Assembly: GCF_000150275.1 (NCBI RefSeq)
Contig: NW_002060944.1
Location: forward strand, 3,596,474 to 3,660,473
Length of the DNA: 64,000 nucleotides
From: Trichoplax adhaerens
Taxonomy: Eukaryota > Animalia > Placozoa
Direction of reading: 5' to 3'
Shown here: in pieces, positions 1 to 64,000 of the stretch
Numbering within the stretch: position 1 is the first letter of the stretch
Layout of the letters: every line of letters begins with the position of its first letter
Made by a program: the position numbers and the translations under genes
The notes under the pieces: model-generated
Seen by the model: the letters and a program-made list of their open reading frames with translations, nothing else
Told to the model about the DNA's origin: nothing
Databases searched by the model: none

Positions 1-1140
1 TTAGGGCTATGTAAATTCGTGTTTTATAGCTTTGTATCGGCCAAAGAATAGTTAAATTTCGTTTGTGAATTGTTATGCCTAACGAATCTAAAGGGTTATA
101 GTGTCATAATGAAATATTTGGATATGTACTTTTGATTTAAATTATTGCGCAGCTCAAATATTACAGCGACGCGTTTAGTTGAACATTCATGCTTATACGT
201 TTGCTGACTTGAAATAAATCTATTTAGAGAATTTTATTAAACTAAGAAATTGATCTAACCTGCTCTTTAAATAATTCTTTGCTACAATTTCTTAGAGCAC
301 TTGTTCTAAAGTAGTAATTTTCATCTAGAAAAAGAAAAATTGCAGTCAATTAATACGTGTATCATTTGATTTGAATTCTTCTAAAGTAGTTATACGAATA
401 AAACTGTAATATTTTAATTACTTTACGTTTAGGATTATTTTAGTTTGAAGACGATGGTGGATAAAATCTATTAGACATCGCCCAACGTTCGATAGTTTTA
501 AGCTCCCTCTCTTCTTAATGATTGCAGTGATATACAGAAATGAGGCGCATATGTTAATAATTTAGTTTAAATAACTGAGAAGCGAATGTAGTAGTTATAC
601 ATTATTCTATAAACAGCGTGTGGTAGGCACTTTTGTCTGTTATACTTCCTGTTCTGAATAATATAATTATTGGCGGTATTAGAAGTTAATAGGTAGGCTA
701 CAATTGCTTATGGCCGATCAGTTTTAGATAAATGACTGATGTTTCCAATATGAGATTTTATCAAAGTAAGAAATTTTTTGAACTAACATTAAGAATTCTT
801 TAGTGTGGTTGTGAGTTTCTATTGGAATTCAGGCACCTCAAACTGTACACTAATAGTAATTATCGGTATACTCTAGTTATTAAGCTCTTCAGTAGTGATA
901 GCTATAGACGCCCGTATTTCTTTGTCTCATACAAATAAAACAGTATAATTATAAAGGGACTCAGTTACGAGTGCTTTCAGCTAATATACAAATACCGTGA
1001 AACATCATGGCAGTCTACAGCAATTATAAAATTTGGTGCAATTATCGAATCTTATTAGTTCTATGTACTCAGTTGCATACGATTATACTATAGGAATAAG
1101 TATACTTAGTGTACTGTTTTTCGACATATCTCCTTTCTAT

Positions 1141-1650
1141 TCCAAGATAATCATAATTTTATACGGCCTTTTAGGATAAATTTCATGCGTTGAGAATATC
1201 GGTTACGATTTTAGACGGGCTTTTTTTACATTGAGTAGATTGTACTTTCTCTTTATTATCCATATTATTATATTATCGTTTATACAACATAATAGCTAGC
1301 GGCTGCCTGCTCTCTTTTGTATAAGCATCGCGGCGGATATTGTTTTCCTATACATTGAATCTGTTACTTATCTAGTGAGGTTAATTCTTTTACCACAATG
1401 TTATTACAAATTGTTAGGTCTGTTTAGTATTGATTTTTCTTACGCTTTGTTTTCCATTAGCATAGGCTAATAATGACCACCATTGATAGACTGAAACATT
1501 TCTGACCCCTTACAAGCTTTTCACCTCGTGTATGATTCTATTCGTTGTGGCAATTTATAACTGCAGGCTAGGTACTGGGTAATTATTTAAAATTTATACT
1601 TCCCATGTATTTGTTAATATAAGTGAATTTTGCATGTCTATCATTTTGAA
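1141..1650 (+). pseudogene. Decayed rhodopsin-class (LGR/RXFP-like) GPCR remnant, TM1-TM3 and possibly ECL2
   Basis: Colinear motif-like fragments broken by stops and frameshifts: ILYGLLG*ISCVENI (TM1 'GN'-like, 1141-1200), NIIASGCLLS and SIAADIVF (TM2-like), CYYKLLGLFS (start of TM3), LIMTTIDRLKHF*PL (DRY-like, ~1468-1510). Recognised by eye only. Confidence 0.4.
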
Positions 1651-1874
1651 GTATTACAAACATAATATGGTCATGATCGGATGACAATGTTTTACTCATC
1701 GGTTTTCACATAGGGACATACTTCTGACCCCATTCTCGGTCTGCTATTGTGTACACCAGACCATATCAATATATCACGATTATTTTCTGCCACGATCTAT
1801 TTACATAACGAAGCTTAATTTATGCTTGCTTACAAATTAGTCTGGCGAAGTGGCGATATTATAGCGGACTTTAT

Positions 1875-2075
1875 GAGAATAAGCTTATAATATTTAATAA
1901 GGCTTAAAAAGAATTTATCCAATCTCCTAACCCTAGCTGAATAAAACTTATAATATTTATTAAAGCTCAAAACTAAAAATTTTATTCAATCACGTAAATC
2001 TAGCTGAATAAAACTCATAATAATTCAGAAGGCTCAAAGTAAAAAAAGCTATCCAATCTGCTGAACCTAGTAGAG
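1875..2075. repeat. Degenerate tandem repeat, ~65-70 bp unit x3
   Basis: Recurring gaataa..cttataata..aaggct.aaa..tatccaatc..ctag; boundaries approximate. Confidence 0.75.
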
Positions 2076-2439
2076 CGTAGTCACGTTAATTTAGCGATAG
2101 GAATTACTACTGTTAGTGATAGATTATTCGATCCACCATTGATACAAATGATCTCTGCTAAGTATTCAATTTCCTTTAAATAAGCAATATCTTATTTTAT
2201 ATATTATTTTATTTATTATCAAATTTAAAACCGTCCTTTAAATTCTAGTTCTAACCAGGCGATATCTATAGTTACACCTGCACAAGTTTTAATTTAATCT
2301 GAGACCAAACCGAACTTTAGCAATCACAACCATATCAAAAAGCGTACTATCTCAGCTACGATGATGTTTTTATGCGTATCAAAAAACTTAGCTCTTACTA
2401 TAAATTTTTGTCTTGTATCATAATAAGATTGTGTCTATT

Positions 2440-2705
2440 TATAAGCATTCACTGTTTCATTTTATATTGAAGTCAGAAATGTTCAAAACTATTCATTAAA
2501 TTACATTTTAATTACATAAACTGTATAAATTTGTTTTATTAATACTAGCGTATGGTCATTTAATTGTATCCATGTATAAGTGTTTGCTATCTCATTCGGT
2601 TCTATATTAAAGTCAGAAATTTCCTTAAATATTCATTAAATATCATTATAATTTCAGAAACTATACAAATTTATATTTCTTAATACTAGCTTAGCATCAT
2701 TTAAA
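2440..2705. repeat. Degenerate tandem duplication, ~140 bp unit x2
   Basis: tatatt.aagtcagaaat..tattcattaaat..aaattt..taatactagc..tcatttaa occurs twice. Confidence 0.75.
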
Positions 2706-4499
2706 TAAGTGTGTTTTAGCTAGTAATTGCTAACTTACAATCGTCTGACCGACTACAATTTTACGAACACCAACAAGTCATGGATTAACATATCAACTCC
2801 TTGATCTATTTTACACTACTCGATAACCATCAACTATTTTAAGTTTAGCACGTCTCTAACAGCGGCAACTGATACTGCCAAAGTGTAGGTATGACAAACT
2901 ATGTATGGCTAGCGATTTCTGAATATTTATCGATTTAATTGAGTTTGATTCACAGCCGCCTTTTCAGGTTTTAAAATTGACTGTTATTAATTTCTTAATA
3001 AAGAGTATTGCTTTCGACATGATAAATCGATGATTGGGAATTCCAGTTAATGAAATTATGAAAAATAGAATGAAATTGAAATCTTAGATGTAATTAGGAT
3101 TATAGACAGATTAAAAAATGGAGAATCGGTTACCATTACTCCCTATATTTTCACTAAGAGTAGATAAGTTTATTTAGTTAAGGAATCATGCAGTTCAGAT
3201 ATATTTATTATTGCATTTTAGCACGTTCATTTACTTAAGGAATTGCTGTACTGTATGTACCATACAACTTGGTCCAATATCTTAATAATCTATAGTAAAT
3301 TTGCTTTAACCCTGCAATTATTCTGATCATACTAATGAAATAAAAATGATATTGTAAAGAATCGCTTAGCAAAATATAAGCAATTGAGGGAGCAGATTTA
3401 AAACGGTTTTGAATATAGTATTGACTAATTTGCGTCGTTAATATAAAATATTGTGTTTAGGAGATCGAAGGAAGCATACGGCAAATTTCGAGATTAAATT
3501 CTTAAAATTACATACCGTTGCGCTTTAAAAACAGTTTGGATATAACCAAAAGTGAAAAACTGTTTACACTATTTTCATGAATAGGAATCAAGGAACTGAT
3601 GCTGCTAAATGGTATAGACCACTAACCTTATTGCTCAATCGTAACTGTTGGATTGCGTTAGTCTGCCAATGAACGCATTCTGTTTTAAAACGGGTGCCGG
3701 TAGTTATTATTGTATCATTTACACTATAATTGCCTATACTGGTTGGAAATACTTTTTAAATTTTGCTAGACTGGGGTGAAAAAATTATCTCATATAACCT
3801 TTATGCCAGTCAATAGAAAGATCTGTTCATGTGAATAGATTGCTTACTTAAGTGAAGTCTGCTACATAGGTTCCAGTTTGTAATGATATATTGAATTGAG
3901 AATTTACACTGGGATGATGATTTTAATAATTTAGGACTATCTTAAAAACTAAAAGATCTCTGTTCCATCTAAAGTTTTAAATAGCAATATTTTTAAATTG
4001 GCTAACTACAGTTTTACTTTTTACCAAGACTAGATTACGAATAAGAACCAGGAAACAATATAAGATCAAAAGTATGAATTATAAGTACAATAAACTCTTT
4101 ATAATCCTAATTGATGACGATAGCAATACTTATAGTGACACTGCGGCTTCCGGATAAAAATATTACAAAACGTCTTAGAAATAGTAGTAGAGAGAAGTAA
4201 ATGGTCAAAAGGGAACCATCCGTTAATCATTTCGAGATTTACGCCTTGCTAGCGATGCCGATAAGACAATGAATCAATTGTCGATATTTTGTTAATTACA
4301 TAATAGGCGAAATAGTGAAAAAAAGATTGCAGTAAAGATATCTATGATTGAGAGAGTGATATATTACTGTATTGTATATTACGAGTAAATGTGATAGTAG
4401 TGTATTCAACTCTGCCTTGAATAATTATTATTCCAAGATGAAGGCCATGAAGCAAGATGTATTAATACTCCTTGATAACTATAAGCACTCTATTCTTAT

Positions 4500-5850
4500 G
4501 TTTTGTTCGAGAATTGAGGTTATGGTTGATACTATTAAACGAGTAGGTTAGGAAACTAATATTAAATAGGTTTTGAACTAATACATTGTCTTGATCCACT
4601 AAATTGATAGTTTTACGCTTCCAGACTTCAATCTACAGAATACTTTAGTTTAATTAATTCATAATGAACTCCCTTTACTAATTAATCCATATAGAATCAA
4701 CAATGAATTGCCTCTCTGTTTGAAAGAAGTAGAAGAATCATTTTCGTGGCTGATCTCATTATAAATTCTTGGCGTTGATTAATATTAACTAACAGCATAA
4801 AGTAGGCTGATTCCCTCCTCCATATGGTATCATTAAACAATGCTTTTTCATCTTTACTTAATACGATAATGTGCGGCATAGTCCATCATGTAAGCTAGGC
4901 ATGCAACATCGATAGGACTGGCTATGAATGGTTGTACTATTTTTAACTACGGCATGTATCAATACTTTATTGCTATTTACTTTATTGTTCATTTCCTCGG
5001 GCTCGCACCTTGTATTCAGACACAGTCTATATTATAAAGTCATGACCTAGCAAAAGTGCATTCAATGTAGTCCCACGATATTATTACACGCTATTGCATT
5101 TAAAATCTCCTTAATTCGCTTCGTTGATAAAAGACAATTTATCAGTATTAAATAGTAGGATAATCTGTATTTTATTCAAACTATAATTATATTTATTGAC
5201 AAATTATACAACAAAGTACCTGGTTGTGACAATGTTCAACCCTTGATGATTAACATAATTTTACACATTACAGTAACTCTTGGCATTCCTTCTATTAGCT
5301 TATTGTTATTCTTACTATTACTGTTTCTGCAATGGACGCTTAAAACTTTTACATTCGTTCCCAGTAAATTTTGACACCGTAACGTGATAAACTACCATCT
5401 TTACTACTGTCTCGTAGTGAACAATTATCTACAGTTTTTCCCTAGAAGTAACACTGTTATTGTCTCTATTCACCGTTATTTACTATACCATTTAATTCTA
5501 TCGTAATCTTTTATTTTCGCTTTGTAAAAGAAATAAGTTCATTACTTGCATCAATTCCTTTTCTTCAAATTGAAATCTTCTGCCTTAGTCTGGAATTATT
5601 TCTTGAAATCCAAATAAATTTTATCTCGATCCTCAAGTCATTAAGCTTGCTCTCGTTATTCTACGTAGCAGTGGTGGAATATCTTTTTACAAAAATATCT
5701 TTTGGTATGGATCTTCGCATTTATTGACTCTCCTAACACTTTGGCCAACTCTATTTTCATTCAGTATTTGGTCGTATATCCTCGACCCAAAGATTTTCCG
5801 GCATTGATCTGGCTTATATGATAAGACTATAATTGATACCCGCCATTACT
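4500..5850 (-). pseudogene. Possible highly decayed NACHT-type NTPase gene remnant
   Basis: Minus strand reads KVLIHAVVKNSTT (4968 downward, Walker-A-like context) and GNSLLILYGL (~4710-4680, like the NACHT Walker B LLILDGL), about 88 codons apart. Many stops; weak. Confidence 0.25.
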
Positions 5851-8759
5851 ACAACTTAGAATTCTATTTGCAAGTACAAATCGAACGCTATCAAAATGTA
5901 GGTTTATGCAATAGTGACTCTCTAATTTATTTACGTGGCAAAAAATTCTCGTTCTATTACAATTAATTGTTAAGTGCCATAGGATAACTGACAATATTCT
6001 ATTTTCTTAAACTTGTGAGAAACAGTCAATTAATATCGATACGGATAATTAAGTCTATACGCAATTCTTTACAAATCTACTCGCCTTTATGAAATTACTT
6101 ACCATCTCCATCTTCCCTATTTTAATTCTATGTTTAATCCCTTGTTTAAGTTAGATTGTTTGTTAGTTTTTGTGCTATTTAAGAAGACGTACAGTAGAAA
6201 TATATACTAAAAATGATAAAATGATAAAATTTGTCACTAGTGATATGATAGTTAGATCATATATCTGCTGGTAATGATCATTTAAATCGTTCCTTGTCAT
6301 AGTACTCTTGACACTAATGTATTGATTACTTTAGTTTTATGTAATGATTCCATATATTTAGGATAGACCTCAACGAAAATATATTTTAGTGATTGTCTCA
6401 CTTTAAACTGATCAGTGTAAATTATGTCCGTAGATAATTTTTCGCAATAAGATATTAACTTGAGTTAATTACTTCTCCTACATCGTTTTCCTTAAGTGAT
6501 TGTTCTGAAAGTACGTAATTATTTCTCTTTACAAATGATAAATGTATAAAATTAACACAAATTTACAAATAGAACTGAGTATCGTTCACTTATTCTAATG
6601 GCTTGCTACTCATTTGTGCAGATCTTGGATAAATAAGGATAGTTTAATGAGTAATTTATCAAGATGCTTACACATATTCTTTCGTTCCTAAAATCTTCAA
6701 TATGATCTCGTTCGAAATACTTTAAAATATGTCCCTTAACGCTTTTTATTTCTATGGTTAATTTGAAAAACTTAGAATGGCTAGTAAATTAAAAAGACGT
6801 AAATGGAAGCGCCGTCCTGCGTCCTAGTAAGTTACTAAAGGAATTATTATTCATTTTTGTCTTTTGTTTGTATAACTATGTCAATTTTTCCTCTGTAAAG
6901 GAATTAATACTCATTTCGTTTTTTGTTGCTCTATTTATCATCTTTACATTATCAGATATCAAGCATACATGCTATCTGATCATCTATTTTTCGTAGTGTA
7001 ACTCTCAATTTATAGCACATAGCTACACTAAAGTTTACTAAAGGAAATAACATAATCAATTTTTCTTCTGTCTTACTTGAAGAGACAAGTACAGCCTAAG
7101 GTAGATTTAAAGTTCGTTTCATGTCATGGGTTGGTTCATGTTGCTATTCGTAACCCGTTAAAATGTCCCTGACCCTCTTCCCAAATTCTTACTTTGTGTC
7201 TGTACGCCTACCATTTAATTTGACAGATGACAAAAATAGTTAACGATATTTTTTAAAACGATCATAATAGCAACTGTTGGGCAACATCTTGATAATCGAT
7301 GTAAATTAGACTTACGTCATGTAGAAGCTTATTATGACGATCTAAACTTGTGTTGTAAAAAGTCGAAAATTAATTTCAGATGAACTTTAATGAATGCTCC
7401 AAGGATAATTGTTTAATAAATAGCGCTGCTGTATTTAATCGGTAAATCTTTCATTTAACTCATATGCTAATAATAGAGTTGGGTGTAGATAGCTAATAAA
7501 ATAAGGTCTACCTTACGCCATTTAAATAGAAATACAATGCGACATCCCTTAGTACGGGTACAGCTTGTAAATACAGTAAAATTGTCGTGTCTGAATAATT
7601 TAATATCTAAAAATAGTTGTACCGTGAAATTTTTAGCCAATAGTTGCTGGTAAATAGAAGCTATAAAGATAGTTTCGTATTAATGGCACGTAATGATGAC
7701 GGTGAATATTTGAAGTTTTGGTCACTTAAAGACTTTTTGCTGCAAGTAATGCATCTATCTTAGGAGTTACCGCCATAATAGATCAAATTTGAGATCAATC
7801 TCCTCCCTTTATTTCGTCATTGATAGGAATGTCAATGATTAGCGCTTACTTATTAATTGGTATTCTCTGTATTTTATAATTAAAAGTTCGATAAGAGAAT
7901 TAAAGTAACTAGTCAAGAATGTTTTTATTAAACTATTTTGAAAATTATACATTTATTAAAAGTTTATGTGTTAGGGCAACTGGGTATACGTAATGAATAA
8001 AATAGGGTTATGCATGTTATATCGAGACATTTTCACTCTACCACCTAAACAATTATTGACTTGTGTAACTATGCAATTATTTTTATAAATCTAAAATTGA
8101 TGATGAGGATATAGAATATCTTAAAAAATCCTACCATTTTTGTTCTTCAAACTATTCTGATAGATACGATCATGCCAATAGCAGAGAATACAGTACAGTA
8201 TTTTTCGATTCATAAGAAACAATTTTCCATTCTATCATATATATATATGAATAATAAACGTAAAAGTAATCGTACAGCATTGTCACATCTAGATGTGATG
8301 TAATAATTCTAGGTTTCCTGATCAGCAATGATTCCATGACAGGGGTGCAATGTAGTAATTAATTAATTATTATTACTTGATTGATATTATAGTTGGTGAC
8401 TGTTACATGCTAGATATAATAAGAACACTATCACTCTGTCAAGATGATATTTCTTCTGATGATGTTACCTTAAACGTAAAACCTCCACTAGTAGAGCTTT
8501 TGGGTGATCAACACTACATGTAGGTACTTGTTAACGGATTGCCAAGATGGGAATTTATGTATGTGTTACAGTCAATCCCGGGAATTGGCTATTTCCGGGA
8601 AGGACTGGATACTTCCAATAATGCATCATATTACTTGATGAAATAGAAATTGACGTTATTGCCTAAAAGTTGTCGTACGAGTTATGAAAAATTATGAACT
8701 AACACGCCATTAGGATCGTGAAAGCTAAAACAAATGTGTCAGCATACTATTATGTCTGT

Positions 8760-8960
8760 GTTGCAGCTCTATTAGACTAATAAAAGAAAGATTTTAGCCT
8801 TTCCTTGTCTGGTCTAAAGTAATAGTAACTTCACAGCTCCATTAGACTAACAAAAGAATAATTTTAATCTTTACCTGTTTTATCAGAAATAATAATGCCT
8901 GCACAGCGCTATTACTGTAGACTGGCTCAAGAATCGCTTATATCTTTACTTGTTTGAACT
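8760..8960. repeat. Degenerate tandem repeat, ~70 bp unit x3
   Basis: cagctc.attagactaa.aaaagaa..atttta..cttt.c.tgt recurs. Confidence 0.7.
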
Positions 8961-11166
8961 ATGCCTTATTCACCTTCAGGAATAATATCTTCTAGGGCGA
9001 ATTTAAAAGTTGATAATATTACAAGCAAGTTAGGTTTTTGCCCACAGAATTAAATAAAAATGTTTTAGTACAGACTTGGAAATTATTGAACGGAAGAATC
9101 AAATATCCATTACTATATATGAGGTAATTAATCGTCTTTTGGGGGTTAAGGTTATGATTTAAATTAGAGATGAATGTTCAATTGTGATTAATAACGTTTT
9201 TAATAGATTTCGCATAATAATGGGGTATAATCTACCCTGGTATTTTATTAAATAATTTTAAATATATCAATGGATTAGATAAATTTTATTGTTAATTCAT
9301 TTTCGGATAATTATGATCCTGATACTACTGCACTAACTTGCAGATGGCCCAAATTTGTTAAAGCAGTATTATTGTAGAAAATTGTGATAATAGGCATGCT
9401 TTCAATCGCTTTCTAAACTTAATCCAAAAGTCATAAACAGCTGTTGTATATTATATTGCCAATTGGGACTTGTATTGAGGAAATTACCACAACTACAAGA
9501 AATTATTATGTTACGAGTCTAGTAGAAAGTTCGTCCTCCCGATATCCACTGCGCCAGCAGAAAGACTCAAAAAATGGACGATCCCGATTGTTAATATAGA
9601 CAAAACTGAATCTAAACCTTCGTAAAAAATCAGCCAGTTTAATAGTAAATCTACATAAACATTAATTACCAGAAAATAGATAACATTGTGCAGTTATCTA
9701 TAAAATTATGTATATTGCCACAGATAGCAGTATTATCAAATCATGTTATCTAACGAAAATAAGATAAGCGATTAAATGTTAGTCTACAAAAGTCACTTCG
9801 TGGCATTGGTGTGAGATTATATCCGGGAAACTCATTTCTAAGCAAAGATAAGTGTAGAATACTTCAACATAGCCCAAAGACTTTATAGTTTACTGCTGGT
9901 TCATGTAATAAATTCAGGAGCTCTATCAAGGATTTTTTTAGCGAGTTACGTGAGTTTATACTCCAGGGCTGAATAGTAAATCCTTGGAAAGAAATTGTTA
10001 CTTTATTAGTTACTGCATCATTTTGACAGATGAATTAGTTATCCGATCGAATTATCAGTTTCATGCTTTATTAATAAACTGGGGATAGTTTAAACTAGGA
10101 CAACTTTATTCAATCTATTCTTGTTAGTATGACTTGTGAATTAGTAATATTTGCTTTATATCGTGATCACACATCCTAGATACTACTTATATCGATTTAC
10201 GTTTGCTTTAAATAACTTTGATATGGTGAAAAACTGCATTATTAATACCATGTTTATTAATATACATACTATATCTTATGAGCCTATTTTTTGATTGTAC
10301 AAGACATTAAATTACATAAAGTCATTGAATCCATGCTAGGCGAGATTAATTTTATCAAACGTCGTCTGATCGCTCGATTATCCGTTATAATATTAACAGT
10401 GGCATCAATTATTCAATTATTTTTGACAATAATCATCTTGCTTTCATTGCAAAGATTACTTTGTGTAAGATACCAACGCAGCTTTTAATACGTGATATTT
10501 TCAGATTAAATTACTACACTTCACTATTCATACTCCTTTTGAAAGTCTATCAGAATATTTAATTTTAATTTAAAAATGTATCATAGGTAACTACCTATCT
10601 ATAAATATGGCTTTTATTGTATTAATATATGACGAAAAATTAATCTTAATCGACCAATTAAGATCATATTTACTAATAATTTGAATAGGTATTCCTCTGA
10701 GACTACGATTCAATATGACACCATATAATCATTTTACCAAAATGCTCCTCTCTAAGTTCTTTAACTGAATAGGTATCATGCATATTTTCTCGAATTCATA
10801 TAGAAGCATAATGAAAAAATTATATTACCGAAAGATTTGATCCTATAAGTACTACGTGCGAAGGAATTGCTAGGCTGCAATTTCTTCTTTACTGTTAGGT
10901 GCAACACGGGCAATATGAGGTCCTACTGTATTGCATACATGAATCAGCAAATACCTAGATCTACCGCGGTATTAGCTAATTGCTCGAAATATTCTGACTA
11001 ACTTTATATACTTACGGTTAAGCTTCTTTATTAATTAGCAGTTTCTAAACCAATTTCTAGCAGGTCACATGTATCTCGTATAATTACACTGTAATATTAA
11101 ATCGGGAACAACGAAATTTTTACCGATGGTGACAGTCATCATCTGGCGATTACGCTGATATAGCAA

Positions 11167-11736
11167 TGTCACAAACCAACGTCGTGGCAAAGATAGCGTA
11201 AAACTAATCTCTAAATTACTATAGTCTCCGGGATTCAGTATCCCTTAACGACCTCACAAGAATTTAGATGCCTTTGCTTCTACGTTAAAACAACTAAAAA
11301 ATTCTTCTTTTATTCAACTATCTGCAGATCTTAAATACCCTTCGGCAGCAGCTATCATGTAAGAGTCATAACAGTTCACGAAATTTAGCTCATATTTGGA
11401 TAGCTAAATTAATACAGACATTATTCATAGTTTTGGACTTTTACTGAACGATTCTAGATAATTAGACTACAGTATGTCCACACGCAGAATTATTTATAGT
11501 ATCATCTATAATTCAATATCTTCAGGATATTCATCACAAGCGTTACAGGACATAACACTATCATCAATTAATATTAGTTACCTTATGAGAACTCTTACTG
11601 CAATACAGCATAATTTGCTGTAACAAAATAATAACTACTGTAGTTCTTACTGTAAGTCATTATTAGTTATCTCCATATATAAATGTTAAACACTAAATTT
11701 AATCATTTACTCTTCACGGTGGTTTGTACCGTGATT
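11167..11736 (-). mobile_element. Solo-LTR-like element (copy 1)
   Basis: Starts TGTCAC, ends GTGATT (decayed GT(G/A)ACA), flanked by AGCAA on both sides (11162-11166, 11737-11741). Reverse-complement homologue of 40842-41283; 44 bp identical (11206-11249 vs 41201-41244). Confidence 0.7.
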
Positions 11737-14700
11737 AGCAACAATTACAAATCACAACATTAGGTAAAACGATGAGCTTTACGAACGTAGTCCAAACCCT
11801 ATCAGAACAATTTAATTCTTCAAACAAAATAGTTCAAAGAAGTAATATGGTGACAACATAAGTTTCTGATCGCCCAGACACTGTACAGAATTAGAAAATA
11901 CGCATCAGTTCTACAATCAAGGTGATAGGTTATCGAAAGGTAATCGAAGGGGTTTAGTGTTACGGTTATGTATAGATATGTAAGATTGATTGTTTGAAGT
12001 AGTATATGAATGTTGCTAGAGAAGTTATCTAATCATACGAATGTTACTTTGATCATCGTATTATGATTGCAATGTTGCTATGGTCATTAAGATAGTACAA
12101 TGCTTCTCATCAATTATTTCCTGAATTTTAAACCTCAATAATTATAATCAGACTACTTGGATTACAATGAATCTTCCATTCTATTATTGAATAACTCATT
12201 TTCAAATTAATTTTAATAATATCGAGTCACTGCTAGTATCACAAATTGTAAAGTAGAATGATTTGTAAATGGATCACGATCTTAAATCTAAGCTGGATAA
12301 GCAACTAGAGTCATAATTACAGCGAATGACCTTTTTATCATCACGTTTCATGTTAGGCCAAGGTTAGTCGGTAATTGTCTGAATGTTGCTGTGCCTCACC
12401 AACAAAATACTTGTAAACTCTTATAAAATTAACATTTACAGTTTATAGAATAGCTTAACATATACACCTGCATTTTAATTAGTATCTTAGATGACCATAT
12501 CGCATACAATTTATTGTAGAATAAAATAATGAAAGTTTTAATATATATCCTAGAGGGTGTGACAAAGCTATTGATGACTTCCACTATATACTGATCAATT
12601 TTCAAGCATAGATATTGCGAATGCTGGCAATATTTGACCGTCAATTTTAAAGAAGAAAAAGTGACGGAAGATGAAATGAATATGTTTTTTCGCTGTTCAA
12701 TAAAATATTATTAGATTATGTTTAGTTTAAACGAAATATTCTCGAGTTAAAATAAGTTATTGATAACTTACACTATACTCCAATTTATTTTCAGCTATAA
12801 ATATTACGGATTCTAGCAACATCATACTATTATTTTCAAATAAAATAAGGTGATGAATGATGGAATGAATAGATATATTACAATTCAGTAAAATTATCAT
12901 TAGGTTTAGTGAGTTTTTACAAAGTAACATTAAGGTCATTGATTACAAGTCAAAATAGCTTATTAATTTTCATAATAGGTCGCTCAATAAATAAGATCTT
13001 ATTATTATTCGAATAGAGTTAGGTATAGTTATGATGTTAAAATTCTATTCTGTTGATATCAGATATGGCATGAATATTTAACAAAATGAAGTGGTGATAA
13101 TCTCAAGAATAAACTTCACTATGATTAATATTTAAAAGGATGTTTAATTATAGATAGACTTTTATATTAGTATTTGAATATGTGTTTCCACAAGCTCATT
13201 TCATTATAATAATTGTAAAGGTAAATTTTATTTTATTTATAGTGTAATTTATCATGACAGCTGCACTTGATATACTTCAACTGGTAATGACCTATTCAAT
13301 TTAATTGCAAATGTTTCACAATGGAATTTTCGGCAATTTTAATCTAGACAAAACGCTTATAATTTATTAATTATTGCGAGGAGACATATACCTGAGTGCT
13401 ATTTCTATTAAAATACTTACTACACTAACAGGTAGCACTAGTATTAATGTTGCTAGACTGTATCTTTATATTCTTATATAAGGTTTTTAGCCGAGCAACA
13501 GAGTTACGTCAGTACATAACATTAGATTATGCAGATTAAACTCATTTACTACTTTTACTAGCTTAATTTAGCTCAAATACTTCAAAATATGTTGCAAATT
13601 AGCGTACGATTTATATCTCCCGGAAAAAGTCATCAGAGTTATTGAATTGAACTAAGGTGGCGAAAGATAATCGATCGATTTTGTATGTAAAGAGGTGAAT
13701 TGAAAACTTGCATCAGATTAATTATCAGAATTATCTTTATCAAAATTTTAACATACAGTGTATCGAATCAAAATTGCAGTTAATTTAATATTTTGGATGA
13801 CTGCAACGTAAATTTCACTAGCAGCAATATCGATCCATTAGTTATCAATTAGATTATTTTCAATTTCTAAATATCCCGCATATATATAAAATTGAACAAA
13901 TTTAGCATATCTAATGAAAATCGATTATGGGAAAGGCTTCATGCAACGATCAAAAACAAGGGGACAGAGGTTTGCAAATACGGATATGTTTGTTGCTATT
14001 TTGCTTCGATAACCCTTCAAATGACAGTTATAGCACTATATAAATATTTTCGATATTATCTACAATAACAATCTTTCATTGAATTTGTTCAATACTATCA
14101 CTTTAGGTAATTGCAGAGGATTTCTTGCAATTACGGGTTATTGGGAATGAGGTCAAGTAAATGCTTGACCATTTTAGATATAACGAGAAATTAAAAGTTA
14201 TGTCTGCTAGTATCTACTAGATTCCTTTATTAATATTATATCTTTAAGTAACTATGTTTATGATATAGTTTACGTATTAATTTTAGCATTTAAAGATGAA
14301 TTTAACGTCACGTAATGTAATATTAGGCGTTTATTTTTTGATAAGCATAAATGAGTTACTGATACGAAATTACCGAAACTAATGGGTTGCTGAAATTTAT
14401 TGACCTTTCGACCTGTTTTCGTAATATTTGCTGATGATTATCTTCAGTAGTCATACTATTAAATTATTTATATTGTACTCATTTGAGTAATTGCCTCATG
14501 ACTTTTGTAATTAATAAATGATGAAGTCGTGAATTAATTCTGAAGAATTTTGTAATATTAGAGAAAAATGGCGTTTTTAATTGCCTTTTTCGTTTTTAGC
14601 TGTTACTAGTCCTACCTATGATAGTCTATCGGTAAAAATGTAGTTTTCATATTCCTAGCAATTATTTTACCGCGACGTGATCTTGTTGAATTTTAGTATT

Positions 14701-15629
14701 TATTAAGATTTATTTATAGGATTTTATAGATAGTTTCAATTTAGGGTTTTGTATGCTAACATCAGTTACTAGCTAATTTTTCTATTAATTAAACTAAATT
14801 CAAATGCGAATTATACGATACTGAGAGATCAATATTAAGTTCATGAATGATACTGGCTTTCATTGAATGTGTATTACTTTTTCTTTCTATTTGCTAAACA
14901 GCAATGGCATCCCAGCCAGCTGCCAAAAGTGTGAATACTATAGAAATTTAATTCCTTGTTCCAAATCGTTATATCAAGTACCGGTAAGTAAAAGACATCT
15001 AGAACTTTTTTGTTACTATTTATACTTTTATAAGATATTTTTTAGCTAACGATATGTAATTTAGGCACAGACGTCGGAATTGCAGTATGTTAATTGATTG
15101 AATATGTTGATGCTCATTTAATAGTATTATAAATTTTCTTAAAGCACTCAGTGAGTGCTACAACACTTCTTAAATCTTCAATACAAACAAAAATGGGTTA
15201 ACATTAGTATAGGAATTAAAAATTTTTTTTATTACCGTGTGAGAAAATAAGAGACCAAATTGTTTTTACTCGAATACTGCTCGTCGTATTCTTATGGTCT
15301 CAAGGATGCATAGAGTAGTGATCAGTCTATTAGAATCTTTATAGTGTATTTCAATGCTAGAAAATAAAATGTACGTATATATCACGGCTCTAAACTTCTG
15401 ACTGATCGTTAGGTATTTACTGTATTGCGTTATTCCGGTAAAGAGATCACTACAATATAATGTACTAAGTGCAAAGCGTGAAGACTTGTATACTATATAA
15501 TTTGTAATAGAATTATCCTGTTTAAATACCAGTTGTCAACAATCAAGTCTTAATACCTATCTAAAAAATATACGATTGCGAGATGTTGACGTAGCTAACC
15601 TAGAAATCATTCTTGCTCTACGTAAAGAC

Positions 15630-16020
15630 GGGTATTATAGATGTAAAGTAACGCCAATTGTAAATCTAAAATCTATTTCATGTCGTCATGTTGCATCTTT
15701 TACAACTGGTAATCGATACTTTATAAGTTACCTCAACATTAAATTGTTATTCGATATATCTTTCTCATTTGTTTACGCTAACTTTTAGAATAGATCTAAT
15801 TACATCTACGCTCATTCATATCATTACTACTACCTCGATGTAAAAAATGCTTATTATAGATGTACTGCAAAACTAATTGCAAATTTAAAATCTATATCTG
15901 GTCGTAGCACACCATCTTTTATCATTGGCAATCAATACTTCATAGTCATTGTTATTCGATGTATTCTTCTTATTTGTTTTATGCTAATTTTAAAAATAGA
16001 TCAAATTACATCTATGCTAT
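15630..16020. repeat. Degenerate tandem duplication, ~215 bp unit x2
   Basis: attatagatgta..aaaatctat..catctttta..ttgttattcgat..aatagatc.aattacatcta.gct occurs twice. Confidence 0.8.
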
Positions 16021-16344
16021 ATTATTTTACTGTCATACTTGTGCTTACCGTAATGAAACATCAGGATATTTTTTAAGTATTTTTTGTAAGCTTCTTTGTG
16101 TACATACACTTATTAGTTCATTATCTCAAAAAATAATACACGCTTTTGCCAGGTACCGATCAGTAATCTGGTATACCGGAATTGCTGGTATCCGACGTAG
16201 TTAAATTTAGAGGGGTGTTTACTGTTTACTGCGGAGAAATGGAAGAGCAGGATATATCTTGTCAGTTTGTTGTAACAACAATGAGATTTATTATAAACTA
16301 ATAATATCCTAAATGACAAGATGTCACAATTTAGATGTATGATC

Positions 16345-16905
16345 CTATTCACTAAAATCGCAATCTTGACATTTTGGCCAATATGAATAATATTTTCTGT
16401 TTCACAATATTATGAAAAAGATTTCCTATCTGGACAGATAGTACCGCAGTTGTTATGTTTAAGCTACATAATATTAAGATCAATTAATAATCTGGATAAA
16501 TACCAAGCGTACTATTTTACAATCCTGCACAACAGCGCATTTTATTGTATCCATTGAAATCGTAATCTTGACATTCTGACCAATATAACAAATGTCTTGT
16601 ATTTAACTCCTTTATGACAATGATTTCTTATCTGAACAGATCGTGGCAATTATATTATGTATAAGCAATAATTTAGTAAAGTCGGCTTATAACCTTGGGT
16701 AATACTAAGCACGCTGCCATGCAATCTTGCACAACAGTGTTGTTCTATTCAGCCAAATTGCAATCTAAACATTCTGACTTATATGACTAATGTCTTGTGT
16801 TTCAATACATTATGACAATGATTTCATATCTGAATAGATAGTAGCTGTTGTGTATAATCTATAATCCAGTCAGATCGGTTAACAATTCTGAGTAAATACT
16901 AAGCA
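16345..16905. repeat. Degenerate tandem repeat, ~200 bp unit x3
   Basis: aaatcgcaatcttgacatt..tatga.aa.gattt..tatctg.a.agat..aatac.aagc recurs three times. Confidence 0.85.
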
Positions 16906-19900
16906 TTAATGCTTTATTAAGCTTCTTAAATTAAGGCCATAATGTTTCGTCTGGAGTTGAAGTATTGTCTCGTTGCTATTAAATATTTAACCTACTCACA
17001 AGCTACGTTGATATTTTATTCTAATTGATTATTTCAACTATTTCCTGTTGTGTCTACGGGTGTATTTTTTAATTGAGCTTAAATTTTACTTGATTTTAAA
17101 AATTGATTACAGTTAGTTATGATAAGTACAGGATAATATCGATTTTTTCAGGTGTATTGGCTTTACGTATTTAACTGTCATATAGTAAAAGTAATGGGAT
17201 ATTTGGATGTTATTATCGAAAGAATAGGGCCAGGCCATAAAGCTTTAAGCATGATCCTGTCGTAAATAAGAAAGCATGCTAGTTTAATAATAGATGGGGA
17301 AGTACTAATTTCCCGTTAATACCAATCTGTTATTGTGGTATTATTATTCTTAAAGCTATGTTCGACATCACTTATACATAATTCCTTCTTCTCTATTCTG
17401 CTTACATTTTGACCATCCAAGTTATTCGTAACTAAATTTGTCGCAGCATTGATAAATCTCTTTACAATATTCTGTCTTAATTTCTTAATTTAAATACGAT
17501 ACAATTATGAATACTAGTTTCCATAATGATACTGCATTCAACGCAAAAATAAATTTAACTTTATTTTATACTGGGAATTGATTCAATGAAATACTGTAGT
17601 ATAAGCTAATTTATCAATACATGGTTGCTATGGGAATTAGCATCTTTATCTAGTAAATGAATAGAAGAAGAAATCATCGATGGTGGATATAGAAGGAATT
17701 ATATTAGTTGCGGTAGTGTCTATGAGTTCTATCCACATTCTTGATAATACAGTATGAACCGAGTAGAATGTCTATTTTAATATTCATTTCTTACTACTTA
17801 GTACTGCCGTTACTTAGCACTTTATTGGACATTAAGAGCGATTATTTAACCGCAAGTCCCCTTTATCCAGTCTAAAAAGAGCATAATCTTCGAACGTAAT
17901 ATTGAAGATATAAATTGGAGCGTTGAAGAATGTATTCTTTTTGGAGTATAAAATTATATTAAGAGGGAAACGAACTTGATAATTGAGTTTTTTAATTGCG
18001 GTAATGCTATATGTTGGATACAATTTATTAATTAGATTATATTAGTCAATAGTGGCCTTTAAGCAACAATCACTATCTTGAACTATATCTTTCTCTACCC
18101 TAAGCCGTAGATTTATGATAAAGATTTATATCAGCAAAATATTTATGTAAATTTGCTTGTGTTAGTATTTCATAATAAGAAACGTAAGATTAATCATTCA
18201 CTTAGCATGCTATTGCTATCATATCTAAGATTTAGATCGCTATAGTTTGGATGAATTATACTTATTTGAATGGGTAAACTATCTTTAAAATATTGTGTAT
18301 TAACTCAACTACTAGATGAAAATCTTTATGTAATACATCATCGTATCGGTTACTGATCGTTATGATAGGAGTACATGGTCTTAGTGGATAAGAATGTATA
18401 AGTAATAATTATATAAATACGATTTCCAATTCTTATTTCTATTACGTTATCACTGTATAAAACTTAGTCATGGCATGATCACGTAATCTTATTAAAATCA
18501 TACAGTAACTGGTATAGAGTCTCGTCATGGCTATGACAAACACCTTGTGCATATTTAATAAGTCGTTGTTTACGGCGGTGAATTCAGCTACTGTTGAAAC
18601 TTTAACTAGTCTGTATTGCGTCATAATAAGATACATACAAAAATTATTAAATTGAAGATTTCTTATTTTGTTTACCTTATCCAATTTACAATACCTCCAT
18701 CGTCGTTATTACTGACAATAATGGCGGTATTGGATAAAGTAACCAAGTAGAGAAATATCTTATTAATATTTGGTTAATAATGTATTAGATCAACTTGTTT
18801 TTGTTATTGATATTTCTTCGTTCTATAATTATTTTCATGATGATGACGATAGTAACTCCAGTCGATATTCAAAGTCAGTCTGTACCAAGCCCAAAATCAT
18901 AAATAATCATTACTTATTGAATATTCTGTCTATTGCGTATTGGATGTCTATGTCGGATGTTGCTGACAATCAATTTGACCCTGTCTTCTATTACGATCAC
19001 GTTTTATCATAATATTGTGCTGTTATTGCCTATATTATTATTTATTATTGCAGAAAATAGTTCAGTTGATTACTAATTACTTTATGATCTTTACGGATTA
19101 AGGTTAATTTTATAATGACATTGTATTGCCAAGGCATTGCGTTCCTCAAATTATTATTTTATCTCTTTAATCATACTGTTTTCTCATTATGGTACTATCA
19201 ACACTTGATCAATAACCATAGATATTCTTCGAATGACATCATAGTAGTCAATTTTTTAAATTGTTGATGTTTGTTGTTGTTGTCATTATTACTATGATGA
19301 TTACGTATCTGCTATTACTATTCATGCTAAAAGTAGAAAGAACTGTATGATAATTTATCCACAGCCAATTGATTGGATAGAAAAAATAGAGAGACAACAA
19401 CTTTCTCCTTATCATATTATTAGCAATCTAATGTTAATTTTTATGCTCACTGCAACTGTATTAGCAACAATCTGCATTGTCGTGGTGCCTCAATTCTAAC
19501 TATTTATCTGATATTCTACTATCAACAAAAAACAACTTACATCTAAGGCAAGAGTAAATCATGAAAGTTGTTTTCGTTGAGTTAGATTACTTTTATTTTT
19601 TGAACTGAACAATTAAACCACTTTTTTATCCTTTGCGTCATTCGCTTTTATGCCTTAACCTATTTTATTTTTTTCACCCCAGTGATAATAAAGTATATGA
19701 CGTAAATTACCACTTCAGAACAACGATCCAACGTCTACTTGCGTATTAAAATCAATCAACTAATATAGATGATTTTGCTATTGATGCAATAGCGATATAG
19801 TTTATCAATATCAACCCTAGAGCTTACTTTATCAATACGATATTATGTTTCCAATTATATTCGAAAGCTAAACAATCTATTTACGCTACACTCTTGACCG

Positions 19901-22424
19901 GTAGAATAACATACAGAATAACCTCTGTCGAAAAACAACAAGCAGTTTACGACCTAACGCCATTCATTTAATCGATAATGATAAATTAGTTAGCTGATGG
20001 GTTAGGGAAAGAGGTTATACCTAATAACACTTTTTTGACCTAATCTATAAGCAACCTGCTATCTCGTGATTACATGTATGTTTATATTTTATTCCACATA
20101 CTTATAATCTGTTGTTGTTCGAACGCAATATAAAGCTTTGTTATGTTTATAAATTTTATAGCAGAAGCATTTGTAATACCAGAGACATTTAATTCTCCTT
20201 GTCATAAATATTATTGTTGACCATAAAATACTCTGTTGTGAGCTTTCAATATTAATTTGACGTAATATACTGCAATTTCTTCCTCATAGACGCATTCCAT
20301 ACGCTTACACGATAGAATGAACTTATAAGTTTTTAACTTAAGTTTGTTTGGACTTTCATCTATCATCTTTAATTTTTATAAGAATTCTGTACTTCAACAA
20401 ATGCCAATTACCAATCGATACTGTACTAGTAAAATGTGGTATAAAAATCAATATTTAAAAACATTTGTAATTTTATTTTGGATTTTTGAGCATCTCAGTT
20501 TAAACTATTGCCAATGACAATTTGATGTAAGTGCCCAGCATAGATGGTGAAATAAATCGGTCAATAGGTTGCAAGTATAAATTTAGGATTAATTTCTTAC
20601 ATACGTAGCATCTCAACATTTTTATTCTTATAAAGGTTTAAGGTATTATCCTTTAGAGTGTAAGTGTTCTATGCTACATCTACAGATGAAGTATTGGATT
20701 AAGATTCGATTCTAATCTATACCATCTAGCTTTTATCTGTTTATTAAAGTATAACAGTAAAATATCTTCACTGTGCCCACTACTTTAATCTTAGATTATA
20801 TATAAATTGTTAAGTTGATTAGAAATAAATTGGAAGCCTTCTAGATCTGCTAATTTAATCAACTTATTTACTTAGAAAAACCAGATATTATCAAACCAGT
20901 AATAAAATACAAAGCTAACCCAAAGCCAATATATCACGAACGAATAATGACAGCAAAATTAGCCAAAATTCTCTAATCATTCCGAATATTTATATAGCCT
21001 ACACAAGCTATATATATTGCTCTGTCTATTCATGAAGAATGAGTACACTAGTACAAATGTCTAAATTTAAGTAAATTATTCTATATAATAAATTTTGCGT
21101 AAATCTTGTTTATTAATAAGAGCGTAATTTATCTCGTCAGTAATATACTGTATATTATAACACGAATACAATATAAACAACACCGTATAGCTTATATATT
21201 ATCACGACATTTTTTCAAATACCATATATTATCGTAAAATCGTTAGTCTATATGTTAGGTACCAGTGCCAATTTTTATTTTTAGTTCCCGCAGTTGTTAT
21301 TGTTAAGCTATCACTAGATCTAACAGGACAAATCTAAATTAATAATCAATCAAGACTTTGATGTATATTGTACTATAAAATCGGTAATGGTAGTTCTATT
21401 TAATACTTTTGGTTATTTCACCACCATGCGAGTATAACTAATAATTAATAAAGTAACAACCTTAGTATAATTAAGCTATCCATAATATGAAAGTAAAGGA
21501 AATCTCTGTTAACAAACAGGATTGAATACCAATCCTGTACTGTTTGATGGTCGGCATTCACCTAGTTTTATTATACCATAGATAGCTTTGTAACCGAGTT
21601 TAAAGGAATTTGAATCGATTAACTCGTCTAGCTGCAGATTACAAACGTGAACAAAACTTCATTTATTCAAAAAGATATTGAATACAGACTTGATTTGAAA
21701 GGGCTTTGTAAAAAATTCTGACGATATGTTGTTGATCACTAATAGATCAGATGGACCGGACGTAAGAATATTGAAATTGCAATCCTTAAATTTTCTTTTT
21801 CGACAAGCATGCTTAATATAAGAACACATCGTTTTGTGATGAAGGGAACAAAACTAGAACTTTATTTTATTTTTATGATTAGATCATTTTGACATATCGA
21901 AATACTTAGCTTTTAGTAAACCTGTAAGCTCTATGATAATTCTACATGACAGCTATCTAATTCAAATGCATGCTATAGTTTTTAATTTACCGCATATCAT
22001 AAAAATCAAAAGACATAGACTAGGGAAACTTATTTTCAATTACCTACCACTACACGCGTGGTACAAATATCTGATTAAATAAACAATCTTGGTGTTTATC
22101 AATAAATACGACGACTACAAATGCTGGATAAAATGATAGCACATTAGTCTAATGTTCTCGCTTTTAACGCTTTTTCAATATCATAGTTAATATTTTACTT
22201 TAGAAATATTCACTATGATGTAAAGTAGGATACAAATGGCTAGATATTTGAACCGGCGATGATTAATTTATGATAGAGCGCACGCTTATTCTTATAAAAT
22301 TGATTACTGCTTAATATTGATCCGAAAGAATGATCAAGTAGCCGAAAAGTTATAGTTAGATTACTTGATCCTTCATTGATTTTGACTGTCATAATAGCTA
22401 ACACAAGGCGTCCTTTTTGGTCAG

Positions 22425-22729
22425 TTTTTCTCATAAAGCATTTTTACGATATACATTTAGTAAAGCAAAATCAATCTATAGGATGAATCAAGTTTATACG
22501 TTCATTTACACTGCTGGCTTGATTCTCAAAAGTATTTTAAGGCTATACTTTTAGCAGAGTAAAAACAATCTATAGGTTTAATTGAGGTTGGGTCCATTTA
22601 CATTGTTGACTTGATCCTCATTAAGTTTTTCATGTTATATCTTCAGTAAAGTAAAATCAACCTTAAAATTAATTATGGTTATACATCCACTTGCATTGCC
22701 GGCTTGATTCTCACAAAGTATTTCATGTA
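22425..22729. repeat. Degenerate tandem repeat, ~95 bp unit, running into the assembly gap
   Basis: catttaca.tg.tg.cttgat.ctca..agtatttt..agtaaag.aaaatcaa recurs; the array abuts the N-run. Confidence 0.75.
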
Positions 22730-23030
22730 NNNNNNNNNNNNNNNNNNNNNNNNNNNNNNNNNNNNNNNNNNNNNNNNNNNNNNNNNNNNNNNNNNNNNNN
22801 NNNNNNNNNNNNNNNNNNNNNNNNNNNNNNNNNNNNNNNNNNNNNNNNNNNNNNNNNNNNNNNNNNNNNNNNNNNNNNNNNNNNNNNNNNNNNNNNNNNN
22901 NNNNNNNNNNNNNNNNNNNNNNNNNNNNNNNNNNNNNNNNNNNNNNNNNNNNNNNNNNNNNNNNNNNNNNNNNNNNNNNNNNNNNNNNNNNNNNNNNNNN
23001 NNNNNNNNNNNNNNNNNNNNNNNNNNNNNN
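22730..23030. other. Assembly gap (301 N)
   Basis: Run of N; ORFs spanning it are artefacts. Confidence 1.
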
Positions 23031-24029
23031 TCATGAACCGCTTTGTACTTACAATAGCTATAAAAAGCTATTAATTATTGATTACTACTTGGGTATTGAT
23101 ATCTCTTACAATACACACAGTTGAAATGGACTACTTTATTCTTTATTAATGCTGATTTTATACTGAAAAGATTTATTTTCTATATTCTATATCAATTATG
23201 ATCGATATTCAATTTGCCACTGAAAGTATTATCAATTTTAGAGGCAAAGTAAGGTATTTTACATATCTAAATATCATCGAAATACATCAAGGTGTGCATA
23301 ATTACTTAGTTTTATCTATAAAAATAATTTTAGTGATTTAAAGATCTACTTGATCGGTACTAGTTTTTGACCCTAGGCAGTAGCTTTGTTTAGCAACGAT
23401 ACAATATTATATAATGAATTAATGTGTAGTTTAATTACGTACTTTGTTCATTCTTTTACTACCCTGCTCCCTATGATACGACTATTACAGTTACTACAAG
23501 AAAAAAAAGGTATTTACTTGTATTGATTTATTAACTGATACATTTAGTAATTATCATCGTCAAAACTATTCGTGTCATTAGTGGGTTTAAATAATATCTT
23601 ACGGGATATGAAAATAGTTTGAGCAAGACTTACTCTCTCTCAAATTATCAGTATCAGTATGAATTAAGCATCCAGTTTATTGTTTTAACATGGATATCGA
23701 AAATGTGACTTGTAAATAGTGGAGAGTGGCTGTTAGCCACAATTATTGCGTAAGTGAAAAGTCTATTATTAATATTGTTATAAGTTTTGTCGTAATTTGT
23801 TGACTTTACTATTACGGCCATGTAAAATGCTTTTCAGCATGCAATGTAGATGAACCTAACTTAAATATTACAACACATCTGTCATATCATTTATAATTTG
23901 TATTAAAAAATGGTTGACAAGGAAAAATTTATTTGTTGATGACAACATTAATGATAGTGTGTCATGGTGAATAACGAGAGGATATTCTGACAGTAAGGTT
24001 ACTATTTAAGTGAGTTTCTTTCTGCCCAG

Positions 24030-24640
24030 GACTGTTATGTGAATTAAGATCAACAATTTCCAAAGTATTGCAACTATCACCGCTCTTAACGTTCAAATAT
24101 CTATTCTAAGATTTCAAATTTCGACCCTATCGATTTTCTTGTGTAAGTAAATATCGTCATTAGTTCTCATATTTATTTGCCAATTTAGGTATCACCGATA
24201 AAAAGTTATCATTAGAGCGATGTTTTACTTTTACGTTGATCACTATTATACGAGTTTTATAATAATTAAGATCAGGAATTTCCAAAATATCTATCACACA
24301 CGAGCCACTCTAAGACCCTAAATTTCGATCCTATTGATTTTTTTAGGTAAATATCGTCATTTGTTCTCACATTTATTTGCCTATTTGGATATCGCCTACA
24401 ATAAGATACCATTAGAGTGATGTTCTATTGTTACGTTGATCACTACTTTATGGGTTTTATACGAATTAAGATCAACAATTGCCAAAGTATTACAGTTATC
24501 GGTGATCTTAGTGCCCAAACGCCTATTCTAAGAATCCATATTTCGATCCTATTGATTTTTCTTTGTAAGAAAATATCGTCATTCGTTCTCACATTTGTTT
24601 GCCCATTAAGATACCGTCGATAATAAGACATCCTTAGAAT
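24030..24640. repeat. Degenerate tandem repeat, ~210 bp unit x3
   Basis: aattaagatca..aattt/gccaaa..tctaaga..tttcga.cctat.gatttt..aatatcgtcatt.gttctca.attt..ttgcc recurs three times. Confidence 0.9.
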
Positions 24641-24811
24641 TATCTTCAACTTCTGCATGATTTTATGTAGTACTGTTTCATTTTTTTGACGAAATGTTTA
24701 GGAACCGATCGTACAGAGACATAAGTTTGCAGTCATACCATTACTGGCAATACAGTAAACGAATCCAGCTTTTCTAAGGTTTATTACTCGTTCTTATAGC
24801 ACAGACGAATA

Positions 24812-25011
24812 AGATAGAGAAGACCTGGACCCCCGCGAAAAATAATAACAAAAAGATAATAAAAGGAAATAAAAAATGAAACACTAAAAATCGGATATAT
24901 ACGCCGCGCGAGCGCAAAGAAATATATATATCGTTTCGACTCTGAAATTTTCTATATATATTTATGCAATAATGTATCGCGATTCGCGATTGGTCCAGGT
25001 CTTCTCTATCT
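24812..25011. mobile_element. 200-bp non-autonomous TIR element (MITE) with Polinton/Maverick-like ends
   Basis: Perfect 20-bp TIR AGATAGAGAAGACCTGGACC (24812-24831) / GGTCCAGGTCTTCTCTATCT (24992-25011). Perfect 6-bp TSD CGAATA (24806-24811, 25012-25017). AG...CT termini and CpG-rich interior. Confidence 0.9.
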
Positions 25012-26344
25012 CGAATATAAATAGAAGAGTAATATAGATGGATTCTATTAGACATGACTGTCTTGATGAATTACGATTGGTCTTTATTATACATATTAAT
25101 ACTGTATAGAGGTACAGAAAAATACTGCTGATTTGTAATGACTGCATCAGCTGTGTTTGAATTGGCAATATTTTCATTTTCACTTCTTCAATGAAATTTA
25201 ATATGGTAAATATCTATGGAAGTTGATCAGTCATAATATAATTGATGTATCTATGTGAAGATGGGCATATTCTAGAATACAAATATGCTAGTAATACACA
25301 TACTTTCGTTTGTTAAGCTGAGCTGATGGTTATTCTTTCTAAGTTGTTTACCTAAATGATGACAGAGATGATATATATTTGATTATTATATTCTATCTAC
25401 GCTAATGCTAATGATAACTCTTTATCACTTTGCTAAGAAGCTTTAGGTCTAGTTTTAATGACGTCAATTACTACCATTTTTTTGTCTTTATATAATAACA
25501 ACGGTTTTATTTAATTATTTCAATTTTGTAGTATTTTAATTTAAGGAATAATTGTACAATTCCTAAAAAATAATACTCATACCTTATCGAATCGAGTAGT
25601 AATTGCTAACACAAGTTAGTTATGATCTTATTAGCAAAGTAATAAAATAAATAGGTAATAGTTTGGTGCTATTCTAATAGGAAAAAATTCAACACGATAG
25701 CGTAAGATTTGATTTCAAGTTATGCCTTCATAAATTGTTTTCAATTCAGAGTCGTGTACATTACGGTATAGTTCTAGTTATAATTTACAGTTGTCAGAAT
25801 AGGATAATTATTATATAGAATTGGAAAGAAGTTAAATAGTAAAATGCTTATACAATAATACATTAATATTTATTGAAATCTTTCAGTATAATTGGTAGTT
25901 GTAAAATGTTAGCGACAGAAAGTAGGTATCACTTAGAATGGTATTATTTAATTTCTTTCTTTATATGGGGAGGTCTCAAGTACATAATTTTATTTTATAG
26001 TTACGTTAATACAACATTGTCATACATATCACGATCCTAATGAGACTAAGGCCGAGTAAAGTTGGATATCAATTTCTTAGAATAAAAAATTATTTGTTAA
26101 ACTGTAACTGTATATCCAAAGTCATCGTTGCGCTCTCTATCCCATTACTAGTATATTTGACTATGAAGGATTATTTTTTCAAAGCACCCCTTTCTTCTGT
26201 CATTTAGTCTTCAAATTTGATATCGTAACTAACAATAGTAGGAAGGTTGTCTTCTTAAAATAGGAATGTAGTAGTTTATAACAATTTTGAAGGGTTAAAA
26301 TTACGCTATAAAAAGCTCATAATGATCGAGGCTGAAACTTCGAA

Positions 26345-26945
26345 TCATTAACGTTTTAGTTCAACATTCATCGTATACTTTTGCAAACAATGTTATATTA
26401 CTAGTTTTTAGAACGTGATTTCATTAATCTCTTTAGGTATACTTTCATATACGATATTAAATTGCTAGTATATAGAATGAAATTTTATTTATATCGTTAT
26501 ATACGCGTTCTTATACGATATTACGTTACTAGTTTATAGAATAGAATTTCATTTATTTCTATGCATGCTTTTACACATGATGTTATATTACTAGTTTATA
26601 GATTATAATTTCATTTTGTGTCTTTATTTTGTTAATATCATTTTATTCATTTCTTAACAATCTAAAGATTGATAATTTTTAGCAACATCTACCAATGTCC
26701 CTCTTTGATCTGCACTATTTAAAGCTAGATTGATTTAATTCACCAAAGCACTAACGTTTTAGTTCTACATTTATCATATACTTTCACATATCATATTACA
26801 TAGCTATTGTATAAAATGTAATTTCATTTATCCCTTTATTTTGTTAATTTCACTTTATTTATTTCTTAATAATCTAAAGATTGACAATTTATAGCAACAT
26901 CTACAAACGTTTCTCTTTGATCGGTACTATTTGAAGCCAAATTAA
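26345..26945. repeat. Nested degenerate tandem repeats (~60 bp and ~240 bp units)
   Basis: tattactagttt.taga..atttcatt sub-units, plus a duplicated aatctaaagattga.aattt.tagcaacatctac..ctctttgatc block. Confidence 0.75.
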
Positions 26946-28069
26946 TTTTGCTTAGGTTTACGGGTACACGATTAAATACTTGATGATAGTAATTGCAAAT
27001 AGAACTATTATTCATTCATTTATAAATTTTCTTTTTATTGACTGCTTCCTTTGAATAATACATTTGTACAACTATACTACCGATTAGCCGTTAATAGCTA
27101 TACTGAAATAACTAAAAAGACTTATTTATTGAATTCATTCATTTAATTTTCACTTGCTGGCTTAAAATAACAATGCAATTTCAACTAGACTGTTAGTTCT
27201 ATTTTGTCATTAATAATACTGTTCCCTGTGCACCTTGATTGTTTCCACATCATGATCACCTTCTTATTAATCTACTTGATATAAGTTGAAGTATTACATC
27301 TTCATTTTCTTTGATTCCAATATACAGCAATACAAGGTAACAGCTAGATCATTAAGCCCATTTTTTTCATAATTACGATATTAAATAATACTTGTTTATT
27401 ATTCCCTTTTTTTGCTGTCGATAATGACTAAGTTTCATCATAAACAAGCTTTTAGTGAAATTTAATTCAAACTTATATCCTATCTGCATGATATAATTTT
27501 GAACTCTGATCTACACTTACTTTTTCTAATTTCCTGGTTGATGTCTTGGATGAATGTTAGAAGAAAATCTAATTTAAAATATGATTTCTTTCTCTACTAC
27601 CATATAAAGATGATCGTTTCTATTTCTTCTACAGATACGTGAAATAAATATCATTGCTTTAACGGTTACGCAGTACTATATAATTGCTTTTATTTCGACA
27701 TTCGTCACTTTCTTATTCTTCACCAAGATGGAATATGCTTCCTTATCCATTCTTTATCATTACTTGTAAAAAGGAATATGAAGCACATTCCATCTTATTC
27801 AACATAGCTAGACGATAAACTATTATTTTTTTGACATTGTTGACGTTTAATTATTTCGGGAAGGAAAATGAAGTAATATTATCTATTCCTTCACGCAAAT
27901 CTGTAATACAATTTCAGGTATTTTATTTATATCTATCATCAAATGACATAATTAAAGTATTGTATAAAAATTGGCCGTAATTGAAAAATGACAATGAGTC
28001 AATTCTTTTAATTACTAATTTATACTAACCATTTAAAGGGATTTCGTAGAGAGTCTTAGCATCCAACAT

Positions 28070-28440
28070 CTGGGTATATCGTTATTTTGACCGTGTCTTA
28101 CTTTTATTTTTTACTTTTATTGTGATCTGTAGATGTGTATTTACATTTTCTCGCTATACTTGATACTATCTAATTACCTCTGTACTCATCTATTTTATAA
28201 GGTATAGATAAGTCGTTTTATTTTGACGGGTCTTCTATTTTTTTGCTTTATTGTAGTATTTTAACATGTAGTTACATTTCATTACTGTATTTGATACTAT
28301 TCAATTACTTGTATATCTTGTAAGGTATAGATATTTCGCTTTATTTTGATGATGTTTTCCATTTTCCATTTTTATATTACAGTAATATATATTATTTTCT
28401 ATCGCTGTGTTTGATACTTTTCAATACTCATGTACTCGCA
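28070..28440. repeat. Degenerate tandem repeat, ~125 bp unit x3
   Basis: ggtata..tcg..ttattttga..tttattg..ttgatactat..aattac recurs. Confidence 0.75.
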
Positions 28441-30402
28441 TATCTTGTTCGTATTGACATCATCATCCTATCGATGGCTTGCTTATACGCAGAAGTAACA
28501 GATAAAATATCCTGTATGAAGTATTATTGCAGTCTTTTCAGTTTGTTCTTTTACTATCATTCCGACAATAACTACTAGACGTTGGCTCAATTATTGTTTT
28601 TTAATGGAGATTTACATTTTATAGTTACCCTTACTAGATATTATCTTATTACTAGGGTATAACGACCTTTAGAATCTATTGCCTTATCAATGATTTTACT
28701 ATGCTTAATACAAGGGACAGTCAAAAGAAAATCTTGTGCTAGTATTGTTTCAGTTTCATTTCCGAAAACTATTACTCTAACTATATCAATTTAGCTCGTG
28801 GATATACATTATTGTAACAATTGTTAAAGATGTCTCTATCGAACGGTACATTGCTTTTTTTAATGCGACTTAACGATATAGTATACTATCCCACCACCTT
28901 CAGATTTATTCGTAGTGGCGGTTGCTATATCATTTTACTTCCAAGGCTAGTTATGATAAGCATAGGCATAGTTTTGCCGTTATAGAAGAAGACGCTATTG
29001 TTAATTCGTAATGAATATTTTCTAAACTCATCTTGAATTTACAACTGTAGTCATCGTTCTTTTATACTAGTATTTGCTAGATAGTCTGCCCTTACCTAGA
29101 GTTTAAATATGAAAATGGATGTAGCCTTTAAATTATTGCTTAATATAAGCAAATTTTATATTCTTTTGTATGGCTCATATTGTATGTAGACGATTAATTG
29201 ATTTAAAACTGTTATATAGTACGTTTATGATTGGTTTCCTTCAAAGTTATTTTCTATTAATGACGGGAAGAGTCCATTTTTCTACTTGGATAGTAATTAC
29301 TTGTAATTGAATTCGGTCTGATTGCTTCGTGGCTGCAGTTCTAAGCAGCCTACAATGTATATGTACGCGTATATATATATTTAAATGGATATATAGTTCT
29401 TGACCTTTAATATTTATCATCTGGTAACTTTATACAAATTAAAAAGGTTATGTTTTCGCCTAATAACCTCTAAGCATCATCTTATTCGTCTACTCAAATG
29501 AAGATAGTGTTGTACAATGCCAAGCACTGATTTATTTTATAATTACCCATCTAGGAATCTTTTCTATGTTTTGTCTAAATATTAACAGCCTCACCTGTTT
29601 ATTAAAGATATTTCTTATAAAATGTTTACTATTTTCTCTACATATTAGTTGTTTCTGAATCAAGCTATTTAAATACCACAATATTTTGTACTGTAACTAA
29701 CGGTGCTATCATGATTATGATTAGCATTGGTCTAAAATTAATAACATTAATGAGACAGTATCGACAGAATTGATACAATCCATCCTGTCAATTAATCAAT
29801 TTCTTTGAAAGATTTGTCGTAACAGGGTTTGAATATCAATTCTAACCATATTCAACTTTGTTAATCGTGATTCTGTTAAAATAGACGCTTAGCTAGAAAC
29901 GATGAAAAAATATTCGGCTATCGTTTTTAATTGACCAAACTTACTATCCCGATGATTATTTACGTATTGTGTGAAGGACTGGACGATCTACGTCGACAAG
30001 AATTGTATTTTGAAATTGTAATATCCGTTTTGATTATTTGGTATCCTAGTATATAGCTCAATATTGTATTATGAGTGGCCCTGTTTGTCAAAATAATTAT
30101 TTATACAAAGTGATCAATGCATCAGAGCTTTAACTCAAATTTACGATATCCTTGACAAATTGCATGTAACATAGTAAGAGATATCTTCTTATTTACCGGA
30201 AAAGTTCAAGCTAATTTGAAAACAACGACTTTCGACAATTTCATTGCATAAATAAATAACTCTCTAGCTATTATCTTAAATGTGTCTATTTACAACAAAT
30301 ACCTGCAATAGATTAGAAATAGACACAAAGCTATCATGAATAAACTTTTCAAGCGAATTTATTTAATTAGCAATCTCTATTTTAAATACCAAAAACTTTT
30401 AG

Positions 30403-33400
30403 ATATCCATGACGGTTGAAGGTTCCAAGGATAATCCTGATCATAACCATTTATACCGTGTAGAAGATGGAGAGACCCAGGTTAATGCCAACTACTGGTC
30501 TCGCTAATGAATAGAAAGGAATGACTATATTATTAATTGTATAATAATTTTACGGTGACATTGTCTATAGTTGTAAAAATGATTTACTCTCGTTGAGTGT
30601 TCAGATAGCGTACCGTACTTCGCAGAAAAGGTTTTTAAAAAAATCATTAAGTGATGTTGAATTAGTACAATACATAAGCAAATGTTCATACATTTGATAC
30701 TGGTTTCTACATATTAGATTAAGTAGAAGTAATTAATCTAGATGAAGCTGTGCGTATAAATTATAACTATTTTAGTGCGTGAGCTGGTATAGTCTCGTGT
30801 ATGCACGGTTTGTATCTACTTATTTAAGATTAAAGTTATAGCTGCTGAGCTAGATACAAATAAAATTCCAATTTTATCTGTTATAGTCATATCAAGCTGG
30901 TTGTAGTAGTCCAATCCATTTGGAAGAACCAGAAAGTCAAACCCGCTGGTATTTTAAATATTTCCTAGGAAAGGGTAAATAAAAAAACAGTCTTGTTGTA
31001 ATATTAAAATTCTACTAATAAGAATGAATATTTTGTTACTACATTTGGCTCAATACTAATTTGTATCAAAGCCATTAAAGCAAAAAACACCAGCGGGGTT
31101 TATACTTATTACAAAATAATCCAACTTTTTAATATTGAAGCTTGGTCTTCATTACCAGTACATATTTCTCTCTGTCAAGATGATTGCGTTCTATTAATTT
31201 GCATTCATGTTAATTTGTCCGGGATATGTACGGTTATATTTATTTTCGGCAATATACAAGATGTCAGTTAATTTTCGATACTCATTAATAGATAATCATT
31301 AAAAAACCAACTCTGATTATGGCTGTCAAATTAGTGGTCTCTTTGCTATCTATTCTAACCAGTTTTATTATGTAATGCTACTACAATTAACTTCTCAATT
31401 TTGCTTACTAACGTTATTTTATAGAATTTATTTTTACGATACCAATCCAATATTACTGTATATTAATGCAATCGTCTCTTTGCTGTCTAATATAATCAGT
31501 TTTATACGTTATTGGAATTTATTTCTCTTTTCTTACTATTGAAGTTATATAAAATTCAACTTATTGTGCTAAATCTTAGATATGTTTATGTAATAAGTAT
31601 TCTGCTATCCACTATAAGTAGTTTATTAAGTATTATTATCGGAACTTAATTCTCATTTTTTATCGGTGAAATTATATGAAGTTTTAATTTTACCATCCCA
31701 ATTCCAATGCTATTTTACATTTACACTAATTAAAGCTGAATTACGGCTAGTATGCTATTTGAATCTAAAAAAAATTATTCTAAGTACGTATAAGAATTGA
31801 TAAACCGAGTGGCTTACTTCTTCTGAATCTGTTGATACTGCGTCTCAAATGTATAATGTAGATGTACTCTGCACTTATGCTGCAGCCTTCATAAAAATTA
31901 TACTTGAATATTAGAAGATATTCTGAATGATAAATCTCTCATTAATTTTATATGATACAACGAATAGTCCATCGCAATTACGTTGGCTTCGATAAAGAAA
32001 AGCAGCCATTCTTTGTATCAGTAGTAACTGAAACAGACAACTCTAATTTTACGCAATATCGAGCAATATTATGGCATAAAAAAGCAAGTTTTTTTACCAT
32101 TACTGCCAGAATTGAGCAAATTAATTTTAATAATATTACTTAATGGTTACTCCTATTTAAACAGGGATGCCAAAAATTATGCATACCTTGGAAACTAAAG
32201 AAAGATTTATCTATAAAAGGAATCTTACAGTATGATATAACTGTTAATAATATCACTAGATCACCGTAGTGATAGAAATTGGCTGCAAAGACCATTTCTA
32301 ACTGTCTTCATAACCCCAAAATATGCTTTCTCATGGTGTCTTCAATTCGATTTTGTAGGTTTTTTTCACTAAAAGATATTGATAAACCTCATCTTAAACA
32401 AATTCAAACGCCATCACTTCAAAAGGTAAAACTTGGACTATAACTAACGTTACCTGGAAAAGGATTACATTTACCGTAGCTCGAAATTCTTAATTACAAT
32501 TTTATTTTCTCTCGTAGCGATTACTGCAATTAGAAGAACAAGAGGTAAGAAAGGAAGACGTAAACAGGCTTTGAGCAATTAATATTAATAAAAGTTGTCG
32601 AAAAATGAACATATGAACTTTATATTGCCCTTCGTTCTATATTGTAACTATTTAGGGTGCAATTAAACACAAATTTGGAGTTATTTATGCTCGGTCAGGT
32701 CAAGTCCGCGACGATGAAATGTTAAGCAATGGTAAATTTTATTTATGTTTTAGTCTATACCTTGCGGTATATTAGTATCTGATGAGGTAAATGTATCCAT
32801 CGAAGCTGAGTTTCTATTTATGCCATCATGCTAATAAGCAATGTGAGGAAATTTGTTTTATATTATGCTCTTCCTAATATGTTAATACAGAAAGTGGAAG
32901 TGAAGGCTTCAATGCTTTTATCAATTTATTGGGTGATCAAATTCGATTACAGAACTGGAATAAATATCGAGGCGGTCTTGATGTCAAGCGTAAGTAAAAT
33001 TTTGCATGTACAGTGTTATATTAGGAATACATCCAGTAACATAATCAATTGATCATATGAGCGAACATTATAGACAATTGAAGCTGCTTTCTTACGGTAT
33101 TCTCTCTTATTGATCCTATCTTCGTGTATAGGCAATACAACTGGAGAAAATTCTTATTATACCGTTCATGAAGGAAGAGAAATTATGTTTCATGTTTCCA
33201 CTATGCTTCCGTATGAGCCGACAGATCGACAACAGGTAAGAGATTGGGCTAAGTTTTAACTTACTAGAACTTTCTAAATATGGTCAGGCTAACTATTAGT
33301 ACATCCTATTTCATGGCATCTTCACGTTTGGCATTTTATATTTTATAAAATGTTCACTTCAAGATTGAACGCAAGCGCCATATTGGTAATGATATTGTCG

Positions 33401-36400
33401 TCATCATCTTTCAAGATATTGATGGAGAGGAGAAACCTACATTTAAGCCAACTGGCATTAAATCCCATTTCACACGTATCCTATTTTGATTGCATTACAA
33501 TAGCTTTTGTACAATAATGAGTCACTTATAGAAATGTCTGGTAACCTTACCTCTAAATTTTGAAGCAAATGAAAGCTACCATTTGTATATCTACATAAGC
33601 AACATAGTAAATATCCTTAACTAGAGCGATTAATCTCCTAAAATAGATGTTTTCGCTTTGGTAACCCATAATAAAATCGACAACACTTACAAGTAAATTA
33701 TTCTTCATATCGATCTAATATCATAAAGCGACGAAATATAGACTAAACATCATCCTATAACTACGAATTTGTTAAAAATGAATATTTGGATTTGTATTCT
33801 ATAGAAATATACTTTCTTAAATATCGACGTTATGATTGATTTGTAGATTAGCTGTGTATTCTTATAATGCTGTACCATTATTCGGCCCACCATTGCATAA
33901 ACCACCCGTATTCTCCAATCACCAAGAATTTCGCGATTTTCTTCTTGTTAAATGTAAGCCTTTTGCGTATGCTTTGGCAAACTAAGATAACTGAAATGAA
34001 AAATAATAAATCAAAACCAATATTTATCATGAATTATGATGATATTACAGTCTAGGCAACTTAGTTTGTACATATTATCTCGTATTTTATGCTTGATATC
34101 AGAAATCTACTGCTAATTTTTTTAAAATTCGCATTTTTTCTATCATTTCAATATTATTATTGATTAGTAATTAACGGAGAGAAAGCATCGTATCATATCC
34201 CAGTCTTTGCTGATAAAAGAAGAAGAACACTTGAAGCTTTAATTCGAAACGTCTATGAGGATCTTGTTGTTCCAGAAGTGAGAAGTGTTTATATTGAAGA
34301 TTTGATCAATAACTAATTTAAACTGATGAACATAATTCGGATATAAATTCAGTCACTTACAGATCTTATTAATTAAAATCTATTTTTCAGCTATTGCACT
34401 CTCGATCATTCCTTCTATCTTCCTTTCCTGGCGCAGAAGCGAAAAGAAAACGTGAAGAATTTTTGGAATATGGTACTGCTCTTAAAATTGATGTCATTAA
34501 CGCAGGTAGTGCACCTATTGGGACGTCTAGCTCTCGTCCGAGAGATCGTCGACAGGTTTGTATTCGATTCTACATTCAATTACTACGGCATTAACTAACA
34601 TTTGCATCAATCTTTGATGACTTCTCATAATGAGAAAATATAGAAATATGGATTTTCTTTCATTTTTAATTATATCTTTTAGCCTTGGCTACCTCATCGT
34701 GTATGCTCTAATTTTCCACATTCTGTCATTTGTGGTGACAGTTGGGGTAAGTACAGCAGTTATTCTACCCATGCGAAAATTATCCAAATATTTCTTACGC
34801 ATAATGCAAATACGCACTAGCGATTGGTACTTATCTCAAACTACGAATCCATGTCTAATATTCCTTAACTTATAAATTCTAAGGTGATTCTTTGGTGGTT
34901 GCAACAGAAAAGGGTGTTTTTCTTGTAGAAGGTATATAAAGCTAAGGCATTTATGTTGGTAAAAATTTTAAGGAGTGTTTTAAACTAGGGATACTGTAGA
35001 CTTATGGTTCTGTGTTACTATTTTACGTAGTTACATATTTTTGCCTCTCGAAATGTTCTCTCTATTGAGATGCCGAAATAAAGTATTGCCTTTAATGATT
35101 GTACTATTTATGTATTGACGGGTGTTTATACCTGATAATGTTTTCATACAGTAACAGGCCAAGGTTGATATTTAGAGATTATATATTCTTAATATTAGCT
35201 TTCACTATTCGCAGTATTTTAAAATTCAATACATTAAATTTTATCTTGGATTACTACACAGATTGATATGTTTGAGGTTTAATACCCTTAATATTAGCTA
35301 TAACTATTCACATTATTTTAAATCGAATACGAACACTTACTATAGGTGATTATATAGATTGATATTTTAAGATTTAAGATTATTAACATTAGTTTCACTC
35401 TTTGTAGTACTTTAAAATTAATATCCTTAGTACTGTTTTTCACTATTTGTAGTATTTTAAAAATGGAACACAAAAAATTTATCTTAGATGATTACCCACT
35501 AATGTTTAAGACTTAACATCCTTAATATTGATTTCACTATTTGCAGTACAGTATATTAAAATCAAATATGAAAATTTTTTAGGTGATTACGCTTATCAAG
35601 AATTGATTGATTCTAGCGTAACGATTAATCAATTAAATACGGTGGAATCTCATCACATTCTACTCATGAGAGGGCATTGTAAAGGTAATCTATTTTAATT
35701 TATACTCTACGAGCGGGATTCATGAAATACTTCAGCCGATACTTTTCTCTACAGTTCATTTGCTGATAGTTAGTTACTTTAGGTTATTTTTCTTAAATTA
35801 ATCGGGATTGAATAGAGCGATGAATTTGCAAAAAATCGATATAATGAGATCCATTCTGAAATTAACTTATGACTTGTTCAATAAGAATATCTATAATGGA
35901 TCGTGAAATATCGAAAAAACTACTAACCAAAATAGAAATTTTTATTACTTCTTTCTAATTCAAGTCACTAATATTTGATCTAATGCAGGAAAAGATACCC
36001 GGCAATACTTGTATATTGTTATGCTGAATGAATTCGTTGGAGACAAAACAAGCACAACGATAATTAAAGGAATTGATGTCATTAAGGATGGGCGATTAGA
36101 GATAACTCGCGGTAAGATTATAAAAAATATTTATGATTAGATCTAATATCATTAAATTGCATTGTACAAAATGGACCTTACATATCTGATAGGTAGACAA
36201 TAAGTAAGAATAAATCGAAAACGCATGGAATTCGCTTAGCTAACTTTTCCGTACATAACAGGTTGCCATTTATATGCAGTTAACCAAAGTAAAGATGGCG
36301 TTCTTAAAGTAGCTGTGGCAATCAAGGCACGTATAATCATATTAACGCTAAGTGGGTTAGATGAATTTGAACACAGGCTTCAAATATCGCCGCAAGACTT

Positions 36401-38809
36401 GATTGAACGATTTGTTAAATCTCAGGTATTTCTTGAGCACATTGCGTAAACTTAGCTACTACAACGAAAGAAATATTTTGATCAAGGGTTAAGTGCCGCC
36501 CTACATGAGATTTACTAAAATAAATTGATGTATTCTTGACCAATTATGCTCTGTTACATTAGAGTAGTATTGGCCTTTATTATTCTATGATGAAAAGGAA
36601 TATATTAAGTAATATAGTCTTAAAATATTGTTATATTTCGTACGGTAATCGATAAAGTAGTCTTATAACATAATGCACTCAAATGGTACTTTAGGTCTCC
36701 AATGCATTTAAAATCTATTATTTAGCAACGGTTAGCTTCTATAACGGCATACATTCCGTAGCTTTCGTTAATGAATAGTTGTACTCTATGCTATAAATAC
36801 TTAACTATTAGGTAAATTAGTCTCGAAGCAACTATCTTGAAGGCGATATTAATAAGTAGAGGAAAACACCTAAATCGGTATTGCTTAATCATTATTACTA
36901 TAAATAACGGTTGAAATTTCATACAGGATATTTCGCTCGGTCAAGAGCCGACGTTAATATCGGTGGCGAGTGGGCATCAACCCGAATCGGATCTAATTTG
37001 TGTTGGCTATAAAGAACATTTTGAAATTATCGAGGAATCAACTGGCGATATCAAAAAGGTCCATCGATTAGAGGCGTTCGGACAGGTAGCTATCTCTATA
37101 TGAATTCTATTTTAAAAGGCGAAATTGAGCAAACGTTGTAACTCTGATGAAAACCGTAATATTCAGATATTTTAAAACGTAAAAGAAACTATACATATTA
37201 TTAATATAGAAAAATTGAAATAATTTTGAAGATAATAACACAATTTATTGTAACATTAACCACAATTTCAATTCTTAATATTAGTTTGAAGAAGTCAAAT
37301 CTAAGAAACGTCATAAAAAGAAGGTAAGTACTGACAACTAAAGATAGATTTCTATTTCAATACTCGATTACATAGTAAGATCAATTTCAGAATTTTATTT
37401 CTTTTCTTGCCATTTCTCTGAATCTCGGTAACTTACTTGTAATTTTCTTAACATAGGCCATCAACTTAGTTAATCCGGTCAATGTTTATGATGAAGCTGG
37501 TAAGCCGGAAGTATTCCTGACTGGCAATCGTAAGTCGATGAAATAAAATAGTCATATCTATCGAATGCAATATAAACTTAGTAGTGTAAATGTTAATTTA
37601 ATTTGTCATCGAATTGTGCTACCGTTGTAAATTCTTAACCTTTTAACATATTATTTGCTCTTATTTTTTGATAATTTAGATGTTTCTTTCCTCCTTGGAC
37701 TTGGTCTAGAAGTTTCATATATCAGCAGTTACTACTGGAATCATCCACCACTTTATATCGGTAAAGTAGCTAGCTTGTCAGTCAATGCACAGGAAAGATT
37801 TAGATCGTTCTGTTAAATTAAGCCAGATTTAATAGATTAGTGCCATCTTTGACTGATTACTAGTTAATATTATAAATTGTTACATTTCAGTTTGTGCTTA
37901 TCCATATTTGTTGGGATTTGCATTAAATTATATCGAAATCAGATTGGTCGTTAATGGATGCTTGGTTCAAGCTATTACATTTCCAGAAATTCAGTTTATT
38001 ACATCCAAGGTAATATCTGACTGCTGCGTTATTCGTTCACTAATTTAAGAGATGTCATCATCTTTTACTGTCGTTGTGGAAAGAATTTCTATAGCTTTAA
38101 ATGAATAATGATTGTGATAATTAAGTAGACTATTCTTGTCATTATTCATCTCAAAGTCAATGTAAACTAGCTAGCAAATTGAAGCAGTTTAGCATATAAT
38201 TCATTTTTAATTCATCGATCCATGATGCTGCTATAAATCTAAATTTGTATTAAGGAAAATATAACTGTAACAGAAACTAACACTACGAGCCCACTGCTTA
38301 TAAATTTAGATTGCAGTAGATGCTTTTATATAATGAACGGATTGTAATGTTTTACTGCCTAATTCCTGTAGTTTGACATCTATTTCGCAACACAACCAAC
38401 ACGATCAGCTTCTATTGGTTCGAATAGCTCTCAAGGCGTAGTAACACAACGATTAAATTCGTGTGCCTTATATAAAATACCAATAATGTCGCTATTAGGT
38501 AATGTCAATCAATCATTTCAGTAGCTTAAATAACTTTAAAATTTTAATAGGCAAGGTTATGAAATATAACGTCTGCAATTTCTATATGCTAAGTTGAATT
38601 ATTTCGAAATATTAGGTGATGAACTGTACATGTCGAGAATTAAATCGACTGTAACGGCAGCAGGTATAAATAATTCAGCAATGCGTCCTGGTCGATTTAA
38701 TTCTACTTCTAAAGGTGGACCATTTAAACGCTGTGAATCCAATCTCGTTGAATCAACTAAAGGAGTTCCACGTAGTATTATGAGAGCTCAGTTGCATCGA
38801 ATTGTATGA
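30403..38809 (+). CDS. GARNL3: GTPase-activating Rap/RanGAP domain-like 3 (Rap-GAP domain + CNH domain); 26 exons, 5' end unresolved
   Basis: Exons: 30403-30480, 30887-30974, 31968-32083, 32165-32229, 32359-32425, 32518-32544, 32656-32731, 32891-32989, 33132-33235, 33364-33475, 33647-33692, 33847-33953, 34168-34277, 34391-34555, 34683-34746, 34884-34931, 35583-35684, 35989-36111, 36262-36425, 36927-37085, 37285-37323, 37457-37529, 37680-37760, 37891-38009, 38372-38498, 38616-38809. They sum to 2553 nt with consistent phases. GARNL3-type motifs: HLEEPESQTRWYFKYFLGKVHRNY, QYRAILW, KFGVIYA, YRGGLD, EIMFHVSTMLPY, ERKRHIGNDIV (catalytic Asn), VPLFGPP, HQEFRDFLLVKLINGEKA, KRRRTL; CNH segments GCHLYAVN, ICVGY, CAYPYLL, EIRLVVNG. 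In-frame ATG at 30409; further upstream exons possible. Confidence 0.95.
31335..31700. repeat. Intronic degenerate tandem repeat, ~135 bp unit x3
   Basis: tctctttgct.tcta..ta..cagttt recurs inside GARNL3 intron 30975-31967. Confidence 0.65.
32084..32164 (+). other. GC-AG intron in GARNL3
   Basis: WHKK|GCAAGT...ACAG|GGA (GCQKLCIP). Only the GC donor keeps the conserved frame; the nearby GT at 32088 would shift the frame. Confidence 0.8.
33476..33646 (+). other. U12-type (minor spliceosome) GT-AG intron in GARNL3
   Basis: 5' splice site GTATCCTATT (U12 consensus RTATCCTT), branch box TCCTTAAC at 33614-33621, weak pyrimidine tract. Splits the His codon in SHFTH/VFALV. Confidence 0.85.
35160..35592. 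repeat. Intronic tandem repeat (~100 bp unit x4-5) that includes the 3' splice site
   Basis: cttaatatt..tttcactatt.gcagta..ttaaaat..ttag(g/a)tgatta recurs; the last copy supplies the real acceptor at 35581-35582. Confidence 0.75.
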
Positions 38810-39149
38810 GAGATGGCGGTATTACAGATTATTCCTACAACCCTGTCTTAGATAGGATTATTTCTTGAAAAATGACCTATTAGATCGTATATGGTGAGAT
38901 TACCGTTCTCATTTTACTTAGCCTCTACGAGTTATGTTCGATTTGAGGCCATATTTTAAAATTGATGTATCAAGGGCTTTGTTCAAATCAGTTCAAATCG
39001 GTAATCAATTATACTATTTGATGGATTTGTAGTGATAGTCAAAGCATAAAACAATCAGTTTGCTATTTTAAGACAGTTTAATTATGGATCGATATTATTT
39101 GGTGCAAAATTTGTTCTAATTAAATATCTTTTTCCTATTGTTCATTAAA

Positions 39150-39590
39150 CCAATATCGCAATTCTGTGGTTTATGAATCTTACATTATATGAACCTTCTG
39201 CTTTTTAGTTAAAATAGAGTTAAGGATTATTGTGATCTAGTCCATGATCCATTTTAAAGATAATTGCATGGTTTGAAATTAAAATTGAGCTAATATTTCC
39301 TTTAAAGGAATATCATCATTTTGTGGTTTATAAGTCTTACTTATATGACTCCCGCCTTTTCATTAAAGTAGAGTTATAGATTATTGTGATCTAGCCCATG
39401 ATCCATTTCAAAGTAGATTGCATAATTTGAATTTGAAATTAAGCTAATCTTTCCTTGAAACCAATCTATTTTGTTGGTTTATAAATCTTACTATATATAA
39501 ATTTCACATTTTTTTAGTTCAGATAGAGTTATAGATTATTGGAGTCTAGTCAACGATACAGAAGATTGCATTATTTGAAATTGAGCTAAT
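39150..39590. repeat. Degenerate tandem repeat, ~165-175 bp unit x3, downstream of GARNL3
   Basis: ggtttat.a.tcttac..tagagtta..gattattg..tctag..attgcat..tttgaa..tt.agctaat recurs. Confidence 0.85.
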
Positions 39591-40644
39591 GTTTAATTAT
39601 CTTATTTATTGTTAACAAATGATATTAGTAGAAGATGGTTAGACTGTTTATCTGATTTATACATGGTAAAAATTTGTGAAGTAATAGCTTACATGAATTG
39701 TGGTCTATGTTTTTATCATGATATTATGACAAATTGAAAATTCTCTTTTATTATTTACTGTATAAGATAAAATTTTTAGATACTATTTGCTCTGCATAAA
39801 TTTACAGAATCCGTTGCCTTTTAAATTATTGTAGATTCATTGAAAAGGTTAGCAGTTTCGACTTTATATTATCATAACTTAAGTTTCATTTAATGTTCGA
39901 ATCAATTTGTTCCTTTTAAATTAGATAGGATTAATTTAAGCCTCGCTTATTAAATTATATGATTTTCATGGTCCAATAGAAAACTTTAGACCTGTTTGTT
40001 TATTGCATAGTTATTGAATTTTAGCTGTTGAATTTTATCAACTACATATGCTTAAGAAATCAAATTGCTTTCAAACCGATTATAAAGTTTACCTATCTTC
40101 ATTTTTATGAATATTATGACTTATGTCTTTTTCTACTAAATGGGTAAATTGCGTAAATTTCAAATTCTACTTCATGATTTGTGACCGTACGATGTGCAGT
40201 CTACGTTATGTACAAGCTGAAATTAAGTCAATAATATTTATTTGTGGGTGCCAGTTTCGGATTGAGATCATTATACTTATTGATAAAAAAATTTAATAAT
40301 TTGTCTTCTGCACTGCTACATCCATCAAGTATCCTAACTGGAAAATACCTGCTATTGAGTAGTTTATCTAATTCTTAATCTACAGGCATATCTTATATTA
40401 GATATAATTTTGATCACTTAAATGTCGTATAAATATCATTTAAAATAATGTCGTTATATGTTGTATAAACTTTCAATGCATGTTCAAATAAAATAGCTAA
40501 AACGCTAAAATGAAAGTGTGGTCATTTATGTTAATGAAAGTAACTGTGTTACTATAATACTAAACCAAAGTACGCCATCGTTGCTTTGTTAAAACTACCT
40601 GGTATTCCATCTTTCTGCTGATGGATTTACACTCATATGAATTT

Positions 40645-41700
40645 ACAATCAATACACTAAAACTGTTCGAAGGTTATGATGAATTCATAAGTAATCTAAT
40701 AATGGATCGATTACTCAGGATGTTCAATTGCAATTAAGTTTACAACTCTATCGCTTATCAATGTGCTAATTAACTCATTCTTTCATTTTTATGCGTACTC
40801 TATATGCATCCAGTAAATTACTTATATAACTTCAGTCCTATTGTTACGGTACGAACTACCGTGAAGAAATAGCTATCTAAATTTGGTTAATATAATATAG
40901 TGATAATATATTACAACTAGTGACTTACAATAGGAATTACTCTAATTATAAATGTGTTATAGTAAATTTAATGTTGTGCTGTAACGTGCACTGAAATGAT
41001 CTGTGAATGGACATGTTGTAGTCCGACTGTGAAAAATTAGTTAGTAGATGTTCTCACCTAAGTATTTTTATAAGATGACTCATGAATGTTAGCTGCTGTA
41101 GATGGGCATATAAGCCCATCAGATAGTTGAATAAAAGTAATTCTCAATTGTCTAGTTGAGTTTAACGTAGAACCAAAGGCATCTAAATTCTTGTGAGATA
41201 GTTAAGGGATACTGAATCCCGGAGACTATAGTAATTTAGAGATTTGTTTTATGTTATCTTTGTCACGAAGCTGGTTTGTGACAGCTATCTACACACTAAA
41301 ACTATTCACAGGTAACGACTATAATTTATAAGTAATCTGGGAGTAGATTGATTGCTCTAGATGTCCAGTTGCAATTAAATTTACAACAATATCGCTTTAT
41401 AGCTTAATATCGCTTGTTAATATACTAATTAACTACTTTTTCGTTTTCATACAAAGCTTATATGCATCGAGTCAATTACTTACATAGCTTCTTGCTATCT
41501 ACATACTGAAACTATTCATAGGTCACGATTAATTTGTGAGTGATCTATGGATGCATTGATTGCTCTGGATGTTCAATCACACTTAAGTTTAACTTTATCG
41601 CTTGTAGCTCGGTATCACTTATTACTAATGTGCTAATTATTCCTTTTTCGTTTTATGCCTTCGTTTATATGCATTTATTCAAACACTTATATAGCTTTTG
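40645..41700. repeat. Degenerate tandem repeat, ~205 bp unit x3, interrupted by an inserted element
   Basis: acactaaaact.ttc..ggt..gat.gatt.ctc..gatgt.ca..ctaatta..tatatgcat..actta.ata.ctt at ~40650, ~41284 and ~41494. Confidence 0.8.
40842..41283 (+). mobile_element. Solo-LTR-like element (copy 2)
   Basis: TGTTAC...GTGACA termini; 5-bp TSD CCTAT/GCTAT (the host repeat consensus is GCTAT). Internal TATAAG (41109-41114) followed by AATAAA (41130-41135). Inserted exactly at a unit junction of a tandem repeat; homologous to 11167-11736. Confidence 0.75.
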
Positions 41701-44700
41701 TGCTTAAATCTACAGCGCAAAAAGATGTAAAGGCTACGGTTGAGGGAAATGCTTGAGTACAATCCCTTTACGCAGGATAATAAGGGTGCACCTCCAGCTA
41801 GGTCTAAATCAAATTATTGTGGCAGTAGAGTGATAAGACTAGTAAATTATGAAATTTATTCGTTCTTCAGACTCGGCAATGAAGTAAAATTACGTCTAAA
41901 TTAAACTTGGATAGAATAGGTATATTGTATACAAAATTATTTCAAATCATAAGTATAGTACTATTACTACTTAAAATCGTGATTATAAAGAAGACTGTCT
42001 TAATGTGCGATTCTACCCGGATGAATTAGGTTTATAATATCGGCTTCAGTAAAATAGTACGAAGAAAAGTAAGATAAAAATATTTCAGGGAAGCACGTAA
42101 TACTAAATCGTTAAACCATATATTGCTATATATATATATATAACATATATATATATTGTGTACTTAACACATTGCATTACTTTATGCAAGTGTTATAGAC
42201 TTAAGTCAGATAGAACATGCATAAAAGTAAAGCTGAGATTATCCTCATATTAAATATGTAATTCCGTTTTTTGGACGGTTTGTATTTAAAACATACCCTG
42301 AACGGCTTACTAAAATTGTAATCAGAATCTACCGTAAATTACGCTAAGCCAACGAGGTATGCAGAAATTAAAAGTACCGATATTTGATATAATTCCCCAG
42401 AATGCCTATCGTATACCTTTTATTTTTCACTATTGTAGCCATAGCTCCATAGATAGAACTACCCGTAAATGATGTGTATCGTTCAGGCTAATGCAGTAAA
42501 ATATAAATATTCGATGGGAATAGCATTTTCATTACCAATACATTGTTTAGTTAACATGCTGTAGATGGTGTTGGATTCTAGTCATTGTTGTGTTTGTTTT
42601 CATCTGGATTTGCTATAGCAAATTCGGGAGTACACAGTATATAAGCTAAAAATAAGATCTGAATACCGTATTCGAAGAAATGGTGAAAAATATCGAGTTT
42701 CCTTCTCCAAACATATTGCTTAATATCTATGGTGGTCGATTTTAATTGTCACCTTAATAGGTAAAGCTATCTAGATGTATATTATTTTGGCTAATAATAC
42801 TTGCAATATCAGTAAAATATGAACTAGAACGTAAAACCTGAATATTCGAGGGAATATAGTAGTATCCAAATTTTAACATCTAATATCTCTGTATTTGCTT
42901 AACACAAATTGTGATAGATTCAAATTACTATTCGATGCAATATTATCCACGCATACATAGCTTTAGCTTAGACTATTTATTATACGAATATATAGATATA
43001 CTGTATATGTTCTAAAAAATAAGAAAAAAATTCAAGAGAATGGCATTAAATATAAATTACTCTTTGATAATAAATGAGACAATAAACCATTGTATTTGAG
43101 TTATTTCAATGCTGTTATTAATAAATGATTAATAGTGATGCATTGATAATAAGAACTACATGAACTATTTCTAATCGTTTACCAAGAGCAATTCATCATT
43201 AATCTATTGTATTTCATCTTTAATCTCTTTTCAATCGGAATTAATGATGTGTACTTATTATGTTACTCCTTTGCTTTACGATAAACGTTGCTTTCTAACT
43301 AATTATTGAATTTTTGCAAGAATTGATCACACCTGGCTATTGTATGTTTACCTAATACTCATCGATGATGAGAAGAAGGTTCCATCAGTTCACTTTGTTA
43401 TGGAAGGGATGCACCGTAGTAAAAGAGGCGATACAGTTATTCTTTTTCCATTACATAAAATGAAGTCTTTTCGCAATGTAAAATAACAATATTTCTTCTA
43501 TGATAAATCAGCAAATTTCTTAATCCTTTAGCTTATTTTTGAATGATGCCCTATTTGGATTGATTGCTGTCCTAAACTACATTATGAACAGTGACTTACA
43601 TTGGAAATAATGATATCGATATATTAAATTTAAATTACGTCTTCGAATAGCTATCGACATCATTCTTCATACATTCCAGTTACAATATTCAAAAAAATTA
43701 CGAATCATTTTTTCCGCACTACTTGTATTATTTACTAGAGTGAAGAATAAATATAAATATAAATAAATGCCATAGGTACTGTGGCTTTAGGCAACCCTAG
43801 GATTGCTTTACCATTTATACTTTAACTATCAAAGAGCGATTTGATACTATTTTATTAATAAATTAAGACATGTAAATCATACTGAGCTATGTAGATGGAA
43901 GGAAGATAGAATTAAGTCATACGGGTACTGATTTACTAATAGTCAATTCTATGATGAAATACTGACTGAGATAGAGAAGGTCCTCTCCCATCTTAACTGT
44001 GATGATATGGTGCATGTATGCATGAATATGAATAATTTGGAAGCTTCAGCCTTAAAATAACATTAAATAAGAAAGAAAACCACTTGAGGTTGTTACTTTT
44101 ATCAACCTCTATTTTAATACTTAATAATACTGATATGCCCTTTAATGCAAGAACTACATGTTATAGATATGTCCAATAATGATATCTCGATTATATACGT
44201 ATAATATTGTGCAACATAGTGACGAAATCTATCGAAACTACCTGCGTTATTAAATGATCTATATGTATCTAATTCAATGAATAGTGCTCAAAGGTAGTAA
44301 CCTGCCTTCTACGCAAAATGTCAAGATGATCAAGTATGTATAATACTATAGTATACTCTATATCTAGATGTTATAAACGAAATAGTCTAATTTAATTGTA
44401 GCTTAACTAACGTGTAACTATAGATGAAACAACGATTACCTATATCTAATTATCTTCATTTCATTTGTCGTCTACTAATTTTTTATTCAATAAACAGGAA
44501 AACAGAATATTAATCTATCTTGAAAAATATCAAAAGCGGATGTTATTATATTATCTATATATATATACATTATGTACTGATATACAGTAGATAAGCAATT
44601 TTGTATTTTATACGAATAGAGTACAATGTACAATAAGATAGTGATGATTTATATCGGAAATCTCTTTCTCCTGCTGTTTATCTTAGCCGTCACATCTAAC

Positions 44701-44869
44701 TTGAAAAATAGAAGACTTGGGTATTAATTTATAATTAATTACAAGATATAATACATCTATAAAGATAACGTTGTATTATGAAGATATTTTGTCCAAATTT
44801 TCAAATATTAATTTAAGTATGATGCAAAACATATTTACTACAAAATTATTGATCAAAACGTCTCTATTT

Positions 44870-46260
44870 CTTCCTGTTTTCCACAGTAAAAGCATGATTT
44901 TATCCATGTTAAGATAGCTATGATCCGTGTCAAGCATCTTCTTCCTCTTATAGTTCTCAAAAACAAGAGATTCTTTTATCAACATTGCTATTAAATTGAT
45001 AAAATATTCCTTTCTCATATTTAATTTGTACTGCTGGAGCAATTTTAGCAGCATGCTTAATGAATCTATCAAATAACCCTATTTTCTTCCTATCTTTAAT
45101 AGCCAGATTACCAATTGCATCTATCGTAAACCTTCTGTCTCTCATTATACTCTTACTATCTTCGACAGCAGATTATTTTTATCAACATGCCCGTGACATT
45201 GATCAAACATGTCCATACTTTTGCCGTCTATAATAACAAGAGATCAGTTTTATCAATAGACTCATGGCATCTGTCTTACTATGTTTTTCCTACCCACAAC
45301 AGTAAGAGGTCAGTTTCATCGGTATGGCCATGATATTTATCGGCATTATCCTTTCTCCTATTATTATTAAGGAAAGCTAGAAACTAATTTTATTAACACG
45401 ACCAAAACATCTATCCAACATATCTTTCTTTCACTGTCGTTAACAGCAAGAGATCAATCCTATCCACATAAGCATGACACCTATCCAACATCTCTTTTCT
45501 CTTACTGTCATTGATATTATGAGATTAATTTTTTTGATCAACATGATATCTATTCACTATTTCTATTCTTTTGCGGTCGTTAAGAGTATAATATCCTTAT
45601 TTATATTATGGTCATAATTTGTATCAAACATGTCCTATTCTTTTACGGCTCTTACGGTCGTTAATATTATGAAATTATATTTCGATGAATTTGCTATCGA
45701 TTAATTATTTCAATCCACTTGCGATCGTCAATAATATGACATCTTTATTTTTATCATAGTCATAATTTCTATCTACCATGCCCTTCTCTTACTACCGTCA
45801 TCAATTCGAGATTTATTTAATCCAATATAAATCATATTATAGTATCCAGTCTTTCTCTAAGAGCCATCGATACTATAAGATTATATTTTTTGATCGGCAT
45901 GATATCTACTCCATTTTTCTATCCTCTTTCGATCGTCAATAATATCATATCTCTATTTTTACTATATACCCTTCTCTTACTGCCTTCATCCACCAGAGAT
46001 CAATTTAATTTAACATAAATCATATTATAATACCCAGTCTTTCTCTTACTGTCATCTATATTATGAAGTTCTATTTTGGATCCACATGATATCTATTCAC
46101 TCTTTCTATCCTCTTGCAGTCATTATTAATATGACATCTATTTACCACGGCCATCATTTCTACCCTACCTGTCCTCTTCTCTTTCTGCCTCCATTAACAA
46201 GAGATCCATTTTATACATCATCAATGATACTATACTATCCAGTCTACAGTGCTAGTAGAG
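44870..46260. repeat. Long, highly degenerate tandem array with higher-order structure (sub-units of roughly 60-80 bp)
   Basis: Recurring tctcttact..c.tc, aagagatca.ttttatc.aca and catga.atctatc motifs over ~1.4 kb. Confidence 0.75.
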
Positions 46261-46550
46261 ACAATAGTTGATTTAGACAACGCAAAATAAAGAAGTTCGA
46301 GGATAATCTTATCCAGCAAAATATCTCCTTCCTCTCTACTGTCTATTTTATCTTATTGAATAATCGAATCACAAGAAGAACATTTTCCATCGTCGATTCT
46401 ATTTGCATTCATAACATAATCGTCTCTAATTATTTATTTGCACTCTTTTATTGTCATTAGCATCGCTTAACCTTGACCAAAATTAGCTTAATCGATCGGG
46501 TGTTACTAGTATCTTTTCCTTTTTGCTTCTGCTATAGAGGTCACGGTAGG

Positions 46551-46564
46551 GTTGCTATGGTGAT
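46551..46564. promoter_or_regulatory. RFX X-box-like motif upstream of the DCX-domain gene
   Basis: GTTGCTATGGTGAT vs consensus GTTGCCATGGCAAC. About 320 bp upstream of a strong donor CAAG|GTGAGA (46881/46882) that could end a non-coding first exon spliced to the acceptor CTAATCTAG| at 48351. Confidence 0.5.
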
Positions 46565-47209
46565 CTTTATAACAAGCCCCTTGTTGTTAGTGCACTCCTG
46601 AGGAGGTGCTGCTAATGTATAATATCTCCGTTAAGTAGAAGAAAGCAATTGGACACAGTTAAAATCGTATTCTATTCGATATCAAGACAATATAAGAAAG
46701 AGATAGAACGAGAGATAGAGAAAACAACATTTGAATTATGTTATAATGAAATTATAGCTCAATTCCTCTTCAACATTCTACAAAAATTAAGACAAGAGAT
46801 TATCTAGTTAGAAGAGTGAAAATTCGATTAGTTCCTATCCTATCTAGAGAAGAATCATTAACAGATTCAAACTTGATCAAGGTGAGAAAGTACATGTTCA
46901 ATTATTTCTTCCTTCCTACAAACAGGATTCAACAGTAGTAATGACGCCTATTTGCCCTTTTCTATCTCATTTCTTCATCTAAATGTCAATTTAAGCATAT
47001 GAATTACTGCTACAGTCGTGCAGGTGCATGGAAATAGAAAGTCATAAACGATTTAGACACAGTATTATCTTTCCATATTTTTCTTCTAGTTATAGCACTT
47101 TTAGAGGTAAAGAAGGAACTTCTAATACAGGCTTAATTACCTTCATTAGCTGATCATGGCCTACTGTATTTTAATCGATGATACAGTATGGCTAGATGAT
47201 GATCATAAA

Positions 47210-48030
47210 CTAGTCTTAATAACTTGATATGAAAGTGGATTAGTTTACCTTCTTTCTCCCTAAGCATTTATGTATGCTAAGACTAAGAGTAAAGCAGCTA
47301 CCGTTTGAAGAGTTTTAAAATACTATCATTAGCTGGTAATAGAATGTTTTCATTCCATCACAGGTAGAACATAGCTACAGTAGATTAATCAAGTTTAATT
47401 AGTCCTGTTGACTTGATGTTGAAATTAGTTATTTTATTCTTTCTTCTCTACATTGATGCCATTCCGAAAGGCATAGAAAGCACCGTAAAAAGAGTTTTAA
47501 TGAATCTCGTAAACAGTTAATGAAGTGTCTTTATTCCATTGCACATAGAACTTGCTTACTCGCAGATTCAAAAGTTCAATGAAATTTTTTTAAATTAATT
47601 AAATCGTACTCTTTCTCTATAATATTGGTATCATTCCCAAGGTTAGGAAAATAAGTATTGTAAATATAGTCAAAATAATTGTTACTTGCTGCTGATAAAA
47701 TCGTTTCATATCACGGTGGATAGAATACGATACTTCGATTAGAAGCTAAACGAGTCTTAGTGACAGGATGATGATAGAAGAGTTGATTTTCGTTGCCTTT
47801 CAGTAAATCAAATTAGATCATACTCTTTTCCCTTCAATAGTTATGCCATTCTTAAAGGTAGAAAAAGGAGTATTACAACTACTGTATAGTCAAAATAACT
47901 GTCATTTTTTGCTGATGAAATCGTTTTATGCCACTATGGGCGGAGTACGATACCTTGATTATAAGCTACTGTGAACTTGTCTTAGAACTTCATGATTGCG
48001 GAAGAGTTGATTTTCGTTGTCTTTCTTTTG
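47210..48030. repeat. Degenerate ~200-230 bp tandem duplications in the putative first intron of the DCX gene
   Basis: tatagtcaaaataa.tgt..tgctgat.aaatcgttt..tacgatac..gatta.aagcta..gaagagttgattttcgttg occurs twice; an older pair lies upstream. Confidence 0.7.
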
Positions 48031-48501
48031 TAGGATTTTAATTTACAACTCTAATCTAGCATTCTACATTGCATGAGATCACACATTGTTGATATCGTTT
48101 CATTGGGGTGATTGATGATCATGATGTCTATTAATTTGATTTGGATATTTTCTTGCAATTATAATTTCCTGAAGATAATAGTAGTTTGGACTTGTTCATA
48201 GGAGAAAGTGATTGGTGATGACAGAATGGATTATTTAAGGGTGGACCATTCTGTCATAACTTGACTTGTCAAGCATTTTTCGCTGCACTTGTAACTTAAT
48301 CAAGCATTTATTTCACCTATGTAACAACAAGTTTTTTTATGTCTAATCTAGAATTCAATGCTTGAAGAAAGTGAAAGAATTAATTAATTTACGAGTTGAG
48401 CCACGGTATACGTAGAAAAGAGAAGAAATTTGCCAATCACAGTCTCATCCCAAAACTGAAATCGATCCAGTTTGAAATTCTACTTGTAGCGATATTGGAA
48501 A

Positions 48502-51500
48502 ATGTCTCGTGAAGTTAGTTTCGAATTATCTTTATCAGCTTATGACGATGATAAAAGTAGCCGGCGAGGATCATTTCGTCGCTCAACACCTTCTGATCAA
48601 GGCGATATTAGGCTGGATAAATTAACTCAACTGGATCCAGTACTTCGTGATCTCTATGACGATGATTATAGCACCAATTCAGGCAATGACCGACGGCGTG
48701 TCCATCGCTATCATACGAAAAGATATGCTAATGGTTCTGCTGTTATATCGACTGATCATATGCGCTCATTCGATCGTGAATTAGCCGAATTAGGTGCTGG
48801 TGTTCGACCAGCCCAATCAGCTCGTCGTAAAAGCCAATATCAACGTATCAGCAATAATAATTTGGATGTGGTTAATGATCGAAATCGTTCTACATCATTC
48901 TTAACGCCAGATCCATTCGCTAGTGGTAATATGATCGATCTTAATCAACGTGTTGTTGATTTAGATCAGACCAGTAGTCTAACATCAGCTGGGTTACAAC
49001 AGCCATCCAACAATTCTGGACCTAGTCCACCCCAATCGAAAGATCCTAATTCTAAAACAATATTTGCTAAAAAAGCTAAAATTGTTAAAATTGTTCGTCA
49101 CGGTCCATCGCCACAAGAATTTATCAATTTACTACTCAATCATCGTACAAGCAACAACTTTCATCGGATACTTTATGAACTTAATTCCAATTTTGAATTA
49201 CGCCATGATCGTCAAACATTTTTTCGCCCTATCGATAAATTGTTTACACCAAATGGGAAAAAGGTAAATAAAATACACGTATCCTGCCAATTCAATTACA
49301 CCCACTTTTATATCATTGACAGCGAGTTCCATACTAATAATGACCATAATTTGATTTTTAAAAATTAAAAAGCGACGATTTACATGTCGCGTAGAGCTCA
49401 TTCTTAGGGTAGTCATTGATATAATTACAAATTGATTAATTTTTAGCAATCCACTTCCAATCAGTAACTTAATTTTAAGTATCAACCAATTTCCAATTTG
49501 ATAGAATAGCGATTACTCATCAACTGATGAAGGTTACAGTCAATTTGTTAAATCTATTTTGGAAATGCAATTGGTTTACAACATAGTTTTGCTAGAAGTT
49601 AAATTTTAAGATATAATAGTGTAGATTTGATGCTTAAAATTTTTCCAATATTCTATCGTAAATTAAAATTATTGACGCCTTGCTTCTATACAATATATAA
49701 TATTAACGTATGCGTATGCCCCATATTGTAGAACGATTTAGTGTTTAGAAGGTACATTTATGATAACGAAAAATAACAATCAGAAGTTCATACTGTACAG
49801 TATTCCATATATTCTTTAAAAAATAGAAAACAACGTTCAAATAGTATCAATAGTATATTTTATTAAGTGTATATGTATTCAAGGTGAACAAGTAAATAGA
49901 TCATAATCAGTATAGCAAGTATTAATAACTTTTCCATTTTTTATATTTAAAGAATCATTTATGACTATTATCCTTTTCTAATTTTTACTATAAAAATTTG
50001 CCTTAATCGTTACAATTACTTTCTAATTTGTTTTGAATAAAATCACGTAGACAATCGTTAGAACTATCGCCGATACTTTTTAAAGCTCATCGCCGTTTCA
50101 TATTGGAATACTTAATCAGCATAAACGAAAAGTATTCCTAGACGGTATACTAATGAGCTACTAGTAAGCATTCAATTGTATAAGTAATATGGCGATAAGA
50201 TGAGTATGATTTTGGCCAGCGCTAATTTACTTAAATTAGTACTGGACGTAGTTTCAAATCTCGGGTAGGAAGTTACCTGTCTTCATATTTATCATACAAA
50301 GATCATCTAATGCGTATCCAACAAAGTGATGTAATGGAAATTTAACAGTGTTTGATCATCAACGGATGAAACTCTAAGTCATTTCCTGCAAATTTTTCCA
50401 TTTAATTAATATTTGATAATTATTAGCTTTTTCTTACCGTAGCATGTCTACCTATTTATACAGTAATATAATCACATAGAAACTAGACTGCTAAATTTAT
50501 ATCATTTCTGTCAATCCAGTATTATTGATAATGTCAATTATCGCATTTATAGATTACGTCTGTTATCAATCTATTCAACGAGGGAAATATTTTTATTGCT
50601 GTGGGTGAAGAACCATTCAATCCTACCAACTTCACTATTCAATTTTATAACGGTTCAGGTAATAATTAATTAAACTGGTCATTTCTGTCTGTCTTTCATA
50701 TTATCCTTGCTTACAAGTGAATTACAAATTAAATTTAATTATTTAAATCAGTTAAAAAAATGAAAATCATTTTTTTAGTCTTACCTACAACACCTTACAA
50801 CAGAACATCTCAAGAAATGTCACGAAAAGGTTATAGAACATCGGATGATATTGCTCGAGGTTTGTATTCTATCTAACATGCTAGCAATCTGAAAGGTTAA
50901 TGCTGTTTACGAAATAAAATAACACTCTAACGCGAAAATGTCTCATTATTACGGCAATTATAGCCAAAACAGCGCCGTTGTCTCGAAAACATAATAAGGT
51001 AAGAATAACAAAGATAACTTACGTAATTTAAATGTCCATATAGTCATTACATAGCATCTACATACTCTAGTAATACTGGTGTGGCAATAACTTATTTTAT
51101 TTTATGCCAAGAAAATTAATAAAAATTATCTGCATGGAATACCAAGAAATACTTCAGTAGCTTGCTCTTATAACAACACAACATGTTGCAAATTTATCCT
51201 TCACCTTAACTTCCGATCGATCACAATTTGCATCGAAATATTTGGACTTCGTTGATGTCAAATGTACTTGATCTTTTAACATCTAATTGAGATAGTTCAA
51301 TAGGAGTACTTTTTTTATTAACCTCTTTGCCTAACAACTCAACCCTTTCTGATATGTATCAAAATGGTTAGGCTTGATGCTGTAATGTGTATAGAATGGA
51401 TAATTTATCATTACACAAAAGCGTAGGCTCTTCTAACAAGAACATGAATTCGTTATATTACCTGGAAAATTTAATTTTTATAATAATTATTCTATATTAC

Positions 51501-54500
51501 TCTTATAGTATGACGATAAACGTGATAAGGGAACTCGATCATTACTTGAGCGTGAGCAATTATCGCCATACGCAATTCCACTAGAGCGACCATGGACAGT
51601 CAATAGCCACAGCTTATATTCTAACTCGGGACTAAGAACCGAGCTATCAACAGACACAAGGTTTGATATTAGTAAGGAAAGCGACAAACTACAACATCTT
51701 GCTAATTTAATCGGTCCTGAAATACCACCACCATCGCTAAGTTATAACGGTCAATTAACTAAAGAGCAAGACTGGAATCAGTTATTAGCGCAAGTACAGC
51801 AAAGCCAATCTAACGATCAAGATGCATACAAGACTGTTAATTTCTCATCCAATAATTCAAGATGGAGGCCAAATTCAGCACGTAGTGATAAGAGTCTCTC
51901 ATCCTTGTCAAGTTTAGAAGACCGTCCTATCCAACCTGTTCCACCTTCATCAATGAATCGTCCAAAGTCAGCTAATTTACGTCATCGCCGAACTCTGCAT
52001 ACTACATCAGGAAATGAACAAGTTCAGAAAGAAGGCGTACCGATGACCAAAAGCGTCGATAATAGTATTGTATCTGATGATGTTAGCGATGATCGAGCAT
52101 CAAGACTACTTGATAATAGTTCTAATCACTCCTTTATTCCATCGCCACCAAAAACAGATAAATCGAAGCGATCCAAGTATAGTCGGCGAAGACTCAAAGG
52201 CAGAGGAAAGCAGTTATCAAGTTGTTATTCCGATTCTAGTATGGATGAAGCATCTAGACGATCATCAGCAGCAAGAGATGAATATTACAGTAGTCATAAC
52301 GAAACTCTACGTAATCATCGTAGCGTTAAAAATGAAGTTGCTAATCAACATAAGCCAATCACTACAGATACTGCCGTGCAGTGTGATAGTGATTTAGCAG
52401 AAGAAAAGAACCCTCCACCGTCATCAGATATTCAGAATAACGAAAGCAATATAATGCCGCAAAGTGTTTCTAACATCATTGATAACTTTGCTAATAGACA
52501 AGCAAATCTAGTTATTATGAGAGCAATTATTGATGTAATGAAAACCAATAATGATTACGATCAGGCAGAAAGCAAGAATAATCCGTTACCTACAAATACT
52601 AGTACTGACTTACCCACAGTAAGGTCTAAATTATCACCTTTAATTTATGAATTTGCAAATAGGCAAGCTAATTCAATAATGATGAAAGCTTTCATTGATG
52701 TCCTTGAAATTAAGAAATCAGCAATAATAGAACATTATCATCACGTTGTAAATAATGCCATTACTCAATCTAGTATCAATAATAATGACTTAAAGTCAAC
52801 AGAACTAACTGTATTTAGTAATTCAGATAATGTTAATAGCAATTCAGGTGAGACTCACAGGAATAAGGATATAAATCAAAATGTACTTAACGGTGCCGAA
52901 GCATCATACGATGAAAATGAAATAGCAATCAGTGAAGCTTCCGTTGCCTCCACCCAACAAGATATGAATATTATCAATATGCAGATAGATCGAGAATTGA
53001 ACAAATATCAGTTAAGTCATGCCGATACAACTACAGCGATAAGTGAAAACGAAAATGTGATAACTTTATCACACGACCAAGGCATTAATAATGGCCCATC
53101 AAACATAGAGCTTACTAATTCGGCGGAGTTACCCCAAAATGACGATCAGTTAAGTCAGCCAAATGCCAGTAAAGTGTTAGATGAAGACGAAGAGATTACC
53201 TTAGACTACCAAAAGCTCGATCAAAATGAAGATGACTATCCATCAACTGTAGAACTTGTTAATGAAGTAGAATTGACAAAAACTGAACATGGCATCGAGT
53301 CATCTCAAGAGCCAATCATCCCAGGAGTTGAGGTTATTCTAGAATCACAAAACCATCCAGTCGTTGCTGTTGCTAGTGAATCATTAATGGATCTTCTTCC
53401 ATTACAAAAATCAGCAAATATGAGTGATAGCGATATCGACGCTCAAGATAATAAGGAAATATTCGCAAATACAATGGACCAGAATGCTAAAAATGGTTCT
53501 GAATTGGGAAACAGCATTACTACGGAACAAAATGTGAACGATTCCCAATTGATCGAAAGCTATAAAGCAGCTCTTGCAGGAACAAAATATGAAACTGATG
53601 AAGCAGAGAGCCAAATAGCAGGTACTACTTTAATCGCTGGCGATTCCACAAATTTAATTACAGCACGAAGTCAAGATAGCGTTGAAGACATTCTTGAACC
53701 TTCTATGGAATCCTTTTCAGTTGGCAGTAGATCAGACAGTGAAAACTCATATGAAGATGAAATTGAAGAGCAAAGTCCTGAAGTCGACAATACTAATGGA
53801 CATAACCAAGAAGATAGTATGATTAAGGCGTTCGATGCAGATATTATTGATCAAGAAATGGATCAAAACCCCATCAAGATAGCTCAAGAAAATTTGGCTA
53901 GTGATCAAGAGATACATGACAAAATTTCTATATCATCAAGTCATCAGAGTCCCGATCAACAAAGTAGTAGAGAAGAAATTATAGAAGCCTTATCAGTTAT
54001 TCCACCGGAACAAATGGTTGTATCGCAGGTTCTAGAAGATGGACTCAAAGCAAATAATACATCAGTAAAATCCGGTAACTCACAAGAGGATATAATATTT
54101 AATAATGATACTATTAGTATAGAAACAACACCAAATTTGCCAAATGATCAAGAAGTAGATGAGAGGATTTCTACATCGAGTAATCAAGCTGCTGATCAGC
54201 AAAGTGCTCAAGAGGAAACTTTAGAAGTCATATCAGCTGTCCCACCAAAACAGATTATTGCATCGCAAGCTCAAGAAAATGAAAGCGATGCAAATAACGT
54301 ATCCGTAAAATCTTATAACTTACAGCAAGAGGCAATCTCCAATATCGATGTTAATAATATAGAAACAACACCAAATTTGCCTGGTGAGCAAGAAATTGAT
54401 GAGAAAGTTCCAACAAGTTATGGGGCTGTTGGTCAGCAAAGTATTCAAGAAGAAATTTTAGATGATATTTCATCTGTTGTATCGCAGGTTGTAGATGATG

Positions 54501-57500
54501 AAACTGATGCAAATAATACATTAGTAAAATCTGATAACTTACAACAGGATGTAATTTCTAACAATGAAGCCACTAGTATAGAAATAGCAACAAATTTGCC
54601 TAGTGATGAAATTGATGAGAAAATTTCTGCATCAAGCCATCAGTCTGTCGATCAGCAAAGCATTAATGAAGAAATTATAGATGATGTAACTGCGGTTACA
54701 TCAGAGAGATGATAGCATCACAAGTAATGGAAGACAAGGCTGATGCGAATACCGCAACATTTAAACCTGATAGCTTACAACCGGATACAATCTCGGATAA
54801 AGAAGATAATAATGCTACTGATAAAAAGGAAGCAGTAGAAAATAAGAAAAGTTATAATGATAATGATAGAAGGGTAGAACAAGCTACTGACAACAAATCA
54901 TCAGAACCCGATGATGTAGTGGCAACGAACCAAATAAAGTCCCAAACAAACAGCAATTCGCCACCAGATGATACTCGATCGAACTCAGAACGTAGCAAGC
55001 CTACTAATAAAGAAGGAAAAAAATCAGAAAAGTATAAGAAGAAAGATCAGAAACATGATCCAAATAAGAAACAAAATTCGAAGGAAAACATCGTAGCAGT
55101 TGTCCCTGCCACAGAAACTGGCAATGAAGACCTCAAGCCTGTAAATAACAATCAAAATGAAGAAGACTTACAAGTACATTATGTCAGCACTCCTAAAACG
55201 GACACTAAAATTAGTGATGCATCTAATAGTTCTGCTAAGGGAAGTCATCTCCACAATCAATTAATCGATCAAGAATCGGAGAATGCTGTAACCGAAAATA
55301 GATCTTCTGATGTAGTGGATCATAATTCTGTGTTACCGAGTGCTAGTATAAATCATAAAAAGGAGGAAGAGTCAGCAAACGTTGCTTCATCATCTCCCGG
55401 TAAAGAAATAGAGCATCATATTGATGATGATCAATCTCATCTAATCGAAACCATCCAAAAAGATAACTCCAATATAGAACTTTCCGAACCAAACGCTGAG
55501 GATATCCAAAACATTCAAGAGGATACTGTAGTATCGCCACCAAATGAAAATGTCGTAAAAGCAACTGCTGAAGCTTCAGAATTAGCTGAAAAAGCAGAAA
55601 TCGATGCTAGATATAACCAGAGATCATCATTAACGCTTTCTGAAAATGTCAATTCTCAAATATCAGATGAGAAAAGCAGCTATAACAAACTTGAAGAAGA
55701 TCAAGAGCAATTACTGCAGTTACATGACAACGAATTAGTCAACGCTGTAGATAGAGATCAAACTGAAAGCATTGCTAACGCTAGCTTCTCCAGCCAGTCA
55801 AATGTTACTGAACCTTCTCCGAAAGTCGATGAGATCTTAGAAGACCATCAAAGCCAAACAAACGATCATCAAGCCAAGGTAGAAGATAATACAGCAATTA
55901 ATAATTTACTTCAGTCATCTCATCAGGTTTCAGAAGATCAACTTCAATTGCAAGGAAAAAGTGACCAAACAGAAAATAATCATGATGTGAATGTAGCTGA
56001 AATAGGGCAGAAAATAGAAAATCAATCCACAGATGATCAACAAGATCAAACTATGGCAGTAGATCTATCACAGAGAACGGAAGAGCATTCCTCTGTCGTT
56101 AGCCAAAGTAACGATCATCCTAACGATACAAAGAGTGTCCAAGATCAAGATAATGAGCAACAAAGCACAGAAAGTGCAAGCCATGATGGTCCTATCCAGG
56201 ATAAAGCATCAGATAGAATGAGTGTTAGAGATAATATAAATATCCCTACCGATTCAATATTACCCAAAGCTCATGTAGGAATGATTACTAATAAGAATAC
56301 CACTGAAAATAGTTCATCTGAGGATAAGAAAGAAATATTCAAAAATCATCCGGCCGATCAAGAATCTACAGCGAAGGGAGAAATTGAGAACAAATTTTCA
56401 GATAACAAAAATAATTTGGCTTCCCAAGACAGCCATCAGAACAATATTACCGATGATCATTCGAATAGACTTGTAGCAGAAAACGAAATTATAGCTAAGG
56501 CAAACGAGAGCATCGATGATAGCACCATTGATTCGACAGATGATAAACTGATTTCAACTCAACATAGAAGGGATGAAATTGAAGAAAGTAACAGTACCAT
56601 CGAGAACCGATCGGAATTGAATACAGAAGTTCCTGACCAAGATCGAATTAAAAACAATTTGAAGAATGAAAGTGAGGACAAGATCGATCACTATCAAAAT
56701 AGCGAATCTCTAAAAGATGACATCAAGTCAACTAATGACAATAACAACCAGGAAGTAAATGATCAAGAAGAAAAACTAAATAGTGATCACTCATTGCCTG
56801 GGGACGAGGAAATAGGTCGATATCACCAGCCTATAGTTGCAGAAAATAAGAACATAGAAAAAGACTCAGTATTGAGCAAAGATGAAGATGATAATCTTAA
56901 TAGTAAGCCATCAACAATGGAGAAGGAGGAAATACAAGCAAAAAATAACGAAATAAATCAAGATCAAACGGCAGGTCAAGCGAATGATGAGCAAGTAGAA
57001 TCGATCATAGCAAAGGATAGTAATGTTAATGAAATCATGGTCGACGAGACCACTGTCGATAGTAACGAAGCCGAAATTAATGCTGCAGAAAATACCCATT
57101 TCAATACACCAAGAGATAGAATAGATCAATACGAAAGTAGAGACAGGGATCAAACTACTATCGATGATAACGAAACCAAAATGGATACTAGAGACAGTAG
57201 CCACTTCAATTCGCAAGAGCATAAAATAAATGAAAATGGAGCCATCACTAGAGAGAGCGAAGCCAATCCAATTATTAATAATGAAGCCATTGAAGAGGGT
57301 AAACAAGGAGAAATTAGTACCGGAGAAGAGAGCCACCCAAACTTGCAAAACGAGAATACTAGCCAGGACGCAACCATGATTACAAATCAAAAGGCTGCAA
57401 GTCCAATTTCAGCTGAAAAACATATCCAAGAAGCCACTGATCAAGATATTGATCAATCTAAAGATGGTGATTCAACTCTGTTAAGGGAAGATGACAAGAA

Positions 57501-60500
57501 GGATGCCAATGGTTATCAATCCAATGATAACCAGGTAACTCTTAGTCAAGGCAAGGAAACTGAACAAGTTCTTCATAATCAGTATTATGATAGCGGAACT
57601 GTAGAAAAAGATGAAGATGGAAACGTAACGACAACCGACAAAAATTTAACGAGCCAAGATAATAATATAAGTCTAAATGATGGGACTCTAACCAGAGGAG
57701 ATATTCCAACACAAAATACTGAAAAAGATGATCAAAATAACGAACCATCGAAAGAGTTGCAGGTAGAAACAGATAAAAGTTCCGTTCTTCAAGATGTCGA
57801 GAATAACAATAATCATCAAACAACACAAAATCTCCTTGAAGAAAGGAATAACTTAAATACCAATCAGCAATCTGAGAACGAAGAGAAATTTCAGGAAATT
57901 AGCAAAGTTAGACATGATCAAATAACGGAAGATGAATCCATAAATGATCGAGGTGATCGAGAGCCAGAAGGGAGAAGTAATGACCATTTTAACATCAATA
58001 AAGATCAAAATGATGAAACTAATCAAGGACTTAACGACAGCCAACATGGAGATCAAGAACAAGAAAAAATGAAGAGCGATAAACTTGACGTCCATGAAGA
58101 AAATGGAATCGCAAAGCACCAATCTTCTGGTCACGAAGTGGATAGAGAAACCAATGGAAAGGTGCAAGATCAACATGTAAATGATCAAGATGATGGAATC
58201 AAGCCACAAGTGAATGACGACCAACATTTAGAACAAGAGCGTAAAGAAGGAAATCATGATCACGCTACTAGTGATAAGAAAAAGAGTGAACAAGGAGAGC
58301 TTTCGGATCATCATCTAGAAGGCAAACCTGCAGACGATCATAGTAAGCAAGAAATGAATAATAGCCAGAATACTCAAGAAGAAATCGAGAAGACAGATCA
58401 TAGTAGCAATAATAAGGCAGCAATTGAACAAGAGCAAATTTCCGATGAATTGAGAAATAAAATCAACGGAAAGGCAGAAGGCGAATCTGTAAATAATCAA
58501 GACAGTAAAGGACCAGAAAGTCAATCTATCAATAATCAGAAAGCAGTAGAAGAAAGGCAACTATCTGATCATGAATCAGAAAGTGAAGTGGATCGAAAGG
58601 TAGACGATAGGTCTACAGAGGATTATGATAAAGTTGAAAAAGAAAATGACAATAACCAACGTTTAAATCAACAACAAGAGAAAATCAATCATGATCATCA
58701 CATTGCTGATAATGAGACAACAAAGGAACAAGAGCAACTTGTAGGCCATGAATTGCAAAGTCAAGTCGATCGAACGATAGAAAATGAACCTGTAAATAAT
58801 CAAAATAATGACCAAGTTGGACAAGAGATCGATGGCAGCCAACGTTTACAACAAGGAGAAACAGACGGTCATGATCATACAGCTAGTACTGACAAAGCTT
58901 TCGAGCAAGAACATCCTTTAGCTCATGAATCGGACGGCGAAGTTGATGTAAAGATGAAAGAATCTGTCAATGATCAGGGCAATAACGAAGTCAAGCAAAA
59001 AATTGATGATAGTCAATATTCGGATAGAGAACCAGAAGAAATAAATTATAACAATCATAACATCAATAATGAACAAGAACAGACTTCAGGTCATGAATCG
59101 GAAGCCAAAACCGATCGAAAAATGGAAGAATCTGTAAAGCATCAACATAACGATGAAGCGAACCAGGAAACTGATGATAGCCAGTCCTTAGACCAAGAAC
59201 AAGAGCAAATTAATAGCAAGGCAACTGAAGAGCAATCGTTAAGCCATGAACCAGAAAGCAACGGAGATTCAACGATGGTAGATGAAGCCGCAAAAGATCA
59301 GCATGACGAAGTTAAGCCCGATGGCAGCCACCTTTTAGATCAAGGGCAAGAAGAAATGAACCATAACGATCATAATATCGATAGAGAGGAAGCAATGGAA
59401 GAAAAACAACTTTCAGTTCATGAATCTGACGATAAATTGGATGGAAAGATACAAGATGTGCCTGCAAATGATCAAGATAATAATGAAGTTAAGCAAGAAA
59501 TCGATCCAAGTCAACATTATGATCAAGAGCCAGAAGAAGTGGATCACAAGAACCACAACGTCGATGATGAGAAAGCAATCGAAGAGGTGCAAAATTCAGA
59601 CTATGCATCGAAGGACGACTTCGGTCGAAAAGCCGATGATGAACCTGCCAGAGACCAAGATCACGACGAAGTTAAACAAGAAACCGATGATAGCCAACAT
59701 TTATCTCAAAAGCAGGAAGTTAGTCATGACGATCATGAATCCAAAAATGAGAAAGAGATGGAGCAAGAGCAAAATTTAGGTCATGAAGCTGAAGAAGAAT
59801 CAAAGGTAGAAAATATGCCCGTAAACGATCAAGGTAATGCCCAAGTTAAAGAAGAAAGTGATAGTAACCAACAACTAGATCAAGAACAAGGAATAAATAA
59901 TGACGACCATGCCATGAAAAGTGAGACAGCAGCTGAAGAAGGAGAACTTCTAAGTCATGAAGTTGAAATGGATCGAAAACCGGAAGATGAAAACGTAAAT
60001 GATCCAAATAATAGCGAAGTGAAACAAGAAACCGTTAGCAATCCACATTTAGATCAAGAGCAAGAAACAAGTAACGATAACCATAGCATGAGTGATGAGC
60101 AGGCAATCGAAGAAAGGCAACCTTCAATTCATGAATCTGAAGGCAAAATCGATCAGAAGGTGGAAGATGAACCTGTAAATGATCATGATAATGCCAAACA
60201 AGGAGAAATAAATCATGATAATCATAACATCGACCATGATAAAGCAATGGAAGAAAACCAAGTTATAGGTCAAGGATCCAATGACGAAGTGGATCGAGAG
60301 ACACAAGATGAATCCATAAACGATCAAAATAATGATAATGTCAAACAAGAAACCGATGACAGCCAGCATTTAGAGAAAGAGCAAGAAGAAATAAATAACG
60401 GCGACACTAATGTCGACAGAGAGAAAGCAGTCGAGAAAGAGCAACTTTCAGGTCATGAATCTAAAGGCGAAGTCGATCGAAATGCAGAAAATGAATCTCA

Positions 60501-63500
60501 TAATGATCAAAACGTCGATGACGAGAAAGGAGCTGAGAAGGAGCCACTTTCAGGTCATGAAACTGAAAGCGAAGTCGATCGAAATGAATCTCATAATGAT
60601 CATAACGTTGAAGATGAGAAAGTAATTAAGGGAGGAGAACTGGCGAGTTATGAATCTGTAGGCGAAGTCAATGGAAAAGCAGATGATGGATCTCATGATG
60701 ATCATAACCTCGATGGTGAGAAAATGATTGAGAAAGGAGAACTGGCAAGTCATGAATCTGTAGGCGAAGTCAAAGGAAAAGCAGAAGATGAATCTCATGA
60801 TGATCAAAATATCAATGATGAGAAAGAAGTTGAGAAAGAGCAACTATCAGGTCATGAATCTGCAGGTGAAGTCGATCGAAAGGCAGAAGATGAATCTCAT
60901 AATGATCAAAACGCCAGTTATGAGAAAGGGCAATCTGAAGGAGAAATAGATCAAAAGACGGAAAACGAATTAAATCAAGAGCAAGAAGAAATGAATAATG
61001 ACGGTCATAACATCGAAGATGAGAGAACGCTCAAAGAAGAGCAGCTTTCAGTTCATAAATCTGAAGGTGAGCTTGATCGGGAAAAAGCAGTTGAGGAAGG
61101 GCAACTTTTAGATCATGAATCTAAAAGCGAGATCGATGGAGAGAAAGCAGCTGAGGAAGGGCAAGTTCTAAGTCATGAATCTGAAGGTGAGATCGCTAGA
61201 GAGAAAGCAATTGAAGAAGGGCAAGTTTCAAGTCACGAAGCTGAAGGTGAGGTCGATCAAGAGAATGCAGTTGAGGAAGGGCAAGAAGAATTAGCTAACG
61301 CCGATCATAATGTTGATGGCGAGAAAATAGCCCAAGGTCATGAATCTGATCATGAAATTGAGCGAAAGGCCAAATCTAAAGACGATCAAGAAAATGCTGA
61401 CTTTAAAGCAGAAACGCATGGCAATCAACAATTAGACGAACAGCAAGAAGAAATAAACAGTGATGGTCATAACATTGATAGTGATAAAGCAGCCGATGAA
61501 GAACAACTTGTAGGTCATGAATCTGAAGGTGAAATGGATCAAAAGATGGAAGAATCTAATCAAGACCAAGGGGAAACAAACAACGTTGATGGTAAGGATG
61601 GCCAACTTTCAGGTCATGAATCTAAAGGCCAAGCCGATCAACAGACCGACGATGAATCTCGTCAAGGTCAAGAAGAAATTAATAATGATGACGATGGTAA
61701 GGCAGCAGTCGACGAAGGGCAACCCATAGATCATGAATCTGTAGGTGAAGCTGATCAAAAGGCAGATGAATATAATCAAGAGCAAGAGGAAATAAACCAC
61801 GATGCTGAGAAAGCAATCGAGGAAAACCAACTTTCAGGTCATGAATTTGAAGTCGAAGCCGATCAAAAGACAGAAGATGAATCCCATCAACATCAAGAAG
61901 AAATAAATAATGACGATGGTAAGACAGCAGTTGAAGAAGGACAACTTGCAGATCATGAATCTGAAGGCGAAGCCAATAGAAAAACTGAAGACGAACCTAG
62001 TCAAGACCAAGAAAAAACAAATAATGATGATCACAACGTTGATAGTGAGAAAGTAACCGAGGAAGGCCAACTTTCAGGTCATGAATTTGAAGTCGAGGCT
62101 GATCAAAAGACAGAAGATGAATCCCATCAACATCAAGAAGAAATGAATAATGACGATGGTAAGACAGCAGTCGAAGAAGGACAACTTGCAGATCGTGAGT
62201 CTGAAGGCGAAGCCAACGGAAAAGCTGAAGATGAACCTAGTCAAGAGCAAGAAGAAACAAATAATGATGATCACAACGTTGATAGTAAGAAAGCAACCGA
62301 GGAAGGCCAACTTTCAGGTCATGAATCTGAAGTCGAGGCTGATCAAAAGACAGAAGATGAATCTCATCAACATGAAGAAGAAATGAATCATGATGAAGAT
62401 GGTAAGACAGTAGTTGAAGAAGGACAACTTGCAGATCATGAGTTAAAAAGCGAAGCCAACGGAAAAGCTGAAGATGAACCTAGTCAAGACCAAGAAGAAA
62501 CAAATAATGATGAGCACAACGTTGATGGTACGAAAGTAACCGAGGAAAGCCAACTTCCAGGTCATGAATCTGAAGGCGAAGCTGATCAAAAGACAGAAGA
62601 TGAATCCCATCAACATCAAGAAGAAATGAATAATGACGATGGTAAGACAGCAGTTGAAGAAGGACAACTTGCAGATCATGAATCTGAAGGCGAAGCCAAC
62701 GGAAAAGCTGAAGATGAACCTAGTCAAGAGCAAGAAGAAACAAATAATGATGATCACAACGTTGATAGTGAGAAAGTAACCGAGGAAGGCCAACTTTCAG
62801 GTCATGAATCTGAAGTCGAGGCCGATCAAAAGGCAGAAGATGAATCTCATCAACATCAAGAAGAAATGAATCATGATGAAGATGGTAAGACAGTAGTTGA
62901 AGAAGGACAACTTGCAGATCATGAATCTGAAGGCGAAGCCAATAGAAAGACTGAAGATGAACCTAGTCAAGACCAAGAAGAAACAAATAATGATCACGGC
63001 GTTGATAGTGAGAAAGTAACCGAGGAAGGCCAACTTCCAGGTCATGAATCTGAAGGCGAAGCTGATCAAAAGACAGAAGATGAATCTCATCAACATCAAG
63101 AAGAAATGAATAATGATGAAGATGGTAAGACAGTAGTTGAAGAAGGACAACTTGCAGATCATGAATCTGAAGGCGAAGCCAATAGAAAAGCTGAAACTAG
63201 TCAAGAGCAGGAGGAAGCAAATAATGATGATCACAACGTTGATAGTGAGAAAGTAACCGAGGAAGGCCAACTTCCAGGTCATGAATCTGAAGACGAAGCT
63301 GATCAAAAGACAGAAGATGAATCCCATCAACATCAAGAAGAAATGAATAATGACGATGATAAGACAGCAGTTGAAGAAGGACAACTTGCAGATCATGAGT
63401 CTGAAGACGAAGCCAACGGAAAAGCTGAAGATGAACCTAGTCAAGAGCAAGAAGAAACAAATAATGATGAGCACAACGTTGATAGTGAGAAAGTAACCGA

Positions 63501-64000
63501 GGAAGGCCAACTTTCAGGTCATGAATCTGAAGGCGAAGCTGATCAAAAGACAGAAGATGAATCTCATCAATATCAAGAAGAAATTAATCATGGTGAAGAA
63601 GGACAACTTGCAGATCATGAGTCTGAAGGTGAAGTCAATAGAAAAACTGAAGATGAACCTAGTCAAGAGCAAGAAGAAACAAATAATGACGAGCACAACG
63701 TTGATAGTGAGAAAGTAACCGAGGAAGGCCAACTTTCAGGTCATGAATCTGAAGACGAAGCTGATCAAAAGACAGAAGATGAATCTCATCAACATCAAGA
63801 AGAAATGAATAATGACGATGATAAGACAGCAGTTGAAGAAGGACAACTTGCAGATCATGAGTCTGAAGACGAAGCCAACGGAAAAGCTGAAGATGAACCT
63901 AGTCAAGAGCAAGAAAAAACAAATAATGACGAGCACAACGTTGATAGTGAGAAAGTAACCGAGGAAGGCCAACTTTCAGGTCATGAATCGAAGGCGAAGC
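48502..64000 (+). CDS. Giant doublecortin(DCX)-domain protein with AKAP-like helices and acidic His-rich repeat tail (RP1/RP1L1-like architecture); 3' incomplete, 1-nt frameshift at ~54707
   Basis: Exons 48502-49263, 50553-50658, 50779-50859, 50964-50998, 51509->64000; all GT-AG with consistent phases. DCX domain KIVKIVRHGPSPQEFINLLLNHRTSNNFHRILYEL...IDKLFTPNGKK|ITSVINLFNEGNIFIAVGEEPF resembles the second DCX domain of DCX/DCLK. The frame from 51509 ends at TGA 54710-54712; the adjacent frame is open from ATG 54709 to the window end. More than 4400 aa if continuous. Confidence 0.85.
53870..54800 (+). repeat. Coding tandem repeat, ~75-80 aa unit x4
   Basis: IETTPNLP.(D/E)QE(V/I)DE(R/K)IS.SS.Q..DQQS..EE...SQV.E....AN...VKS.NLQ; the fourth unit spans the frameshift. 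Confidence 0.85.
57900..64000 (+). repeat. Coding Glu/Asp/His/Gln-rich tandem repeat; near-perfect 240-bp (80 aa, dimer of ~40 aa) units from ~61837
   Basis: GHE(S/F)E motif starts at 61837, 62077, 62317, 62560, 62800, 63040, 63277, 63517, 63739, 63979 (spacings 240,240,243,240,240,237,240,222,240). Degenerate versions extend 5' to ~57900. Confidence 0.95.

What the first reader, a model, noticed from the sequence alone, without database searches (positions are those of the whole stretch)
48502..64000. Giant (>4400 aa) DCX-domain protein with RP1/RP1L1-like layout, mostly invisible to the ORF track
Seen: one DCX domain split over small exons, then a single exon of at least 12.5 kb in a genome whose other exons here are mostly 27-200 nt. 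The frame 54709-64000 (~3100 codons) appears stop-free and so is not listed in the track. Established: vertebrate photoreceptor-axoneme proteins RP1 and RP1L1 have N-terminal DCX domains and a huge terminal exon, with Glu-rich tandem repeats in RP1L1. Inference: together with the X-box and AKAP-like helices, a candidate undescribed ciliary/microtubule scaffold: microtubule anchor, PKA-type docking sites and a very long polyanionic disordered tail. It is either a deep RP1-family relative or convergent. This is the best candidate for a new system in the window.
Basis: partly seen in the sequence, partly recalled or inferred. Interest (0 to 1): 0.82.

Follow-up and report, generated by a model that had tools for sequence, protein, structure and literature searches.

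The report
Placozoan doublecortin gene beside giant acidic exon
A real doublecortin-type microtubule-binding gene of the placozoan Trichoplax sits just upstream of a real 18-kb open exon, found in no public protein set searched, that encodes a roughly 6,000-residue, extremely acidic repeat tail; sequence alone favours but cannot prove that the two are one protein, and it is not shown to be an RP1 relative.

Summary
The sequence facts hold. Exon 1 (48502-49263) and exon 2 (50553-50658) encode a DCX domain: 22.5 bits on exon 1 alone, and 37.9 bits on the 99.6%-identical public Trichoplax sp. H2 protein. From 51509 an open frame runs about 18.3 kb, beyond the window to a stop at 69803-05. It has two small frame breaks and a 1,649-N stretch. 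There are no in-frame stops where 76, 215 and 81 are expected.

The tail is disordered, with net charge about -1,025. It contains 80-aa tandem repeats and ends in about 27 YD-like 20-aa repeats. No public protein covered the parts searched, and the genome has no paralogue.

The DCX-to-tail join is unproven. The H2 model stops at 50874-76, and an AATAAA lies 37 nt later. However, the tail has 150 open codons before its first ATG. An in-phase path also exists through a 35-nt micro-exon that carries the best donor in the interval.

RP1 kinship is not supported: there is one intact DCX domain, closest to the second (C-terminal) domain of human DCX. The X-box is at chance level and the AKAP helices are weak leads.

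Earlier scan notes propose similar acidic giant tails on other heads in this genome (adducin, Apaf-1-like). Those are on different DNA, and no sequence elsewhere in the genome matches this tail.

The parts
48502..49263 (+). Exon 1: start codon, conserved N-terminal region, and the first two thirds of the DCX domain (about 49132-49263). Donor AAG|GTAAAT, phase 0.
   Evidence: Pfam DCX 22.5 bits, profile positions 1-43. 99.6% identical to H2 protein P0001 and 72-73% to two other placozoan ORFs. tblastn mapping.
50553..50658 (+). Exon 2: last third of the DCX domain (ITSVINLFNEGNIFIAVGEEPF...). Donor CAG|GTAATA, leaves in phase 1.
   Evidence: P0001 gives a full-length DCX match, 1-60/60, 37.9 bits.
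50779..50876 (+). Exon 3: the terminal coding exon of the public H2 model, with stop TAA at 50874-76. It also holds two phase-1 GT sites (50829|30 and 50859|60) that would skip the stop.
50913..50918 (+). AATAAA 37 nt after the exon-3 stop: a possible polyadenylation signal for a short, DCX-only product.
   Evidence: Background density is 1.2 per kb.
50964..50998 (+). Candidate 35-nt micro-exon (phase 1 in, phase 0 out) ending in donor AAG|GTAAGA. It would link exon 2 or exon 3 in frame to the giant exon.
   Evidence: The donor scores best of 106 GT sites in 49.3-51.5 kb. Sequence. Inferred, with no transcript evidence.
51509..54712 (+). Giant exon, first open frame (1,067 codons). It holds a basic Ser/Arg-rich stretch, two amphipathic helices and four 73-aa repeats. 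The first in-frame ATG comes only at about 51956.
   Evidence: Zero stops against 76 expected.
52472..52770 (+).
   Evidence: Best Pfam hit is SmAKAP at 14.7 bits, below the cut-off of 27. One helix fits the RII-binding pattern, which is not enriched over shuffles.
54685..54712 (+). Frame break 1: the two open frames overlap here, inside an (AG)n-like run within the fourth 73-aa repeat. The repeat homology continues across the break.
54709..64000 (+). Giant exon, second open frame (3,097 codons, running off the window). It grows steadily more acidic, from 21% to 38% Asp+Glu, and is 5-7% His.
   Evidence: Zero stops against 215 expected.
61806..64000 (+). Array of 240-nt (80-aa) tandem repeats, 90-95% identical. 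It continues beyond the N stretch to about 67.7 kb.

Best explanation
This is one placozoan locus that probably makes two products.

The short product is a DCX-only protein of 321 aa. It uses exon 3 as its terminal exon, with its stop and a nearby AATAAA, as annotated in Trichoplax sp. H2.

The long product would splice out of exon 2 or exon 3 before that stop. It would pass through a 35-nt micro-exon (50964-50998) into an 18.3-kb terminal exon (51509 to 69805, beyond the window). That gives a protein of about 6,300-6,400 aa.

Proposed working, by part:
- The single intact DCX domain, of the type found as the second domain in human doublecortin, plus the basic Ser/Arg stretch after it, dock the protein on microtubules.
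- The remaining 5,000 or more residues are a disordered polyanion with net charge of about -1,000. It is rich in Glu, Asp, His, Asn and Gln. It would act as a projection brush or spacer and as a high-capacity, low-affinity sink for divalent cations around the microtubule.
- The roughly 27 C-terminal YDEHGNAY..DP beta-hairpin repeats form a distal binding or self-association module.

Shown here: the DCX domain, the openness and composition of the exon, the repeats, and the in-phase splice path. Inferred: the join itself, expression, microtubule binding, and every functional role of the tail.

The two frame breaks are most simply read as draft-sequence errors or very recent indels.
For: - DCX domain.
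- Organism and orthologue: exon 1 is 99.6% identical to 'Neuronal migration protein doublecortin [Trichoplax sp. H2]'.
- The exon is coding: 0 in-frame stops in 1,067 + 3,097 + 1,240 codons against 76/215/81 expected, while the other five frames are full of stops.
- The exon starts at the best acceptor of the interval. It is open for 150 codons before its first ATG, so it needs upstream coding sequence. The DCX exons are the nearest on the same strand, 630 nt away.
- The donor at 50999 (AAG|GTAAGA) is the best of 106 GT sites in 49.3-51.5 kb. It is in phase 0 with the 51509 acceptor, and the micro-exon accepts phase 1, matching exon 2 and both internal donors of exon 3.
- No convincing ATG-initiated first exon lies between 50877 and 51508.
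- Tail properties.
- C-terminal repeats.
- The stop is followed by a change in composition and an AATAAA about 275 nt later.
Against: - The only public gene model (H2, P0001) ends at the exon-3 stop, and an AATAAA lies 37 nt after it.
- The micro-exon acceptor is mediocre (pyrimidine fraction 0.5), and the internal donors of exon 3 score only 5.0.
- No predicted protein anywhere covers the parts of the tail searched, including in the H2 annotation.
- No orthologue of the tail was found in other placozoan data, although exon 1 orthologues at 72% identity exist.
- There are two frame breaks.
- Substitutions between repeats are spread almost evenly over codon positions (27/30/30 variable columns). 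Only the open frame and the composition look constrained, not the sequence.
Confidence: 0.5

Rival explanations
1. There are two separate genes. One is a complete 321-aa DCX-domain protein, as annotated in H2. The other is an independent, unannotated gene for a giant acidic repeat protein. The second gene would have its own promoter in the roughly 0.5 kb after the DCX gene. Its start codon would be, for example, the ATG at 51364-66, cut off by an intron straight afterwards (ATG|GTTAGG to the 51509 acceptor). Under this reading the tail has no microtubule anchor, and its function (cation-binding or matrix-like polyanion) is unrelated to DCX.
For: - The H2 model ends at 50874-76, and an AATAAA lies 37 nt later.
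- An ATG in a CAAAATGG context at 51364 is followed by a GT in phase 0 with the 51509 acceptor.
- The tail ends in YD-like repeats, which in known proteins are mostly extracellular or bacterial.
Against: - The ATG|GTTAGG donor is weak (score 5.5), and an upstream ATG at 51354 would give a 6-codon dead end.
- This reading does not explain the best donor of the interval at 50999, which lies in phase with 51509 and sits downstream of an open, ATG-less frame.
- No signal peptide is available for a secreted reading: the hydrophobic stretch at 50940-50963 cannot be reached without a stop.
- The terminator-plus-promoter interval on the same strand would be very short.
Confidence: 0.33
2. The giant frame is not a working gene in this strain. 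It is an expanded coding-derived repeat tract that has just been inactivated: both frame breaks are real. Alternatively it is never expressed, so only the 321-aa DCX protein, or at most a product of about 1,400 aa ending at 54712, is made.
For: - Two frame breaks.
- No public protein model covers the parts searched.
- No detectable orthologue of the tail.
- Near-neutral substitution pattern between repeats.
Against: - There are 3,097 and 1,240 stop-free codons downstream of the breaks, where 215 and 81 stops are expected. Any inactivation would have to be extremely recent.
- Break 2 lies 430 nt from an N stretch in a repeat array, where draft errors are common.
- The strand and frame bias and the clean change of composition at the stop fit a live coding exon.
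Confidence: 0.1
3. It is a true deep orthologue of the vertebrate RP1/RP1L1 family, that is, a photoreceptor- or cilium-axoneme protein, rather than a convergent layout.
For: The layout is the same: a DCX head in small exons and a huge terminal exon with acidic repeats (PMC11967996). The alignment to full-length human DCX is colinear through a possible vestige of a first DCX domain.
Against: - Only one DCX stretch passes Pfam. The vestige alone finds no DCX structure.
- The RP1/RP1L1 clade is vertebrate-only in PMC1550402.
- No ciliary X-box is present above chance.
- The tail resembles nothing known.
Confidence: 0.05

Closest known systems
Doublecortin / DCLK group of the DCX superfamily (Pfam PF03607), and single-domain members carrying only the C-terminal type such as DCLK3 or DCDC1 (Reiner et al. 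2006, PMC1550402)
   Same: The intact domain passes the DCX model. It aligns over its full length with the C-terminal DCX domain of human doublecortin (41.6 bits, E 1e-9). The public H2 orthologue is named doublecortin by its annotators.
   Different: - The first DCX domain is at most a vestige.
- There is no kinase domain.
- The genome holds a separate canonical tandem-DCX gene elsewhere (L006, 100 bits to human DCX), so this one is a divergent paralogue.
- It may carry a tail of about 6,000 aa that no DCX-family member found in these searches carries.
RP1 / RP1L1 (vertebrate photoreceptor axoneme proteins)
   Same: A DCX head encoded by small exons, followed by one very large terminal exon encoding low-complexity sequence. 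RP1L1 has a C-terminal repeat region (PMC11967996).
   Different: - RP1 and RP1L1 have two intact DCX domains and a signature RP1 domain. Here there is one domain, and the signature domain could not be tested.
- The tail here is about 2.5 times longer than the whole 2,400-aa RP1L1.
- The repeats are unrelated (80-aa and 20-aa units).
- The clade is known only from vertebrates.
AHNAK-type loci: a small head domain in short exons plus a single giant repeat exon, with a short head-only isoform (from my own knowledge, not checked here)
   Same: The gene architecture is alike. So is the proposed choice between a short head-only product and a giant product that skips the early stop.
   Different: The head is a PDZ domain rather than DCX, and the repeats are unrelated. 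The isoform switch here is inferred, not shown.
YD / RHS repeats (teneurins, bacterial Rhs and Tc toxin shells)
   Same: The C-terminal repeats have a 20-residue period with a Y-D-x-x-G-N/R core. This core stays in register with a bacterial RHS protein (P0004). The predicted structure shows a beta-hairpin periodicity.
   Different: - The Pfam RHS_repeat model does not hit.
- The repeats are far more polar and acidic.
- Structure confidence is low (pLDDT 50), and Foldseek finds nothing at E <= 0.001.
- The context would be intracellular if the DCX join is real.

Membership tests
DCX-domain superfamily (PF03607) | The sequence passes the DCX profile at or above the gathering score. | tested here: met
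   Exon 1 alone scores 22.5 bits against a cut-off of 22, covering profile positions 1-43. The public 99.6%-identical spliced H2 protein P0001 scores 37.9 bits over positions 1-60/60. phmmer to the C-terminal DCX domain of human doublecortin gives E 1e-9.
DCX-domain superfamily (PF03607) | Ubiquitin-like fold of the domain. | tested here: inconclusive
   AlphaFold2 on a 3-sequence alignment failed, with mean pLDDT 33. No fold search was made on that model.
DCX-domain superfamily (PF03607) | Binds tubulin or microtubules. | not testable with these tools
   Needs co-sedimentation or imaging.
RP1 / RP1L1 | Two intact tandem DCX domains at the N-terminus. | tested here: not met
   Only one DCX stretch is found in Pfam. 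Residues 55-140 on their own retrieve no DCX structure at E <= 10.
RP1 / RP1L1 | Signature RP1 domain after the DCX domains (PMC11967996). | not testable with these tools
   No profile of that domain is in the libraries.
RP1 / RP1L1 | The DCX domain falls in the RP1/RP1L1 clade. | not tested
   No labelled RP1 sequences were at hand. [quoted passage not shown]
RP1 / RP1L1 | Very large terminal exon with a low-complexity or repeat region. | tested here: met
   An 18.3-kb open exon with 80-aa and 20-aa tandem repeats. This is a likeness of layout only.
A-kinase anchoring proteins (amphipathic helix that binds the PKA regulatory subunit) | A helix fitting the RII-binding pattern, above chance, or a match to an AKAP profile. 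| tested here: inconclusive
   Helix 1 fits the pattern and helix 2 misses by one residue. There are 2 hits in 1,067 aa against 1.08 expected from shuffles. SmAKAP is the top Pfam hit, but at 14.7 bits against a cut-off of 27. No AKAP peptide was found in the PDB search. The pattern was taken from memory.
RFX / X-box regulated ciliary genes | X-box near the promoter. | tested here: not met
   The nearest loose match lies at 46551-64, about 1.95 kb upstream. There are 12 such matches in the window against 18 expected. The only near-palindromic site is at 17624.
YD / RHS repeat proteins | Match to the RHS/YD repeat profile, and a beta-hairpin spiral fold. | tested here: inconclusive
   - No PF05593 hit.
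- SBBP scores 40.5 bits summed, but no single stretch passes.
- Weak hit to RHS protein P0004: E 4.6e-4 against the database, 22% identity.
- AF2 shows periodic hairpins at pLDDT about 50-60.
- Foldseek finds nothing at E <= 0.001.

The most novel reading that the evidence does not exclude
Trichoplax makes, from one locus, both a short doublecortin-like protein and what would be, as far as I know, the largest DCX-family protein: about 6,300 aa with net charge of about -1,000. This protein would plant a giant polyanionic, His-rich brush on microtubules, ending in a YD-like beta-hairpin array. It would be one case of a wider placozoan habit of adding giant acidic repeat tails to cytoskeletal or signalling heads by splicing out an early stop. 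Earlier scan notes propose the same for adducin and an Apaf-1-like gene in this genome.
Probability: 0.35. Interest if true: 0.6.

Novelty: new variant of a known kind. Interest (0 to 1): 0.45.

Why it matters
If head and tail are one protein, this is a new architecture in the doublecortin superfamily: a microtubule anchor carrying a megadalton-scale polyanion. It would also be an independent invention of the RP1L1-like layout in one of the simplest animals. That would be useful for asking what such tails do on microtubules, for example spacing, cation buffering or phase behaviour.

Whatever the join turns out to be, about 18 kb of clearly coding sequence turned up in none of the public protein sets searched here, for the parts searched. 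That is a concrete annotation gap, and one that public Trichoplax RNA-seq could close quickly.

Together with the earlier notes on this genome, it hints at a recurrent, testable pattern of short and giant isoform pairs in placozoans.

Tried and rejected
- Apicortin (p25alpha + DCX, known from Trichoplax; PMC8293464). Rejected: no p25alpha hit in exon 1 or P0001.
- Secreted or matrix protein reading of the tail. No reachable signal peptide: the hydrophobic stretch upstream of the micro-exon is cut off by a stop and has no acceptor.
- A first DCX domain upstream or in the N-terminus. A whole-genome scan finds only one DCX hit at this locus. The vestige is not significant on its own.
- Paralogues of the tail elsewhere in the genome, including the acidic tails noted by earlier readers. 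Only self matches were found.
- Homologues of the tail. Pfam found nothing. The word search of 54709-57708 found nothing among proteins of 1,703-5,420 aa. The exhaustive search of 51509-54709 gave zero hits at E <= 0.001. The C-terminal part gave only a marginal RHS hit.
- Structure. AF2 of the DCX protein failed. AF2 of the YD-like repeats had low confidence, and Foldseek returned only weak beta-helix matches.
- Direct splice from exon 2 or exon 3 to 51509. Out of phase, and it gives a TGA.
- Typing RP1 or DCX sequences from a paper supplement or from memory was also left out.
- The contig is not human. It is placozoan.
Full report
**Where we are.** The window is G000:C1413:3596474-3660473 of a 105.6-Mb, 1,414-contig, 30% G+C animal genome. 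The peptide of exon 1 is 99.6% identical to 'Neuronal migration protein doublecortin [Trichoplax sp. H2]' (P0001, 321 aa). The genome is therefore placozoan, most likely Trichoplax adhaerens. It is not human, so no restriction on human contigs applied.

**The observation.**
- Translating 54400-64000 shows one frame with no stop from 54685 to the window's end, 3,097 codons counted from 54709.
- Upstream, a different frame is open from 51509 to a TGA at 54710-12, 1,067 codons.
- The two frames overlap at 54685-54712, inside the fourth copy of a 73-aa repeat. The repeat homology carries straight across (..EEIIDDVTAV.. then ..EMIASQVMEDKADAN..). They are therefore one coding tract with a small indel at an AGAGAGA run.
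- I fetched the next 20 kb. There are 1,649 N (window-scale 64001-65649). The same 80-aa repeats then resume. A second break, a +2-nt difference from intact repeat copies, lies at about 66.09 kb, 430 nt after the N stretch. A 1,241-codon open frame then runs to TAG at 69803-05.
- After that stop the purine bias ends, and an AATAAA follows about 275 nt later.
- In-frame stops are 0, 0 and 0 in the three open stretches. Mononucleotide shuffles give 76, 215 and 81. The other two + frames hold 69-585 stops and the minus frames 13-229.
- This is coding sequence: 18,294 nt, or about 6,100 codons if the length of the N stretch is taken at face value.

**The DCX head.**
- Pfam DCX hits exon 1 alone at 22.5 bits (cut-off 22), covering profile positions 1-43.
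- The remainder of the domain lies in exon 2 (50553-50658).
The natural public protein P0001, which is the H2 annotators' spliced model, gives DCX 1-60/60 at 37.9 bits, E 1.9e-9.
- Against solved structures, the domain matches the C-terminal DCX domain of human doublecortin at 41.6 bits. It matches the N-terminal domain of DCLK at only 14.5 bits.
- The alignment to full-length human DCX is colinear from residue 65 to 278. It passes through a conserved motif (STDHMRSFDRELAEL against SSDRFRSFDALLADL). That N-terminal piece alone retrieves no DCX structure, so a vestigial first domain is only a possibility.
- The N-terminal 254 residues are about 70% identical in two other placozoan ORFs, so the head is under constraint.
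- A whole-genome scan finds eight DCX matches and only one at this locus.
- A canonical tandem-DCX gene lies elsewhere (L006, 100 bits to human DCX). The gene here is thus a divergent paralogue.
- It is not apicortin: no p25alpha domain is detected (PMC8293464).

**Are head and tail one gene?** This is the crux, and sequence alone does not settle it.

Against a join:
- P0001 ends in exon 3 (50779-50876) at TAA 50874-76.
- An AATAAA lies 37 nt after that stop, against a background of 1.2 per kb.
- No predicted protein covers the tail regions searched. The exhaustive search of 51509-54709 returned nothing at all. The word search of 54709-57708 returned nothing among proteins of 1,703-5,420 aa.

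For a join:
- The giant exon begins at the best acceptor of the interval (CTATATTACTCTTATAG|T). It is open for 150 codons before its first in-frame ATG at about 51956. At about 7% stops per codon, that is very unlikely for non-coding sequence, so coding sequence must enter from upstream.
- Exon 2 and both internal GT sites of exon 3 (50829|30, 50859|60) leave in phase 1, while the 51509 acceptor is phase 0. A direct join fails because it gives a TGA.
- A 35-nt micro-exon (50964-50998) accepts phase 1 and leaves in phase 0. It ends at AAG|GTAAGA, the best-scoring donor of all 106 GT sites between 49.3 and 51.5 kb.
- The frame upstream of that donor is open but contains no ATG, so it cannot be a first coding exon.
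- The only ATG-initiated alternative is ATG 51364 followed at once by GTTAGG. It is weak and is preceded by another ATG that dead-ends.

My reading is a composite terminal exon. Using the exon-3 stop and AATAAA gives the short 321-aa protein. Splicing before the stop gives the giant one. I put this at about 0.5, two separate genes at about 0.33, and a silent or just-broken tract at about 0.1.

**The tail.**
- No Pfam family matches any part inside the window, and the genome holds no paralogue.
- The first 300 residues are basic and Ser/Arg-rich (15% Lys+Arg).
- Two duplicated amphipathic helices follow at 52472-52770, then four 73-aa repeats at 53.9-54.8 kb.
- After that, acidity rises from 21% to 38% Asp+Glu, with 5-7% His and no Cys or Trp.
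- From about 58 kb the sequence is built of related modules (..EEGQLSGHESEGEADQK.EDES..). These sharpen into 240-nt tandem repeats, 90-95% identical, from 61.8 kb to about 67.7 kb.
- Every segment falls on the disordered side of the charge-hydropathy line. The net charge of the 5,403 sequenced residues is -1,025.
- Differences between repeat copies are spread almost evenly over codon positions (27/30/30 variable columns; synonymous share 0.24 against 0.18 expected). Selection appears to keep the frame and the composition rather than the exact sequence, as is usual for disordered repeats.
- The last 550 residues are about 27 copies of a 20-aa unit, YDEHGNAY.VDP.Q..QQIT.
  - They give a summed SBBP beta-propeller-repeat score of 40.5 bits, with no single stretch passing.
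  - They hit a bacterial RHS protein marginally, with the YD..G core kept in register.
  - AlphaFold2 predicts regular beta-hairpins at low confidence, pLDDT about 50-60 and pTM 0.45.
  - Foldseek finds only weak beta-helix matches.

- X-box: the loose consensus occurs 12 times in the window against 18 expected. The nearest site to the gene is 1.95 kb upstream with a mismatch. The only near-palindromic site is at 17624. This is not support.
- AKAP-like helices: the top Pfam hit of that segment is indeed SmAKAP's helix region, but at 14.7 bits against a cut-off of 27. One of the two helices fits the RII-binding pattern, which I recalled from memory, and the pattern is not enriched over shuffles. 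No AKAP peptide was found in the PDB. This is a lead, not a finding.

**How it most likely works.** This part is inference. The DCX domain and the adjoining basic stretch bind the microtubule lattice. DCX domains do this between protofilaments (PMC1550402), and single-domain family members still promote assembly. The giant polyanion cannot itself bind the acidic microtubule surface, so it should project outwards. It would then act as an entropic spacer, in the way described for the projection domains of MAP2 and tau or the side-arms of neurofilaments (my own knowledge). With its Glu/Asp/His content it could also act as a large low-affinity store for Ca2+ or Zn2+. The distal YD-like array could bind a partner or self-associate.

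**Comparison with known families.**
- It is a member of the DCX superfamily, carrying only the C-terminal type of domain.
- It works like, and is laid out like, RP1L1: DCX head, huge terminal exon and C-terminal repeats (PMC11967996).
- It fails the one RP1 feature I could test, two intact DCX domains. The RP1 clade is vertebrate-only in the published tree (PMC1550402). Convergence is therefore the better reading.
- The head-plus-giant-exon locus with a short head-only form also recalls AHNAK (from memory).

**Earlier scan notes.** Other readers of this genome noted the YD-like repeats just beyond my window (s1-801350). I show that they lie in the same open frame as the tail. Others proposed giant acidic tails on adducin (s1-746116) and on an Apaf-1-like gene (s1-747281), each likewise needing an early stop to be spliced out. 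These notes are unverified and concern different DNA. A search of the genome with 500 aa of this tail found only this locus.

**Limits.**
- All three word searches and the one exhaustive search are spent.
- No RP1 sequences were available from an allowed source, so the DCX-domain tree was not built.

**Verdict.** The sequence features are real, and the tail is a genuine annotation gap. The single-protein reading is favoured but unproven. RP1 kinship, the X-box and PKA docking are not supported. Interest is moderate, at 0.45.

Noticed in passing
L004:4000-5805 (window scale about 68.0-69.8 kb, beyond the window): About 27 tandem 20-aa YDEHGNAY.VDP.Q..QQIT repeats end the same open frame as the acidic tail. 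They keep the YD..G register of bacterial RHS repeats and are predicted as regular beta-hairpins at low confidence.
   Followed up: partly
G000:C1408:1665367-1666734 (L006, minus strand, ORF 963..52): A canonical tandem-DCX exon (Pfam DCX 83.9 bits with two stretches; 100 bits to human doublecortin). This is probably the true DCX/DCLK orthologue of this genome. I did not check whether a kinase domain follows.
   Followed up: partly
window 64001 onward (L004:1-1649) and window 22730-23030: Runs of N: 1,649 bases in the middle of the 240-nt repeat array, and 301 bases at 22.7 kb. The first makes the repeat number, and so the protein length, uncertain. I could not tell an assembly gap from withheld sequence.
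   Followed up: no
window 17624-17637: The only near-palindromic X-box-like site in the window (GTTGCTATGGGAAT, 3 mismatches to the perfect palindrome). It lies 31 kb from the DCX gene, and one such match is expected by chance.
   Followed up: no
window 50938-50994: A short ATG-initiated frame (MSHYYGNYSQNSAVVSKT, then two stops) ends just before the strong donor at 50999. If a transcript started upstream of it, this would act as an upstream ORF.
   Followed up: no
window 51509-52400: Directly after the acceptor, the giant exon is basic and Ser/Arg-rich (KSKRSKYSRRRLKGRGK and similar). It is unlike the rest of the tail. It resembles the Ser/Pro-rich region that follows the DCX domains in doublecortin (my own recollection), and could add to microtubule binding.
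   Followed up: no
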